IMG/VR virus record: IMGVR_UViG_3300033066_000417
From: an uncultured virus (IMG/VR IMGVR_UViG_3300033066_000417)
Lineage: Duplodnaviria > Heunggongvirae > Uroviricota > Caudoviricetes
DNA length: 64,000 bases
Direction: 5' to 3' (one strand)
The notes below the pieces were generated by a model that did no database searches, had not been told where the DNA came from, and worked only from the letters and a program-made list of their open reading frames with translations. Position 1 is the stretch's first letter; each line of letters starts with the position of its first letter. A program made the translations under genes and the position numbers. This document shows positions 1 through 64,000 of the stretch, one piece after another.

Positions 1-2310
1 GGTAAGTTTATTGATTTAAAACTTCTTGATACTGATTACATTAATGTAACCAGTCATTATATGCTTAATGCAAAAGACGGAGAGATACCAGAACTGTATG
101 AGTATATTCCAGACGAGTATTTAAAACAACTTGTTAGAACAGATAATCCTTTTGAACAGAAACTTCTTGAAGATAGTCTGGATGATGAATTACGTTATGC
201 TATTGAGAATAATTTTACTCTTATCCTTGACCCATTCTGTACAACAATGATAAGAGATAGGCATACCCCTCGTGACCTTCGTGGCACAAGTATGCTTAAC
301 AGTATTTTAAAGATTTTAATGCTTGATGATAAGCTTCGTGAACAGGCTTATGCTTCAGCACAACAGAACATCAACCCTATAAGGCTTTGGAAGATTGGTA
401 ATGAAAATTTCTTACCAGATGATGCAATGCTGGAAGGTATGAAGAATTTAATTCTTCAGGCACAATATGACCCACAACTTAATATCGTTACTCATCCTTT
501 TGTAGAGCTTGATATACAAGGTGCTACTGGAAAAGTAGATAAGATGAAAGATGACTATGAGTACATTGAAAAACAGATTTTAACAGGTCTGTGGTCATCA
601 AAAGCTTTTGTTCATTCAGACGGTATTACTCTTAATTCTTCAACAGTTGCTATGAGGATGCTTATGGGAAGGTATCTTCCTATACGTTCTATGTTTGAGA
701 ACTACTTTTATAGAAAAATTTTCTTACCTACAGCTCTTGCTCAGGATTTTTATAAACCTTTAACACAGGCTCAATCAAATCATGGTATAAGACCTTCAAA
801 TAAAGATAGAGAACTAGTTTATCCTTTATTTGACTGGAGACATAAACAGTCATTAATGGATGACCAGTCTGTAAGAAGTATGTTAATAAGTTTAAGAGAT
901 AAATCTCAAATGCCTATGAAGGTTATTTGTGACTCTCTTGACTTAGACTATAATTACGTAAAAACATGGCTTGAAAAAGAAACAAATACTGTATTTGATA
1001 ATGATATGATTGAGAGCAAGAAAACTTTAATGAACTCAGCAGTTGCTGGAGGATTAAAAGATTCTGGTTCTGGTATGATTAAGAGAATAGTTGATGCAGA
1101 TGCAAACTGGGCAAAAGCTATGTTCGGTAAATCTCCTAACCTTCAGGTTGAAGAGACTGAAGAAGCTAAGAAAGCTAAAGAAGAAGATAAGCAGGATGAA
1201 GCTGGTGCAGGTCTTGGTGACATGGGAGCAAATCCTTTGGAACAGCCACAAGGTGGAGAAGGTGAACAGCTAAAAGAGAACAGACGTTACTTTGCTACAG
1301 AGGAAGGTCAGGCTCAGTTAAAAATGTATGAGAGTATTAACAAGACCGCTAATGTAGTGAAGAAGCAAATTGATAAGATGAATACCACAAAGTCTCCTTA
1401 TGTATCTAATATATCAAGCCGAGATGATATCATGGTCAAGCTTAGAGATATGAATTATGATGGTAACATTGTTACAAGTTTAAAATCTCAATTGCTTGAT
1501 TTAAAATTATTACTTGCTTCAGAAGGTGAACGTTTTGCAAACGGTTCAGGCACTTTAAACGAATCTATAAATAATGTTTTAAAAGAGACTAGAAACAGTT
1601 ATAATAAGAGACTATACGATTTAGGTAAGTACTCAGCTCAGACAACTATAAATATATTAGGCAAAGAAGCTAGTGTAGGTGACTTTATTCCTGTAGAATT
1701 TAATGCATATGAGATTAAGAGTAAGCTGAAAGAGGTAGATATAGATGATAAAAACGTAAGACGTGCTGTGTGGAATCAGGTTTATCCTCACATTGAGCAA
1801 CAGGTTGTTTCTAACTTCTTAACCTTATCTAAAAAAGTAGAATTAAATACTTTTGAAAAACTAGGTATAAAGAATGTATATTTGAACAACGTTAAGACAG
1901 CAATAAAAGATGTATCAGACAGTGTATTGTCTGACATATCAACTATTATACTTCCAGATACTGAGTCTAAAGTAAGACATTCAGTTAACATAAGGAAGTG
2001 TGCGGTTAAGAATTGCCCAGTTGAATCTCTTCCACAAGTTATAAAAACAGTAGAAAAATTAAACGCTGTAGGAGTATTTGATTTATCTGGTAAAGACTAT
2101 ACTTCAGACAGATACAATGAAGACATACTTAAAGCTCACCTTACTTCAAAGTTCTATAATATTAATAACATTGAAGTAGAAGAGATGTTCTCTAAACATA
2201 TGGATTTAGAAGATTCTGAGCTGGATTGGTTCTTAAAAAGAGCTAAGAATGTAATATATGGTACAGAAGAAAATACAGAAGTTAAAGAGTTCATAGAAAA
2301 ATATATTTAA
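1..2310 (+). CDS. Portal protein (5'-truncated by window) with long C-terminal extension
   Basis: Frame is open from base 1 (GKFIDLKLL...). Motifs RGTSMLNSILKILMLDDKLR, PIRLWKIG, DPQLNIVTH, IEKQILTGL, IFLPTA resemble portals of large myoviruses; first gene of head module. Confidence 0.75.
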   Translation, partial: GKFIDLKLLDTDYINVTSHYMLNAKDGEIPELYEYIPDEYLKQLVRTDNPFEQKLLEDSLDDELRYAIENNFTLILDPFCTTMIRDRHTPRDLRGTSMLNSILKILMLDDKLREQAYASAQQNINPIRLWKIGNENFLPDDAMLEGMKNLILQAQYDPQLNIVTHPFVELDIQGATGKVDKMKDDYEYIEKQILTGLWSSKAFVHSDGITLNSSTVAMRMLMGRYLPIRSMFENYFYRKIFLPTALAQDFYKPLTQAQSNHGIRPSNKDRELVYPLFDWRHKQSLMDDQSVRSMLISLRDKSQMPMKVICDSLDLDYNYVKTWLEKETNTVFDNDMIESKKTLMNSAVAGGLKDSGSGMIKRIVDADANWAKAMFGKSPNLQVEETEEAKKAKEEDKQDEAGAGLGDMGANPLEQPQGGEGEQLKENRRYFATEEGQAQLKMYESINKTANVVKKQIDKMNTTKSPYVSNISSRDDIMVKLRDMNYDGNIVTSLKSQLLDLKLLLASEGERFANGSGTLNESINNVLKETRNSYNKRLYDLGKYSAQTTINILGKEASVGDFIPVEFNAYEIKSKLKEVDIDDKNVRRAVWNQVYPHIEQQVVSNFLTLSKKVELNTFEKLGIKNVYLNNVKTAIKDVSDSVLSDISTIILPDTESKVRHSVNIRKCAVKNCPVESLPQVIKTVEKLNAVGVFDLSGKDYTSDRYNEDILKAHLTSKFYNINNIEVEEMFSKHMDLEDSELDWFLKRAKNVIYGTEENTEVKEFIEKYI

Positions 2311-2322
2311 ACTTAAAAAAGT

Positions 2323-2724
2323 ATGATATTTACAAGTTATAGACCTTCGTTCTTTCTAAAAGACATAATAGAAACTAACAATGATATTATTTCTGAAGCT
2401 ATTGCTAAAACAGAATGGATTCAGGAAAGAGGTAAAAAGTGCTGGCGATTTACAAGCTGGGATGGGGACGTAGTGGAGCTGAGTTTGGGAAGCATTGGTA
2501 TGGATTCTGAAGGTAAACCTGCTCAGTATTTTGTATTAAAAGGCATTAATTGTATTAATTTCTGTGACGTTATTTTTATAGCTATGAGAGCTCGCATGCT
2601 GATGGGTGGCATAACCCCAGTATCCGAAGAGGATGACCATAAAAGTCTCACACACATTTTCTACTTTACAAATAAAAGTATCCCAGAGAATTGTGGGGAA
2701 TTTGGTGAGAAGATAAGTTCTTAA
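2323..2724 (+). CDS. Hypothetical protein
   Basis: 133-aa ORF tightly packed after portal. Confidence 0.6.
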   Translation: MIFTSYRPSFFLKDIIETNNDIISEAIAKTEWIQERGKKCWRFTSWDGDVVELSLGSIGMDSEGKPAQYFVLKGINCINFCDVIFIAMRARMLMGGITPVSEEDDHKSLTHIFYFTNKSIPENCGEFGEKISS

Positions 2725-2729
2725 TGAGT

Positions 2730-2752
2730 TTTGTATTTATTATATATAGAAG
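2730..2752 (+). promoter_or_regulatory. Putative late promoter motif (variant with extra TA)
   Basis: TTTGTATTTATTATATATAGAAG; near-identical to 4 other intergenic copies. Confidence 0.75.
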
Positions 2753-2766
2753 GTAAAAATAAACAA

Positions 2767-3045
2767 ATGGCAAATAACGTAATACTATATCAGCGTCCAA
2801 ACAGAGCATTTGAGCTGGAAATAAATAGCTTAATAGCTAAGTCGGACTTCACTAGTGCAGGATTTCCTGCAGTTATAGGAGAAGCAAGTACTTACTTATT
2901 ATCAACTGAAGGTCAGGCTAGGTTATCTGGAAATTTTAGTGACCTAGGGGATGCAAACATTACTTGGATTACTTCTACTCCAACTCCTACAAGTTTTGAT
3001 GGAAGTAATGGTTACAGAATAGCATTTATAAAACAAACAGTATAA
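2767..3045 (+). CDS. Hypothetical (likely virion) protein
   Basis: ATG at 2767 (MANNVILYQ) preferred over the TTG at 2731, which lies inside the promoter motif. Confidence 0.65.
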   Translation: MANNVILYQRPNRAFELEINSLIAKSDFTSAGFPAVIGEASTYLLSTEGQARLSGNFSDLGDANITWITSTPTPTSFDGSNGYRIAFIKQTV

Positions 3046-3050
3046 GATAA

Positions 3051-3398
3051 ATGAAAAAATTATTAATAGGTTTAGGTTTAGGGTTTTTATTAGTACTAAT
3101 GTTAGGCATATCTGGTACCCAAGAGGTCAGAAGAAACATAGTAACTTTTAGAGTAGTTACTACAGACACATCAACATTTCAGCTTCCTAACTACCAAGCA
3201 GAGGCTTTTACAATCACAAATTTTACAGCTAGTGATACTCTATTTATAGGCAACAGTTCTTCCATGATAAAGGCAACTAGTTTTCCTATATTTGCTGGGC
3301 AGAGTTTGACAGTAGACCCAACAGTAAATACAAATATAATATATGGTAAATTTAACAGTGGTAGTTCTGGAGATGTGAGGGGGATAACATTTAAATGA
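3051..3398 (+). CDS. Signal-peptide-bearing beta-rich protein
   Basis: MKKLLIGLGLGFLLVLMLGISG hydrophobic N-terminus; Thr/Ser-rich beta-type mature part. Confidence 0.65.
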   Translation: MKKLLIGLGLGFLLVLMLGISGTQEVRRNIVTFRVVTTDTSTFQLPNYQAEAFTITNFTASDTLFIGNSSSMIKATSFPIFAGQSLTVDPTVNTNIIYGKFNSGSSGDVRGITFK

Positions 3399-3811
3399 AG
3401 AAGTTAATATTTTTAATATTTTTAATTTTTGGTTTAAGCTCAACATATTCACAATCAGTTACAGGGTCAGAAGTAAGTCAGCTTTTATATAAAGAGGCAA
3501 AGACTACTGATGCATCTGCAGGCAGTCATGCTACTGTGACTAGCAACGCTTTCTACGGTACAATAGAAGTTACAACAGCTACCATAAGTAGTGATGGAGT
3601 TTTCACCTTAACCGTAAACAATGATAACTGTAAAGGTGCGAGCTCTGTGGTTGTAGTATCATTAGAGATTGATGGAGTTGATTTTAACATATTTAGTGCT
3701 TCATGCATAGTGCATGATAAGGTGGCAGGTCAATTCCAAGTTACTATAATGCCTGTGAAAAGCCAGACTTTAAGTGAACAATCTTTTAAAATAAATTACA
3801 TATTGAGATAG
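3395..3811 (+). CDS. Signal-peptide-bearing beta-sandwich protein
   Basis: MKKLIFLIFLIFGLSSTYS/Q signal peptide with Gln at +1; mature part resembles small phage fibre/decoration domains. Confidence 0.65.
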   Translation: MKKLIFLIFLIFGLSSTYSQSVTGSEVSQLLYKEAKTTDASAGSHATVTSNAFYGTIEVTTATISSDGVFTLTVNNDNCKGASSVVVVSLEIDGVDFNIFSASCIVHDKVAGQFQVTIMPVKSQTLSEQSFKINYILR

Positions 3812-3850
3812 GCGACAAAAATAAATTAACCTAAAAAATAGGAGATAACA

Positions 3851-4477
3851 ATGGCAACAAAGAAAGTAGTAAATAAGAAAGCAGTGGAGTTTCCACTAGA
3901 CCAGATTGGTTATGATACAGTATCAACATACATATCTAACATAGAAGAACTGGCAAAAGTTTTAGAAAAAGCAGTTTACAGTAAAGACAGTTTTGAGAAG
4001 TTTAGAAAAAGATTCTTTGAAGCTTATGAAACAGTAAGGGGTAGATTGATAGTATGGAGAGATAGACTTGGAAATGTCTTACCTTCTGAAGCTTATAACT
4101 CAAAAGAGCCAGCCCCTAATAGCTGGGTTGCTGTAGCAAAAGAAAAAGGTGTAAGTAGATTACCTCTTCCCAGAAATGAATATGATGACAAGCTTGATAA
4201 AGTAAAGCAAGATGAAAAAGATGGTGTATGGCGTACATACTACGGTTACTGGGGAACAACTGACGAAGAGATGGAAGAGATTGTAAATAAAGTAGACCCT
4301 GATTATATAGAGCCAAAATCACCAGTATCAGAGTTAGAACTAGCTCAAAAGGATATAAAGATAGAGGAGCTGGTTGATAGTATAAATGCTAAGGACGAGT
4401 ATATTGACACACTAGTCAAGATTATAAAAACGCCATGGTATAAAAAATTATGGAACTGGGTAAGGAGGGCTAACTAA
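3851..4477 (+). CDS. Hypothetical coiled-coil protein with amphipathic C-terminus
   Basis: AGGAG RBS; ends PWYKKLWNWVRRAN. Confidence 0.65.
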   Translation: MATKKVVNKKAVEFPLDQIGYDTVSTYISNIEELAKVLEKAVYSKDSFEKFRKRFFEAYETVRGRLIVWRDRLGNVLPSEAYNSKEPAPNSWVAVAKEKGVSRLPLPRNEYDDKLDKVKQDEKDGVWRTYYGYWGTTDEEMEEIVNKVDPDYIEPKSPVSELELAQKDIKIEELVDSINAKDEYIDTLVKIIKTPWYKKLWNWVRRAN

Positions 4478-5016
4478 TGTCAGAATCAAAGACTCTAGAA
4501 CATAAGGATGCCTATTCTTCAGATGAGAAGGCAGAAGCTTTAAAAAACATAGAAGAGCTTAACAGTAAGATAAGATTAATTGAAGATGCTATTGAGCAGG
4601 CTAAAGATAAAGATGAAGAACAGGAACTGAAGTATAATCTGGATGACACCATTGCTGAAAGAAAGTACTGGGAACGTGTAGCAGTAGAGAATGATGAATG
4701 GGCACCAGAAGATATTACAGTAGTAAAAAAAGATGCTAATAGACTTTATACTATACCTGTAAAAACATTTGAAGAGAGAACAGCAGACTTAACTAACATG
4801 GATGCTTTAAAGTACAGAGCTCTAGAGAATGAGAAATACATAAAAGGTCTGGAAGATAAAGTAAGATGGCTAGCCGAGAGTAAAAAAGAAGTAGAGGATA
4901 CTTTTTTAGAGCATAAGAAATGGTTTATGGACAATAGAAAAAGTATATGGATAACTTTTAAATGGTTCGTTAAAGCTCTGTGGAATAAAATTAAATTTTG
5001 GAAAAATGACTTATAA
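4477..5016 (+). CDS. Hypothetical coiled-coil protein with amphipathic C-terminus
   Basis: TAATG overlap with previous gene; ends FKWFVKALWNKIKFWK. Confidence 0.65.
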   Translation: MSESKTLEHKDAYSSDEKAEALKNIEELNSKIRLIEDAIEQAKDKDEEQELKYNLDDTIAERKYWERVAVENDEWAPEDITVVKKDANRLYTIPVKTFEERTADLTNMDALKYRALENEKYIKGLEDKVRWLAESKKEVEDTFLEHKKWFMDNRKSIWITFKWFVKALWNKIKFWKNDL

Positions 5017-5929
5017 ATTCGTAAAAATACTTACAAAAGGAGATTCTGGGGAAGAAGTAGTTAATCTTCAGAACTTTCTAATAAGTATTAATTTTGATGA
5101 CGTGCTTATCAATGGTAAGCCTAAAAAACTTACAGCAGATGGAGACTTTGGAGCTGTAACAGCCGAATGTGTTGAAAGTGTAAAAGCTAAGAGCTTGGAC
5201 TTTATCTCTGCTGAGTATGTAAAAGCTAAATACAAAGAGATAACAGGTAATGATGTTCAACCAGACTGGTTAGAAGTTAACTCAACTGTTAATCCTTTAT
5301 TTGGTCTTCTCCTTGAAAGATGGGACGAAGTACAAAAGTATCTGGGTGTTACAATGCAGGGAATGGACTTAACTCCAGAACCTGAAACTGTAACAGTTGA
5401 TTCAAGACAAGAGCTTATTAATGAAGTAATAGCTTTTGAAAAAGGTGAGATAGGCACAAAAGAAGAGACAGGTAATAATGATGGTGACCGTGTAGAATGG
5501 TATCAAAAGATTGGTAGCAACGGTGAAGTTAACCATGGGGGCTCTCCTTATTGTCAATATGGTCAAAATACTTCTTTAATAGTTTCCAGTAAAAAGTTAA
5601 AGCTGGATTACAAATGGTGGTACAATGGTTACACTCCAGATAATGTAAACAAAGGAAAGAAGTTAAAGATTTGCAGAGGTGGAAATTCTAGTGGTGGTCA
5701 TGTTGATATCTCTGAAATTAAAGCTGGTGATTGGGGCTACGTATATTCTAGCGAGAGAAGAAATGCAAGGCATGTATTTTTAATCACTGGTAAAAAAGGA
5801 AACAATGTTTATACAATTGAGTTCAATACTAACTCACAGGGTGGTGCAGAAGGTAATGGAGTATTCAATAGGATTAGAAACATATCACAAGTATGGGCAA
5901 CAGTAAGATGGGCAGATTTATACGAGTAA
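5006..5929 (+). CDS. Endolysin: peptidoglycan-binding domain + CHAP amidase/peptidase
   Basis: N-term LTKGDSGEEVVNLQNFL...ADGDFG (PG_binding_1 like); C-term EIGTKE..GNNDG..VEWYQ, PYC, HVFL, TIEFNTN (CHAP Cys/His/Glu pattern). Confidence 0.8.
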   Translation: MTYKFVKILTKGDSGEEVVNLQNFLISINFDDVLINGKPKKLTADGDFGAVTAECVESVKAKSLDFISAEYVKAKYKEITGNDVQPDWLEVNSTVNPLFGLLLERWDEVQKYLGVTMQGMDLTPEPETVTVDSRQELINEVIAFEKGEIGTKEETGNNDGDRVEWYQKIGSNGEVNHGGSPYCQYGQNTSLIVSSKKLKLDYKWWYNGYTPDNVNKGKKLKICRGGNSSGGHVDISEIKAGDWGYVYSSERRNARHVFLITGKKGNNVYTIEFNTNSQGGAEGNGVFNRIRNISQVWATVRWADLYE

Positions 5930-5989
5930 GAAATGGTAGTAAAAGAATAAAGAATCAGAAAAAGAAATCTCATGGCAACAGGGTAGGTT

Positions 5990-6427
5990 GTGAATGTTTT
6001 ATATGCACTGGTCATGACAAAGATTATTACCGTAAACATAAATACCCTAACGAACTTGATTTATTTAATTCTTAATTATTTAGTCGGTGGATTAAAACTC
6101 TTAGCCCTTATAAGTGTTTTCCAGTTACAAATTAACAGTTATTCAATTAAAGAAGATGTTTATATAAATTTTATAGACTCTTCTTTTCTGGTTGATGACA
6201 GCGTAGAATATTACTCTTCATTTGAAGTTGCTCAGGATGGAACTTACTGCAGTATTAATGTTACAATCCAGCATGAGGAAGAATTTACAATGTATTTAGT
6301 GTTTCACGAACTATTTCATTACATGAATTACATTGAATGGTTAAATGATTCTAATACTCCTATATGGGGCGAAGAAGAGGTTGACGAGAAGGCATACGAA
6401 TTTTTAAAATTGTATAAGAATGAGTAA
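5990..6427 (+). CDS. Putative small zincin metalloprotease-like membrane/secreted protein
   Basis: Hydrophobic N-terminus, FHELFH (HExxH) and downstream EE; start uncertain. Confidence 0.5.
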   Translation: MNVLYALVMTKIITVNINTLTNLIYLILNYLVGGLKLLALISVFQLQINSYSIKEDVYINFIDSSFLVDDSVEYYSSFEVAQDGTYCSINVTIQHEEEFTMYLVFHELFHYMNYIEWLNDSNTPIWGEEEVDEKAYEFLKLYKNE

Positions 6428-6623
6428 ATTAGGTCACATAAAAAAAGCATTGGAGACAATAGTTAAAGATAGTATCCCTAACAAGAGACCTAAGACTATG
6501 GAAAGCTCTTCACCAAAAATGAGTGAGAGCTCACCTAAGATGAGTGATTTAGGAACTGGTAAAATAAAAAAAGATTATACTTTAAGTGAGGACGGTTCTT
6601 ACAAAATGAGTGATTATGTTTAA
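6420..6623 (+). CDS. Small protein with amphipathic leader
   Basis: MSKLGHIKKALETIV leader; internal SSPKMS repeat. Confidence 0.55.
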   Translation: MSKLGHIKKALETIVKDSIPNKRPKTMESSSPKMSESSPKMSDLGTGKIKKDYTLSEDGSYKMSDYV

Positions 6624-6655
6624 CAGTAAATAATTAAACCTTAAAAATAAATAAT

Positions 6656-7165
6656 ATGTTACAAGATACAATACAAATAGTAGCAGGTGGTGGGCTAGAA
6701 GACCTTAGTTGGTCAACCATGTGGGTGAACTATGTAGAATTTATTATACTCGGTCTGTTGTCAGCTCTTGCTTACTTCTGGTTCGTAATAAGAAATGCTA
6801 AAGAAGATTCAGATACATTCAAAGAATTTTTCTCAATAAGAAAAAATCAAAACGATGTAAGTCTGCATTTAATACTTTACTTTGGTGTTGTACTTATTTG
6901 GGTTTTAGAAGGCGGAGTTGTACTTCCGATGCTACTTCTTGAACCTGTACGTGGAATGTTTGGATTAATAAACATTGACATTACTCAGCAAGTAGGTACA
7001 GTGTATGCATCATTCAGAAGCTGGATGCCTCAAGGAAAGTTGAATTGGTTCTCTATAATTTTAGGTGGAGGTATGACATTCTTTGTAAGAATGGTTGTGC
7101 CTAGACTAGTAGAATTTATTAAAGGTGCTTGGGGTAAATTTACTGGATTATTTTTAAAGAACTAA
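6656..7165 (+). CDS. Multi-pass membrane protein (holin candidate)
   Basis: About three hydrophobic segments; near endolysin. Confidence 0.5.
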   Translation: MLQDTIQIVAGGGLEDLSWSTMWVNYVEFIILGLLSALAYFWFVIRNAKEDSDTFKEFFSIRKNQNDVSLHLILYFGVVLIWVLEGGVVLPMLLLEPVRGMFGLINIDITQQVGTVYASFRSWMPQGKLNWFSIILGGGMTFFVRMVVPRLVEFIKGAWGKFTGLFLKN

Positions 7166-7178
7166 TAACTGGTATGGA

Positions 7179-7649
7179 ATGGCAAGAAGATATAAGTCTC
7201 AGGAGACAGAGTACAGTTGTGGAAGCAGTGCTGTTAGAAATATTCTTATCCATTTCAAAATAGCAGACGTAACAGAAGCTACAGTAAGAAAAGCTTGTGG
7301 CACTACTAAAAATAATGGAACTACTGAAGCTGGTTTACTGGAAGGGTTAGAGTATTATGGGTTGCAGACTAGAGAATGGGAATCAATATCTTCACAAGTA
7401 TTTAAAAGTAAGGTAACGAAAGCTTTAAAATCTGGTCGGGCAATAATTCTTAATTCAGATGCTCTTCATCACTGGATAGTAGCTTTAGAATATAAAAATA
7501 AAAAAGTTAGAATAATAGATTCACTGTTTAAAGATTCACATAAATCAATTGACCAGTGGGTAACACTTAAACAATTATCAGAGATGTGTGATTGTTACGA
7601 TAGAGAAAGACAGAAAAAATATTTTTATGGAATAGAAGCATGGGTTTAA
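7179..7649 (+). CDS. C39-like papain-fold cysteine peptidase
   Basis: QETEYSCG (Q..C), HHWIV (H), IIDS (D); GTT..GL..GL..YGL segment typical of C39. Confidence 0.8.
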   Translation: MARRYKSQETEYSCGSSAVRNILIHFKIADVTEATVRKACGTTKNNGTTEAGLLEGLEYYGLQTREWESISSQVFKSKVTKALKSGRAIILNSDALHHWIVALEYKNKKVRIIDSLFKDSHKSIDQWVTLKQLSEMCDCYDRERQKKYFYGIEAWV

Positions 7650-8095
7650 AAGAAATAAAGAATACGTTGATTAAGCTGTGTGGTTCTAAAATTATAGCTT
7701 ACCATGCTACTACTAATGAGTATGATTTTAAAGATATGAAAATGCCAGCACATTTTGGAACTTACCAAGCATCCTTAGATGCAATTGGTCAACACGGTAA
7801 AGTCTTAAAAGCTTATATTGATGTTAAAAACCCTATTAGACTAGAAGATGATTCAATTAAAGATTGGGGGACAAGTACAGTAAGAGGTAGTTTGCTTTAT
7901 GAGTATAATATTCCAGAAGAAGAGATACTAAAGTTTGAAGAGGAATTTGGAGAAGAGGTTGGATTAGTAAAACTTCTCCAGAGTAGAGGGTATGATTCAG
8001 TTGTATACATGAATGAGTATGAGGACGCAGGAAATGATTCTTATATTGTTTTTGAAAACAGCCAAGTAACTCCAATAAAAGTAATAACAGTATGA
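7640..8095 (+). CDS. ADP-ribosyltransferase-like protein (ART-PolyVal-like) with amphipathic leader
   Basis: AYHAT, HFGT, VLKAYIDVKNP, LQSRGYDSVVY, SYIVFENSQV match the phage ART-PolyVal pattern. Confidence 0.7.
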   Translation: MGLKEIKNTLIKLCGSKIIAYHATTNEYDFKDMKMPAHFGTYQASLDAIGQHGKVLKAYIDVKNPIRLEDDSIKDWGTSTVRGSLLYEYNIPEEEILKFEEEFGEEVGLVKLLQSRGYDSVVYMNEYEDAGNDSYIVFENSQVTPIKVITV

Positions 8096-8580
8096 TTGAA
8101 CTAATATATTTCCTCATAGCAAACGCTACAGTACTGGCACATGCCATCCCAGATTTTATAGTGTGGTTCTTTCTTGCAAAAGAAGATATCAACTGGAAAT
8201 GGACAAAGATTTTTCGTATAAGTAAATTTATGTATGACTTTCCAGTAACTTTTGCTGTACTCTTTTGGGTACTAGGTCTTCCATTAGATATAATAGGCTG
8301 GTTCTACATGTTGAAGTGGGCTCATTGTGCCGATAGTTGGTACAACATATTTAGTTTTATGTTTAAGAAACCTGTAGAGAACAAACAGGCTTTCTGGAGA
8401 TGGTGGGTCTTCCCTTATATCTTTAAGAGTAAAGTAATATATCAAGAGATACTGGCTCACTGGCTGATAAGAATAAATATAATAAAAGCAAGAGTGGATA
8501 GAAATCAAGCTTGGTATTCATCAATAGGTATGGAGATAACATTTATAATTTATTTGGTGGCAAGATATTGGGTAAGCTAA
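8092..8580 (+). CDS. Membrane protein, Trp-rich
   Basis: Several hydrophobic segments; ATGA overlap. Confidence 0.55.
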   Translation: MIELIYFLIANATVLAHAIPDFIVWFFLAKEDINWKWTKIFRISKFMYDFPVTFAVLFWVLGLPLDIIGWFYMLKWAHCADSWYNIFSFMFKKPVENKQAFWRWWVFPYIFKSKVIYQEILAHWLIRINIIKARVDRNQAWYSSIGMEITFIIYLVARYWVS

Positions 8581-9860
8581 AAGAAGTAAAAGTTAGACAG
8601 TACCTTTATCATAAATCTTTAGCTAAAAATAGAGAAAGCATTTTTGAGTACGGGTTGGAGCCTAGGCTAGGAAGATATTCAGAAGGGTATTACAGTGGTG
8701 AGCCTGCTATATTTTTGACTAACTCTTCAAAGGCAAAGGATTGGTTTGAAACAGGATTTCATGAAGATGTATGGCAGATAGATACAAAAGGTCTTTCTAA
8801 TACATTTTATATAGACCCGTTTTTTGAAAATTTATCTGGTGGAGATTATAAACATGTGCTTACGTTCTCTCATATACCTCCAGATAATTTACAATTAGTT
8901 TATGAAGGTGATGATAGAGACCAATACAGTATGACTAATGACGAAAGAATGAAGTATGAAACTATAAAACCTATTGAATCATTGAAGCATATAAAATCAA
9001 CATTAATAAAACTCAATAGCAACATCCTTGATATGACCAATCCAGTAGATGCTACTGTGAACAGGTCGGATGCTTTACAAGCAGAATTGGATAAGATAAA
9101 AGAAGAAGCTAATAACCCATATGCAGACAAGAGGCAACTGGCAGAGAGGGCTGAGGAAATTATGCTGGAGCATGAGATATTAACAAGAGACTTAGAGAGT
9201 CTTGGTAATGTTAGAAGTGTATTGATAAGACTTAACGGTTATGATGAAGAAGCTTATAACAGTGCAAACCAGTATCTCCAGAAAGCAGGACTTCCAGAAT
9301 TGCAATATCATGAACCTGTAAAGTCTGACCCTGTTCGTGGAAAAGAAATTGCTAAAGCTTATGAGGCAATGAAACATGAACCAGAAAATCCAGAAGTAAT
9401 AAAAGCATATCGGCAGTTTGCAAAAGAAGTTGAGAATCAGTGGGAACATTTACCTGTAAAAGTAGAATTTACTGACGGTGACCCTTACAAGAACTCAAAA
9501 GAAATGTTTCAGGATATACTTCAGAACAAAAGACTAAAAGTTTTCCGTGGTGGTGAACCTCATGGATTTTTAAGTGCAAAAGATTCTAACGGTATATCTG
9601 TAAATGAAAAATTCAGAGCTGTGCATGATTACTTCGGACACTTCATGGCTAAATATCAGTTCGGAGCATCAGGAGAACAGAATGCATATCTTGAGCATGC
9701 TAAGATGTTTTCACCTCTTGCCAGAAAGGTAATGGCTACAGAAACTATGGGTCAGAATAACTGGTTTAACTATTCTGATGCAAATGAAGGGAAACATCCT
9801 AAAGAGAGACAGTTTGCAGAGCAAAAAGCTGGGTTTCTTCCAGAAGAGTATTTAAAATAA
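8568..9860 (+). CDS. Multidomain cargo protein: ART-like (Tpt1/KptA-type) domain + HDxxGH domain
   Basis: Likely TTG start at 8568 (MGKLKEVK). LYHKS..NRESIFEYGLEP..AIFLT..HIPPDNL; C-term NEKFRAVHDYFGH..GEQNAY..H..ETMGQNNW. Confidence 0.65.
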   Translation: MGKLKEVKVRQYLYHKSLAKNRESIFEYGLEPRLGRYSEGYYSGEPAIFLTNSSKAKDWFETGFHEDVWQIDTKGLSNTFYIDPFFENLSGGDYKHVLTFSHIPPDNLQLVYEGDDRDQYSMTNDERMKYETIKPIESLKHIKSTLIKLNSNILDMTNPVDATVNRSDALQAELDKIKEEANNPYADKRQLAERAEEIMLEHEILTRDLESLGNVRSVLIRLNGYDEEAYNSANQYLQKAGLPELQYHEPVKSDPVRGKEIAKAYEAMKHEPENPEVIKAYRQFAKEVENQWEHLPVKVEFTDGDPYKNSKEMFQDILQNKRLKVFRGGEPHGFLSAKDSNGISVNEKFRAVHDYFGHFMAKYQFGASGEQNAYLEHAKMFSPLARKVMATETMGQNNWFNYSDANEGKHPKERQFAEQKAGFLPEEYLK

Positions 9861-9869
9861 GCAGAAAAA

Positions 9870-9890
9870 TTTGTATTTATTATATAGAAG
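9870..9890 (+). promoter_or_regulatory. Putative late promoter motif
   Basis: TTTGTATTTATTATATAGAAG. Confidence 0.8.
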
Positions 9891-9917
9891 ATTCTTTAAT
9901 TTAACCAAAAACGACAA

Positions 9918-10994
9918 ATGTCTAACGAAAAAACAAGATTTATAAAATTAAATAAAAACCTTAAGCATGAGAACAGTGGTATTTTTGCTAAAGACTCTGT
10001 ATTAGAAGTAATAGCAGGAGCTACAAAGTTTGCATTACCACAAGTAATCGCTATAAATGCTAAGGATGAGTCAGGTTTACCTTATCCTACAGACGACTTT
10101 AATCTTTATACTTTAGCCTTCAAGGAAGAGGATGTAACAGAAGTTACAGACAAAACAGCTATGAAGAAAGTATCATATCAGATTCCTTTTGGCTTCGGCT
10201 GGGGAGAAGATGATGGTCAGAATTTAGACTTAGGTCTTGAAGATAAGTATGCAGAAAAAGACTACACAATTGACAGAGATGGTAACATCGAAATCAAAGC
10301 TGGTTTACAGAAGACAGCAGATGTAGGTAAGAATATGCTTACTGATTCAAACGAAAACATTTCAACAGAGTTTGCTGAAAAAGTTGAAGGTCAGGATGAC
10401 CCCTCTTATTCAGAACCATGGACTGCTGATGAGAAGACAATGCCTGCTACTTCACCTATCCTTGGTGAGCTTACAGGTAAAGCAAGAGAATTGTTCCACA
10501 AGATAAATAGTACTGAGCCTAACAACTTGTTACCTAGCAAAGAAGACACAAGTATTAATTACAATACTGCTGTTGACGGTAGCGGAACTGTTACAGACGT
10601 TTACAAAGAGGACACAAAAGAAATGCCTTGGAAAGATGAAAACCTTGGTAAAGTTTCAAACCAGATAAAAACTGCTGAAGAAAAGGTTATCAAAAACATG
10701 CCTTCAGATGGTAATGCTGGCGGAGACAACCTTGATGACTATTCAAAAGAAGGAAACGTTGAAGAAGGTGCTAAAGATGAATTCAGACCTAAAGAAGCTG
10801 GTAAAACAAAGCTTGCTAATTTAGCTGACCAATCAATTGTTGACTATGAATCAACACAGCCAATGTCTATTGATAACGTGGATGACATAGATGATGACGA
10901 TGATTGGGGAAATGCTGAAGACCTCGGTTTAACACCTGAGCAGGAACAGGAAGCTTTAAGTAGCCACGGATACGATAATCCAATAGGACACTAA
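9918..10994 (+). CDS. Acidic low-complexity protein, probable internal head/scaffold protein
   Basis: D/E-rich; repeated KTA (DKTAM, QKTAD, IKTAE); behind late motif. Confidence 0.55.
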   Translation: MSNEKTRFIKLNKNLKHENSGIFAKDSVLEVIAGATKFALPQVIAINAKDESGLPYPTDDFNLYTLAFKEEDVTEVTDKTAMKKVSYQIPFGFGWGEDDGQNLDLGLEDKYAEKDYTIDRDGNIEIKAGLQKTADVGKNMLTDSNENISTEFAEKVEGQDDPSYSEPWTADEKTMPATSPILGELTGKARELFHKINSTEPNNLLPSKEDTSINYNTAVDGSGTVTDVYKEDTKEMPWKDENLGKVSNQIKTAEEKVIKNMPSDGNAGGDNLDDYSKEGNVEEGAKDEFRPKEAGKTKLANLADQSIVDYESTQPMSIDNVDDIDDDDDWGNAEDLGLTPEQEQEALSSHGYDNPIGH

Positions 10995-10997
10995 AAA

Positions 10998-11858
10998 TTG
11001 AACGAGAAAGCTCAAGTAACGTTTCCAGATGAGACAGAAATAAGCTGTGTTATTCTGGGAGAAGACGAATTGGGCAATTATAAATGCTCAGCTCTGGAGA
11101 GTAATGGAAAATATAAACAGGGTGATATCTTTTATTGTAACGAAGATACTCACGAAATAGTAAAGACAGCGAAATTGACAAAATTATCTGGATTAAAGAA
11201 TCTTCTTTCAAACGAAATAAAAAAATATCAATGGGGATTTGATAATCACAAATCTCCATGGAAGTATAATAAGATTACTGGGATGATTGAAAAAGACCCA
11301 GAAGCTGTTAAGAAATTGGCTAAGCTGTTAAAGACTGCCTCAGATGAGACTTACACTAGTCCTGACAGAATAGAACGTTATGCAGTAGAGGCTGACTTTT
11401 ATGTTTATGCCACTTCAGATGAAGAAGCTTTTCAGAAAGCTGATGACATACAGAGTAACTTTGACAGTATAACTGATACTGAGTCAAGATTTGAAATAAA
11501 AAATGTTTATAAGATTCCTACTGGAACAATGAATTTTAACAACAAGCCTTTACAAAGGCAGTCTAAATTAGGTGGTTTAAAGTTTCTTCTTTCACATGCT
11601 TTAGACCCAAAGATTGAAACAAAATTTGACAATAGCCTGAAAGCTGTAAAGTATCACTTATTTCAGTATTCTGGAAACGATGATGTGAAGGAATTACAGA
11701 CGGTAGCAGATTACTTAAATGATTTATTAATGGTTACAAAAGAACAGATTGCTAATCATCACACAGATGAGAGACCACAACATGGTTCTCCTGACTATGA
11801 TGATGACGGTGGAGAGATGAGAATGTGGAGAGCAATGGAAGGTGGAGCTGGAGATTAA
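10998..11858 (+). CDS. Modular hypothetical protein (probable head cargo)
   Basis: Short domains separated by VKTAKLTKLSGLKNLLS, LLKTAS, SKLGGLKFLLSHA; TTG start. Confidence 0.55.
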   Translation: MNEKAQVTFPDETEISCVILGEDELGNYKCSALESNGKYKQGDIFYCNEDTHEIVKTAKLTKLSGLKNLLSNEIKKYQWGFDNHKSPWKYNKITGMIEKDPEAVKKLAKLLKTASDETYTSPDRIERYAVEADFYVYATSDEEAFQKADDIQSNFDSITDTESRFEIKNVYKIPTGTMNFNNKPLQRQSKLGGLKFLLSHALDPKIETKFDNSLKAVKYHLFQYSGNDDVKELQTVADYLNDLLMVTKEQIANHHTDERPQHGSPDYDDDGGEMRMWRAMEGGAGD

Positions 11859-12437
11859 GTGAGCTCAAAAGTTTGTTACAAGTGTAATGTTTGTAAACCT
11901 ATAACAGAGTTCTTTAGAGATAAAAGCAGGTCAGATGGGTATTGTTATAGATGTAAAAGTTGTGCTAAAGATAGTTTAAGAGAGTACTGTGATAATAATA
12001 GAGAATTGGTTAACAAGAAGTCATTAGCTTATTACCATAGTCAGACACAAGAATATAGAGATAGGATGTGTAAACGAATATCTATAGATTATGGTGCAGA
12101 TAATCCAGAGGTAACTATTACTAAACTGAAAAGGATTCATAATGGTGCTTTAAGGAGATGTGAAGATAAAAACACTGATATAGACTTAGACTGGCTGAAA
12201 AACTTATATGATAAAACTAAAACTTGTCCAGAGTGTGATGTAGTTATGACTCCAAATGGTAACGGGGATACTGGAAAAACTTTAGACCATTTAGTCCCTT
12301 TAGGCATAGGTGGTAAACATATTCAATTTAACGTTAGAGTAGTTTGTAGAAAATGTAATCTAACTAGACCAAGAGGTGGTTCAGACATAAGGGCTGGAAA
12401 AATATTGGTAGTTTGGTCAGAAACAGTAACTATATAA
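11859..12437 (+). CDS. HNH endonuclease (free-standing homing type)
   Basis: N-term CxxC...CxxC; C-term CPEC..TLDHLVPL..GGKH...N...VCRKCN. Confidence 0.85.
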   Translation: MSSKVCYKCNVCKPITEFFRDKSRSDGYCYRCKSCAKDSLREYCDNNRELVNKKSLAYYHSQTQEYRDRMCKRISIDYGADNPEVTITKLKRIHNGALRRCEDKNTDIDLDWLKNLYDKTKTCPECDVVMTPNGNGDTGKTLDHLVPLGIGGKHIQFNVRVVCRKCNLTRPRGGSDIRAGKILVVWSETVTI

Positions 12438-12447
12438 AATAAAATAA

Positions 12448-12813
12448 ATGGATTTACTTAGACATGTATACCCAGTTAGCAATAGCTGGTTTGGAAAAAT
12501 AGAGATTACAGATATTGGTGCATATGATTTATCGCTATTCACAAAATATGCTGAGCCTACTATTGATGTAGGTGGTTCTTTTATAGATGGCACTACATCT
12601 TATTCACTTACTTCTGTAACAAAAAGAGTTTATAATGACTCACCTTTTGCTCAAGAATTTAATCCGACCACGTTAGGAGTCTCTCTTAATGAGGCTGGAA
12701 AGAGAGCAACAGCGTTTGTCAATGTAATAGCTACCAGAATTGAGACAGCTATGGATACGGTTAGAGCAGTTGACGGGACATCTTCAGAAGCAACAAGTTG
12801 GAAAGTAGTTTAA
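12448..12813 (+). CDS. Hypothetical (likely virion) protein
   Basis: 121-aa ORF in structural operon. Confidence 0.6.
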   Translation: MDLLRHVYPVSNSWFGKIEITDIGAYDLSLFTKYAEPTIDVGGSFIDGTTSYSLTSVTKRVYNDSPFAQEFNPTTLGVSLNEAGKRATAFVNVIATRIETAMDTVRAVDGTSSEATSWKVV

Positions 12814-13044
12814 ATGGGTAGACTGAAAGAGCTGGTAAGTGTACTAAATAAAATAAGTGGTTATGCTAGTAAGCCTTCAAAGAGGATTAATTTAAAACAG
12901 CTTCAAGTGTTAGAAGATGAAGGTATGGCAAGCAGGGATGCTTATAAAATACTAAGCAATGGTCAAGTTGCAATATGCAAAGATAGTAATGTGATAGTAT
13001 CTTGTTGTTCTAATTGTGGTGATTATAATTTTATAAAGGTATAA
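12814..13044 (+). CDS. Small protein with amphipathic leader, Cys-rich C-terminus
   Basis: MGRLKELVSVLNKISG. Confidence 0.6.
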   Translation: MGRLKELVSVLNKISGYASKPSKRINLKQLQVLEDEGMASRDAYKILSNGQVAICKDSNVIVSCCSNCGDYNFIKV

Positions 13045-13046
13045 GA

Positions 13047-13283
13047 ATGGGTAAGCTAAAAGAATTAGAAAGCACTTTAAAAGTATTATCTACTTTAAGA
13101 GACTGGTATGATGATTCTACTCCAGTAGGTAAAGAATCTGTGGAAAAAATAGGTCAAGCTATAATAAAAGTATTTAATCTTAAAGTTGGTAGTAATGGTA
13201 GAGTGCAGACTACTATTGGAGACAAGACTATAGTAGGCATAGGAGAAGTAGTAAAAAGAATTGTTGAAGAAGGTGGTATTTAA
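13047..13283 (+). CDS. Small protein with amphipathic leader
   Basis: MGKLKELESTLKVLS. Confidence 0.6.
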   Translation: MGKLKELESTLKVLSTLRDWYDDSTPVGKESVEKIGQAIIKVFNLKVGSNGRVQTTIGDKTIVGIGEVVKRIVEEGGI

Positions 13284-13288
13284 TTTTA

Positions 13289-13462
13289 ATGACATTCCAG
13301 AAAATAATAGAATATTTATTAAGATTTCTTAATATACCAGCACATGCATTCGGCACCCTTACTATTAAATTTCAAAGAGGTGAAGTAAAGCATATAACAT
13401 TTGAGGAGTCATTCGATTTGGAAAGTTTAAAAGTTTCTGAATTAAAAATAGAGAAGACATAA
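13289..13462 (+). CDS. Small DUF2292/YezD-like protein (not in ORF track)
   Basis: 57 aa MTFQKIIEYLLRFLNIPAHAFGTLTIKFQRGEVKHITFEES...; fills the gap exactly. Confidence 0.55.
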   Translation: MTFQKIIEYLLRFLNIPAHAFGTLTIKFQRGEVKHITFEESFDLESLKVSELKIEKT

Positions 13463-13464
13463 TA

Positions 13465-13629
13465 ATGGCATTCGTAAAATTTGGAACAAAAAATACTAAT
13501 GATTCTGATTCAAGCAGACTTCTTACTGAAGTAATACTTGAAGACGGTAAAATAACAAAAGAGTCTAAATTAAAGAAAGTAGTTGAGTCTACTGATGTTG
13601 AAGAGTTTAAAAAAGAAAACAAAAATTAA
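13465..13629 (+). CDS. Small hypothetical protein (not in ORF track)
   Basis: 54 aa MAFVKFGTKNTND...; fills the gap exactly. Confidence 0.55.
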   Translation: MAFVKFGTKNTNDSDSSRLLTEVILEDGKITKESKLKKVVESTDVEEFKKENKN

Positions 13630-13640
13630 CGGAAAAACAA

Positions 13641-14246
13641 ATGGCAAATCTTATCTTAGTAAATTCCTCATCATCAATTGTTAGAAACCTTGACAGTGAT
13701 AGAGGTGATAGAGAAAACACATATGCACAGTGGACTATTGCAGGTGGTGGAACATTAGCTATTGACGAAGCGGAAATAAGAGTTCCTTTCGACAAGAGTA
13801 TTCCACAAGCACTTAAAGACGGTCAGGTTACTACAACCGAATCAGCTTTAGATGCATTAACAAGGCTTGATGTAAAGAACTTTGTAGCAGAAGGTCTTGG
13901 CTTAAAGTATTACAACACAAACAGTGTGCTTTTAAAAGCTAACAGAGCTGTATATGCAACCCCAGAGACTGGATTTATTGCATATCCTTCAGCAGACGGT
14001 GGAACAGTAACAGGTATTGTTAGACAGGATGCAACTGGTACAACAACTTATGTAAGAGTTCAGACATCAGGTTCAGTAACTGTAGAATTAGGTGGAACTG
14101 TTGCTCAGGGTGATTACTTAATGTCAGATACAACTGGTAGAGCTGTTGTAGCTACAAGTGGTAAAAAAGCATTCGGTGTTGCTCCTTCAGCAGGTGCAGT
14201 TAACGATACAAAAACAGTTACTCTTAGCTTCACAACAAGACCGTAA
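13641..14246 (+). CDS. Capsid decoration/cement-like protein (DUF2190-like C-terminal domain)
   Basis: VRVQTSGSVTVELGGTVAQGDYLMSDTTGRAV pattern. Confidence 0.65.
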   Translation: MANLILVNSSSSIVRNLDSDRGDRENTYAQWTIAGGGTLAIDEAEIRVPFDKSIPQALKDGQVTTTESALDALTRLDVKNFVAEGLGLKYYNTNSVLLKANRAVYATPETGFIAYPSADGGTVTGIVRQDATGTTTYVRVQTSGSVTVELGGTVAQGDYLMSDTTGRAVVATSGKKAFGVAPSAGAVNDTKTVTLSFTTRP

Positions 14247-14271
14247 CTGAATTAAAAGGTAAACAAAATTA

Positions 14272-14301
14272 AAGGGGCATTTTTTAGTGCCCCTTACTTT
14301 T
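14272..14301 (+). terminator. Rho-independent terminator
   Basis: AAGGGGCA-TTTTTTAG-TGCCCCTT followed by ACTTTT. Confidence 0.75.
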
Positions 14302-14323
14302 CTAAACAATACTGCTTATAACA

Positions 14324-15292
14324 TTGATAACAAAGACTGCAAGTAACTACAAAGTAAAAAATTTTGATGAGCTTATACTTGCTCTACAGAAATTAAAAGA
14401 AAATTCAGGCAGATTAACTTTACCTGAAGGTAAATCTCAATTGATAGATTCAGGTACTGCAAGTCTAATGTTACAGCTTAATGATAAATTCACAGACCCA
14501 AACATAAGACCTAAGTTTAAAGCAGATATTATGACTTGGGCTGGATTTTTACGATTAGCAAATTTTGCATGGGGTAAATCCTCATTTAATAAAGGTGGAA
14601 GTTTGAAGAAGTTAAATAACATTGTAAAAGATATAGTAACATTAGCTGGAAATTACTACCCAGAAGGTTTTCCTTCGGACTTAAAAGAGATGGCTGAAAG
14701 TGGTCACATTTTAGGAGCTACTCCTGAGTATGATGAGCAAACTCATGGTACTGGGTTCGGTGGTTTGCTAAGGAAATGGCAACAGAATAAAACTACTCCA
14801 GAAGAGGAGCTTAAGCTGTTTAATGAGATAAATGATTATCCAGATAATGAAAGTTTAATGGACTTACCTATGCTTCATAGAATGAATGAACTTATGCAAG
14901 AAGGAAAAATAAAACCTAAAACTACAGTACAATCAATAAAAAAAGTTTTACAAAGATTACTTAAAACATCTACCGATGAGCTTGGTGGAATCCATGATAT
15001 TGATTTCGCCCAGTGGGAAGGTGATGGAGTAGATGAAGAGACTGATGCCATTAACATGCAGAAAATGATTAGTTCAGGGCAGGCTTGGACTATGCAAGGT
15101 AGCTATGGCAGAAGTGCTATGCAGTATTTAGAGGCTGGCATGTGTATGTTGGGCAAAGAAGGTCATAATGACTATTATGGAAATTACGTCCCATCCAGAA
15201 CTGAAGTAAAGGCTGGAACTAAAGGTTCCGAAGCTTTATGCAAGAAAAATTATCCTGACCTTTATAAAAAGTATATAAAACTAGGCTTATAA
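14324..15292 (+). CDS. Modular hypothetical protein (probable head cargo)
   Basis: TTG start MITKTAS; three modules separated by amphipathic helices ending VTLAG and LLKTS; last module QKMISSGQAWTMQGSYGR..DYYGNYVPSR. Confidence 0.6.
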   Translation: MITKTASNYKVKNFDELILALQKLKENSGRLTLPEGKSQLIDSGTASLMLQLNDKFTDPNIRPKFKADIMTWAGFLRLANFAWGKSSFNKGGSLKKLNNIVKDIVTLAGNYYPEGFPSDLKEMAESGHILGATPEYDEQTHGTGFGGLLRKWQQNKTTPEEELKLFNEINDYPDNESLMDLPMLHRMNELMQEGKIKPKTTVQSIKKVLQRLLKTSTDELGGIHDIDFAQWEGDGVDEETDAINMQKMISSGQAWTMQGSYGRSAMQYLEAGMCMLGKEGHNDYYGNYVPSRTEVKAGTKGSEALCKKNYPDLYKKYIKLGL

Positions 15293-15297
15293 AATAA

Positions 15298-18200
15298 ATG
15301 GCTTTCATAAAAAGAGCACAATCAAAATTCAAAGTAGAGCAGGTTTATAGCTATTCTGATTTACAGGAAGGTCTTGTAAAAGTAGCTGGTAAGAATGTAA
15401 CTGCTAAAGTGATAAATAAAATATCAAGCATCCCAGCAATTCAAGCTGAGCCTGATAATTATTTGTATATACGTAATAGAAGTGTTTCAGGTTTAGATAC
15501 TTGGGGCTTTAATTCTAATTTTGATGCGTTCCCTTCCGAAGAATTACAATCAGCATACAAAACATTTGTACGTGTAGGTATTTCTGTAGACCATATTAAC
15601 AATGGAGAAGAAGATTTAATAGGTCTTGTTCTTGACAGTGAGTATGTTCCTAAACAGTTATACTGCATAAACGACAATACATTATTTCCTTTCTCAGAAG
15701 AGAAGAGAGCTTCTTTAATAAAAGAAGGTAAGAAATTAAAGGTTGTTGGAGATTATGTAGAGAACTTACTTTGCATAGACAAAAAACTTGCTAATGAAAA
15801 ACGTGCAGGACTTGTAGAGGCTATCCTTAACGGAGAAGTAACAGATACAAGTATGGGAACAAGTGTACAGGAATCTGAGTGTTCAATTTGTGGTAATGTA
15901 GCCAGAGGCGAACATGAGTACTGTGAGCATATAAAGTGTAAACGTTGTGGTAACAGAGCTCCTAAGAATGGAGAAAAAGAGTGTCTTCATAGCAACGATA
16001 AAGGTAGAATGATTTCTTACAATGGTCATAACCCTAAATACTGCTATGAAATAAACAGAGGACTTGATTTCTTTGAGGATTCTATTATCCTTTCTGAAAC
16101 CTTTGCTAAAAAATCTGGTGCTACAGCTCAGGCTGGTGGAGAAGGTGCTGATACTGGTGCTAAGATTCTTGAAGTTGTTGCAAACAAGAAACCTTCTATA
16201 CTTGATGAAGTAAAGAAGAGAGCTAATGTTGGTACTCTTTCAGATGACACTATCGTTATCGGAGAAGAGCCTAAAGAGCTTGAGCAAAAAAGAGAAGAGT
16301 ATGAAGAAAGTCGTGAAGATTATTTTGAAGATGGTAAAACTTCAATGAAGATTGAAGATAAAGATATTACTGCTTCAACATTAAAATCTATTGCTAAAAA
16401 TAAAAAAGATTATTCAGAATTTGAAAATGAAGTTTCAAAAGTAGTAGGTAGCATCTCAACACCTTCCAGAATAAAGTTAAGAAGCTTCTATAAGACTTTT
16501 CAGGAAAGGCACAGAGATGAAGTGCTTGCTGTTGCTAAACATATAGTTGATACTCAGGACGGAATAAATCAGGAAAGCTTAAAAGAAAGACTTGCAAGCC
16601 ACGGATTTAATCAGAAAGAAATTGATGAAGCTTTAGCTTATCAGGTTAAAGTAAAAGGTAATTATGATGTTTCATCTAAGCTTAAAAACTTCCTTGTGGA
16701 AGGAATGAAGCTTTACAATGAGATTGACAAGACTGCTGACCTTCAAGGAGCAAACTATGCTAATACAATGAACACTGGATTAGCTGAGCTTGTTGACAGG
16801 TACAATGATTCTAAGATGGATGACTCTGGTGACTTAAACGAAACCAAAGGGGCTGACGGGAAAAATTATATTGGTTCAGAGCCTATTGGTGAAACTAGAA
16901 GCATGAAGAAAACAGCAGACCTTAAAAATGAAATTTTACAATTTGTAAACGGTCAGACTGAAACTCCTAAAGAAAATATCTTTGGAAGATTTGGATATCA
17001 GCCAGAAGTAAATCAGGCTATTGATGATTTAGTATCAGAAAATAAAGTTACTGTAGATGAGTTCGAATCAGTTCATCCAGTTACAGATGATATTAATAAT
17101 GCAGGAGCAACCGCAGAAGCTCAGGAAAATGTATCAGTAGTAGAACCTTCTGAAACAGACTCTTTTGCTAACGTTGAAGCTTTTGAAAAGTATTTAATAA
17201 ACCCTCAAAGTGACTGGGTAATATTATCAGCAACAGACCAAAGTAAAACAACTGATGCAAACGGTAATTCAATACCTGCATACTTAAACCCAGAGAACAT
17301 AGAAGCAAATCAAAAACTTCTAACAGATATTAAAGCTCTTGGATTGGATGCAGTTGAGGCTCAGGGTGTTTATCTAAACAACCCAGAAGGAAAAAGTTAT
17401 CTTGTAGACGGTGCTTCCCTAAAGGATGGAGTATTCCTCGGACTGAAATATAATCAGGAATCAATTTTAATTCCACAAGGTATCTACACATTGCCTAAAG
17501 CTGGAAGTGAAAATGTAAAAAGCCCACAAGATGTTTCTGAAGCTTTAATACATCAAGGTGAGCTTGCTCCAGCAACTACATCTGGAAATCAGCCAGTTGT
17601 TTATTGGGGAGAGTCTGCAAAAGAGCAGGATGGTTATACAACATTAAACATTGGTGGTGAAGATGTTGCATTCTCATTTGATATTGACTGGAACGGTATA
17701 AAACCTTTCGGACAATATTTAAGTAAGACTTCTGGACTTGTGGAAGATGAAGCTAAAGATGCTCAAGAAGTAAAAGATGATGCAGAGATAATAAAATACA
17801 CTGATGAGGACTTAACAAAAGAAAGTAAAAATACAATGATTGAAAGATTAGAGCTAACAGCCAGAAGACTGAATAAGGCATTTGAAAAATTTGCTGGTAT
17901 TGACATGAATAAGGAAATTTGGGAAGGGTGGACAGTCGGTAGCTTCATAGAGGAACTTGAGCCTTCATTTGATATGATTATGAATGGTCAATCATGGCAA
18001 GAGCCTTTTAAGACGGTAGCTGAAGTTAAGAAATGGTGTATGGAAAATCAGCCTTACTATAAGAAGTATATACCAGAAGTAGTAAACTATTTCTGGAATA
18101 AGGTTCAGCAGAACTCTAACAACAGGTTTGCTAAAAAAGCTTCTGACAAAGTAAAACAGGATAAAATGGATATCGGTGGAGTAGGTAGCCCTGACTCTGA

Positions 18201-19593
18201 CGGTCATTACAATACAGAAGAGATGGATTTAAGCCAAGGTTCTGGCGACCCAGCTAATTATAAAGACCTGAAGAAAAATCAGGATTCTGAATTTACAACT
18301 GATGAACAAGGGATGGTTCAGAAGGTTAAATCTTTAAGACACCTTGCTGGATTAAATGAACTTGCTGATGACAGAGCTGAAGAAGTTGAAAAAGAAAAAG
18401 AAGACTATGGCTTTGAAATGAACGATGAAATCCTTGATGACAAGGAAATCAAAGGTAACATGGAAGACACTTTGAAAGATAAGAAATCAAACAGAATGTT
18501 TGAAGACTATGATAAAGAAAAACCTGAAAAAGAAGAAGATGAAGTAGAAGAAACAGTAAAAGAGGCTAAGAATGCGTTTGAGAAAATGAACAACGCTATG
18601 ACTCTTGATGCTACTCCTTTAAATCTTGATTCAGAAAACTCTTCAAGCCTTGGAACAGAAACAGATAATCTAGGTAATGAAGACCAGTCAGGTATAGGTA
18701 AAATCATGTCCTTCTTAAAAGACACAATGTCTGCTATGGATGAGTTTGATACTCCAGAGCCTATGGACTATTCTATCAAGACCGATGAAGATGGTGTAAA
18801 AGATTTTGAAAACAAGACTGCTGGATGGTATGACAATACCAGAGGGAAAATAATGGATATTTACAGAGGACTCAAGGCTGGATTTAAATTTAGAAGAGGT
18901 CAAGAAGTTACAGACGGTACTAGAAAAGGTACAATAATTTCTGGAGAGAATAGTAATTTTTCAGAAGGGTATCATAACGAAAATGAGCGAGATGGAGCTT
19001 ATAGAGTAGGTGTTAAATGGGAAGATGACACTGAAAACTATTATTATTCTGATGGGGCTGGCAATTTTAAAGAAATACAAAAATCTGCTGGAACAGTTCC
19101 TTACAACATAAACCCTAATGACCCAGTAGAAGTTAAAAATGAAACTGGTGGAACAGAAACAACAGGTACTGTTACAGACGTAAAAGAGGAAGTTAATCCA
19201 GATGGTTCAACATCTCCTACAGTTGAGATGAGTGATGGTAAAACATATCCTGCTGATGAGCATATGATTCAGAAGACTATGAATAAATCAGCTAAACTTT
19301 TAGAGCTTGAGAACATGGACTTCGGAGACTCAGAGAAACTTTCAAAATTAGCTAAATTAGAAGTAGAAGCACTTGAAGTTCCAGAACTTATAATTACTTC
19401 TGCTGTACAGGATTCTACAGAAGCAGATGCTATGATATCTGACAACGAAGCTGGAGAAGTATTCGATTCTGAGCCAGTTGTTAAAAGGTCAGCTATAAAG
19501 CCTAAAGTAAATAACGGATTTACTATAAACACTCACGGTTCATTAAAGCCCAGAAATGCAGAATTGAACATTGATAATATGTGGGATGAGTAA
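15298..19593 (+). CDS. Prohead (capsid maturation) protease fused to scaffold-like and cargo domains
   Basis: N-term NSNFDAFP.EEL..YKTF..VDH.N..GLVLDS..TSMG..CSICGN..CEH..YEIN.GLDFFEDS; upstream of capsid genes; ~1100-aa acidic extension with a DUF3293-like and SH3-like modules. Confidence 0.75.
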   Translation: MAFIKRAQSKFKVEQVYSYSDLQEGLVKVAGKNVTAKVINKISSIPAIQAEPDNYLYIRNRSVSGLDTWGFNSNFDAFPSEELQSAYKTFVRVGISVDHINNGEEDLIGLVLDSEYVPKQLYCINDNTLFPFSEEKRASLIKEGKKLKVVGDYVENLLCIDKKLANEKRAGLVEAILNGEVTDTSMGTSVQESECSICGNVARGEHEYCEHIKCKRCGNRAPKNGEKECLHSNDKGRMISYNGHNPKYCYEINRGLDFFEDSIILSETFAKKSGATAQAGGEGADTGAKILEVVANKKPSILDEVKKRANVGTLSDDTIVIGEEPKELEQKREEYEESREDYFEDGKTSMKIEDKDITASTLKSIAKNKKDYSEFENEVSKVVGSISTPSRIKLRSFYKTFQERHRDEVLAVAKHIVDTQDGINQESLKERLASHGFNQKEIDEALAYQVKVKGNYDVSSKLKNFLVEGMKLYNEIDKTADLQGANYANTMNTGLAELVDRYNDSKMDDSGDLNETKGADGKNYIGSEPIGETRSMKKTADLKNEILQFVNGQTETPKENIFGRFGYQPEVNQAIDDLVSENKVTVDEFESVHPVTDDINNAGATAEAQENVSVVEPSETDSFANVEAFEKYLINPQSDWVILSATDQSKTTDANGNSIPAYLNPENIEANQKLLTDIKALGLDAVEAQGVYLNNPEGKSYLVDGASLKDGVFLGLKYNQESILIPQGIYTLPKAGSENVKSPQDVSEALIHQGELAPATTSGNQPVVYWGESAKEQDGYTTLNIGGEDVAFSFDIDWNGIKPFGQYLSKTSGLVEDEAKDAQEVKDDAEIIKYTDEDLTKESKNTMIERLELTARRLNKAFEKFAGIDMNKEIWEGWTVGSFIEELEPSFDMIMNGQSWQEPFKTVAEVKKWCMENQPYYKKYIPEVVNYFWNKVQQNSNNRFAKKASDKVKQDKMDIGGVGSPDSDGHYNTEEMDLSQGSGDPANYKDLKKNQDSEFTTDEQGMVQKVKSLRHLAGLNELADDRAEEVEKEKEDYGFEMNDEILDDKEIKGNMEDTLKDKKSNRMFEDYDKEKPEKEEDEVEETVKEAKNAFEKMNNAMTLDATPLNLDSENSSSLGTETDNLGNEDQSGIGKIMSFLKDTMSAMDEFDTPEPMDYSIKTDEDGVKDFENKTAGWYDNTRGKIMDIYRGLKAGFKFRRGQEVTDGTRKGTIISGENSNFSEGYHNENERDGAYRVGVKWEDDTENYYYSDGAGNFKEIQKSAGTVPYNINPNDPVEVKNETGGTETTGTVTDVKEEVNPDGSTSPTVEMSDGKTYPADEHMIQKTMNKSAKLLELENMDFGDSEKLSKLAKLEVEALEVPELIITSAVQDSTEADAMISDNEAGEVFDSEPVVKRSAIKPKVNNGFTINTHGSLKPRNAELNIDNMWDE

Positions 19594-19610
19594 CAAAATT
19601 AACAACTTTT

Positions 19611-19630
19611 TTTGTATTTATTATATAGAA
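19611..19630 (+). promoter_or_regulatory. Putative late promoter motif
   Basis: TTTGTATTTATTATATAGAA upstream of the capsid operon. Confidence 0.8.
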
Positions 19631-19680
19631 AGATACCCTTAACGAGTTTAATAACGATTTAACAATTTAAAAGATAAACA

Positions 19681-20139
19681 ATGTCAAAAGAAACTAACAA
19701 AACTGCAATGAAAAAAGTAGCTGTAAAGACAGTTATTGCAAACTGCAGGGAAGACCTTAAAGAAGTAAAGACAGTAAAATCTCTGTTATCTACTTTGTTC
19801 AAGAAAGCAGAAACTGAGTGGATTCCTAAAATTGCTAAAACAGAAAAAGAAGCTAAAGACCTTTTAAAGAAAGCTTTAGATATTTCTGTTAACGATGAGA
19901 ACGGTTCCATGGACGTAGCTGTATCTTCAGACGAAGGTGAAGCTGTAACAGTTACTGACAATACCATGAACGGTGGTGCTGGTGATGACGGTTTTGCTCC
20001 TGAAGGCGGAGACGACTTCGGTGCAGAAGGTGATGCTGGTGCTCCTATGAGTGACGATGAAATGCAAAAAACATTCAAACTTATTCAGGATAACATGGCG
20101 AAGCTTTCAAAAAGTATTGAGAAAAAGAAAACAAAATAA
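19681..20139 (+). CDS. Scaffold-like head protein
   Basis: Helical ends, acidic Gly-rich middle, NKTAMKKVA; between protease and capsid genes. Confidence 0.55.
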   Translation: MSKETNKTAMKKVAVKTVIANCREDLKEVKTVKSLLSTLFKKAETEWIPKIAKTEKEAKDLLKKALDISVNDENGSMDVAVSSDEGEAVTVTDNTMNGGAGDDGFAPEGGDDFGAEGDAGAPMSDDEMQKTFKLIQDNMAKLSKSIEKKKTK

Positions 20140-20158
20140 TTAATGGAGATAAACTAAA

Positions 20159-20671
20159 ATGGGATTAGGTAGACAAAAATTTACAGTTTTAAAAGTAGGT
20201 GAATTCGCTCAGGAATCTGGTGCAGTTTACTATGGTGGTAGCCCTATGGCTGTTACTCAGAGTGGTACTTTAAGGAATGCTAAATATGCTCAGCTTGCTT
20301 CTGCAAAATCAGATGCTACAGCTACAACATATGTAGGTATTGCTTATAACACTTCAACAGTAGATGCGAATACTTACGGTGGAAAGTCAACATTCTTAGC
20401 AGGTGCATGTGTTGTTACTATGTCAAAGATGTTAGCTAACACAAATAACAGTGTATTGAACGTTCAAGGTACTGCTGGACAATCAGGTGATGATTATCCT
20501 TACGATACCACATTAACATGGAACGAAGCAGACTTAGTATTTGTAGGTCACACTGGTAAATGGGTTAATGTTAACCCTGCTTCAGGTAAACCTTGCTACG
20601 GTACGGTTCTTGAAGTTGGAACAGATAGTCTTACAGTTCTGTTCTACGGTGGTTCAAACGCTGTATATTAA
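20159..20671 (+). CDS. Head decoration/minor capsid protein
   Basis: Immediately upstream of MCP; Gly/Thr-rich beta pattern (LVFVGHTGKW, YGTVLEVG). Confidence 0.6.
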   Translation: MGLGRQKFTVLKVGEFAQESGAVYYGGSPMAVTQSGTLRNAKYAQLASAKSDATATTYVGIAYNTSTVDANTYGGKSTFLAGACVVTMSKMLANTNNSVLNVQGTAGQSGDDYPYDTTLTWNEADLVFVGHTGKWVNVNPASGKPCYGTVLEVGTDSLTVLFYGGSNAVY

Positions 20672-20680
20672 TAGGTTTTT

Positions 20681-20722
20681 GAAAGAACTGCTATCTCTCC
20701 TTACCTGAGATAGCATTCTTTC
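20681..20722 (+). promoter_or_regulatory. Long hairpin in MCP leader
   Basis: GAAAGAA(C)TGCTATCTC-TCCTTACCT-GAGATAGCATTCTTTC, 16-bp stem, no U-tract. Confidence 0.6.
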
Positions 20723-20789
20723 TCCCTTACAAAATGTTAAGTAGGATAGGTTAAGTAGAAATGAAAAAACAATTAGACACAAATAAATA

Positions 20790-21680
20790 ATGTCAGAAAT
20801 AAAAAAACTTAGCAGAGAAGAGCAATATAACAAAGACCTTCGTAAAGAAGCTTTGTTAAAACAGGCTATGAAGTCACCTGCTGGTCTTAAAAAGATTACC
20901 AGTGCTCTTAGCAATCCAGTAAGAAAGAAACTTGACTACGTAGGTATCTCAAGAAAATTCGTTGTTACTGAGCTGTGGGCTGAAGGTATGCCTTTAATAT
21001 TCGACAGAGATGTTGAAGAATTTACAGCAGTTGTTATCGGTAAAAACGGTAGTGCAAGGTATCTTGAAGTAGAAGTTGAAAGAGTTGAATTAACACCTTT
21101 CGAGGTTGTTGTTAACCCTAGAGTACCTTACAGAGAACTTTACAGCAGGTTATATCAGGTTGTAAAAAGAGTAAAAGAGAGAATTGAACAAGCTATGGCT
21201 TTAAGAGAAGACTTAATATTCTTCTCAGCTTTAGAGGATGCTTCAACAGCTTATCATCCTACAACAAGTGTGGCAACATACTTAACAAAGGATGCTCTGG
21301 CTAGAAGCTTCACACCTTTAGAGAAAAACAGGTTAGTACCTCAGAATATTCTGATGACAGCTTATGGTATCCAAGGTATCAGACGTTGGCAGTATCAGGA
21401 TATTGATGACACAGCTCGTATGGAAATCAGAAAATCTGGATACTTAGGTAGTATCTGGGGTGCACAGATGTACATCTCCGACCAGATTAACATGGGTACA
21501 TACTATGTTATGGCATCACCTGAATTCCTCGCATGGCAACCTTTCAGAAAGGAAGCGGAGGTAATACCTGCTGACAGTCCTGAAAACTTAACACTTGGAT
21601 TCTTAGCATATGAGTATTATGCTCTGTTGATTCACAACGTGTTAGCGTGCCTTAAAGGAACGTTCTCAGTAACTGCATAA
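20790..21680 (+). CDS. Major capsid protein (HK97 fold)
   Basis: NPVRKKLDYVGISRK, FEVVVNP, ALREDLIFF, GYLGSIWGAQMY; 296 aa; position after protease/decoration genes; followed by terminator. Confidence 0.85.
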   Translation: MSEIKKLSREEQYNKDLRKEALLKQAMKSPAGLKKITSALSNPVRKKLDYVGISRKFVVTELWAEGMPLIFDRDVEEFTAVVIGKNGSARYLEVEVERVELTPFEVVVNPRVPYRELYSRLYQVVKRVKERIEQAMALREDLIFFSALEDASTAYHPTTSVATYLTKDALARSFTPLEKNRLVPQNILMTAYGIQGIRRWQYQDIDDTARMEIRKSGYLGSIWGAQMYISDQINMGTYYVMASPEFLAWQPFRKEAEVIPADSPENLTLGFLAYEYYALLIHNVLACLKGTFSVTA

Positions 21681-21710
21681 TATTGTTATTAGTATGTAGT
21701 TAAAAAGTCT

Positions 21711-21750
21711 AAGGCAGAAGAAATAACCAAAAACTTCTGCCTTGCTTTTA
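21711..21750 (+). terminator. Terminator after MCP
   Basis: AAGGCAGAAG...CTTCTGCCTT then GCTTTT. Confidence 0.7.
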
Positions 21751-21772
21751 TAAAAAATTTTTAGTATATTAC
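21742..21772 (+). promoter_or_regulatory. Host-type promoter for HNH gene
   Basis: TTG-N20-TATATTAC, ATG 4 nt later. Confidence 0.5.
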
Positions 21773-21775
21773 AGT

Positions 21776-22543
21776 ATGAAAAAAGTTTGTACTAAGTGTA
21801 ATATTGAGAAGTTGCTAGAGGAGTTTCCTAAAAGCAAAAGAAGGAAAGATGGTAGAGCTAGTTGGTGCTTAAAATGTAACTCTGATTGGAAAAAGGAAAA
21901 CAAAGATAGTATTAACATTACAAGAAGAAAGTATGCGAAAGCTAATTCGGAAAAAATATCACAGTACAATAAGAATTGGAAACAAGAAAATTCTGAGCAT
22001 ATAAAAGATTATAATAGTGCTTATAGAGAAGAAAATATTGAATATTTAAGTTGGCTAAAAAAGAATAATTACTATGATAAACAGGAAGAAATACTAAACA
22101 AACGTAAGCAGAGTAGATTAGATGACCCAGAGAAGTATAGAGAACGTGATAAAAAACATGATGCTGGTAGAAAAGATAAGAGAAAAGAGTACAGTAAAGA
22201 GTGGACTAAAAGACCCTCTTCCAGAGTAGTAAGAGTTAACAACCAGAACAAGCGTAGGGCAAAGTATAAAGAGACAGATATAACCACAGAGTGGCTTACA
22301 GAATTAAGAGTGTTAGCAGTATATTGTCCGACATGTGACTGCAAAATGGTTGAAGATGGACTTGCCCAGAATGGGAAAACATTAGACCACATAATTACAT
22401 TAAATACGTTTGGAACTCACACAATGGATAACGTGAGATACATTTGCAGAAAGTGTAACAACTCCAGACCTAAAGATAATAGTGATGTTGAAGAAAGTTT
22501 TATTACAGAGTTTAGATTTAGACATAATGTTGAAGAGCAATAA
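21776..22543 (+). CDS. HNH endonuclease (free-standing homing type)
   Basis: N-term KVCTKC..WCLKC, charged helical linker, CPTC..TLDHI..GTH...N...ICRKCN. Confidence 0.85.
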   Translation: MKKVCTKCNIEKLLEEFPKSKRRKDGRASWCLKCNSDWKKENKDSINITRRKYAKANSEKISQYNKNWKQENSEHIKDYNSAYREENIEYLSWLKKNNYYDKQEEILNKRKQSRLDDPEKYRERDKKHDAGRKDKRKEYSKEWTKRPSSRVVRVNNQNKRRAKYKETDITTEWLTELRVLAVYCPTCDCKMVEDGLAQNGKTLDHIITLNTFGTHTMDNVRYICRKCNNSRPKDNSDVEESFITEFRFRHNVEEQ

Positions 22544-22572
22544 AAAATAACCTTAAAAAAAGGAATAATACA

Positions 22573-23157
22573 ATGGCAACAACAAAAGCAAAAACCCCTA
22601 CCCCAGATAATTTAAAAGCTAGGCTTTTAGAATTTCATAATAAGAAAATAGCTGATTCAGAACATGTTCTGATGGAAGATGATAAAGTACCATGTTTTGA
22701 TTACATGATTAATGTATCAGGTGGGGATATCATGATTCCAGACTTACAAGCAATTGATAAAATGCCTGATTCAGGAAAGATTTTTAAAGTAGAAGCTGGC
22801 AGAAGAATAAATTTAAATACTGTATTCTCTGTTGGAGCTATTAACAGGAACAGGTCACAATTATTAAACGTATTGAATGAAATGCGTTCCAGCATTGACC
22901 CAGACTACCCAGCATTTCTTTTAGTATCAAAAGAAGATATTCAGATTCAATTCCCTTTTGAGCTTGTAAAGAAATCTTTAGTTGATAGAATGAAAGATTC
23001 TGGAAGACAGACTCTTGAACTTGGACAGAACGAGTACGATGTGAAGTTAGCTGAAGAGCTTGCAAAAGAAGAAAAGGCTAATGCTAAAGCTTCTGTTAAA
23101 AGTGGTGTAGGTAACACAAATACCAAAACTAAACAAGAAGTAGAAAATTCAATATAA
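22573..23157 (+). CDS. Hypothetical protein
   Basis: 194-aa ORF with AGGA RBS. Confidence 0.6.
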   Translation: MATTKAKTPTPDNLKARLLEFHNKKIADSEHVLMEDDKVPCFDYMINVSGGDIMIPDLQAIDKMPDSGKIFKVEAGRRINLNTVFSVGAINRNRSQLLNVLNEMRSSIDPDYPAFLLVSKEDIQIQFPFELVKKSLVDRMKDSGRQTLELGQNEYDVKLAEELAKEEKANAKASVKSGVGNTNTKTKQEVENSI

Positions 23158-23600
23158 TGGATTTTATAACATTTAGAAAAAACGTTCCTGAAACTCTTTT
23201 AGTTACGGATGCACGAGATGTTTTTAAAATAACAAATGATTACTTTAAACTTAGAGAGTCGAACTATCCGTTTGACTCTCTTCAATTTTCTGGGTATCTT
23301 AAAACAGAAAAGATAAGTGTAGTATTTATAGGTGAAGACTTTCCTAATGGGGAGCTGTTTAAAAAGTATCTTGTTACTGATGCAAAGATGCAAGCTCAAA
23401 AAGAAGAGCAGATAAAAGTTTTTGAAGAAAAAGTAAAGCAGGACAAAGAGCTTCAGAAGATAGAAGATAAGAAAAAAGCTCAGGCTGAAAAGAAGGAAGA
23501 ACAGGCTCGTGCAAAAAAAGAGCTTGCCAGAAAGAATAATATAGTTATCATTAAAGATGACGTAATTGAAGAGAATGTAAGTAAGCATTTAATGGCATAA
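23157..23600 (+). CDS. Hypothetical protein, charged C-terminal helix
   Basis: TAATG overlap. Confidence 0.6.
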   Translation: MDFITFRKNVPETLLVTDARDVFKITNDYFKLRESNYPFDSLQFSGYLKTEKISVVFIGEDFPNGELFKKYLVTDAKMQAQKEEQIKVFEEKVKQDKELQKIEDKKKAQAEKKEEQARAKKELARKNNIVIIKDDVIEENVSKHLMA

Positions 23601-24461
23601 ATGGCTAATCTTGTAAAAGTAGGTAACGTAAAAACTTCATTTATATTTTTAGGTGAACACTGTGAGATACAGGTTTGCTTTTTAGATAAAACAGCTCAGG
23701 CTCCTGTTACTGTTACTAAACCCTCATTCCAGATTTTAGATTCTAACGGTAATGAAGTTACTGTAAGAACTTTAAAGCATCTTTCTCCCATGGAGAACAG
23801 GGAAGGTTATTACAAAGTAACTTTTCTTGCTACTGGTGCTTTAACCGATGGCAGATATGATTTAGTGTTTTCAGGATATTATCCAGATGACAGCAAACCT
23901 AAAAATAAAATTGAGATTAAAAGTAGCATAGAGATTATTCCAGTGGATAATCTTCAAATTACTATGGAGCTTCTTAAAAGAAGAGCACATGACCATTTAA
24001 CTGAGTTCTATCAAATAGATGACCCAGAACTATATAAGTTTAGTGATGGGGAGCTGTATGATGCTTTAAAGATGGCTACTGACAGGTGGAATGAACAGCC
24101 TCCAGTAACAGAAGAAGGATTTAATAATCTAGCTTCTACCATTGATAACTTTCCTTTTCCAGCATTGCAGATAGATTTAGCTGAGTGCTATTTATTAACT
24201 CCAAAGCTTTTACTTGAAATTTGGAATACGATATCTTATTCAGATGATATCTCTTTTAATATAAATCGTGCTCCGATGTTACAATCTTACATTCAATGGA
24301 AGATGCAGGATATAACACAGAGACTGGCAAAGATTAAACCAGACTGGACATGGAGACATACAAGAGTTAAAGGTATTAAGTCAACTAAGATTCCTACAAG
24401 GGCATTAAGGCAACTAAGCTTTATCCCTCAACTTTCATTTATAAGCACAGGTGGTTACTAA
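23601..24461 (+). CDS. Head-tail adaptor with N-terminal Ig-like domain
   Basis: GYYKVTF..L.DGRYDL beta domain; FSDGELYDAL.MA...WNEQPP helical adaptor-like domain; position after MCP. Confidence 0.55.
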   Translation: MANLVKVGNVKTSFIFLGEHCEIQVCFLDKTAQAPVTVTKPSFQILDSNGNEVTVRTLKHLSPMENREGYYKVTFLATGALTDGRYDLVFSGYYPDDSKPKNKIEIKSSIEIIPVDNLQITMELLKRRAHDHLTEFYQIDDPELYKFSDGELYDALKMATDRWNEQPPVTEEGFNNLASTIDNFPFPALQIDLAECYLLTPKLLLEIWNTISYSDDISFNINRAPMLQSYIQWKMQDITQRLAKIKPDWTWRHTRVKGIKSTKIPTRALRQLSFIPQLSFISTGGY

Positions 24462-24721
24462 TGTTTAAAACAGCAAAAGAAGAAGGTAGTGAAAAATTCA
24501 GAGTAGACCCTTTTAAAAAAGTAGTCTATGAGCAGGAACCAGAAGAAGACGAAACTGAAAAAGTTTCTGAAGATGATTTTTCCAATAAAAGCTTATCCGA
24601 TAAGCTTGGTGTAATATTTGACATGTTGAAAGACATGAATAGAAAAATAGATGAGAATCAAAGACAGAACGCTGGAGCTTTGGAAGATTTAAGTTTAATT
24701 GCTGGGAGGGAAGTTGGGTAA
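24461..24721 (+). CDS. Small acidic protein
   Basis: Starts MFKTAK. Confidence 0.55.
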   Translation: MFKTAKEEGSEKFRVDPFKKVVYEQEPEEDETEKVSEDDFSNKSLSDKLGVIFDMLKDMNRKIDENQRQNAGALEDLSLIAGREVG

Positions 24722-25724
24722 AATAGATACTAAGTATTATGATTTTAATTTATTTTTAAAAGATTTTTTCACTCCAGATGAGAAAGATTCTAAATTACTA
24801 AAAGGTACTCAAGGATTTGATACTGAACAATTTTATGATATACAGTATAACCATAAAGATGAATTTTCACAAGATAGTTTAGAAAAAAATTTAAAAGAAG
24901 ATTGGGTTGAACTTATAAAATTTTTTGAGTCTATACCTGAAACATTTTCAGTATATAGAATTGTATATGTTGACATAAGTAATAGAGACTCATTTATTAA
25001 ATCATTAAAAGCTGGACAGCCTTTTATGAATTTTAATAATGTTGGAAAATATTGGTCATGGGATGATAATAATTGGGATAATAGAGAAGCTTTCTGGGGA
25101 GGTGACTTATCAGATAGCAGAAATGCAGTGCTGTTAGCAGGAAAAGTAAATAAAAATGATGTTAATTGGGATAACACTATTTTTATGAATATGTCAGGAC
25201 TTCGCTATGAGCATGAGATAACTTTAAAGGATAATGCTCCAGTGCAACTGCTACAAGTAAAATTTGATTGGGAAGATTTTGAAAATATGAAATCAGGAAC
25301 TAAAGTAATACCTGTAAATAAAACGGTAAAAGCTAACTTAGTAAAAGAGCCTAATCTTAAAGATTTTCTTAATGCAATGCTCTCTACCAGAGGGGAACCA
25401 AAAAAGATTTTATCCGTACTAAAAGGAGACTACACTCCAGAAGTACAGGAAACCTTTATTCAAAAAAGAGCCAGACTGCAAAAACTAGGCTGGGAAAAAG
25501 TTGCCAGACTTGCAAAGACTAATAGTAATATAGATACTACTTCCAAGGATGGAGATAAAGTTTTAATTAAGTTGGATAGTTTACCAGACTGGAAACAGAA
25601 AGAGACCTTCATGAAACATTACATGAACGGTAACTTTGAAATAGATGGAGTTTACTTTAGTGAGCTTGACCCTATGGAGCAGAGCAAGATTAGAATAAAG
25701 TTTAATGATTTGAGATATTCCTAG
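24714..25724 (+). CDS. ADP-ribosyltransferase-like protein (R-x-ExE type)
   Basis: Likely TTG start at 24714 after GGGAGG; VYR..GKYWSW..VNWDNTI..EHEI; paralogous to 29226..29699. Confidence 0.55.
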   Translation: MGKIDTKYYDFNLFLKDFFTPDEKDSKLLKGTQGFDTEQFYDIQYNHKDEFSQDSLEKNLKEDWVELIKFFESIPETFSVYRIVYVDISNRDSFIKSLKAGQPFMNFNNVGKYWSWDDNNWDNREAFWGGDLSDSRNAVLLAGKVNKNDVNWDNTIFMNMSGLRYEHEITLKDNAPVQLLQVKFDWEDFENMKSGTKVIPVNKTVKANLVKEPNLKDFLNAMLSTRGEPKKILSVLKGDYTPEVQETFIQKRARLQKLGWEKVARLAKTNSNIDTTSKDGDKVLIKLDSLPDWKQKETFMKHYMNGNFEIDGVYFSELDPMEQSKIRIKFNDLRYS

Positions 25725-25773
25725 CTACAACTTGATTTTTTAAGATTTTTTTAAAGTTATAACTTACACCCTT

Positions 25774-26418
25774 TTGTACGAACCAATAGTCTATACAGGA
25801 AACGAAGGTCTAGAATTCATAGTCAATAACGGAGCTATGTGGCTAGACACATCCACTCTAATACAAGTAGAGGAAGCCTTTATTATAGGCTTACAGAACT
25901 GGATTAGTTATTTACAGGAGAACGGGCATTATGATGCTACTACAAAGACCTATATAGCCTCTGTATACGCTCAGGAGAAGGCTCAGGCTCATCAGATAGC
26001 AGTAGAGGTTACTACCTCAGAAACGGAAGCCGAAGGTCTTGGACAGAACGAAAGACAGCTATTCTGGAAAGATGGAGATGAGACTAGAGAATTTTTAGTT
26101 AAAGGTGGAGCTTTCACTTTTAATGTTGTTTTGCATTGCAGTAGTGTTACAAGAGCTTCGGCATCTTACTTGGCTGATGTTGTAAAATTAGGACTGGAAA
26201 CTGAGGTTGATAATTACTTGTCAAGCATTGGAGTTAACATTCCAGCATCAAGTGTATCTATCAGTGCTCCGAAAGTAGAAGACATTACAGCTAACATGAA
26301 GAACTGGTCAATAGACGTTAGTATAAATAAAGTTTTAGTTTATTGGAACCGTGTTCTGGAAAAAAGCGGAGAAGTTTTAAAAAATTATAATTATTATCTG
26401 GAGAGATTAAATGGGTAA
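25774..26418 (+). CDS. Putative tail completion/terminator protein
   Basis: Position in neck region; FTFNVVLHCSSVTRASASYLADVV alpha/beta pattern; start uncertain. Confidence 0.4.
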   Translation: MYEPIVYTGNEGLEFIVNNGAMWLDTSTLIQVEEAFIIGLQNWISYLQENGHYDATTKTYIASVYAQEKAQAHQIAVEVTTSETEAEGLGQNERQLFWKDGDETREFLVKGGAFTFNVVLHCSSVTRASASYLADVVKLGLETEVDNYLSSIGVNIPASSVSISAPKVEDITANMKNWSIDVSINKVLVYWNRVLEKSGEVLKNYNYYLERLNG

Positions 26419-28477
26419 ATCAGTAAGTTTATATGTAGATTTAAAAGACAGTATATTTCAAACTCCCAGAAATAGTGCTGTAGTTCAGCTATTTAATTAC
26501 CCTGCTACACTTTCTGATGGCACCATTACAGGAACTCAGGCAGTATCTTCAGATGGCACAACTGTAGTAGGTTATCAATCTGCAAACAGAGGCAGATATC
26601 ATTTTAGAAATATACCTAGCGGTAAATATTATACTGTAGTTGTCTCTGGCGGAGGTATTACTACTTTTGTTCCAGAAGGTTTTGAAAAATGGTCTGTAAC
26701 ACAAGCTCCAGATTTTACAGGAACAGATGTTCCATGGAAAGATGGAGAAGTAGATTCTATTGCTACAAAGATTGAAAGCTTAAGTGTAGGGTCTTCTTCT
26801 GGTGTAAATCTTGGAGATGGCACAGGAGTATTTTTTCAAAAAGTAGGTTCAGTATTTCAATTCAAGACTTTGAAGTCTGGAGCTAACATGTCTATAAGTA
26901 CTGATTCTTCTACTATAACATTTACTAGTGCTCAAGATGGAACTACTAATACACGTCTTAGTGTATTAGAAGCTTCAGATATAATTCAGGATGTAGAGAT
27001 AGCTGACCTTACAACTTCAGACGGAACACAGAACACAAGATTAACTTCAAGAGAAGTTGTAGATGGTACTCAGAATACAAGATTAACAGTTGTAGAAGGT
27101 TCTGTAGCTACTAACTCAAGTAACATAACTACGTTACAAACTTCAGATGGTACACAAAATACTAGGCTTACTGCTATTGAATCAAAAGATGGAACGCAGG
27201 ATACTACTTTAACTGCTTTGATTTCTTCTGCAAGTACTAATAGTTCTAACATAACTACCTTACAAACATCTGACGGTACTCAAAATACCAGACTTACGAC
27301 TATTGAAGGAGCTTATGCTTCAACAGGTGTGAATGTAGGAACAGGTGAAGGACTATTTATTGATAAATCTGGAACAACTTTAAGATTCAAACCTTTAAAA
27401 CAAGGTTCCAATATTACTTTGACTTCTGATTCAACTTCTGTTACTATAGCAAGTTCTGCATCAGGAGAAGTTAACACAGCTTCTAACTTAGGTGCAGGAA
27501 CAGGAGTATTTGCTCAGAAGTCTGGTGTTGATTTACAATTCAAAAGCTTAAGGGTATCCAGTGATAGTACTGTAAGCACTGACACAACCACAGTTACAAT
27601 TAGCAGAGTCACACCAACTAATATTAAATATGTTTCTCCAGCCTTCTCAGGTCTTGGAGCTCCATACTACACTACTCCAGCTTTAGCTGTGGCGAGTGCA
27701 GTTAGTGGTGACCTCATAATTGTATTTCCAGCTACCTATGATGGTGCTGGTTCACCATGTATTACACTTAAGGATGGGGTTAATTGGTATCTTCACAAAG
27801 GGGTAACTCTGACAAATACAAGTGGTACAACAATTCATACTATTACTGACGGAGGAGCCAGTATTACCTGCACAATTTCTGGTGAGGGTGATATTTCAAG
27901 AATAACAGCAGGTACAGGAAGTGCAGTTTACCTTTCAGGAGCCTCAACAAATTTTACACTGTATTGTAATACTATAACTAATTCCCAAGGTGTTACTTTG
28001 TATCTTGGAAACTATCCTTCAGGAATATCTTTTATAAAGGCAAAGTCAATTTCTTGTACTGGTGCTTTTACAACAATAAGTAATTCCAGTTCAGGTACTA
28101 TTGAGGCAGATACAATTACAGGAACTTCAGGAAGTGTAGTTACACATTCAGCAGGTACAGTGTATCTTAAAGTAAAAGAGGTAAGTACAGCAACTTCAGG
28201 TGTAAGAGGAGTTTATATGGATAATACAGGAACCTTACATATCATGTGTAACAGGATAAAAACTACTTCAGGAAATCCTATAAGAAAAGATGGAGGTACA
28301 ATGTATTTATATGGAGGTTTGGTTTTGGTAGCAAGTCCCAGTGTGGATACCATAACCGCAGGAACAGCACAAAATGTATCCTATTATGGTACAATTGTTG
28401 GTAGTTATACTGTAAATGCAAACATAACCAATATTATTACAGGAACTTCTTTAATAAATGATACTGATGTAGCATAA
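26411..28477 (+). CDS. Neck/collar or tail fibre protein with repeats and beta-helix-like C-terminus
   Basis: 6x DGT(Q/T)(N/D)T(R/T)L coiled-coil repeats; 3x N(L/V)GxGxG(V/L)FxxKxG..FKxL; YTTPALAVASAVSGDLIIVFPATY precedes beta-helix. Confidence 0.7.
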   Translation: MGKSVSLYVDLKDSIFQTPRNSAVVQLFNYPATLSDGTITGTQAVSSDGTTVVGYQSANRGRYHFRNIPSGKYYTVVVSGGGITTFVPEGFEKWSVTQAPDFTGTDVPWKDGEVDSIATKIESLSVGSSSGVNLGDGTGVFFQKVGSVFQFKTLKSGANMSISTDSSTITFTSAQDGTTNTRLSVLEASDIIQDVEIADLTTSDGTQNTRLTSREVVDGTQNTRLTVVEGSVATNSSNITTLQTSDGTQNTRLTAIESKDGTQDTTLTALISSASTNSSNITTLQTSDGTQNTRLTTIEGAYASTGVNVGTGEGLFIDKSGTTLRFKPLKQGSNITLTSDSTSVTIASSASGEVNTASNLGAGTGVFAQKSGVDLQFKSLRVSSDSTVSTDTTTVTISRVTPTNIKYVSPAFSGLGAPYYTTPALAVASAVSGDLIIVFPATYDGAGSPCITLKDGVNWYLHKGVTLTNTSGTTIHTITDGGASITCTISGEGDISRITAGTGSAVYLSGASTNFTLYCNTITNSQGVTLYLGNYPSGISFIKAKSISCTGAFTTISNSSSGTIEADTITGTSGSVVTHSAGTVYLKVKEVSTATSGVRGVYMDNTGTLHIMCNRIKTTSGNPIRKDGGTMYLYGGLVLVASPSVDTITAGTAQNVSYYGTIVGSYTVNANITNIITGTSLINDTDVA

Positions 28478-29229
28478 TGTCAAACTTATCTATAATATAT
28501 TTAGGCAATCAACCTACTCTTAAATGGTCTCCTTTTCCAGATTCTATAAAATATAGAATCTACAGAGGCACTACAAAAGATAATCTGGAAAAGTTAGCCG
28601 ATACAGATTTACTTCAGTATCAAGACAATTCTCCAGAAGCAAATCTTATGAAAAAATTTGATAGAGTAAAGTACTTTTATCAAATTGCTTCAGTAAGAGA
28701 AGACGGTACAGAGGAAAAATTTTCTGATATAATAAATTGTTATCAGGAAATAAAATATCCTTATGCTGGAATTCTTAAAACAATTGTAAGAAGAAATAAT
28801 TTAATGCTTGACAGAATGACTGGGGAGGATTGTACCTTCTATATAAAGAAAGGTGCAGGTCAAAGATGTCCTGATTGTTTTAATGAAATAACCAGAGACG
28901 TTGACAGTGAAAGTCCTTTCTGCAGTACTTGCTATAACACTACTTTTGTAGGTGGTTATGTTCAGGTACAGGGTAAAGTAAGAATTAAGAATGCTACAGA
29001 GCAGGAAGTAAGAACACTCTATGGTATGGTAATTGAATCTAATGGTAGAGTTGGCTGGACAGCAAATTACCCTCTAGTAGATAATGGAGACTTGATTAAA
29101 ACTATTTCTGGGGAGATATATGTAATAGATAACTTACTAAGAAGAAGCCAGAAGGATTTTGTTACTTTACAGACTTTTACCGTTAAAACATTGAAAACTA
29201 CTGATAACCTATACTCTGTTGTAGTATGA
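28477..29229 (+). CDS. Neck/head-closure protein with FN3-like N-terminus and Zn finger
   Basis: LKWSP..YRIYRG..YQD; GEDC..GQRCPDCF..CSTCYNTTFVGGY. Confidence 0.55.
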   Translation: MSNLSIIYLGNQPTLKWSPFPDSIKYRIYRGTTKDNLEKLADTDLLQYQDNSPEANLMKKFDRVKYFYQIASVREDGTEEKFSDIINCYQEIKYPYAGILKTIVRRNNLMLDRMTGEDCTFYIKKGAGQRCPDCFNEITRDVDSESPFCSTCYNTTFVGGYVQVQGKVRIKNATEQEVRTLYGMVIESNGRVGWTANYPLVDNGDLIKTISGEIYVIDNLLRRSQKDFVTLQTFTVKTLKTTDNLYSVVV

Positions 29230-29699
29230 CTTTAAAACAAATTAAAGCTATACTTAAAAAATTAGTTTCTACACTAAATCCTGAAGATTACATTGATACA
29301 GTATCTAGTATTATGGATACAGATTTAGAAGATGCTGAAATTACAGCTTACGAACTTGTTAAAGAGTATAATTCTCTTCCTGACCCGTTTTTAGTTTATA
29401 GAGGTATAAGTTTAGGGCATCCTTCTGAGTTTAGTTATGAGTATGGTAAAGCTGTAGAAGATGGTCAAGGTCACTCATGGACTACAGAAAAATCAGTAGC
29501 AGAAAGATTTGGTAATTTTATACTATGTGGGCTTGTAAAAAAAGTAGCTGTAGATTGGGATATGACTGTCCATAATAGAGTTTACTTTCTACTCGAAGAT
29601 GAGTATGAGATTGTAGTACATGACCAGAAGAAAGTAAAATTGTTAAAAATAGAAGATTCTAATGGAAATGATGTGACCAAATTGTTTAAATTACAATAA
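29226..29699 (+). CDS. ADP-ribosyltransferase-like protein (R-S-ExE type) with amphipathic leader
   Basis: MTLKQIKAILKKLVS leader; VYRG, GHSWTTEKSVAERF, EYEIV. Confidence 0.7.
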   Translation: MTLKQIKAILKKLVSTLNPEDYIDTVSSIMDTDLEDAEITAYELVKEYNSLPDPFLVYRGISLGHPSEFSYEYGKAVEDGQGHSWTTEKSVAERFGNFILCGLVKKVAVDWDMTVHNRVYFLLEDEYEIVVHDQKKVKLLKIEDSNGNDVTKLFKLQ

Positions 29700-29725
29700 A
29701 GACTGCTAGATAATTAACTTAAAAA

Positions 29726-29744
29726 TTTGTATTTATTATATAGA
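29726..29744 (+). promoter_or_regulatory. Putative late promoter motif
   Basis: TTTGTATTTATTATATAGA, last A is the A of the next ATG. Confidence 0.8.
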
Positions 29745-29989
29745 TGACAACCGAACAGGAAAAAAAGGTGCTATCAGAGCTTAAAACTAACTATATTTAT
29801 GATTTAAGCAAGGCTGTGCCTAATTTATTGCGAAAAAGTTCTATAGATATTAAGTTAAAGCTCTCTGAAATACTCCAAACCAGTGATTCCCAAGAGCTGG
29901 CAGAAGCAAAAACTTTTGTAGAGCAGTCTGCAAACATAATGGGTTCCGATGTTGTCAACACATTGATTGAAGCAATAGAAAAATATTAA
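29744..29989 (+). CDS. Small helical hypothetical protein
   Basis: 81 aa; precedes sheath. Confidence 0.55.
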   Translation: MTTEQEKKVLSELKTNYIYDLSKAVPNLLRKSSIDIKLKLSEILQTSDSQELAEAKTFVEQSANIMGSDVVNTLIEAIEKY

Positions 29990-30005
29990 AATGAGGAACT
30001 AACCC

Positions 30006-31697
30006 TTGGCATCAATAGAAATAAAAACACAAAGAGTAGAGAACCAAGGTTCTCAGCCTAATTTTACAAGACCTCAATTAGTAGGTGTTGTTGGTCTGTC
30101 TTTAGGAAGTAACACTCCTGTAGCAGATGTTCCAACAAATTTAACTGTATCAGATGGTACATCAGATACCTTAACAGGGTATGTAGTAAGAAGTATTGAT
30201 AAAGTAGCTCTTGCTAAAAATGATACTGTTAACGTATTTACAAAAGATGTAGACTATACTTTAGTTGCCCCTAATGTTATAAAGTGGCTTAACAATACTA
30301 TGAGTGCTCCAGAACTTGAAGGTTCTGTTGTTAGCTCAGGTGGTTCAGGCATTGGTACAACAGCAGTAAACTATAAGATTACAGTTCTTGACCAGAACTC
30401 AGAAGAATCACTCCCTTCTAATACTGTTATTTTGACAGGTGATAGCGGAACTGTTTCTCACAAACTAGACTGGGTAAAAGTTCCTTTTGCTAGCGGTTAT
30501 AAAATTTATGACTCAACAGCAGGAAGATTGATTACTACAATTACTAATGCTAACACTGTAACGTATACCAGAACAGATAACTCAACTTCAGCAGGAACAC
30601 CTCCTGCAACAGCTAAGGCTAGAAGAGTTCCTAAAACAGGTACAGGTTCAGATAGTACATACTATGCATCTTTCACAAGTGTAACTTACAACTATGATGT
30701 TAATAGCTATACAAGTGTTAATCAGGTAGAACAAGCTCATGGTACAGGTAGTGACTTAACTAACGTTGCTATGATTGGTTTTCAGGATATGAAAGTATCA
30801 GAAATGTATATTTGTGCAGTAGACGGTACTACAAATAGTGCATTCCAATCTGCAATAGATAAGTTTGCAAACAATGAAGACATACAGTATATCGTTGCTT
30901 TAAAAGATTCAACAACAGTACAATTATACACAGTTAACCATGCAAAGACTTATTCAAGTGATGAAAACAAGAAAGAAAGATTTGCAGTTGTAAATATCAG
31001 CAACGGTGTTACTAGTGTTGGTACTCCTTCTACTCCAGATACAATCAGATACTGGTTGGCTTACTTTGGTGGAGAAAAGAGAGCTATTGTTCCAGTTGCT
31101 AATGGTAATAAAGTATATAGAAATATATGGCAGGAGACAGATGGTAGTGTAACTGATAATAAATTAGTTCCTAACCACTTCTTAAGTGCTGGTGTTGCTT
31201 TTAGAGCTACAATGGTTCCTAAAGTTTCTGAGTCAATTGCTTACCAATTCTTAGACGGCTTTAACTACGGTGCAACAGGTGCTCCTTGGAATGATTCAGT
31301 AGAGTCTGAAAAGATTACATCTGAAGGTGGTATGTATATTACTTCTGCTAATGGTAGATTAAGAATATACAATGATAACACAAATGACCCTTCAATAACT
31401 GAAAACTTCCAGAGGTCAGTACTTACAGCCGAAGATGAGTTAAGACGCAGATTAAGAACTTCAGTAGAGCCTTACATTGGTAACATAATTACTGATGGTT
31501 TAGTAGGTGCTATTTGGAGAAAGACTCGTGATGTACTTCAAATCATGGTTCAGGAAAGCTTAATTGAAAGCTTTAATGAAAATGAGATAGTAGTTGAGCA
31601 AGATGCTTTAGTAAAAACTCAGGTTAATATTAGTTTTGCATACGGTGCTTTATATCCAATGTTGAGAGTAATATTTAAATATTCATTTAATTTATAA
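30006..31697 (+). CDS. Tail sheath protein
   Basis: TTG start after GAGG; AFQSAIDKF, KKERFAVV, SVLTAEDELRRRL..YIG, QVNISFAYGALYPM typical sheath C-terminus; upstream of tube. Confidence 0.85.
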   Translation: MASIEIKTQRVENQGSQPNFTRPQLVGVVGLSLGSNTPVADVPTNLTVSDGTSDTLTGYVVRSIDKVALAKNDTVNVFTKDVDYTLVAPNVIKWLNNTMSAPELEGSVVSSGGSGIGTTAVNYKITVLDQNSEESLPSNTVILTGDSGTVSHKLDWVKVPFASGYKIYDSTAGRLITTITNANTVTYTRTDNSTSAGTPPATAKARRVPKTGTGSDSTYYASFTSVTYNYDVNSYTSVNQVEQAHGTGSDLTNVAMIGFQDMKVSEMYICAVDGTTNSAFQSAIDKFANNEDIQYIVALKDSTTVQLYTVNHAKTYSSDENKKERFAVVNISNGVTSVGTPSTPDTIRYWLAYFGGEKRAIVPVANGNKVYRNIWQETDGSVTDNKLVPNHFLSAGVAFRATMVPKVSESIAYQFLDGFNYGATGAPWNDSVESEKITSEGGMYITSANGRLRIYNDNTNDPSITENFQRSVLTAEDELRRRLRTSVEPYIGNIITDGLVGAIWRKTRDVLQIMVQESLIESFNENEIVVEQDALVKTQVNISFAYGALYPMLRVIFKYSFNL

Positions 31698-31709
31698 TAG
31701 GAAAACAAA

Positions 31710-32261
31710 ATGTCAGGTACATTTCAGAAAAATATTGGATTAGTAAAATCTAAAACTCCGTTGCAAGATACTAAAAATCGTGACGGAGAAGTTTTACTTT
31801 CTACACAGATTTCTATATTAGACCAAGATGGGTATGCCATCGGTTTTATAACTGGGTTTACTCCTTCACAAACTAGGTCTACAGAAAGAATAAGACACAT
31901 ATCTCATGCTGATGCTGGGCGTGTTATTGAGCAAGCTCCTAAACCTGAAGATGTTAGCATCCAAGTGAATGGCTTTGCTTTATATAACACTGTAGCAGAA
32001 AAAGGAAATTTAGCACAGAGATTAGGTGCTTGGAATCCAAGTCGTGCATTTGCATCACTTCAAGAACAGCAGTATGGGTTTACTTTAATAGTAGTAGAAA
32101 AGAATCCTAAAACTGGTGAAACAGCAGATGTAAGAGAATATCAAGACTGCTGGCTACAAAGTTATAGCAAACCTATCAGCGTAGGTAATGCTACTATTAG
32201 TGATTCTGCATCTATATTTGCAAGTAGGATAGTAAGACCAGACAACTGGAAAGCTCTTTAA
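31710..32261 (+). CDS. Tail tube protein
   Basis: IGFITGFTPSQTR..ERI, YQDCWLQSYSK; directly after sheath. Confidence 0.8.
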   Translation: MSGTFQKNIGLVKSKTPLQDTKNRDGEVLLSTQISILDQDGYAIGFITGFTPSQTRSTERIRHISHADAGRVIEQAPKPEDVSIQVNGFALYNTVAEKGNLAQRLGAWNPSRAFASLQEQQYGFTLIVVEKNPKTGETADVREYQDCWLQSYSKPISVGNATISDSASIFASRIVRPDNWKAL

Positions 32262-32273
32262 TAGGGGGCTTCC

Positions 32274-32717
32274 ATGAGTCTAAAACCTTTAATAGCCACA
32301 CTTAAAGAACTGACTAGCAGTTTTTTAGAAGACAATATGGAAGTATTAAAAGATTTAATACTTTTACACAGAGAAGGCAAGAGCCAGCAAGAACTTAAAA
32401 GCTTGCTGGTACAAGAGAACAAGTACAACAGAAAACAAATAAAAACTTTACTTACTTGGGTTGAACGTTTTGGAGACGACCAAGCAGAGCTACAATATTT
32501 ATTTACAGACAAATCTGTAAGTGATAAAGGTGTCATAAGCAAAGCTTCTATAGACCACTTCTTAATTAATTTTCATAACAATCTTGATGCTCTAAAAGGT
32601 AAAAACTTGGCAGAGCAGAGACAGATATTACACACTATAAATAACGGCTTACAAGGTCTAGATAAAACTATCTCACTTATAAATAGTAATCTGAGTAAAG
32701 GTGTAATAATACAATGA
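32274..32717 (+). CDS. Helical protein with amphipathic leader
   Basis: MSLKPLIATLKELTS; C-term similar to next gene (KNLAEQ..LDKTI vs KDLATQ..IKKTM). Confidence 0.6.
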   Translation: MSLKPLIATLKELTSSFLEDNMEVLKDLILLHREGKSQQELKSLLVQENKYNRKQIKTLLTWVERFGDDQAELQYLFTDKSVSDKGVISKASIDHFLINFHNNLDALKGKNLAEQRQILHTINNGLQGLDKTISLINSNLSKGVIIQ

Positions 32718-32968
32718 AAAATTTAATTGTCACACTAAGGAAGGTATGTGAGTCTCAGGATGACCAAGTTGCTGAATTTCCAGAGTACAAAATACTAGAA
32801 GAGATACAAGGGTTACAGGATGCTTTTAAAAGCTTGTACCAAACTAAAGATTTAGCCACACAAGAACGAAGAATTAAAGAACTCGCTTCTGTAGCTTCTA
32901 ACATTAAGAAGACTATGGAATACTTAACCCACATGAACCAAAGTGGTAAAACTATAAAATTTGTTTAA
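32714..32968 (+). CDS. Small helical protein with amphipathic leader
   Basis: MKNLIVTLRKVCES. Confidence 0.6.
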   Translation: MKNLIVTLRKVCESQDDQVAEFPEYKILEEIQGLQDAFKSLYQTKDLATQERRIKELASVASNIKKTMEYLTHMNQSGKTIKFV

Positions 32969-32971
32969 ACA

Positions 32972-33436
32972 ATGGACAACAGTTTTGACATTTATCCAGA
33001 GCAGGCAGAAGACTTAATAAATTTTGCCCAGTTCACTAAAGTATTAGAGATACCAACAGCTCAAGGTGGCTTGATGGTAAATTTTAGTTTACTATGGGAA
33101 GGTGAAGTAGCTCACATACAGAGAAAATCTGCTGAGTATGCTTCTACTCCACAAGATATTATGAGCAGAAGTGCTTATATAAAGTTAGAAACTTTAGTAC
33201 AAGCTATTGATAACATAGGTGAGATGCAGTTTAAAGCAGACGACCCTAATGAAAATACTTTACTTAAGAATAAACTTAGAACTATATTACAAAAAACTTC
33301 TCCAGCTCTAGTGCAGTACATGTACAATTGTTATAGTGAGCTAGCATTATATAGAGATGCATTTGTCGCTGAAAAGACAGCCGACTTTAAAAAAAAATTT
33401 CAAGAAGAGCTTCAGGGGAAATCTCTGACGATATAA
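32972..33436 (+). CDS. Tail assembly chaperone (gpG-like)
   Basis: Between tube and tape measure; ends in TTT AAA AAA AAA TTT slippery run. Confidence 0.7.
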   Translation: MDNSFDIYPEQAEDLINFAQFTKVLEIPTAQGGLMVNFSLLWEGEVAHIQRKSAEYASTPQDIMSRSAYIKLETLVQAIDNIGEMQFKADDPNENTLLKNKLRTILQKTSPALVQYMYNCYSELALYRDAFVAEKTADFKKKFQEELQGKSLTI

Positions 33437-33783
33437 ATAGATTTTACAGGTTAAGCTATCTTATAAGACAGAATCTTAATCTGACCTTCACTAAGAAGAG
33501 ACATTATCTCTGTTCTGAGTTAGATATTATTTTAAACAATAATTATTTACTTGCTTTTTATGCTTCAATGTTCTCAGAAGATTTTGACCAAGAGTTTAGC
33601 ATGTATAAGTATCAAGGTCTTTTAATAAACCCAGAAGGGTTCAAAGAGATAGAAAGACATATCAACCCTACAGCTAACTTACACAAGTATAAAGAATCTC
33701 AACCATTCGAATCTGGAATAGAAGCCGATAAGGAGCTAAGTAAATTTATAAAACAAGAAGATGATGGTATTGAACTGGGGTAG
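33391..33783 (+). CDS. -1 frameshift extension of tail chaperone (gpGT-like)
   Basis: -1 frame is open from 33391 (just after TAA at 33388) through the track ORF 33568..33783. Confidence 0.7.
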   Translation, partial: KKISRRASGEISDDINRFYRLSYLIRQNLNLTFTKKRHYLCSELDIILNNNYLLAFYASMFSEDFDQEFSMYKYQGLLINPEGFKEIERHINPTANLHKYKESQPFESGIEADKELSKFIKQEDDGIELG

Positions 33784-33799
33784 GGTATGAATTTATGCA

Positions 33800-33830
33800 T
33801 TGTTTTTTAATTATTAGCATACTATCTTTG
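33800..33830 (+). promoter_or_regulatory. Bacteroidota-type early promoter
   Basis: TTG-N20-TATCTTTG, then AAGGAG RBS. Confidence 0.7.
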
Positions 33831-33858
33831 TACTGAATTAAAATTAAGGAGAAAATAC

Positions 33859-34170
33859 ATGCTGACAGATATGGTTGTAAAAGCATTTGAAGTTGTAGAA
33901 CTATGTAAACCCTTTTTTAAAAGAGCAGTTGAGGTATCAGCAGATTGGGACAATACTGCCTATATAGTACAAGAAGTTATCAGTGGTAAAGTATATGTAA
34001 TGTCTTGGAATCAGTATAAGAGTCATGTCGGCTGTGGGCATTGTAATAAGCTATGTGAGCTAGATGGTAATGGTATAGGTTTTTATAATTCAGAGACACA
34101 AGAGCAATTAGTAGAGTTTGCGGATGCTTCACCAATTTATAAAAGTCTTTTAGGTGAGTATATAAAATAA
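33859..34170 (+). CDS. Hypothetical protein (moron-like insert)
   Basis: Own promoter and AAGGAG RBS; CGHC motif. Confidence 0.6.
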   Translation: MLTDMVVKAFEVVELCKPFFKRAVEVSADWDNTAYIVQEVISGKVYVMSWNQYKSHVGCGHCNKLCELDGNGIGFYNSETQEQLVEFADASPIYKSLLGEYIK

Positions 34171-34400
34171 TGAGTGATATAAAATCTTTAAAGTGTCAAA
34201 ATTGTGGAAGTAATTTATCTTCTGATAACTTAGTAAGTACGTTGGCTAACAGCTTACTGTTCGAATGTTCCTCATGTAGAGGATTCAGTGTATTAAAAAC
34301 TGAATCGGTTACTAAGGAGCCAGTGTTAAAAGAGAAAACTACTAAAGAGCTTGCACAAGAAATGCGACAAGCTTATAAAGATTTCATGTACCCAGATTAA
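34170..34400 (+). CDS. Zinc-ribbon protein
   Basis: CQNCG...CSSCRG. Confidence 0.6.
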   Translation: MSDIKSLKCQNCGSNLSSDNLVSTLANSLLFECSSCRGFSVLKTESVTKEPVLKEKTTKELAQEMRQAYKDFMYPD

Positions 34401-34418
34401 AATAATAATTTTACCCTT

Positions 34419-34757
34419 ATGCTTAACGAAACAGATTTTAACGTAATAGGAAAAGATATTGATACAGAGTTAGAAACTTATTTACATAAGACTTCTGACT
34501 CTGTTTCTTTTGACACTAGTCAATATGACCCAGTAGTAGAATATTATGCAGGTCTACTGGATGCTATAATTGCATGTTTAGATGTGGCAGTGAAACGTGA
34601 AGAGATGCTGTCAACAGTTCAGAGGGCAATGAAAGAAGATGTTGAAAAAGAAATGCTTGACTTAAGAGAACAACTTGAAAAGTTACCAGATACACCATAT
34701 AAAAAAAATCAATTATTGAGATTAGACATTAACTTAGCTTCTTTAGATAGATTCTAA
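34419..34757 (+). CDS. Hypothetical helical protein
   Basis: 112-aa ORF. Confidence 0.55.
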   Translation: MLNETDFNVIGKDIDTELETYLHKTSDSVSFDTSQYDPVVEYYAGLLDAIIACLDVAVKREEMLSTVQRAMKEDVEKEMLDLREQLEKLPDTPYKKNQLLRLDINLASLDRF

Positions 34758-34766
34758 TTAACCTTT

Positions 34767-36986
34767 ATGGCATCAGACAATTTTAACATACAAGAATTAC
34801 TAAGTCTACTTATGAAAGCTATAAAAGAGCTTTCAAGTGCTTCTTCTATATTTAAAGAAGTTGGTAAAGATTTATCTACATCAAAGATTGATAAAGCTCA
34901 AAGATTGATTGCAGGTGGCAGAGATAAAGTAAATAAGCAAGAGCGATATTTAGAAGCTATAAAAACAGCTATCGAAGATTTACGAGCCGATGGTAGAAAA
35001 GAAGACAAAGGGTTACTCAATGAGCTTAAAGAAGAGTTAGCTAAAGGTAACAAAGAGTTAAGAGAGATGACAGGTACACGTAACTTTGGTGAACGTATTG
35101 GGGATATGGTGTCTTCTATGCAGAATTTTACTCAGACTGCTGATACTATTGCTGGAGCTATAAATAGATGGATAGAGTTTAACACTCAGATGCAAATAAT
35201 GCAAATCACTGCTATACAAACTGGTTGGGAAAACATATCCAATGGTCAAACTCCTTATATGAGTAAGACTATGAGCATTTTATCAAATTATCAAAAAGAG
35301 AATTTAAATATATCTCAAGAGCAGAGTAGAGCAACAATAGGTTTGATTAGTAAAATAGTTGGGGGTGTAATTGGTGGAACAGTTGGAGGTTTTGCAAGTG
35401 GTGGTTTAGGTGTAGGTATTGGTGCTGGTGTAGGTACAGGTTTAGCAACTAGTATAATGGATGCAGTGTTCACTATGCAAATTGCTAATGAAAAAGAAAT
35501 AATGAACAATGTAAACAAGTACACTCAGACATTTGGAATGATGAATGAGCTACAAAACAATGTTCGTTTACAGAAAATTGGAATATCAGGATATCTTAGC
35601 TCATCAGGCGTATCTTCATCTGATGGAGATGTACGAGGTATAAGAGATGCAATATTAAAACAAAGTACACAATATGCTGGCATAGAAGGTTTCGGTCAAG
35701 ACCAGATTGCTTCTTCATTACAGGCGATAGGTATGACAAAACAATTCGGTGGTGTTGACCAGATGCAGATGCAAAAAGATATGAAGCTTGCAGGTATGAC
35801 TACTGGTTTAGGTGAGCAGTCTGTTATGGCTTTTGTAACAGAGATGAGTATTAGAACAAAAGCTCCACTAGATAGAGTTATGGAAACTTTTGGTAAACTT
35901 ACTGATGTGTCCGATAAGTTAAAGATGCCACTACAACAAGTAATGGAAGATTTTAAAACTCTTACCATAAGCAATCAAAAGTATGGATTTTCTCAAGAGG
36001 TACTATTAGGACTATATAGTTCTTTTGCAGACGAGATTAAAAAAGGAACTATGTCTGTAGCTGACTTCCAAAAAGTTTTACAAGGGATGTCTCAGACTCC
36101 TACAGATAAAGCTACTGGTATAGGAGCATTGCTAAAAGGTACAAGCTTATCTACTATACTTTCTGGCACACCTGATAGTGATAAAGCAGGCGTATCTGCA
36201 TTGCATAATTTAATCAGTGGTATGGATACTCAAGACATTGGGGCATTTTTAAAAATGGCTTCAAGTCCTGATGCTAAAAGAAATATATTTCAAGACCAGA
36301 TATTGGATAAATATAATCTTGGTCAAAGTGACTTAGAAAGTATGCAACCAAATGTGATGAAGTCATTACTAGGGTTAAGTACTGGGTATGGTAAGCAAGG
36401 TTCTGGTGGTCTGGGTCAGATTATAATGGAAGCTTTTGGAGGTACTGTTGGTCTTAATATGTCTTCAGGATATTATGAACAAGGTCTTGAGAGAGAACAA
36501 ATAAATAAACTTGGCACAAGAGGTGACTTCGATGCATCTAAATTTTCTGGAGCTATGGGGGAGAAGGATGCATATCTTCAATCTAACGTAAGTCCATGGC
36601 TAAAAAAAGATTTAGAAGCTTACCAAAAGTATATACCTCACATAGATGCTTTTAATAGGGAGTTTGCTGAGACAGGTGACTTATTTAAAAGTTTCGATAA
36701 AATTTTACCAGAGTTAAGTAAGACCATGGACGAGATTAATAATATTATTACTGGCAAACTCCATGAGATAGTAGAAGCTGAGAGAAAAAGAATAGGTAAA
36801 ACTTGGGTTGAGTCATACTATGATTTTATGAATCCTATAGTAGGTGGAGTACTTGATGTAACCAATAAGTTGAATATTGGTAATCAGTTCAGTAAAGAAC
36901 AAAATGTAAAAGTAGAAGTTAAAGCATCAGATGAGATGCTTAAAGTATTTACAAAATTTGGTGATAGCATGGATGGTAATAACTAA
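34767..36986 (+). CDS. Tape measure protein
   Basis: 739 aa, helical Ala/Gly/Met-rich, GGVIGGTVGG..GAGVGTG hydrophobic stretch; after chaperone. Confidence 0.75.
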   Translation: MASDNFNIQELLSLLMKAIKELSSASSIFKEVGKDLSTSKIDKAQRLIAGGRDKVNKQERYLEAIKTAIEDLRADGRKEDKGLLNELKEELAKGNKELREMTGTRNFGERIGDMVSSMQNFTQTADTIAGAINRWIEFNTQMQIMQITAIQTGWENISNGQTPYMSKTMSILSNYQKENLNISQEQSRATIGLISKIVGGVIGGTVGGFASGGLGVGIGAGVGTGLATSIMDAVFTMQIANEKEIMNNVNKYTQTFGMMNELQNNVRLQKIGISGYLSSSGVSSSDGDVRGIRDAILKQSTQYAGIEGFGQDQIASSLQAIGMTKQFGGVDQMQMQKDMKLAGMTTGLGEQSVMAFVTEMSIRTKAPLDRVMETFGKLTDVSDKLKMPLQQVMEDFKTLTISNQKYGFSQEVLLGLYSSFADEIKKGTMSVADFQKVLQGMSQTPTDKATGIGALLKGTSLSTILSGTPDSDKAGVSALHNLISGMDTQDIGAFLKMASSPDAKRNIFQDQILDKYNLGQSDLESMQPNVMKSLLGLSTGYGKQGSGGLGQIIMEAFGGTVGLNMSSGYYEQGLEREQINKLGTRGDFDASKFSGAMGEKDAYLQSNVSPWLKKDLEAYQKYIPHIDAFNREFAETGDLFKSFDKILPELSKTMDEINNIITGKLHEIVEAERKRIGKTWVESYYDFMNPIVGGVLDVTNKLNIGNQFSKEQNVKVEVKASDEMLKVFTKFGDSMDGNN

Positions 36987-38242
36987 TGGCACTAGTAAAA
37001 AATATGAATTCGCAATCTTTAACTATCATTAATCCAGTAGCATTTGATAGCTTAAGTGATATAAGGGCAACTCTATTAAAAGATTCTATAACTGATACAG
37101 TAGTAAGTAACATTCGTAATATTGTAGATGTTATAGGAAGAGGTATAAATAGTAGCATAGAAGAGCGTGTAGGTAGCATTGTAAGCAAAGTTGCTGGAGA
37201 AATACTTAAGCAGTCAAGTATAGGTGAAGATTCTTTAGATTATTTTAAATTTAGAATAAATCCTAATAAGCTGAGCGTCCCTAAAAAGAAAATGGTAGAC
37301 AACAAGTATACAGGTGATGGATTTGATTTAGATACAAGAGGTCAAGAGATGATTCCATACTCTTATAAAGCTTCTACGGGCAGTCTTGTTCCAGATAATT
37401 TACTGGAAGGTGCTTGTTTACCATACTTGAATGAGTTGTTTTCAGTTTTAAATTTAGGTCAAGAATTATCAGGTACTAATTTGCAAAGGTTCCCTCAGCT
37501 TACTGCTAACCCTAAGCTATCTGGTGCCTATATTAAGTTTAAACTGTTCGAACAATTTTGGGAACAAAATAATGATGATTTACTTATTTTTTGGGAAGAT
37601 GATTGTTACTTAGGTAAGTTTATGAATTTTTCTTATGAGGTAGATGGATTTAATCCTTATCAAATAATGTATACATTTGATTTTATGGTTTATCCAGACT
37701 TCAAATATAATTTACTTACTGGCTATATTACTGAAAATAGTTTTGCTACTATTAAAAAAACCTTCAACAGATTCTATGGTATACAGGAAGGAAGCTTAGA
37801 AGAAAAGATTAGAAGCGGTGCTTTAAAGACAGCACCAAACCTTACTAATCTTGCTGGCAATGCCACAAAGCTAACAGATAGTCAGCAAGCTGATGAAGAT
37901 TGGTTTGCTTCATTAGGAGCATATCCATATAACAGAAATAAGACATCCTTACTAAAAAATCTTTCAAGAGACCATCAAACGGAATTGCAAAATATTACTC
38001 CAAGGCAGATGGCTGACTGGTATAAAGAAAATAATGGCATTGACATATTTGAAGATAGTATATCTTTTAACTTGAGACGAGTAATAAAAGGCTCCAGTCT
38101 TAGTAATCCAAATGCAAACAGTAGGAATAAAGGACAGTCTCCAACTATTGATACTGGCGAAAGCAAAGAAGAGAAAGAAATATTAACAGGTAATAATCCT
38201 GACCCTAACGGTCTTACAGGAATCACTACTTTTACACCTTAA
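36986..38242 (+). CDS. Tail tube initiator/baseplate protein
   Basis: FRINPNKL, IFWEDDCYLGKFMNFSYE..PYQIMYTFDF; follows TMP. Confidence 0.6.
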   Translation: MALVKNMNSQSLTIINPVAFDSLSDIRATLLKDSITDTVVSNIRNIVDVIGRGINSSIEERVGSIVSKVAGEILKQSSIGEDSLDYFKFRINPNKLSVPKKKMVDNKYTGDGFDLDTRGQEMIPYSYKASTGSLVPDNLLEGACLPYLNELFSVLNLGQELSGTNLQRFPQLTANPKLSGAYIKFKLFEQFWEQNNDDLLIFWEDDCYLGKFMNFSYEVDGFNPYQIMYTFDFMVYPDFKYNLLTGYITENSFATIKKTFNRFYGIQEGSLEEKIRSGALKTAPNLTNLAGNATKLTDSQQADEDWFASLGAYPYNRNKTSLLKNLSRDHQTELQNITPRQMADWYKENNGIDIFEDSISFNLRRVIKGSSLSNPNANSRNKGQSPTIDTGESKEEKEILTGNNPDPNGLTGITTFTP

Positions 38243-38244
38243 CT

Positions 38245-41200
38245 ATGGGAAACTCGATTTCAAAATATTCAGCTAATGCTAGAGTCTACATATTAATGGA
38301 TGATTATGAGCCTAGCAACTTAACAACGCATCCTAACAAAACTTTATACAAAGTTAACAGTATTATTCAGGTTAACTCTAAATTAAGCGTTGAGGGTGGT
38401 GGCAATGCTACAGTCACCTTTAATGATAAGGACATGAAGTTCTGGAAGTACATTAAGTTTAAGTATGCTAATTCAAAAGAGTGGGGTAATGAACAGCTTA
38501 CAGGTGAGTCTGCTGGAAACCTTTTAGAAAATCTTAGAAATCAGCAAGAGATTGCTGATTTTAGAAAACATCTTGTAGAGTATGGTACTAAAAGTAAAGC
38601 AATAAGTGCTTTAAAAGTTTTAGCTGGAGAAACTGGTAGTGAAGAGTTAAGTGGTGGTATACTATTACCTATACTTACTCCACAGAATTTAATATGGATT
38701 CACTACTTAGGTCGAGACGGCAATTGGTATGCAGGCTTCACAGGCGTTATAACACAAATGAGTTTAAGTGAGACAGCAGGTAAGACTTCTGTGTTCACTG
38801 TTAACGCTAAAACTCCTGATGTATTTTTTGAAAATTCACAACTACTTATTCGTACACAGAATATTGGTGGGGCAGATTCCAGACAAAATATTAAGTTAGA
38901 GCAGATAGATAATCTGGCTATGACTAATGTATTTAGTGGGAAGATAACTAGTGAAGTTATTTCTGAAACTATAAAAAAAGTAAACAACTTCTTTTTAAAA
39001 ACAGATAGAGAGGGAGTAGACTTCAAAGGAGAAGACCCTCGTTACTTCAAAGTAAGAAAACTTTGGGGGTTTGGAAAAGATTTACCTGAAACAAAACCAG
39101 AAGAAACTAAGACTTCAAAAAAAGATGGAGAGTCTAGTGGTACTTCTTCTGCAAAGATGCCAAGAACTATACAGGAAATAGAGAAGCATTTAGTAAAGAT
39201 AAGTGAGCCTGATGGTGATTTCATATCTGCTTTTGATTTTACTGATTATGAAGTAAGGTCAAGGACTGATAGAGGTTGGTACGTACAAGACCAAGTAACA
39301 GATGCTGATTCTTTTTTTGATACTGATGCTCAGTTCCAAACGTGGCTTGATTCTAAAGAACCTTTACCAAAAGTTATTAAATCTACAACAGGTGTTGCAG
39401 GGTCTAAATCTGAAACAACTCAAATTACTCAAGAGGGTGAAAGAGGATATCCTAACAATCATGAAAAGTTTAGAAATAAAAAATGGCACTATACTGATAA
39501 GATAGATATAGCAAAAGATTTTTATAACGGAAAAGAACTTATAGTAAAAGGTAGCCCAGTAGTTTCAGCCGAAGAGGACTGGCGAGAAGTTGTTATGGAT
39601 GAATTTTTCTATGATGATGGTGACCGAGTAAAACCATTCCAAAATCTTATAGCTACAAGTTTAGATTTATTTACAGTAGACAAGATGACTGCAAAAGATG
39701 TACTAGATACAGTTCGTAAAACTGTGTTAGCCTACATTTATTTTGAAGGTGATGGTAACTTAAGAGTAGAAAGACCTTACTTTGATATTCATTTAGGAAT
39801 GCTGGATAATGCAGAACTAAGTCAAGAGTTGCCTCCAGATTATGACACTAGGTACTTAATTACTAAAAAAGATAGAAGTTATAGAAGTCATTCATATTCA
39901 GAAAACGCAAGTGGTCTGGTTACAAGAACTGAGTTAGTTATTAAACCTGACTGGATACAATTAAGTTCTGATATAGATGCTTTAGAGTTTTCTGGTAAAT
40001 CAGAAAGTTCATGGCAGACTACATTCAAGTTCGGAGAAAAACAAGTTCAATTAAACTCAATTGTTTCTCCTAAGTTTGCTTTGGGGGACGGAGAAGTAAA
40101 AGCTAAAATTTTACGTTCTTATTGTTATGCAATGAGAATGTTAATGTCTTCTGATTATAGAAACATATCTTTACAGTTAGACCAAAGACCTGACCTGCAA
40201 CTAAACAGGAACATGCTGTTCTTAGATTTAGGCTTATATTTTGTAACAAAAGAAATTTCTCATTCATACTCACCAGCTAATAATAGACTTGATACTACTG
40301 TTACAGGCACGTATGCTCGTCCTGTAGGCACAAGATTGGTTAACCCTTACAGGTTCATTATAGAGCCTGACGGGTCGCTCACAGCTTGGGAAACAGTTGA
40401 TAAATGGAAAGAGGGAGCTTTTAATTCTGATTTCTATAAAACAACAGATGTAAACAACCCTATAGAAGTAATGGAAGGTGGAGAAACCTTTGAAAGTATA
40501 GAAGATACTTGCAGAACAGAATATTCCAGAATAGAGAAATTTACTAATGAAGATGACGACTTCGATAAATTATATTCTGGAGATGGGGAACAAAAGAATC
40601 CTTACATTCTATGCTTCCGAGGTCTGGCAGACAGTAATACCAATTATGAAGATTTCTGTGATGATTTTTATTTAATGCTACCTGCTTCAAAAGAGTTTGT
40701 AAAGATAGGTTCTGAATCTGGATACAAGCAAATGTCTTGTGGTGATAGTCAAAGTGCTGGAACACTTATAAAAAGTGTACAGGAAGAATTTACTACATCT
40801 GATGATGGAGTGTCTCGTCCTAACTTTTCATCTTTTGTAAGATTACAGGAAGGGCTGTATAGATATGCTAGAGTTGGAAATGAGTTTGTATGCAGTAACT
40901 TTAAGTACTACGACTTAAACAGTTCTTTTATAAAATCAGGAACAGCTACAGCTAATAGTAAAGTAATTTGTAATTTAAGTAACGGACAGAAGAGTTCAGT
41001 TGATTACAAATCTTATTTGAAAAATGAATGCAAGTTTGCATATAACACTAGTAACTCTGGGGCTAATAGGATGTTTCTAGCTGAGTCTAATGGTACTGGT
41101 ACATGGTGGGAAGGTGTAAATATATTCCCTGCATCTTCTGCTAGAACACAATTTGATAGTGCGATGGCACGTATCAACGATAGGCAAAAAGTAGATGTGT

Positions 41201-42054
41201 TTGTATTAAACTATGTTGTGCGAAGAGAAGAGCAGTTGAAGCCAAATACAGTTAAGCCTGATGGTTACAATTTTAATGATAACCAACGATTATTTTTCTA
41301 TCTTAAACTTATACAAGGGCATTTTGATTTAATAAAAAAAACAGATAAAGGATATACGTGGAAAGACAAAACTATACCTACAGATATTACAACTGAAAAG
41401 TTATATTCTGGTACAGACAATCTATGTGGTTTATATAATATAGAAAAAGGTGTTATAGGCTTACCTGATAAAGATGTTGAGGAATTTATTAACTACAAAG
41501 ATATAACGAAAAGTAAAGCTAAGCAGGATACTTGGTTTAGTACTTACTATGCTTTTATAATTCAAACTTTAAAAGCTCAATCTAGTACGTTAAGTGGTCA
41601 CAGTTTGTGGGAGTTATTTGATTTAATGTCTTTATGTAATATTGAGCAAGAGTCTAGAAGGGTTCATAAAGTTACAGATGCAGAAAGTAGTAACCCTAAA
41701 AACTATCCACTATGGACTGCAACAGAGTCAATACTAAGGGGGCAGAGAGGGTTTTTAATAGCACTATTTCATTTATATATACAACATTCAAATGTTAGTT
41801 ATTCAGATATGGGACAGTTACTAAACGGGTTTATAGACTTCTCTGATTATTTTTTTAAATGGAAAGAATTTGGGAGTAAGTATGCAGAGGTGGATGCTTC
41901 TAGGCACGATAAGGTAGTTACTTTTGCATCAGATTTTTTATATTTTTCTGAAATACCTATTCTTAATGATATAAGACCTATCAACGGTAGCAATGCTACA
42001 AAATTAAGTTACATAGATTTAAGAAATCTACTAGCAGGGAAAGTTGCTTTATAA
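38245..42054 (+). CDS. Baseplate hub-like protein with large insertions/extension
   Basis: GNATVTF, FTGVITQMS, YFEGDGNL, RPDLQLN..YFVTKEISHSY..TTVTGTYAR (gp27-like pattern). Confidence 0.65.
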   Translation: MGNSISKYSANARVYILMDDYEPSNLTTHPNKTLYKVNSIIQVNSKLSVEGGGNATVTFNDKDMKFWKYIKFKYANSKEWGNEQLTGESAGNLLENLRNQQEIADFRKHLVEYGTKSKAISALKVLAGETGSEELSGGILLPILTPQNLIWIHYLGRDGNWYAGFTGVITQMSLSETAGKTSVFTVNAKTPDVFFENSQLLIRTQNIGGADSRQNIKLEQIDNLAMTNVFSGKITSEVISETIKKVNNFFLKTDREGVDFKGEDPRYFKVRKLWGFGKDLPETKPEETKTSKKDGESSGTSSAKMPRTIQEIEKHLVKISEPDGDFISAFDFTDYEVRSRTDRGWYVQDQVTDADSFFDTDAQFQTWLDSKEPLPKVIKSTTGVAGSKSETTQITQEGERGYPNNHEKFRNKKWHYTDKIDIAKDFYNGKELIVKGSPVVSAEEDWREVVMDEFFYDDGDRVKPFQNLIATSLDLFTVDKMTAKDVLDTVRKTVLAYIYFEGDGNLRVERPYFDIHLGMLDNAELSQELPPDYDTRYLITKKDRSYRSHSYSENASGLVTRTELVIKPDWIQLSSDIDALEFSGKSESSWQTTFKFGEKQVQLNSIVSPKFALGDGEVKAKILRSYCYAMRMLMSSDYRNISLQLDQRPDLQLNRNMLFLDLGLYFVTKEISHSYSPANNRLDTTVTGTYARPVGTRLVNPYRFIIEPDGSLTAWETVDKWKEGAFNSDFYKTTDVNNPIEVMEGGETFESIEDTCRTEYSRIEKFTNEDDDFDKLYSGDGEQKNPYILCFRGLADSNTNYEDFCDDFYLMLPASKEFVKIGSESGYKQMSCGDSQSAGTLIKSVQEEFTTSDDGVSRPNFSSFVRLQEGLYRYARVGNEFVCSNFKYYDLNSSFIKSGTATANSKVICNLSNGQKSSVDYKSYLKNECKFAYNTSNSGANRMFLAESNGTGTWWEGVNIFPASSARTQFDSAMARINDRQKVDVFVLNYVVRREEQLKPNTVKPDGYNFNDNQRLFFYLKLIQGHFDLIKKTDKGYTWKDKTIPTDITTEKLYSGTDNLCGLYNIEKGVIGLPDKDVEEFINYKDITKSKAKQDTWFSTYYAFIIQTLKAQSSTLSGHSLWELFDLMSLCNIEQESRRVHKVTDAESSNPKNYPLWTATESILRGQRGFLIALFHLYIQHSNVSYSDMGQLLNGFIDFSDYFFKWKEFGSKYAEVDASRHDKVVTFASDFLYFSEIPILNDIRPINGSNATKLSYIDLRNLLAGKVAL

Positions 42055-42845
42055 TGATATCTGATATATTAAATAAAATAATTCAAAAAGATGAAACTTA
42101 TAGTTTAACGGCTGACTTTGCTGAAGTAATGTCAGCAGACAATGCTAATAAGCTGTTATCTGTTCGTATGATGCAAAGGTCTGGAGGAAGCAAGCCTGAC
42201 TATGATGATGTGCTGTTTATAGGGTTTCAAAAGCCTTCAGTAGGAACTAAAGGAGTTGTAATTTTTGTTGGAAAGCAAAAGTATCCAGTATTTATACCTC
42301 TTCTCCAGAACTTAGGGCAGAAGTCTGGAACTGTGCATATCGGTAACACTTCAAGCAGTGGCACAGAGTCAGAAAGCTTAGGGGACTCTAAAGCTACTTT
42401 TACAGATGCAAACTCATGGGTACAGTTTGATAGGACTTTTGATTTGTTTATATTTAACGGTGGTTCACCTTCTAATCAACAGTGGGGCATGCCTGATGTA
42501 ATAGCTAAGTTAAAAAGTATTGCAAAAGATTGGTATTATGATTCTATAAACAATCCAACTAAAATTAAACTTATATTAGGAGACCTTGCTAAAGAGGGTG
42601 GGGCTAAATTTCATAATGAACATCATTCTGGAACAGTTGCAGATATATATGCTAATGCTGAAGCTTCACATGTTGAGAATACTTATACTGTAAATCAAGT
42701 AAAAGCAATATTAAACATATTTAAGAATAATGGTGTTAAGTATTGTTTGTATAATCCTAAAAATTATGATGAGTATAAAGAGTATCATTCATGGGTAAGC
42801 AATAGAGTAAATAGCCATGAAAATCATTTTCATATAAAATTCTAA
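42054..42845 (+). CDS. Spike-type OB-fold module + MepA/M15-like murein endopeptidase
   Basis: N-term shared with 44301 gene; C-term WG..VIAKL, LGDL..GG.F..HHSGT.ADI, HENHFHI. Confidence 0.65.
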   Translation: MISDILNKIIQKDETYSLTADFAEVMSADNANKLLSVRMMQRSGGSKPDYDDVLFIGFQKPSVGTKGVVIFVGKQKYPVFIPLLQNLGQKSGTVHIGNTSSSGTESESLGDSKATFTDANSWVQFDRTFDLFIFNGGSPSNQQWGMPDVIAKLKSIAKDWYYDSINNPTKIKLILGDLAKEGGAKFHNEHHSGTVADIYANAEASHVENTYTVNQVKAILNIFKNNGVKYCLYNPKNYDEYKEYHSWVSNRVNSHENHFHIKF

Positions 42846-43582
42846 TGACAATACAGTACGATAGACAATTAATAGCTGACTTTCCTGATTTGCCAAATAA
42901 TTTGCAATTAATTTGGGAAGCTTCTAATAATGATGGTAAAGAACATATGGTGTTTGTTTTTGATGATGATGTAAAAATGGAAGTAATAGGCACAGACGGT
43001 ATGGTTACTCATACTTTAGTAAAAGCTGAGTACACAAAGCCAAACGGTTTAAGCTTAGTATATGGTGAGGATTTAAATACTTTTGGTCGTGTAAACTATA
43101 GCAGAATAAAGTATTCCGCACACACTCACCCATTAGTAAGCAAAGAGAATGAACAGGGGAGACCTTCTGGTAAAGATGTTTCTCGTGGAGCTGAAGCAGA
43201 TTATGGGGTGACAAAAACACTTATGGGCAATAAGCCACACTATGTGATAAGTCCAACTCATATATACTGTATTAACTATACAAAAGATTCTAGAACAATA
43301 ACTTCTTATAGAACAGACATACGTGTTCCTATAACACCTGTAGATATGGAAGTAAGCTTTGCAGGTAAATGGAACTGGTCAAAGGCACCTGATGGTGTAA
43401 TAACTTATATATATGTAAGTGATGACCATTATGTTCCTGAAGAGTTAAGTCCTGCATACGAACCTCCAAATGTAATAATAGAAAACACTGGGGAGTTAAA
43501 AGATTTTGAGAACATTGAGGGCGGTATTATAATAGATGAGAGTGGAACTACTATACAAACAAATCAGACTTACGAAAAATAA
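42845..43582 (+). CDS. JAB/MPN-motif protein
   Basis: KEH...AHTHP..........PSGKD (E, HxH, S, D) then HYVISP. Confidence 0.6.
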   Translation: MTIQYDRQLIADFPDLPNNLQLIWEASNNDGKEHMVFVFDDDVKMEVIGTDGMVTHTLVKAEYTKPNGLSLVYGEDLNTFGRVNYSRIKYSAHTHPLVSKENEQGRPSGKDVSRGAEADYGVTKTLMGNKPHYVISPTHIYCINYTKDSRTITSYRTDIRVPITPVDMEVSFAGKWNWSKAPDGVITYIYVSDDHYVPEELSPAYEPPNVIIENTGELKDFENIEGGIIIDESGTTIQTNQTYEK

Positions 43583-44301
43583 TGGCAACATTTAAACTTA
43601 CAATAGGAAACCCTAAACCAGAAAATGGTGTAGGTATAACAAAGTCTAAAGAAGGCAGTCCGTACATTGGAGGGCTTGAAGCTCACAACGGTAGTCATCT
43701 TTTATATGATAATGCTGGTAATGTGTTTCTGGAAGCTTCAAAAACTTTATTCATAAGAGGTAAAAAACTTTTTGAAGAGTTGGAAAGCAAACAAGTAGTT
43801 GTATCCGATGCCCATACTTTGAATGCTTTGACTATTGCTTTATCTGCAATAGAAAGTATATTTGTTTCTGGGAAAGAGGTTAACGTACATGGTGAGAATA
43901 TTAATTTACTTGCTGATGGTACAACTCAAGTTTTGGCTCCCAAAATAATATTAGGTAAAATAAATAGTGAAGTTTTGTATGGAGAGAAGGATGGAGAAAT
44001 ATATGAAACTAATGAAGAACTTTATACTGAGAACTCTATACCAGACCCAGTAATGACAAAGAGAAGGTTCTCTACTTGGTGGGGCAAGAGCATGACTAAG
44101 CTACTGTCTGATATTAATGATTTACGAATAAAGTATGATGCACTGGTTTCTAAATATAATAGTCATGTACATATCGGTAGACCTCCAACTGAGAAAGTAT
44201 CTCCTTCTGATTACGGAGAAACTTCTGATTTAGATTTTGCAGGGCATACAGCAAAGAATGTTAGTAACATGCAAGCTTCTAAAACAACTAGTGCAGTGTA
44301 A
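43582..44301 (+). CDS. Baseplate central spike (beta-helix, HxH apex)
   Basis: Beta repeats, APKIILG, YNSHVH. Confidence 0.6.
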   Translation: MATFKLTIGNPKPENGVGITKSKEGSPYIGGLEAHNGSHLLYDNAGNVFLEASKTLFIRGKKLFEELESKQVVVSDAHTLNALTIALSAIESIFVSGKEVNVHGENINLLADGTTQVLAPKIILGKINSEVLYGEKDGEIYETNEELYTENSIPDPVMTKRRFSTWWGKSMTKLLSDINDLRIKYDALVSKYNSHVHIGRPPTEKVSPSDYGETSDLDFAGHTAKNVSNMQASKTTSAV

Positions 44302-45056
44302 TGTCAACAGACTTATTAAATAGAATTAATAAATCACAAGAGACCTATGCTTTAAACTTTGATTTTGCTGAAGTAGAAGGTATACAAAGTAATCGCTTAC
44401 TAAGATGTAGATTGACTCAACGATTAGGAGCTTATGAGGATTGCTTAATACTTGGTGAGTCTTACTCCCCAAAGATTCCAGATAAAGGAATAATAATTTT
44501 CGTAGGAAAACAAAAATATCCATGTTTCTACCCCTTTAGCTCAGGTAGTGCTCCTCAATCTAGTGGCGAAGTAAACTATGAGTCACTACCTCCAGCAGGA
44601 GAATTAAAATTAAGCTATACAGCTATAACTCAAAAAGCTATTGATGATTTAGAACTACATAAGTCTGGTTGGTCAAGCCGAGTTACCCTACAACAAATAT
44701 TAGATGCTTATGATAATAATGCCAAGTCTTACGGTACAGACCCTAATTTTTTTATAGCACAGACAAAAGCAGAATCTACTTTTCAATATGATGCTGGTTC
44801 ACCTACTGGGGTACAAGGTTGGTCGCAGTTTACACAGTCTACAGCAAACTTGGTAGGATTACAGGATAGGTATAACATTTTACAAAACATTGATGCTCAA
44901 TATAAGTACATGTTCATGTTGTACAATGGAGAATCTAAAGGAGACATTATTGATGCTCTTGGTAGGTACAATAGGGGAGCAAATTGGAGAAACATAGATG
45001 AGTCTAAGAAATATGTTCCATACGTTATAAGCATATATAATAGGTATACCAGATGA
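44301..45056 (+). CDS. Spike-type OB-fold module + soluble lytic transglycosylase
   Basis: AQTKAESTF..AGSPTGVQGWSQF..TA; ALGRYNRG; YVPYV. Confidence 0.75.
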   Translation: MSTDLLNRINKSQETYALNFDFAEVEGIQSNRLLRCRLTQRLGAYEDCLILGESYSPKIPDKGIIIFVGKQKYPCFYPFSSGSAPQSSGEVNYESLPPAGELKLSYTAITQKAIDDLELHKSGWSSRVTLQQILDAYDNNAKSYGTDPNFFIAQTKAESTFQYDAGSPTGVQGWSQFTQSTANLVGLQDRYNILQNIDAQYKYMFMLYNGESKGDIIDALGRYNRGANWRNIDESKKYVPYVISIYNRYTR

Positions 45057-45913
45057 GCAGAATGACAATTAGAAAAGACGGAAGTATTGAGATAGTTTCA
45101 GATGGTGTTTTAGAAGATTTTTTTTCTTTACCTTCTGACTCTTACATTGATGTGATTCAAACTTTAAATAATATTAGAGAAATTGTTTTAAACAGAGAGA
45201 GTGGTGAGCAGTACACAGAACTGTTTACTTTTGGTAGTGTAGCATTTACTAACTTTACTCAAATGTTAGGCTTGTTTAGCCGATGGTACCCTGTAGACAA
45301 TTCTGGAAAAAACATTGACCTGTGGAAATCATATTTTGCTTACATTCTTGCAACAATAAAACATGAGACAGCTCACTCTTGGGAACCTTGTTATGAAGCC
45401 TTTTATTTAAATAATGGCTCTCCTCCAGATGGTGGAGTAGGCTCTCCTGAATGGCTTTCTGAACTTAGAAGTAAGGCTGGTAGGTATGAAGGAGGAGTGT
45501 ATCCTGCTGGTCATCCTTGGGCTGGAGTTCCTATATACTTTGGAAGAGGCTTTGTACAATTGACTCATGATTACAATTATGAAAAGTTTGATATTGTTTT
45601 AAAGAAGCCTAGATTTGGCACTTTGTTTTCTGGAATAGATTTGCTAAACATTCCAGAACAAGCTTTAGACAAAGTAGTGAGCATGGCTGTAACAAGCTAT
45701 GGCATGCTAACAGAAGGATTTAGAGGTGAGCCTCCTTATACACTATCTAAATATATGGGTGGCAATATTGAAGTTCCAGACTTCTTTAATGCCAGAGATA
45801 TTGTGAATGCTGATAAGAATAGAGTGTACAGAGGGTACTCAAAAAGTGTGGGAGCTACTATTGCTGACTATGCTACAGATTTTTACAATGCTATAGTAAT
45901 TAAACATAGATAA
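45053..45913 (+). CDS. Glycoside hydrolase family 19-like muramidase
   Basis: AYILATIKHET, YFGRGFVQLTHDYNY, DLLNIPE, ARDIVN. Confidence 0.8.
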   Translation: MSRMTIRKDGSIEIVSDGVLEDFFSLPSDSYIDVIQTLNNIREIVLNRESGEQYTELFTFGSVAFTNFTQMLGLFSRWYPVDNSGKNIDLWKSYFAYILATIKHETAHSWEPCYEAFYLNNGSPPDGGVGSPEWLSELRSKAGRYEGGVYPAGHPWAGVPIYFGRGFVQLTHDYNYEKFDIVLKKPRFGTLFSGIDLLNIPEQALDKVVSMAVTSYGMLTEGFRGEPPYTLSKYMGGNIEVPDFFNARDIVNADKNRVYRGYSKSVGATIADYATDFYNAIVIKHR

Positions 45914-45914
45914 T

Positions 45915-45935
45915 TTTGTATTTATTATATAGAAG
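45915..45935 (+). promoter_or_regulatory. Putative late promoter motif
   Basis: TTTGTATTTATTATATAGAAG. Confidence 0.8.
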
Positions 45936-45958
45936 CCTTTAGAACAAAACCTTAAAAA

Positions 45959-46432
45959 TTGTCAATAACAGATATAAAATTAGTAAGTCGTACCCCGAAA
46001 GAGCTGGTAGACCAGACGGAATTTAAATCAGATTCTGATATAGATTTTGATGTTTATGGTGAGGTAGTACTGTGTACTCCAGAAGAAGGTTTAGAACAGA
46101 ATTTATTAAAAGCTGTACTAACAGATAAACAGCCTGATGGTTATGGTACATCCTTTAAAAGTTTAATCGGTAGACCTAACACAGATTTTGTAAGAGTATC
46201 ACTGATGCATGAAATATTGTCTTCTGTTGATACTTTAAAAAGTAGTCAAGTGACTTACTTAAAAAGAAATCCTACTTATGATAAAAAAAGTATTATAGGG
46301 AGTATGGTAAATATAAAAGGCAATAGAATAAGTAAAACAGGTTTTGAAGTAACTTGTAAGTTAAGGTCTTTAAATGATATTGAAAAAAATACAAATTCAC
46401 TACAGCAAGTTACAACAACTTTAGATATATAA
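45959..46432 (+). CDS. Baseplate wedge gp25/gpW-like protein
   Basis: LEQNLLKAVLT..GYGTSFKSLIG; precedes baseplate J. Confidence 0.65.
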   Translation: MSITDIKLVSRTPKELVDQTEFKSDSDIDFDVYGEVVLCTPEEGLEQNLLKAVLTDKQPDGYGTSFKSLIGRPNTDFVRVSLMHEILSSVDTLKSSQVTYLKRNPTYDKKSIIGSMVNIKGNRISKTGFEVTCKLRSLNDIEKNTNSLQQVTTTLDI

Positions 46433-46433
46433 T

Positions 46434-48044
46434 ATGGCACTACCAATAAAAAATAAAGCAAATATAATACTAGACTTAATAAAGTCTTTTAATGAAGATT
46501 CAAAAACAGGTGTAGCGACTTACGAACATTCTGTTTGGTATGACATGTTTTTTAATCCTATGTCAGACCAGATATCTGATTTGTATGTTATAATGGATTT
46601 TGTAAATAAGTCCAGCAGTTTAGATGAGCTTGAGCTGGTTGTAAGAGACTCTGCATACCAAGATAGGTTACGTTTTGCCTTAGACTTATCTTTTCCAGAA
46701 GTTCAAACACTGATATCTAATGTAATAGATTATAAAATTTCTAACTTTAATGAAGTGAGAAAATCAGCTATTGCATCCAGAGGATACATAAGATTATATT
46801 TTAATTCTGGGGCTAATGTTACACTTAGTGCTGGTTTAGAAGTACAGACTATTGCTGGAGTAAGGTTTTTAACAACAAATAGTTTTGTAGACTTGGCTCC
46901 ATCTTTTGATTCTAGTGAAGGTTTATACTACGTTGACTCTGCAATAAGATGTACCGAAGCAGGACAGTTAGGTAATGTTGAAACTGGAACTATAAAAAGA
47001 ATAACTTTAGGAGCTCCAAATTTAGTAAAAGCAATTAATTTACAAAGAACAAAGTTTGGAAGAAATAGAGAAGCAGACTTAGAAGTTATTGACAGAACTA
47101 GAACTTCTTTAATGTCAAAAAGAACTTCTCTTATAAAGGGTTTTATAGATGCAGTATCTGGATATGATGGTGTGCAAGATGTAGCAGTAGTGTTACACGG
47201 CAACAACCTAATGGTAAGACGAGAGAAGAATGCAGTAGATGTATATTTAATAGCTGAAGAAAAGCTTCAATTGAAAGAAGATACTTTTAACAGTGTATCA
47301 GCTAGGTATGCATGGGAAAGAATGGATAATGAGTTATCCTTCGAAACTTACCCCACTGCTTATAGCGGAGCTAACACCTACGCTTATAAATTATTATCTC
47401 AGCCAGTCATAGATATATCAGGCATATCTTACTCAACTTCTCCAGACGGTGTTTACTCAAGTATAGGAAGCTCTTATACATTTGTACAGGACTCTACTGG
47501 AGTATGGGCAACTTCTGTAAGAGGTCATGACCATGTTGTACTGGATGCTGGAGCCATACCTAACAATGTTTGGGTAAAGGTAAACTACACTTATGACAGA
47601 CTTTATAAAGACCTTCAAACTTTATTTCAAAATTATGAAAACATAGCTGTAGGAGCCGACCTTTTAATTAAAAAAGGTAAAGAGATTCCTGTAGACATTA
47701 CTATATATGATGCAAAAATATTTGCTGGATACACAGAGTCAGAAGTAAAAGATGTTATACAAAGTGACTTGAGTATATTTTTTACTGGAGGTACCGATAG
47801 CAACGGCACAATAAGACTACTGTCCAAGTTAGGAGCTTCACTGGATAAAAGTGATTTACTTGAAGTAGTACTAGCTGTTCAAGGTATAGATAGAATGGAT
47901 ACAGATTCATTTGACGTAAAAGTTAATGGCATTTCTATGGGGGCAACAACCTCAGTACCATTAGATTCTTTTATGAGACTAGGTTCAGTTACGTTTGTAA
48001 ATGGTAATATAGTTGTAGGTGAGATAAATTCAGGAGGAGTATAA
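46434..48044 (+). CDS. Baseplate J-like protein
   Basis: RKSAIASRG, CTEAGQLGNV, GRNREAD, AVDVYL. Confidence 0.85.
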   Translation: MALPIKNKANIILDLIKSFNEDSKTGVATYEHSVWYDMFFNPMSDQISDLYVIMDFVNKSSSLDELELVVRDSAYQDRLRFALDLSFPEVQTLISNVIDYKISNFNEVRKSAIASRGYIRLYFNSGANVTLSAGLEVQTIAGVRFLTTNSFVDLAPSFDSSEGLYYVDSAIRCTEAGQLGNVETGTIKRITLGAPNLVKAINLQRTKFGRNREADLEVIDRTRTSLMSKRTSLIKGFIDAVSGYDGVQDVAVVLHGNNLMVRREKNAVDVYLIAEEKLQLKEDTFNSVSARYAWERMDNELSFETYPTAYSGANTYAYKLLSQPVIDISGISYSTSPDGVYSSIGSSYTFVQDSTGVWATSVRGHDHVVLDAGAIPNNVWVKVNYTYDRLYKDLQTLFQNYENIAVGADLLIKKGKEIPVDITIYDAKIFAGYTESEVKDVIQSDLSIFFTGGTDSNGTIRLLSKLGASLDKSDLLEVVLAVQGIDRMDTDSFDVKVNGISMGATTSVPLDSFMRLGSVTFVNGNIVVGEINSGGV

Positions 48045-48047
48045 CAA

Positions 48048-49601
48048 GTGCAACTAGGCTGGAAAAAATCTCCGTACTCACAGCATGATAATGTTTTATT
48101 TGATTTTGTAAAAAAGTCTTTAGTAGATTCTAATATATACGGGACTACTCCACAAGATTTTTCTTATACTGATAAGATAAAAAAATATCAATTAACATTA
48201 TCAGATTGTTATGCAGTAGTTAACATTACAGTAAATGATACTGTATGGATTACTTTAGATGGTACAGGTAGTACACATAATTTTGATTTTTATATTGCTC
48301 CTAAGTTAGGACTTAATACTGTAAAAGCAGTGTCCACAGACGGTGAACAGTTGTATGCCTCTCTAATATTTAAGACTTACAATATGCACAACTTTCTTGC
48401 TTTTATGGCAAAGAAGTTTAAAGAATTGTGGAACTTGTATAAGCAAGCTCAGGCAAACATATACATAGAGTCTGATGTAATACAAGATATGGATGGTAAT
48501 GACCTATCTCCAGAATATAGATTTACTAAAAGTTTTGCAACACTGCTAGGTACAAAACGCTACACAGGTTTAACCAATGACCAGTATTACACATTTTTAA
48601 AAAATGTGTTTATAATGAATCAGAACGGTGGAGCTTTAAAGTCTTACTACCAGTTACAGCAAGCTTTACCTGACTACATAGACCGAGTTGACTTAATTCC
48701 TATGGAAAAGTTTTTAGTACAGGGAAATAAGCAGGCTGGAAAGGTTTATGTTGATGGTACTAATACTACTAAACTGAGGGTATACCCTGCGTATGTTTGG
48801 CAACAACAGAATGAGTGGGGACTTTTACCCTACAGTGCTGAAGTTCCAGATAGCACAAGTGCAGTGTTTTATGTGTATACTGATTCGGATATACATTCTG
48901 ATACAACCAATAAAGGTAGTTTAAAAATACAGTACACTGATGATGCAGAATTTTTCAAAAGAGAATTCTACACTACTGATACCTTCTACAGTACTGACCT
49001 AAGAGATGATACAGGTGGAGGTATAACAGGGTTTGTAAATGGAAAATATGTTGTACTAAAAAGTCCTTCTGTAGATGGTACTATAAGTGTTGATTCTACA
49101 GGGTCAGTTCTTGTGAACAATAGCAGTCAACTACTTATAGCTCCTAATTATAATTTTGTTGATTTAGGCACAACCTATGGAAGTCAAATAAATAATGTAA
49201 AAATCACTTACAAGACTTATGACGTTCCTAACATTTTAGCGAAAGTATCAAAAGACACTACTACAGGAGTAATACAGAACATCTTAATGTCAGGGCATCC
49301 TGTATATAACAATTCGGGAAAAAACTATATATCTGAATATGGAGATAAACATTACTTATCTTATATTGAAAATGATTATGGTTCAGTTGTCTTAACTATA
49401 AGAGCTAAACAAGTAATAGATAATGAACTAAAAGATATTATAAATAATCTCATAAGGAATAACCTTCCTATGCATTTAAGATATTATCTAGTTTGGTCAA
49501 CTGTGAATCTGTGGGACTATTGGGGTGATACAAATTTCACTTTTGCAGATACTACTACACAAGCTCAGTGGACTGGCGTAACTTTTGGAGACTTGAAATA
49601 G
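48048..49601 (+). CDS. Baseplate wedge subunit (gpI-like)
   Basis: Follows J; LLGTKRY..LTNDQY; IINNLIRNNLPMH. Confidence 0.55.
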   Translation: MQLGWKKSPYSQHDNVLFDFVKKSLVDSNIYGTTPQDFSYTDKIKKYQLTLSDCYAVVNITVNDTVWITLDGTGSTHNFDFYIAPKLGLNTVKAVSTDGEQLYASLIFKTYNMHNFLAFMAKKFKELWNLYKQAQANIYIESDVIQDMDGNDLSPEYRFTKSFATLLGTKRYTGLTNDQYYTFLKNVFIMNQNGGALKSYYQLQQALPDYIDRVDLIPMEKFLVQGNKQAGKVYVDGTNTTKLRVYPAYVWQQQNEWGLLPYSAEVPDSTSAVFYVYTDSDIHSDTTNKGSLKIQYTDDAEFFKREFYTTDTFYSTDLRDDTGGGITGFVNGKYVVLKSPSVDGTISVDSTGSVLVNNSSQLLIAPNYNFVDLGTTYGSQINNVKITYKTYDVPNILAKVSKDTTTGVIQNILMSGHPVYNNSGKNYISEYGDKHYLSYIENDYGSVVLTIRAKQVIDNELKDIINNLIRNNLPMHLRYYLVWSTVNLWDYWGDTNFTFADTTTQAQWTGVTFGDLK

Positions 49602-49858
49602 TGGCAAAAATGTATAAACCTAATTACGGGTTCTTTGAAGCAGAGCAGGAAGACATTGTACCTTTTTTTCAGTACATAGTATTTAACAAGAATAGCGTAG
49701 ACATGTACTATGATTATAAAGATTTTGAAAATATAAAAAAGATATTAAAAGCTCAAGGTTGGGAAAAAGATTCTAAAAAAACCTATGAGAATAAAGAAGT
49801 AGAAGAAGTATACGTAAAAGAGAATAACAAAAAATTAATGTTTTACCACGATAAATAA
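49601..49858 (+). CDS. Small hypothetical protein
   Basis: GTG start at 49601 after GGAG preferred. Confidence 0.5.
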   Translation: MAKMYKPNYGFFEAEQEDIVPFFQYIVFNKNSVDMYYDYKDFENIKKILKAQGWEKDSKKTYENKEVEEVYVKENNKKLMFYHDK

Positions 49859-50691
49859 TGGCAACACTAACTTTAATACAAAGTGCAGATACTCCTAATT
49901 CTGGGAGAGTAAAAATAAATGCTAATGACCAAGCTCTTAATAATGAGCTTGCAACTACCATTCATGCAGATGGCTCAGTGCCAATGTCTGCAACATTATC
50001 TATGGGGGGCTATAGAATAGTCAGCCAAGGAGCTGGTGTAAATCCTACAGATGGTGTAATATATTCTCAACTCCAGAATGAGGTTAATAAAAGAATAGTA
50101 AAGAACTTTTTAGAAGTAGCTGTAAACTATCCTGCAGAAGACAGCACTAGCAGAAGATTTGCTAGTGTAAGAAAAGCTCTTGATGCTATAACCGATGCCA
50201 CAACAGACAATTGGTATTCTGTAAAAGTATATCCAAACCCAAGTCAGTCTACTGGATATTCTGAAGAGCTTGGCACATACATAAAGAATTACGTAAATAT
50301 AATTGGTGAAGGTCAGCCTATTATAACTATTACACCAGATTCTGGGCAGACAGGTACCTTAACAAATAATGGGAGAGTGGAAAATGTTAAATTCAAATTT
50401 ACAGGTCATAATATTGTAGCTAGTGAACTAAAACTTGCAGGTAATGGATTTTATGAGGGCTGTACTTTTGTACTGGGCTCTGGATTAAATATTGCAGATT
50501 TGGTTCTGGGAGGAGTAGGATTAAATAACTGTAAAGTAGTGGTACCCTCTTCTTCACAAATAAGACTTGATGGTACAACATATAATTTTGTACAAGCTTG
50601 CTCACTGTCTTCTGATATCGTTACAGGTTCTGGTGTTATTGAGAGTGGATGTACTTATAATATTGTACCTAACTTAGTAAATTGGGTATAA
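49858..50691 (+). CDS. Tail fibre/spike protein
   Basis: ADTPNSGRVKINAN, DGSVPM..LSMGGYRI..G.NPTD fibre motif; beta-helix-like C-term. Confidence 0.65.
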   Translation: MATLTLIQSADTPNSGRVKINANDQALNNELATTIHADGSVPMSATLSMGGYRIVSQGAGVNPTDGVIYSQLQNEVNKRIVKNFLEVAVNYPAEDSTSRRFASVRKALDAITDATTDNWYSVKVYPNPSQSTGYSEELGTYIKNYVNIIGEGQPIITITPDSGQTGTLTNNGRVENVKFKFTGHNIVASELKLAGNGFYEGCTFVLGSGLNIADLVLGGVGLNNCKVVVPSSSQIRLDGTTYNFVQACSLSSDIVTGSGVIESGCTYNIVPNLVNWV

Positions 50692-50700
50692 ATTTTTACA

Positions 50701-50731
50701 TTGCATTTATGAAAACTTTTAACTATATTAT
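50701..50731 (+). promoter_or_regulatory. Host-type promoter for lipoprotein gene
   Basis: TTG-N20-TATATTAT then AAGGAG RBS. Confidence 0.55.
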
Positions 50732-50766
50732 AGTGAATAAAAAATTAAATTTAAGGAGAATTTAAA

Positions 50767-51234
50767 ATGAGAAAATCAACAATTTTTTGGGTAGTTGTTG
50801 CAATCTGGATGACATTCTTTATAATGATGGCATTAGCAGGGTGTGGGGAAGATACTATAACTGGTGTTAGTACAGAAACTAACAGTAAGTACTCACAAAA
50901 TATTAGCTTATATCAGATTTACACTTATAAACAAGATACTATAGGAATTTTAATATTTAAAGAGGATTGCAATGTTGACTCTTTAAATTACTCAACTTAT
51001 TTCGGGTTCAGTACAGAACCTAAATTCAAGTACTTAAATAACAACGTATATACTACAGTTGCATTTTACTACGAGCAAAAATTTATATGTCCTAACGATG
51101 ATGTTTATATGTCGTATTGGGTTATAGATAGCAACTATCTTACCGTAAGAGGCAGTGATTCAAAACAAGGCTACATTCAATTGGAATGTGAAAATACTTA
51201 TTCTGTAGAAAACTACATAACATTAGGAAATTAA
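50767..51234 (+). CDS. Lipoprotein (moron-like)
   Basis: Signal peptide ending LAG/C lipobox, CGEDTITG. Confidence 0.75.
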   Translation: MRKSTIFWVVVAIWMTFFIMMALAGCGEDTITGVSTETNSKYSQNISLYQIYTYKQDTIGILIFKEDCNVDSLNYSTYFGFSTEPKFKYLNNNVYTTVAFYYEQKFICPNDDVYMSYWVIDSNYLTVRGSDSKQGYIQLECENTYSVENYITLGN

Positions 51235-51245
51235 TTAAAATAAAA

Positions 51246-52094
51246 ATGAAAATATTATTACCCTTACTTCTGCTTTTATCATTAACCTTTGTAACTTTTT
51301 CTCAGCAAGGAAAATTAAAGATAGGCAGTTATACCATATATGACTCATCTGGAGTATTAGTTATATCTGGAGGCATGTTAAAAGTAAATGCAAATGGATG
51401 GATAAATCCAAAAGATTTAAATAGTACAGTTGCAGGAAATGGATTATCTTTAAACACTACTTTAGGACTAAGATTTAATGCTGGCACAGGTTTAGAAATT
51501 GGGAGCAATGATTCTGTAGTTTCTACCCAAGAGCTGTCTTTTGCACAGGTGGACAGCATAGCAATTAACGGGGTTTTGTTAAAAAGTGATGGTAATGTTT
51601 TTACATCTGTGCACTCTGATAGCATTGTAACTCCACAAATAAATACAGACTTTATTGGGTTACCTTCTACAGGCTCTTCAGTTAGTTATGAGGGTAAAAT
51701 GTTCTTAGATAGCTCGCCCTCCCTAGTAATACAATCTTTTACTGGTACAGGTTTGAAATTGGTGTCAGGGTCTAATATTGTGACGGTATCCTCATCTACT
51801 TTAAATTTTACAGCAGGAGCCTCAGTATCTATAGGTACAACTGATAACTTCAACGTTGCCTTAAAGAGAAATAATTCAGCATACATGACTTTAGGAGCTT
51901 CTGACCTAACTATAGAGGGCAACACCCCTTTAAAATTTGCTAATGGTAGCATATTCACTACTCCAGATGGGCTGACTATGGCATCTCTTTTAGGTATTCC
52001 AAATGGTATTGTAGGAGCTGTGCACACAGGTTGGATATTAATGAAGAATACAGCAGGAGCTACAATATATGTTCCTTATTGGAAGGCACCATAA
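51246..52094 (+). CDS. Fibre-like protein with signal peptide
   Basis: MKILLPLLLLLSLTFVTFS/Q; VAGNGL..NAGTGLEI fibre repeat; C-term GWILM..GATIYVPYW. Confidence 0.6.
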   Translation: MKILLPLLLLLSLTFVTFSQQGKLKIGSYTIYDSSGVLVISGGMLKVNANGWINPKDLNSTVAGNGLSLNTTLGLRFNAGTGLEIGSNDSVVSTQELSFAQVDSIAINGVLLKSDGNVFTSVHSDSIVTPQINTDFIGLPSTGSSVSYEGKMFLDSSPSLVIQSFTGTGLKLVSGSNIVTVSSSTLNFTAGASVSIGTTDNFNVALKRNNSAYMTLGASDLTIEGNTPLKFANGSIFTTPDGLTMASLLGIPNGIVGAVHTGWILMKNTAGATIYVPYWKAP

Positions 52095-52095
52095 C

Positions 52096-52341
52096 ATGAA
52101 ACATTTATTATTTATAGTTATAATTGTACTTTTATTTTTAGTTATTCCAATTTTTTCACAATCAGATTCTACTAGGTTAAAATCTTACGAGAATTATGTT
52201 TTACAAATTGACACACAAATAAAAGACACAGAAAATAAAATTTTAGAGTTACAAAAGTATCTGTTGCAGTTACAAGGAGCAAAGAGTGCTTTTGAAGCAG
52301 TAATTAGTGATGAAAAGAAATATATAGAACAAAAGAAGTAA
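52096..52341 (+). CDS. Small coiled-coil protein with signal peptide (fibre chaperone-like)
   Basis: ATG 52096: MKHLLFIVIIVLLFLVIPIFS/Q; LQKYLLQLQGA. Confidence 0.6.
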   Translation: MKHLLFIVIIVLLFLVIPIFSQSDSTRLKSYENYVLQIDTQIKDTENKILELQKYLLQLQGAKSAFEAVISDEKKYIEQKK

Positions 52342-54867
52342 ATGGCAAACTACCCCTTATCAGACGGAACAAACAGTGAAATGGTTCTATACCCAGCAGG
52401 TGTAGACTCTTACAATGAAGATTATCAGGAATCTGAAGAGCTTCGTGAACATGAAGATAAAACACGATTCAATAGTATAGTAAAAGTATCAGGTATTGTA
52501 GCTAAAAAAGCTGACTGGACTACTAAACTATTTCCTACAGTAGTGTCTGGAAATCAGATTGCTATAAGTTCAGGTGTTGGTTACACAGGTAATGGTGCTG
52601 AAATAAATATAGAATCAGATTTAACTATTTCTGACATTACTTCTCTTACTGGATATGTAGCTCCAAGTGGAACTAACAACGTATACTTAGTATTAAGAAA
52701 GTATGCTCAGGATTATGCAACAAGACCACACCCTATAACTGGTATACAGAAGTACACAAGACGACTTATTAAGAGTGACTCTTCTATTGTAGAATTTGTT
52801 GTAAAAACAGGTTCAGGGAAAAGTGATGCAATAACTGACAGAGATGTAATAGTTCTTGGAAGATTAAGTTCTATATCTCCTGCAGTGTTTGATACAACTG
52901 AGGCTACTGGTTTTAGAAAAATACTTAGAGTTACTGAAACTCTTGCTATGGAAACTGGTATTCCAAATACAATGGAAAATGACATATACTTTCAAAATAA
53001 GTATAACTGTTTTGATTTTCCTCAGTTCGGTGAACAATATTATAAGCTTAATGGTGCTGTAAATAACAAAGACTTTCAAAGATTAATAGCAAAAACTACT
53101 TCTCAACTATCTGTGCTTCGTGGCGTAAAATTCCAAGCAGTGACGGGTGGTTATGGAATTCAGTTTGCTAACGATTCATCCATAAAAATAAAAATATTTC
53201 CTGCACAACAGCCTCCTCAGACTGTAGATATAATTCAACAGAACACTCAGGTGGCTATCCCAGATAATTACATGATGTATATAACACTATCTGATGCTCA
53301 ACTGCTTATTACAGCAGGTGGAGGTGGTGGTTTACCTGTAGAAGAAGGAGACGGTGTAATTGGTGGAGGTGGTGTAGCTGGAAGCTTCTCTACTGCAAGT
53401 TTAAGCTCAAGCAATCTAGGTACAACGGTAGGTTCTAACTTAAGAAAGTTTCCTATCTGCTGGCATTATTATAATGCTGTTACAGGGCAACGTTCATTAA
53501 TATTTTTAGACGGTACTCTATTAAATTTAGATGATGAAATAACTACAGAAGGTTATCACTCAGCTAATTTAAGAAGAGCTGGTGTAGATGTAGCAAATAA
53601 CTACATGACAGGTAATTTTGAGATAAGAAAAAATTCTGGAAAAGTAATTTTAACTCAAGGTTCTGAAGGAGTACTAACAAACGATATCACTACTGGTATA
53701 GAGTGGAGAAAAGCTCCTCCGTTTAACAGCGTGGTGATAGGTGAGTTTAAAAGATTCATAGCAGGTAACGCTGGTGGTAGCGATGCTCCTCCAAGCGGTA
53801 TAGAGGACTATGATTTTTACCTTAATGCTTTTGATAATGATGGTAATAATGGTAAATCATTCGTATTCAAAAAAGATGGTAGAGTTCAAATTGATACTCC
53901 AGCCAGAAGTGCAAAAGATTTATTAAGATTGAATGAAGGTTTTGATAAACGTGGTGATGACCTAGCTAACAACTTTATTTCTGGTAATGTTACTATTGCT
54001 AAAAACAACCCACAACTTATATTACAAGACACTACTTCTACTTCTGGATTCCAAGGTATTCAAGTTAAAAAAGCGGATGGTGGTGGTATTGGATATTTTG
54101 AAAGAGAATCAGAATCTGGAAGTGATTCTATATTTACAGATGGCTACAATGCTGGAGATTGGCTATGGGCTACAACTGATAATAATGGTTTAAACGGGAA
54201 AGGTGTAAGGCTTAGTGTAAATACTGGTCATCTGGTCGTGCCTAAATTACTAGTTCAAACAGATGGTACAGTTGGAGGTACGTTACGTGCCACAGATTTA
54301 AAAGTTACTACAGTTAATGCTCCTGCCAGTGGCTACGATAGAATTATAAGTGCTAGATACTACCCTACTGCTGGTGTGGAAATTCCTACTGTACAGCTTG
54401 AGACTGATTATGACAATCTGGCTGGTATACAAAAACTTGTTAACTATTCCGATTCTACATCTTTACCTATAGCTTTTTCTATTTCAAACGGTGGTACTCC
54501 TACCTATACAGGCTTATCAGTTGCATTGCCAGCATACTCTTCTGCATTGATATCAATAAACTTGAATGGTACGGTTATAGGAGATGGTGTGCCTCCTGCT
54601 GATGGTGAAGTGAGGTTTGAAGTTAGAAATTCTTCAAGCACATCTGGAACATTACTACACTCTTTTGTAAGAGAATATCATATAGGTAGCTCAGAGCCAG
54701 CAAGTACATTCCATGGCTGGGGAGCATCTGAAACATTTGTGCTCACATCAGGATATGATAGATTATTCCTATTAGCCAGACAGGTCGAGACAGTGGCTGG
54801 AGCTACTGTACAATTAAGAAATGATTCTACAGCATACTCTAAAATGACTGCAGTTGTTTTGACATAA
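52342..54867 (+). CDS. Baseplate-attached tail fibre protein
   Basis: IAISSGVGYTGNG, internal repeat GxDxANN(Y/F)xxGNxxIxKN; last gene of tail module. Confidence 0.65.
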   Translation: MANYPLSDGTNSEMVLYPAGVDSYNEDYQESEELREHEDKTRFNSIVKVSGIVAKKADWTTKLFPTVVSGNQIAISSGVGYTGNGAEINIESDLTISDITSLTGYVAPSGTNNVYLVLRKYAQDYATRPHPITGIQKYTRRLIKSDSSIVEFVVKTGSGKSDAITDRDVIVLGRLSSISPAVFDTTEATGFRKILRVTETLAMETGIPNTMENDIYFQNKYNCFDFPQFGEQYYKLNGAVNNKDFQRLIAKTTSQLSVLRGVKFQAVTGGYGIQFANDSSIKIKIFPAQQPPQTVDIIQQNTQVAIPDNYMMYITLSDAQLLITAGGGGGLPVEEGDGVIGGGGVAGSFSTASLSSSNLGTTVGSNLRKFPICWHYYNAVTGQRSLIFLDGTLLNLDDEITTEGYHSANLRRAGVDVANNYMTGNFEIRKNSGKVILTQGSEGVLTNDITTGIEWRKAPPFNSVVIGEFKRFIAGNAGGSDAPPSGIEDYDFYLNAFDNDGNNGKSFVFKKDGRVQIDTPARSAKDLLRLNEGFDKRGDDLANNFISGNVTIAKNNPQLILQDTTSTSGFQGIQVKKADGGGIGYFERESESGSDSIFTDGYNAGDWLWATTDNNGLNGKGVRLSVNTGHLVVPKLLVQTDGTVGGTLRATDLKVTTVNAPASGYDRIISARYYPTAGVEIPTVQLETDYDNLAGIQKLVNYSDSTSLPIAFSISNGGTPTYTGLSVALPAYSSALISINLNGTVIGDGVPPADGEVRFEVRNSSSTSGTLLHSFVREYHIGSSEPASTFHGWGASETFVLTSGYDRLFLLARQVETVAGATVQLRNDSTAYSKMTAVVLT

Positions 54868-54875
54868 TGCGTGAC

Positions 54876-54906
54876 TTGTATTTATGGAAATTTTTAGTTA
54901 TATTTG
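54876..54906 (+). promoter_or_regulatory. Bacteroidota-type early promoter
   Basis: TTG-N20-TATATTTG. Confidence 0.7.
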
Positions 54907-54944
54907 AATATTAAGGAGAATATTATAATAACTATAATAATATA

Positions 54945-56165
54945 ATGTCTAAAAAATTAAGTAAACCAGAAATATTAGAAGCACATTTACGTGAGAATGT
55001 TAATAAAAAAGACACAGATATAGCTAAAAGCATAAAAAGCACTTACCCAGATTTGTATAAAGGTGTGCAGACAGAGAGCATACGAAAGCAATTAGGTCAT
55101 TTGAGAAATGAATTAAACCTACCCCAAGGCACTGAAAAGAAAATACTCACTGTAGAAGAATCTATAGAAGAGGATAAAAGGATAAAAAGCCTTCAAAACA
55201 AGAATGCTGACTATAAGATAAAGTACGAACATTTATTAAAGCAGGTAGACAAAAAAGACCGAATCATAGACTTGCATACAGAGCTTAGCAAAGTGGTATC
55301 TGTGAGTCCTATAAGAGTTAACAAGAGTATAGGAAAATCACAAGCTACAGTGTTAACAGCTTTGTCAGATGTGCACATAGAACAGAGGATAGACAAGGCT
55401 TCTGTGAATGGATTAAACGAGTATAACCCAGATATTGCAAAAAGAAGAATCAATAACTATTTTGTCAATCTTGTAAAGCTTATAAAGAAAGAGAGACAGG
55501 ATGTTGCTATATCTAATTTAGTACTATCACTTCTTGGAGATACGATTCACGGTTATATTCACGAGGAATATCAGCAAACTAACTACATGACCCCAATTCA
55601 GGCAAGTCTGTATGCTTACGAATTATTACTTCAAGGATTTAATTACATACTTGAAAATGATGACAAGTTAGAAACTATAACAGTAGTCTGTAAAGTTGGA
55701 AACCATTCCAGAACTACAGAAAAATCTTATACTGACGCTGAGGCTCTTATGAGCCATGAGTATGGTATATACAAGCATCTGGCAAAACATTTTGAGAATG
55801 AAAAAAGAATAAATTTTATAATTGAAGAAAGCTATCTTACATACTTAGAGATATATAATAAAACAGTTCGTTTTCACCACGGTCATGCCTTCAGGTATGG
55901 TGGCGGTGTTGGTGGTTTGTATATACCTTTATTAAAATATGTATCTAGATTGCAGGAACAGAGGCATGCAGACATTGATTTTATAGGACATTGGCACACT
56001 CATATACATATACCTCAAGCTTTAGTAAACGGTTGTGTGTGTGGATTTAGTGCATACAGTTCCAAGTTAGGCTTTAAACCAGAGCCTCCTACTCAACAAT
56101 TTCAGTTGATAGACGCTAATAGAGGTTTTACTTTAAATTTACCAATACTTTTAGAGAGCAATTAA
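54945..56165 (+). CDS. Calcineurin-like metallophosphoesterase with N-terminal HTH/coiled coil
   Basis: LSDVH, LLGDTIHG, VGNH, HHGH, GHWH. Confidence 0.85.
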   Translation: MSKKLSKPEILEAHLRENVNKKDTDIAKSIKSTYPDLYKGVQTESIRKQLGHLRNELNLPQGTEKKILTVEESIEEDKRIKSLQNKNADYKIKYEHLLKQVDKKDRIIDLHTELSKVVSVSPIRVNKSIGKSQATVLTALSDVHIEQRIDKASVNGLNEYNPDIAKRRINNYFVNLVKLIKKERQDVAISNLVLSLLGDTIHGYIHEEYQQTNYMTPIQASLYAYELLLQGFNYILENDDKLETITVVCKVGNHSRTTEKSYTDAEALMSHEYGIYKHLAKHFENEKRINFIIEESYLTYLEIYNKTVRFHHGHAFRYGGGVGGLYIPLLKYVSRLQEQRHADIDFIGHWHTHIHIPQALVNGCVCGFSAYSSKLGFKPEPPTQQFQLIDANRGFTLNLPILLESN

Positions 56166-56218
56166 TAACGAGACTAATGGGAAGTTAATGTGAAGATGAA
56201 TAATTTTATGACACAAAC

Positions 56219-56752
56219 GTGGACTCAAAATATTATAATGAAAATGCTTATGTTGACATAGGTAAGTTGCTTGATGATGAGGATAAAGAATTACACAAAG
56301 AATATAAAAAAGTAACAGGAAAAAATTATGACCCAGATAAAGCGTGGGACTTGTTACAACAGCAAAAAGATAAAGACTTAAACTTAGTTCATAAAGCTAG
56401 GGCTGGAAGTATAGAGGCTAGAAATTACCTCTTTATAAAACATTTACCTACTATAAAAGGGTGGTTAAAATCTATGAAGCATATAAAGCCAATAGACTTT
56501 AACGATAAGCTTCATGATTGTTTTTTTGTAATGATGCTGGCAATTGATGAGTTTGATGAAAAGAAGAATGATAACTTTTTACGTTTTTGTAAAATGTTCA
56601 TTCCACAAAGATTGATAAATGATTATAAAAGTAAAAAGAATAGATACGAAACAATATACCATGATAATATAGATGACTATGATGAAAATAATCCATTCAT
56701 GACGTTACCTCCAAGCATGCAAAACCATGAAAAAGAATACGAGCTTACATAA
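56219..56752 (+). CDS. Sigma-70 region-2-like protein (short phage sigma factor)
   Basis: LVHKARAGSIEARNYL..HL; D..FVMMLAIDEFDEKK..NF..F....I...LIND; no region-4 HTH. Confidence 0.65.
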   Translation: MDSKYYNENAYVDIGKLLDDEDKELHKEYKKVTGKNYDPDKAWDLLQQQKDKDLNLVHKARAGSIEARNYLFIKHLPTIKGWLKSMKHIKPIDFNDKLHDCFFVMMLAIDEFDEKKNDNFLRFCKMFIPQRLINDYKSKKNRYETIYHDNIDDYDENNPFMTLPPSMQNHEKEYELT

Positions 56753-57101
56753 AGTAGAACAAAAATTACGAGAACTAGAAGAACGTAAAAAAAATTTACA
56801 CACAGAAGAATACAAAAAACTATTCAAAGATACACAAGAACTTTACACAAAAATACTTAGAAACACAAACTTTCGTTTCTCCTTAACCGACCATGCAGTA
56901 GTTGAGTACCAGACAGATGTAGAATTTCTACCTCCTGCTCAGGCTAAATTTAACATACTGTATGCAGTGGAATCCTATTTCAACCTTCACCCTCAAATTG
57001 ATATAAAATCTCTTAAAGATGTTATATACAGACCTAATATAGATGGTATAATTTACGTTATAAAGAATAACAAAGTTATAACCACTTATCCAGCCGATTA
57101 A
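56727..57101 (+). CDS. Hypothetical protein (possible RelE-like fold at C-terminus)
   Basis: LTDHAV..Y and YVIKNNKVITTY. Confidence 0.45.
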   Translation: MKKNTSLHKVEQKLRELEERKKNLHTEEYKKLFKDTQELYTKILRNTNFRFSLTDHAVVEYQTDVEFLPPAQAKFNILYAVESYFNLHPQIDIKSLKDVIYRPNIDGIIYVIKNNKVITTYPAD

Positions 57102-57121
57102 AAAGGTACCAAATTTATGCA

Positions 57122-57180
57122 TTGTTTTTCTCATTTCTTTCCCCTATACTTGTAATAGAAAGTTAAACAATAAGGAGAAA
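57122..57180 (+). promoter_or_regulatory. Early promoter-RBS cassette, copy 1
   Basis: TTG-N20-TATACTTG; 57142-57180 identical to 58312-58350. Confidence 0.75.
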
Positions 57181-57182
57181 AA

Positions 57183-58250
57183 ATGAAATCATCTAAATTA
57201 ATCCCGTTTTTAGTGTTCTGCATCAAGACCAGACGTGTTGTTTTAGTAACAGGTCAAGCTGGTGGTGGCAAAACTGATAACATCTTACAGGCTGTAGCTT
57301 TTGTGGATGCTGAAGATAGGAATGCTCATAAAGCAAATAAGAATGACAAGAGAACTGCGGATGAGGTTGGCTGTGACGTTATAATCAGTCATCCAGTAGT
57401 AAGTGACCCTACTGACTTTAAAGGCTTACCAATGCCCTCTAAAGATGGTTTAACAGCAAACTTCTTACCCTTCGGAGACTTACAGAGACTTATGACTGCA
57501 AAAAGGCTCACAGTCTTCTTCATAGATGACCTTGGGCAGGCTTCACCAGCAGTACAAGCTTCAATCATGCAGTTACTCTTAGCCAGAGAAATCAATGGCA
57601 AAAAAATCTCTGATAATGTTGTGTTTATGATGGCAACAAACAGGAAACAGGACAAAGCTGGTGTAGTAGGAATACTGGAACCTGTTAAATCAAGATGTGA
57701 TGCTATTGTTGAATATGATATTGACTCGAATGACTGGATTAACTGGGCGTTTGACCATAACATGCCAATAGAGTTAATCGCATACGTTCAGCTTAAACCT
57801 ACAGTTCTAACAGAAGGTAAACCTTCCAATGACATAGTAAACACACCCTGCCCTAGAACAATAGCGAAAGCTGGCAAGTTCTTAACAGACGGTCTCCCTG
57901 AAGAGTTCCAGTCTGAAGCTTTCGAAGGTGCATGTGGAAAAGGTTTTGCAATAGAGTTTTCCAGTTTTTTAAAGCTTGTAAAAGAAATGCCAAGCTTGGA
58001 TGAAGTAATCAACAATCCTGATAATGTAGCTATCCCAGCTAAATTGGATATCCAGTATGCTCTCTGTGGTGCTCTTGTAAATGCAGTGAATGCAGTGAAG
58101 ATGCCTAACGTTGTAAAGTTCATGAGCAGGCTTCCTGAAGAGTTCCAGATGTTCACTCAGAAAGCAATAGCTTGTGCTAAACCGAAGTTAACAAAAGAAT
58201 ACAGCTACATGCAGTGGTCAGCAAAACTAGCTTCAAGTTTGGTAGACTAG
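57183..58250 (+). CDS. MoxR-like AAA+ ATPase
   Basis: GQAGGGKT Walker A, FFIDD Walker B, MATNR sensor 1, KSR, PCPR. Confidence 0.85.
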   Translation: MKSSKLIPFLVFCIKTRRVVLVTGQAGGGKTDNILQAVAFVDAEDRNAHKANKNDKRTADEVGCDVIISHPVVSDPTDFKGLPMPSKDGLTANFLPFGDLQRLMTAKRLTVFFIDDLGQASPAVQASIMQLLLAREINGKKISDNVVFMMATNRKQDKAGVVGILEPVKSRCDAIVEYDIDSNDWINWAFDHNMPIELIAYVQLKPTVLTEGKPSNDIVNTPCPRTIAKAGKFLTDGLPEEFQSEAFEGACGKGFAIEFSSFLKLVKEMPSLDEVINNPDNVAIPAKLDIQYALCGALVNAVNAVKMPNVVKFMSRLPEEFQMFTQKAIACAKPKLTKEYSYMQWSAKLASSLVD

Positions 58251-58259
58251 ATGAATCCC

Positions 58260-58288
58260 AATCCCCTAGAAATAGGGGATTTTTTTTT
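58260..58288 (+). terminator. Rho-independent terminator
   Basis: AATCCCCTA-GAAA-TAGGGGATT + T-tract. Confidence 0.9.
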
Positions 58289-58291
58289 ACC

Positions 58292-58350
58292 TTGTTTTTT
58301 AAAAAGATTTACCCTATACTTGTAATAGAAAGTTAAACAATAAGGAGAAA
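58292..58350 (+). promoter_or_regulatory. Early promoter-RBS cassette, copy 2
   Basis: TTG-N20-TATACTTG; 39-nt identity with copy 1. Confidence 0.75.
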
Positions 58351-58356
58351 TTAAAA

Positions 58357-59241
58357 ATGAGTAAGACAATAGCAGATACAAAAGTAGTAGCAGTAGTAGA
58401 TGGCAAGATAAATGTTACTGAAAATGCGTTAATAGTAGCAGTAAGTATCTCTCAGTGGGTTGCCAGAAAACAGGATAAGATAGCTACAAAAGCTGTAGAA
58501 AAAAAGTTTGATACATCTGGTAATGCAGGTGCTTTCCAGAAAGCTTTAGTTGATTCAGAACTGCTTAAAGAAATCCAGCAGATAGCCTCAGAGTTACGCA
58601 CATACCACAACACCAACACTTTGCCGTGGGGTGATAATGGGGACAGGTTCTTACCGATGACAAACTACCATGAATATATGGGTGTAATCTCTCAGCTCAA
58701 AGCAAAGTTTGAAGATAAAGTAAAAGAGTTTGAAAAAGAATATCCAGCACTGAAAGCTGATGCAAGAATGAGACTAAATGGTCTTTTCAGTGAAGATGAC
58801 TATCCGAATGATATCTCTTCAAAGTTTGGAATAAGAATAAGACCTATGCCAGTACCTGCAACAGAGCACATGAATGTTAATCTTCCAGAAGAAGAGCTTA
58901 AAAGACTTAAAGAAGAAATGGGAATTGAAGTTGAAAACCGTCTCCAGACTGCAATCAATGATATCTTCAAACGTTTGGAAAAGACTGTATATAATATGGT
59001 TGAAAGACTTAAGGATGTTGATAATAAGTTCAAAGACAGTCTGGTTGATAATGTAAAAGATATCATCAAACTGGCTCCAAAGTTGAATGTTTATAATGAC
59101 CCAAAGATTACAGAGCTTTGCAAAGACATGAAGAAGTTAGTTGTTAACCCTAATCTGCTCAGAGCTGATGTAATAACAAGGAAAGAAACCTGCAAGAAAG
59201 CAGAAGACATCCTGAAGAAAATGAAATCCTTTGTAGCGTAG
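58357..59241 (+). CDS. DUF3150-like protein
   Basis: ISQWVARKQD, TLPWGDNGDRFLP, LFSEDDYP, FKDSLVDN; adjacent to AAA and DUF2201 genes. Confidence 0.6.
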   Translation: MSKTIADTKVVAVVDGKINVTENALIVAVSISQWVARKQDKIATKAVEKKFDTSGNAGAFQKALVDSELLKEIQQIASELRTYHNTNTLPWGDNGDRFLPMTNYHEYMGVISQLKAKFEDKVKEFEKEYPALKADARMRLNGLFSEDDYPNDISSKFGIRIRPMPVPATEHMNVNLPEEELKRLKEEMGIEVENRLQTAINDIFKRLEKTVYNMVERLKDVDNKFKDSLVDNVKDIIKLAPKLNVYNDPKITELCKDMKKLVVNPNLLRADVITRKETCKKAEDILKKMKSFVA

Positions 59242-59255
59242 TTTAACTTTCTAAT

Positions 59256-59287
59256 GGAGAGGGCATATTGCTCTCTCCTAATTTTTT
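59256..59287 (+). terminator. Rho-independent terminator
   Basis: GGAGAGGGCA-TAT-TGCTCTCTCC then TAATTTTTT. Confidence 0.75.
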
Positions 59288-59300
59288 ATAATAAAAAAAA

Positions 59301-59624
59301 ATGGAAAAAGTATTTAATGCAATAGTAGATTTTATTAAAACTAATGAACTTGAAGAGAACGTTATAAAAATAGAGAGGTATGGTAATGGAACAATTGAAC
59401 AGCTTAAATCTAATGAGTGGGGCATTATGCTGGCTTACACAGATGAGGAAGTAAGAGAAATAGGTGACTATGAGTTTGAAGATATGTTTATAGACTATGA
59501 TGAAGAAATGAATGAAAAGTATAAAGAAGATGGTATTGCTTTTGATACAGAAGAAGCAGACCCTGCTGTAGGTCAGGCTTATGTAAAAGTTACTTATACA
59601 CCTAAAGAGAGGACACAAGCATAA
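59301..59624 (+). CDS. Acidic hypothetical protein
   Basis: 107-aa ORF. Confidence 0.6.
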   Translation: MEKVFNAIVDFIKTNELEENVIKIERYGNGTIEQLKSNEWGIMLAYTDEEVREIGDYEFEDMFIDYDEEMNEKYKEDGIAFDTEEADPAVGQAYVKVTYTPKERTQA

Positions 59625-59625
59625 A

Positions 59626-59997
59626 ATGGGATACGAAATAAAATTAATTTTAGGAAGAACCACTGACCAAGGAAGTGAACAAAAATGGTTTCGTGAAGCA
59701 GGGGCTCTGGACATAGGAAAATTTAATGACAATGAGCTTGGTAAACTAAAAAGCGTACTTGAGAAGAATGAGACAGGAGCTACAGAGGTTTTTATTTATG
59801 AGTCTGATGGAAATACTAAATGTTATGAAGATAAATATGGCAATGCTCTTGTTCCTACACTTACATGGATAGTTGCAGAAGCTCTGGAGCAGGATAATAA
59901 GATATACGAAAACGAAGAGTTAGAAGCAATTATACCATTTTTAAGAGAGATTTCTAAAAATCCGTACTGGCATAATTGTATAATTTTTGGTCACTAA
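59626..59997 (+). CDS. Hypothetical protein
   Basis: 123-aa ORF (DGN...EDKYG...FGH). Confidence 0.6.
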   Translation: MGYEIKLILGRTTDQGSEQKWFREAGALDIGKFNDNELGKLKSVLEKNETGATEVFIYESDGNTKCYEDKYGNALVPTLTWIVAEALEQDNKIYENEELEAIIPFLREISKNPYWHNCIIFGH

Positions 59998-60005
59998 TTT
60001 ATACC

Positions 60006-60036
60006 TTGTTTTTTACGATTCTTTGTTGTAACTTTG
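60006..60036 (+). promoter_or_regulatory. Bacteroidota-type early promoter
   Basis: TTG-N20-TAACTTTG. Confidence 0.7.
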
Positions 60037-60058
60037 TATTATAATTAAACAATTAAAA

Positions 60059-61165
60059 ATGACCGAGAAGATAATAAAAGGCAGACAACAGTTACTTTTG
60101 ACCCACAGTTTCTGGGCATCCATGACCTTAAATCTTCCTTTAATAGAAGATAAGACCATAAAAACAGCCTGTACTGATGGAACCAGCATAAGGTATAATC
60201 CAGCCTTTACAGAGGCTCTGAGTGTGTCTGAGGCTAGCTGTTTACTGGCTCATGAAGTGGCTCATGTCATGCTTACACACCATCTTAGACGTGCAGGAAG
60301 AGACAATAAGAAGTGGAACGTGGCTTGTGACTATGTTATAAACCCTCTTTTAGTTGCTGATGGTTTTGAACTTCCAAAAGGCGGTCTTTTAAATGATGCT
60401 TATAAAGATATGAATGCTGAGCAGGTTTATAATTTACTGCCTGATAGTGATGATGATAACGGTGATGGTGATGGAGATGGTGGTTCAGGCTTTGGAGACG
60501 TTGAAGATTATCCTGAAAAGAATAAAGTAAGCAAAGATGAACATGAAGCTCAGGTACAGCAGATGGTAGCACAGGCTGAGAACTTAGCAAAACAACAGGG
60601 CAATATGCCAGCAGGTATGGCAAGGATTGTAGAAAATATCTTAAATCCACAGCTACCATGGCAGGAGATTCTTGCAAGATTCATATCAGCACCAGTAAAA
60701 GATGATTATAGCTGGAGAAAACCTAACTCAAGGTATGCACACATGGGAATGTATCTTCCTAGCTTGTACAGTGAAAAACTTCAGAAAGGTGTTTACGCTG
60801 GTGATACTTCAATTTCAATGGATAAAAAAGAGATAGCTGAAGAAGTAGCAGAGATAACCAGTGTATGCGATTTATATAATCAGGATATGACAGTTATATG
60901 GTGTGATTCAAAAGTAGCTGGAGTAGAAGAGATTGAAGCATTCGGTGACAGACAGATAAATCCAGTTGGTGGTGGTGGAACAGATTTTGCCCCAGTGTTT
61001 GACTATGTTGAAGAGAATGAAATCAATCCAGCTTGGTTAGTATATCACACAGATGGTGAATGTAACAGTTATCCAGCAGTTGAACCTGAATACCCAGTTA
61101 TCTGGATTTGCACTGGTGAAAATTTTAATCCTCCTTTTGGAGAAGTAATTTATAAAAACAGTTAA
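60059..61165 (+). CDS. DUF2201-type metallopeptidase + vWA-like protein
   Basis: TACTDG, LAHEVAH, WNVACDYVIN, DTSISM, GGGGTDF.PVF, HTDG, PPFG. Confidence 0.85.
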   Translation: MTEKIIKGRQQLLLTHSFWASMTLNLPLIEDKTIKTACTDGTSIRYNPAFTEALSVSEASCLLAHEVAHVMLTHHLRRAGRDNKKWNVACDYVINPLLVADGFELPKGGLLNDAYKDMNAEQVYNLLPDSDDDNGDGDGDGGSGFGDVEDYPEKNKVSKDEHEAQVQQMVAQAENLAKQQGNMPAGMARIVENILNPQLPWQEILARFISAPVKDDYSWRKPNSRYAHMGMYLPSLYSEKLQKGVYAGDTSISMDKKEIAEEVAEITSVCDLYNQDMTVIWCDSKVAGVEEIEAFGDRQINPVGGGGTDFAPVFDYVEENEINPAWLVYHTDGECNSYPAVEPEYPVIWICTGENFNPPFGEVIYKNS

Positions 61166-61188
61166 AAGGCTTAGGAAGGAAAAATAAA

Positions 61189-61365
61189 ATGAAGACATTT
61201 TCTAAAACAGTAAGAGCACGTAACAGAAGAAAGTCGGCATATGCAAGACTGGAAAAACAGCTCAAGACAGGTACCAAAAATACAAAAGAAGGCGTGAAAG
61301 AGTTAACCGATAAAGATGTTGCCAGAATCAACACAGAGATGGTTACTCTGGAAGAAAGATTATAA
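61189..61365 (+). CDS. Small basic protein (not in ORF track)
   Basis: 58 aa MKTFSKTVRARNRRK...; AGGAAGGA upstream. Confidence 0.55.
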   Translation: MKTFSKTVRARNRRKSAYARLEKQLKTGTKNTKEGVKELTDKDVARINTEMVTLEERL

Positions 61366-61382
61366 TAGCTAAAGCGTAGCTA

Positions 61383-61498
61383 GTAGAGGTAGCTTCAATT
61401 GGCAGAGCAGTGCGAGATGTTGTAGTTGATAACAACACGGTAACTCTGAAAAGAGTGAAACACGCCTCAGTTTGGAGGTTCGAGTCCTCCCCTCTACA
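61383..61498 (+). ncRNA. tRNA-like RNA with expanded, branched anticodon region
   Basis: Acceptor GTAGAGG/CCTCTAC, D-arm GCTT-CAATTGGCA-GAGC, T-arm GGAGG-TTCGAGT-CCTCC; ~65 nt between D and T arms with two hairpins. Confidence 0.7.
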
Positions 61499-61527
61499 CA
61501 AGATTTAAAAAATTAAATTTAAATTAT

Positions 61528-61818
61528 ATGGAAACAAAAATAGTATTTCAAACTAATATAGATAGGTATAAAGGTAAATTTTATACACGTTCTTTTTTGA
61601 ATAGTAATGTTGTAATACCAAGAGTAGGAGACATGATAAAACTATCATACAAAGATGGAAGAAAGGAATTTACAGAAAAAGGATACCCTGACTCTTTGGA
61701 GGTGGTAAAAGTAACTTATGATTATGACGTAGAAATAATAGTAATAACTATTGAGTTACATTACAGTAGTATGGATTTAAAATTAATGAAAGCAAGCGAA
61801 ACACATCCGTATAAATAA
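61528..61818 (+). CDS. Hypothetical protein
   Basis: IPRVGD..LEVVKVTY small beta-barrel pattern. Confidence 0.6.
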   Translation: METKIVFQTNIDRYKGKFYTRSFLNSNVVIPRVGDMIKLSYKDGRKEFTEKGYPDSLEVVKVTYDYDVEIIVITIELHYSSMDLKLMKASETHPYK

Positions 61819-61839
61819 AAATTAAATTAAAAAACAAAA

Positions 61840-62010
61840 ATGGATATAATAACAATTATTTTTTACTGCTGTGCAGGCATGTTTAGTTTGTATTTTTTAG
61901 TAGCAAAAGTTACTCCGTTAACTGTAGCTTTGCTGTTTAAAGGGGCATCAATATTCTCACTGGTTTATATAGTAGTTCAGATTCTCAAAGCAACAGGATA
62001 TATAAATTAA
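61840..62010 (+). CDS. Small two-helix membrane protein (not in ORF track)
   Basis: 56 aa, hydrophobic, fills gap. Confidence 0.5.
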   Translation: MDIITIIFYCCAGMFSLYFLVAKVTPLTVALLFKGASIFSLVYIVVQILKATGYIN

Positions 62011-62011
62011 A

Positions 62012-62215
62012 ATGAAAAACGAAGAAAAAGAATTATGTTCCAGATGCCACAAAGATATGAATAAGGGCTCCAATGAAGGTGGCTGTGTATGTTGCAGAGA
62101 GCACTCAAATCAAATTATGGTGCCTGTAGAACGGGCTCCAGACCCAGATAATGATTATGACAATGAAGAGATTGAATTGTATGATGTAACAAGAGATGAG
62201 GTAAGCAGGTACTAA
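62012..62215 (+). CDS. Small Cys-rich protein
   Basis: CSRC...CVCC. Confidence 0.55.
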   Translation: MKNEEKELCSRCHKDMNKGSNEGGCVCCREHSNQIMVPVERAPDPDNDYDNEEIELYDVTRDEVSRY

Positions 62216-62571
62216 TGACTAGACAAAACTTAATACACCTTATTCAAAAAGAATGCTTAACAGCATGGCATGAGTTTTATGAGGCAGATGCTAAAAACAC
62301 GCCTGCTGAGAAAAACTTTAATCTTTATAATATTCGTGACTTTTACGATTACTTTGACAAACTTGGAATCTTTATAGTTATAGACTCATATGAGTATGAA
62401 ATTAAAAAATTGGAGTGTAGAAAATTTGAAGGTTGGTTACTGTTTGACGGGGACATGGGACTTAAAAATATTCGTCTTGAGCCTGCTTTCAATTCCAGAG
62501 TAGAAGCTGAATTGAATGCGTTTTATGAAGCGTTTAAAATAAGAGAAGGACAGTTAGAAGGTAAAAAATGA
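62215..62571 (+). CDS. Hypothetical protein
   Basis: YFDKLGIFI..FNSRVEAE..AFYEAF. Confidence 0.6.
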   Translation: MTRQNLIHLIQKECLTAWHEFYEADAKNTPAEKNFNLYNIRDFYDYFDKLGIFIVIDSYEYEIKKLECRKFEGWLLFDGDMGLKNIRLEPAFNSRVEAELNAFYEAFKIREGQLEGKK

Positions 62572-62649
62572 ATTCACAAGAATTGCAACTGCTAGCAGTA
62601 TTTAAAGCTGATAATAAGGAACTATTAGAAGCAATAGAGGATTAATAAA

Positions 62650-63330
62650 GTGAAACAACAACTTCCATTTGCATTTATAGTTGTAAAAGTATTAGGGGCT
62701 CCTATTGATGAAGAGCTTATGACTGACACACAGCAAGCAGAGTTTAACAGGATGTTTGCCAAATCAGAAACTACTGAGACCCAGTACAAAGCTAGGAATT
62801 TTGGGTTCTCTGATATTGATAAAATATTTTTACAAACGTTCAGGGTAGCTGAACTAACTGAAGAAACTCAAACAGTAGAAGGAAGACCTATACACAATTG
62901 TGGAGATTTTTCTTTAGTAGAGTTTGAAAGTTCAGTGTTAAACTGGCAGGATTTTGTAACACGTTTAGCTGGAATACAGGAATCAGGAAAATCAATTTGC
63001 TGGGTAACCTACAACGGTCTTATCTATGACCTTCCTAGAATCAATTATGAAATCATCCGTACAGGAGCTGATGTTAATCTTATTCCAACACCACGTTATT
63101 CACTAGCATTTGTTTTTGATATCATGCAGTGGGTGCACTGTTGGAATATAAGTAATGGGCTGTTGATAACCTGCGAAGCTTTTGGGATTCCTACAAATAT
63201 AAAGTATACCGATAAAGATTATATTGAAAAAGTATATGCTGGCAAAGTAAACAAAGATGAGTTCATGTTGGCACAAGGAAGTTATATTTCAAAATTGCTA
63301 CTTAAAACAGTGAGGTATTATTTTCAATGA
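62650..63330 (+). CDS. PolB-related 3'-5' exonuclease-fold protein, probably inactive
   Basis: WVTYNGLIYDLP, FDIM, LLITCEAFGIP present; ExoI DxE and ExoIII YxxxD not seen. Confidence 0.55.
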   Translation: MKQQLPFAFIVVKVLGAPIDEELMTDTQQAEFNRMFAKSETTETQYKARNFGFSDIDKIFLQTFRVAELTEETQTVEGRPIHNCGDFSLVEFESSVLNWQDFVTRLAGIQESGKSICWVTYNGLIYDLPRINYEIIRTGADVNLIPTPRYSLAFVFDIMQWVHCWNISNGLLITCEAFGIPTNIKYTDKDYIEKVYAGKVNKDEFMLAQGSYISKLLLKTVRYYFQ

Positions 63331-63605
63331 GTAATGAACTAAAGATAGAAATACTTAAAAAAATGAAGGTTATCCTTCAACGTGAGGTTTGTACTGGGTT
63401 TTGTAAAGCGTATGAAATAGCCACAGGAATAACAGGTGAAAATACCATGATTATAGTGTCAGAGGATATTGAAAAATCACTTAATGAGTTAGGACTGTAT
63501 AGACCATATGATAATCTATTTTCTTGTTTTTGGTACCGTACATATGATTTACAAATTCGTCTTGATAAGATTGATGAAGCAATTGCAAAATGGGAAAATG
63601 AATAA
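63327..63605 (+). CDS. Hypothetical protein
   Basis: GFC..FWY..RLDKIDEAI. Confidence 0.55.
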   Translation: MSNELKIEILKKMKVILQREVCTGFCKAYEIATGITGENTMIIVSEDIEKSLNELGLYRPYDNLFSCFWYRTYDLQIRLDKIDEAIAKWENE

Positions 63606-63843
63606 ATTTACATTCACAGGATACGTAGCTCGACAGCCAGTAGTGGAAAAGATTTTAAAAGAATTCCCAGATAAGAAAGGTGTAATATACCTAACAAGAC
63701 ACTATGAAGGAGACAGGCATCCAGAAAATGTTAATGATTATGGCTTAGTAGTAGAAGAGCACCATGATTATATTTTGTTGCCTCCTGACAGCTTCCCAGA
63801 TTTGAAAAAGTACAGAAAATGTAAAGTAACCGTGGAGTATTAA
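63598..63843 (+). CDS. Hypothetical protein
   Basis: ATG 63598 (MNKFTFTGYVAR) preferred; LPPDSFPDL. Confidence 0.55.
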   Translation: MNKFTFTGYVARQPVVEKILKEFPDKKGVIYLTRHYEGDRHPENVNDYGLVVEEHHDYILLPPDSFPDLKKYRKCKVTVEY

Positions 63844-63861
63844 GGGTACCAGATTTTTACC

Positions 63862-63892
63862 TTGTTTTTTGATTTTATTTCTCTTATACTTG
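63862..63892 (+). promoter_or_regulatory. Early promoter
   Basis: TTG-N20-TATACTTG then AAAGGGAG RBS. Confidence 0.7.
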
Positions 63893-63916
63893 TATTACAA
63901 TAAAGGGAGAAATTAA

Positions 63917-64000
63917 ATGAACTGGTTAGAGATAAAAAAAGATGTACTGAAAGCTATACCAGCAGATGCTCCGAAAGAGTGGGTCAAAGCAGTTCTCTAC
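63917..64000 (+). CDS. Hypothetical protein, 3'-truncated by window
   Basis: ATG after RBS; open to window end. Confidence 0.5.
   Translation, partial: MNWLEIKKDVLKAIPADAPKEWVKAVLY

Follow-up and report, generated by a model that had tools for sequence, protein, structure and literature searches.

For decades it has been known that bacteriophages T4 and T5 produce stable, tRNA-shaped RNAs of unexplained function; T4 also has a polynucleotide kinase and RNA ligases. T5 RNA1 (NC_005859 30501-30644), annotated as a ‘tRNA-like stable RNA with unknown functions’, has a 130-nt frame in which an acceptor stem with 6/7 pairs, a D arm with GG and a T arm surround a branched insert of ~80 nt. It lies in the tRNA region beside two other stable RNAs and is kept in 487 phage records at 74–100% identity, a conservation that sets a precedent for a stable RNA with a tRNA frame being kept by phages. 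The species 1 and species 2 stable RNAs of T4, rnaC and rnaD (NC_000866 70908-71171), lie beside tRNA genes, and one RNA ligase is annotated in the T4 region fetched around them. In rnaC, a large branched core is enclosed by a T arm of canonical form and a terminal stem resembling an acceptor stem; by the frame scanner described below, rnaC lacks a D arm and rnaD lacks a tRNA frame.

Intervening sequences in the anticodon region of tRNA genes are otherwise familiar as group I introns, which run to hundreds of nucleotides, and as bulge-helix-bulge introns, which leave a canonical mature tRNA and require a splicing enzyme that is not bacterial. The YrlA/Y RNAs and the tRNA-like domain of tmRNA mimic the acceptor, T-arm and D-arm portions of a tRNA, with the anticodon arm swapped for another helix; YrlA ends at the foot of a long helix and not at an acceptor stem.

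The element considered here occupies positions 61383-61498 (+ strand) of a 64,000-nt window, by which we mean the whole stretch of DNA analysed, part of the genome of a large uncultured tailed phage (IMG/VR record IMGVR_UViG_3300033066_000417). All 51 ORFs of at least 150 aa in the window are on the + strand, and the encoded proteins include a baseplate-wedge match and a head-maturation-protease match. By direct reading of the sequence, the element is a complete outer tRNA frame of 116 nt, in which the D and T arms are spaced by 65 nt compared with the usual ~23. It possesses the attributes that define the stable-RNA class, namely a tRNA acceptor/T-arm frame, a non-tRNA core and a host phage with its own tRNA genes. 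Like T5 RNA1, it belongs to a tRNA-rich phage and joins an acceptor stem, a D arm with GG and a T arm to a long insert that replaces the anticodon region, and its terminal stem and T arm recall the frame of rnaC. Neither T5 RNA1 nor the T4 RNAs show any sequence similarity to it, however, and its insert is ~42 nt against ~80 nt in T5 RNA1; the element is also isolated, unlike T5 RNA1 with its neighbouring stable RNAs, and is known here from sequence alone, whereas T5 RNA1 is recorded as a stable RNA. With both kinds of tRNA intron it shares an intervening sequence in the anticodon region, and with YrlA/Y RNAs and tmRNA the exchange of the anticodon arm for another helix. In contrast to bulge-helix-bulge introns, no canonical mature tRNA is derivable from it, and in contrast to YrlA it ends at its acceptor stem.

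A degenerate pattern (D arm, 50–80 nt, T arm) has at least 116 loci in IMG/VR. Under strict criteria, 86 places among the matches listed (71 distinct inserts) are complete tRNA frames of 93–126 nt, and the 71 distinct inserts plus the element constitute the 72 long frames referred to below. Two covariance models were aligned to the element: R2 was trained on 17 normal phage tRNAs and 18 other long tRNA frames, with the element left out, and R1 reports hits of up to 90 nt only, the acceptor stems of other long frames having been clipped to 89–90 nt. The frame scanner looks for a 7-bp acceptor stem, a D arm with GG and a 5-bp T stem with a TTCRA loop. The features of the locus are as follows.

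61189..61365, + strand: upstream ORF of 58 aa, no family match
61383..61389, + strand: 5' strand of the acceptor stem, GTAGAGG, 7/7 Watson-Crick pairs with 61491-61497 (R2 alignment)
61390..61391, + strand: positions 8-9 (T, A), read from the sequence and aligned to UA of model R2
61392..61408, + strand: D arm, GCTT / CAATTGGCA / GAGC (reading, frame scanner, R2 alignment)
61409..61409, + strand: position 26 (A) (R2 alignment)
61410..61412, + strand: 5' strand of the residual anticodon stem, nt 27-29, GTG (R2 alignment)
61410..61437, + strand: possible decayed second tRNA 5' half, comprising acceptor-like GTG(C)GAGA, TG and D-arm-like TTGT/AGTTGATA/ACAA (R1 alignment)
61413..61454, + strand: 42-nt insert after nt 29 (R2 alignment)
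61418..61437, + strand: hairpin 1, TGTTGT/ACAACA with an 8-nt loop, or in an alternative register a 7-nt loop TTGATAA (pair probabilities 0.61-0.74)
61443..61456, + strand: hairpin 2, ACTCT GAAA AGAGT (pair probabilities 0.92-0.97)
61455..61468, + strand: residual anticodon arm, with GT (nt 30-31), a 7-nt loop GAAACAC without U33 and the 3' strand GCCTC (R2 alignment)
61469..61473, + strand: variable region AGTTT (R1 and R2 alignments)
61474..61490, + strand: T arm, GGAGG / TTCGAGT / CCTCC (reading, frame scanner, R2 alignment)
61491..61501, + strand: 3' strand of the acceptor stem CCTCTAC, discriminator A61498 and trailer CAA (sequence reading)
61528..61818, + strand: downstream ORF of 96 aa, no family match

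The outer frame is thus as the original prediction had read it, from the perfect 7-bp acceptor stem, the D arm and the T arm with its TTCGAGT loop to the length of 116 nt and the ~65 nt between the arms. All 21 frame pairs are standard in the covariance-model alignment, with the exception of one T.G in the D stem. The D arm has four pairs, this T.G among them, and a 9-nt loop with GG that is longer by one T than the common form; the same variant is found in a normal tRNA-Thr(TGT) gene (L220) and in rod-type tRNA-like genes (L154/L218, L221). The G3.U70 pair is absent by sequence reading. C74 is encoded and CCA is not, because the discriminator A61498 is followed by CAA, in agreement with the earlier reading.

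It is in the anticodon region that the element departs from a tRNA. No 5-bp stem carrying a 7-nt loop with U33 and a purine at 37 stands one nucleotide past the D stem. Model R2 puts 42 nt after nt 29, a placement biased in that direction by its training on inserts located there, and flags two pairs of the residual anticodon stem as non-standard; the excision test described below parses this stem alike, with three Watson-Crick pairs and one G.T of five, and in the R2 alignment its nt 30-31 are overlapped by the 3' end of hairpin 2. Four pairs of five are not significant, being expected by chance at ~0.07 by our own arithmetic even before alternative placements are allowed for. The TTGATAA loop, which the original prediction offered as an Ile-like alternative, does exist on a stem with one A.A mismatch; it belongs, however, to a separate hairpin 11 nt further on, outside the canonical place of an anticodon arm, and by our arithmetic such a pattern is expected by chance about once per 65 nt.

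How significant is the frame itself? On both strands of the window, the scanner finds exactly one match, which is the element. Applied to the nearest and near-identical record (hereafter G001), it finds 15, namely 13 tRNAs, the element and one alternative 5' end, and its yield from unrelated phage loci totalling 520,122 nt is 14, comprising 9 true tRNAs and 5 weak matches containing G.U pairs. With model R2, 61383-61499 aligns along the entire length of the model and reaches 51.0 bits (E 1.9e-13), compared with 16.9 bits for the runner-up in the window; the score of the element lies inside the range of the G001 tRNAs kept out of training (35.7-51.6 bits). An acceptor stem, U8, a D arm with G18 and G19, a TTCRA T arm and a discriminator are all present. 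The element is real and tRNA-derived.

It does not, however, score as an ordinary tRNA. ARAGORN at default settings finds 0 genes and Rfam at gathering scores finds 0 matches; together with the lost anticodon arm, these results rule out an ordinary tRNA. Under relaxed settings, the Rfam tRNA model RF00005 gives 13.0 bits (E 7.1) in a wrong register, against a gathering score of 29 bits, and this match and R1 both align to 61410/61416-61499 and not to the full element. A group I intron is rejected as well: the insert is only ~42 nt, too short for one, as previously noted, and no Rfam match to such introns appears at gathering scores or at E<=10. YrlA (RF02553) has no match on the element at E<=10, and the element ends at its acceptor stem. 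The ARAGORN tmRNA search finds no tmRNA, the only related Rfam match being one of 9.3 bits between the T arm and beta_tmRNA, and no hammerhead or other ribozyme family matches the element in Rfam, the relaxed search included.

We also tried every single excision that might restore a canonical anticodon arm. None does so in the element, the best leaving 3 Watson-Crick pairs of 5, so that the element is not decodable as a tRNA either as it is or after one excision. When the long frames among the matches listed are put through the same test, 47 of the 72 distinct frames give a perfect arm that includes U33 and R37, as do 16 of 1440 shuffles. The element belongs with the roughly one third of long frames that are not restored by excision.

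The fold of the insert is ordinary as far as thermodynamic modelling goes. Its minimum free energy is -11.7 kcal/mol, with mononucleotide shuffles at -10.5 +/- 2.7 (z -0.44), and the entire element reaches a folding z of -2.01, equally good folds being found in 9 of 200 shuffles. The two hairpins that the original prediction placed in the insert are both there, hairpin 2 firm and hairpin 1 moderate by their pair probabilities, but the branched structure they were thought to form is no better than in shuffled sequence. The closing helix AG(T)GCG/CGCCT is weak, as predicted, and in addition ambiguous, with two competing registers of pair probability 0.32-0.39 each.

Another possibility for the origin of the insert is suggested by its 5' half. 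Model R1 aligns to 61410-61499 (21.8 bits, E 3.4e-4) and takes GTG(C)GAGA for an acceptor strand, TG for positions 8-9 and hairpin 1 for a D arm, and because of this parse the 5' half of the insert can be read as a decayed tRNA 5' half, a likeness that is suggestive. The loop of hairpin 1 agrees in 7 of 8 letters with AGTTGGTA, the commonest D loop of the fetched loci. Among the matches listed, this insert is the only one of 72 to have a D-arm-like hairpin motif, which occurs in 56 of 3600 shuffles, in a motif test devised post hoc, after hairpin 1 had been read in this way. Judged by its sequence, hairpin 1 has the look of a D arm in decay and not of an arm built for a purpose. By hand alignment, the inner piece is ~44% identical to the outer 5' half, and its acceptor-like strand still partly matches the element's own 3' strand. 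If the inner piece originated by duplication of the 5' half, decay would have been uneven, the frame having been kept while the copy decayed; such a partial-duplication signature is also expected from an accident in a dying gene.

No diverged homologue of the element appears in the GenBank phages, IMG/VR, metagenomes and prokaryote genomes searched. Blastn with the element and with 57000-64000 has no match in GenBank phages, exact element patterns have 0 matches in IMG/VR viral contigs, and a 21-mer of the element has 0 matches in prokaryote genome contigs. A second copy of the insert is absent from the window, from G001 and from every fetched locus. Upstream of the element lies a three-gene cassette encoding a MoxR-like ATPase, a DUF3150-like protein and a DUF2201 metallopeptidase/VWA protein. 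The neighbourhoods of DUF2201 homologues contain no comparable element in 80 viral loci (<=45% identity) and no tRNA frame in 66 metagenome loci (<=52% identity; 247,411 nt), and the two records with the best DUF2201 matches have 3 of 75 window proteins in common with the window and no long frame. The closest DUF2201 homologues, at 67% and 52% identity, are on Logan contigs. The contigs of two related strains (X3 and X4) show 0 differences over the element and one over 387 nt; their identity says little about selection, since the whole 387 nt differ at a single position. Two further sequencing runs (X5 and X7) leave 61351-61473 uncovered and are uninformative on the presence of the element, and of the eight runs listed none is recorded as RNA.

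G001 comprises 159.5 kb at 35% G+C and is ~82% complete. It is 100% identical to the window over the element, so that no covariation can be obtained from it. Its tRNA genes, 15 by ARAGORN and 17 by Rfam, are clustered 50–80 kb from the element, and none for Phe or Ile is among them in this ~82% complete record. By our own reading of 17 parsed 3' ends, C74 is encoded in 17/17, CA in 9/17, six of these with CAA, and CCA in 3/17, and in its C74 and CAA trailer the element resembles these genes. In the bacterial rule for tRNA-His, a G-1/C73 pair is present. The tRNA-His gene of G001 seems, by our own reading, to encode this pair in bacterial style, and the bulge-helix-bulge splicing enzyme is by contrast not bacterial. 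Directly after tRNA-Tyr, G001 encodes a polynucleotide kinase-phosphatase (phrog_505, E 1.2e-68), and 1 kb beyond it an RNA ligase (phrog_968, E 5.8e-57). As summarised in PMC2610378 and PMC10264068, a polynucleotide kinase-phosphatase and an RNA ligase repair anticodon-nuclease damage in T4. Since G001 carries both enzymes, this phage lineage evidently meets tRNA-cutting defences. A scan of the + strand for sigma-70-type promoters and terminators finds none bracketing the element.

The long frames offer a second set of comparisons. Among the matches listed, 30 inserts share a common module (class B), in which a 7-bp hairpin is followed 3–4 nt on by an invariant C[A/T]GCAA; compensatory changes occur at 5 of the 7 pairs of this hairpin. 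Excision leaves a perfect 5-bp anticodon stem in 23 of the 30 inserts with the CAGCAA motif, again among the matches listed. The carriers are Arg, Lys, Gly, Ile, Thr, Pro, Val, Cys and Gln tRNAs and two class-I-shaped tRNAs with Ser anticodons, and in two examples inspected by hand the inserts are not bulge-helix-bulge introns. Rfam sees the long frames only as tRNA, the exception being a 31-bit match to nematode stem-bulge RNA in the ~51–55-nt group. Class B inserts are 41–56 nt long and lie in the 5' strand of the anticodon stem after nt 27–31, where R2, itself trained on such inserts, also places the 42 nt of the element, and the tRNA body of the Val(TAC) group of class B is 92% identical to the element over nt 4–29 and 91% over nt 90–111. 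Unlike class B, however, the element has no covarying hairpin with C[A/T]GCAA, the motif being absent from 61409-61473, and gives no arm on excision. The best global alignment of its insert to any other insert has z 2.5.

What, then, could the element be? The original prediction proposed a tRNA mimic, with an anticodon-nuclease decoy, a Y-RNA-like RNA and a processing scaffold as candidate roles, or a degenerate tRNA, and this is the right pair of options because the element is neither an ordinary tRNA nor a group I intron, but the analyses run do not separate the two. With a probability of about 45%, we favour the interpretation that it is a tRNA-like RNA which is processed but does not decode, T5 RNA1 and T4 rnaC being its closest counterparts. 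The analysis shows the anatomy, the statistical significance of this anatomy and its failure in all ordinary-tRNA and single-intron tests; we infer transcription, processing, stability and role along the following lines. The gene would derive from a tRNA gene whose cloverleaf frame stayed intact while the anticodon arm was broken after nt 29 by ~42 nt, what is left of the arm being a stem with 4 of 5 pairs and the GAAACAC loop lacking U33. It would be transcribed along with the rightward gene train, every convincing gene of the window being on the + strand, and the RNA would fold via the D-loop/T-loop elbow. RNase P would cut the 5' end, the 3' end would be trimmed and CCA-tailed like those of the phage's other tRNAs, and a tRNA-shaped product of ~116–119 nt, unable to decode, would persist. 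Its function would run via the acceptor/T-arm/elbow surface rather than the anticodon, the candidate readers of this surface being RNase P, RNase Z, the CCA-adding enzyme, T-loop modifying enzymes and some tRNA-directed nucleases. The role we would prefer is that of a competitor substrate or sponge for host tRNA-recognising factors, because the tRNA repair kit of G001 indicates that the lineage meets tRNA-cutting defences; as a specific proposal it is nevertheless unlikely.

The main rival, a dead tRNA gene, is a real, if less than even, possibility. On this account, an insertion or partial duplication of ~42 nt in the anticodon stem cost the gene its anticodon loop, so recently that the frame has kept its perfect appearance, and any RNA made would have no role beyond being cut by tRNA-processing enzymes. 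The failure of every excision to restore a working anticodon arm and the unexceptional fold of the insert fit such an accident, and the fragment resembling a tRNA 5' half is the kind of scar left by slippage or illegitimate recombination. The element also stands alone, 50–80 kb from the tRNA clusters of G001, and is found only in near-identical strains. However, the standard pairing of the frame apart from the D-stem T.G and the intact 3' context speak against decay. If the inner piece is a duplicate, its ~44% identity to the outer 5' half implies a long divergence during which the frame remained undecayed. The element moreover nearly fills a 162-nt gap between two ORFs in a tightly packed genome, and the examples of T5 and T4 demonstrate that phages are able to retain RNAs of this kind. 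A quite different account, and a decidedly doubtful one, assigns the element, as a diverged member, to a large population of viral tRNA genes, apparently undescribed, that have a structured module after nt 27–31. This population would include at least two unrelated module types (the covarying hairpin with C[A/T]GCAA and the ~51–55-nt module) and at least 12 anticodons, and the modules, neither group I nor bulge-helix-bulge, would be either excised by a novel splicing route or retained as a fifth arm; the element would represent a third module type in which decoding was given up. The position assigned by R2 and the similarity to the Val(TAC) bodies would fit this account; the missing class B module and the lack of a restored arm set the element apart.

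An intron-bearing pre-tRNA is more improbable still. Here the insert would be removed to give Phe-GAA or the product of a cut after nt 29, with a nuclease cleaving and the phage polynucleotide kinase-phosphatase and RNA ligase healing and sealing. When introns are allowed, ARAGORN does call a tRNA-Phe(GAA) with a 39-nt intron at 80–90% of the default threshold, and G001 combines a lack of Phe and Ile tRNAs with the necessary healing and sealing enzymes, although at 82% completeness the missing tRNAs may lie elsewhere. The insert site after nt 29 given by R2 falls within nt 27–31, where 28 of the 47 restorable frames among the matches listed have their cut site, and in such frames the presence of an insert clearly does not preclude a functional tRNA, as the 23 of 30 perfect stems illustrate. 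The ARAGORN product, however, has three anticodon-stem pairs, 2 nt before the stem and a 7-nt variable region, and we reject the call as being at noise level: the relaxed settings produce 5, 12 and 77 calls in the window at 90, 85 and 80% of the threshold, none at default, and in unrelated loci there are several for every 7 kb. A cut after nt 29 gives a loop without U33, the insert has no hairpin-plus-CAGCAA module and no alignment to other inserts beyond z 2.5, and its length falls far below that of a group I intron, for which Rfam gives no match. Scarcely credible, finally, is an inner gene of 90 nt at 61410-61499, read as a class-II-like tRNA in which hairpin 1 is the D arm, hairpin 2 with an 8-nt loop CTGAAAAG is the anticodon arm and 61383-61409 is a leader. 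The R1 score argues for it, and ARAGORN without introns calls the same span with a four-base anticodon GAAA at 80% of the threshold. Since R1 cannot report hits above 90 nt, its alignment is an artefact and won by default; R2, which is able to span the whole, prefers 61383-61499. The acceptor stem of the inner gene would contain a bulge, a G.T pair and a mismatch when a perfect partner strand is available 27 nt upstream, and the thermodynamic fold likewise uses this outer strand.

Returning to the non-decoding RNA, the element would add another example to those of T4 and T5, in an unrelated uncultured phage of ~160–190 kb with tRNA repair enzymes. By analogy, this suggests that the design of a tRNA-shaped stable RNA recurs across phages, and the design may belong to the contest over host tRNA-cutting defences. 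The element alone is an orphan by sequence, so its value is modest. A larger lead is provided by the many viral contigs that carry full tRNA frames with 20–55 extra nucleotides. At the level of abstracts, the literature, PMC7886860 included, yielded no description of short non-group-I inserts in the anticodon stems of phage tRNAs. Class B in particular places a conserved, covarying module at a non-canonical site of otherwise intact tRNAs, and raises the question of how bacterial viruses mature or use them.

The insert-bearing genes are diverse in form and setting. Some of the restorable frames are Tyr-GTA genes cut after nt 37, in the style of eukaryotes and archaea, and in four loci (L138, L148, L154 and L221) the anticodon loop is replaced by a long rod. 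An NCLDV capsid was found in 0 of 38 insert-bearing contigs, in a search run without a positive control, and Terminase_6N in 2 of the 38. RtcB is encoded in 10 of 33 insert-bearing contigs among the matches listed, and two records from human faecal samples, both labelled ‘Bacteriophage sp.’, match one of the insert-bearing examples.

Sequence comparison with a related strain, represented by contigs of sequencing run X3, places a putative mosaic boundary just upstream of the tRNA-like element, at 61158-61163, because the last ~200 nt of the strain's DUF2201 gene have diverged from the window (16 differing positions and 4 gaps), whereas the 387 nt that come next differ from it at only one position. 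The related strain also carries 302 additional letters at 61158-61163. The DUF2201 gene belongs to a cassette:

Window 57183-61165: three genes, encoding an ATPase, a DUF3150-like protein and a DUF2201/VWA protein

Of the 75 window proteins, only these three have matches, at 39-46% identity, in G002 and G003, the phages with the best DUF2201 hits. The cassette appears to move between phages that are not related to one another. Elsewhere in the window, both covariance models built for tRNA frames, R1 and R2, gave the same second-best match:

Window 16627-16716 (+): tRNA-model match, 16.4 and 16.9 bits

This stretch lacks a T arm but has a stem of 7 bp that resembles an acceptor, TA, a hairpin similar to a D arm, and one short stem. 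It is enclosed by an ORF of 1431 aa, and the match is probably due to chance.

Two tRNA genes of the near-identical phage record G001 share a 6-bp anticodon stem:

G001 144442-144525: tRNA-Cys(GCA), 84 nt, with an extra variable-arm hairpin
G001 150256-150334: tRNA-His

By our own reading of the sequences, C74 is encoded in all 17 of the parsed tRNA genes of this phage and CCA in only three, while in nine of the 17 the discriminator is followed by CAA or CAG. This 3' context may represent a shared processing context. The same record encodes enzymes acting on nucleic acids next to or near its tRNA genes:

G001 120064-120999 (L018:64-999): polynucleotide kinase-phosphatase, directly after tRNA-Tyr
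G001 122040-123302 (L018:2040-3302): RNA ligase, near the polynucleotide kinase-phosphatase
G001 146993-147415 (L019:6993-7415): PD-(D/E)XK endonuclease (PF11645, E 1.9e-32)

Together, the kinase-phosphatase and the ligase, whose genes are separated by that of an HNH endonuclease, make up a kit for tRNA repair like that of T4; it lies outside the window. The PD-(D/E)XK endonuclease gene is flanked by tRNA-Arg(TCT) and tRNA-Leu(TAA); one member of its family is a homing endonuclease from a group I intron in a tRNA.

Homologues of T5 RNA1, the tRNA-like stable RNA of phage T5 (L288; NC_005859 30501-30644), occur, with identities of 74-100%, in 487 phage records of GenBank. Among the 12 of these 487 that were listed, they mostly lack annotation or fall under 'hypothetical protein'.

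Long tRNA frames of other kinds were also encountered in the viral contigs. Among the matches listed, tRNA genes with at least 12 anticodons on phage contigs carry an insert of 41-56 nt that interrupts the anticodon stem on its 5' side, after nt 27-31:

L113, L117, L118, L123, L125, L127, L137, L141, L145, L156, L168, L180, L189, L191 and others, at ~nt 136-260 of each viral_contigs locus: insert-bearing tRNA genes

The inserts share an invariant C[A/T]GCAA and a covarying 7-bp hairpin, and for 23 of the 30 among the matches listed, removing the insert restores an anticodon arm that is perfect. A group I intron was rejected for this type of insert, as was a bulge-helix-bulge intron, the latter on two examples checked by hand. 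RtcB was found on 10/33 contigs with such genes, again among the matches listed, and one example matches two records labelled 'Bacteriophage sp.', both from samples of human faeces.

A second type of insert, ~51-55 nt long, occupies the same anticodon-stem site, after nt 28, in L114, L134, L147, L167 and L144; L114 scores 31 bits against the nematode stem-bulge RNA family RF01656, under the 38-bit cut-off. In the tRNA frames L138, L148, L154/L218/L219, L221, L120 and L149, a long rod-like helix stands in place of the anticodon loop. The rod of L138 comprises ~21 pairs with a TTCG cap, in a frame that encodes CCA, and L154 and L221 have a common tRNA body with rods of unlike sequence.
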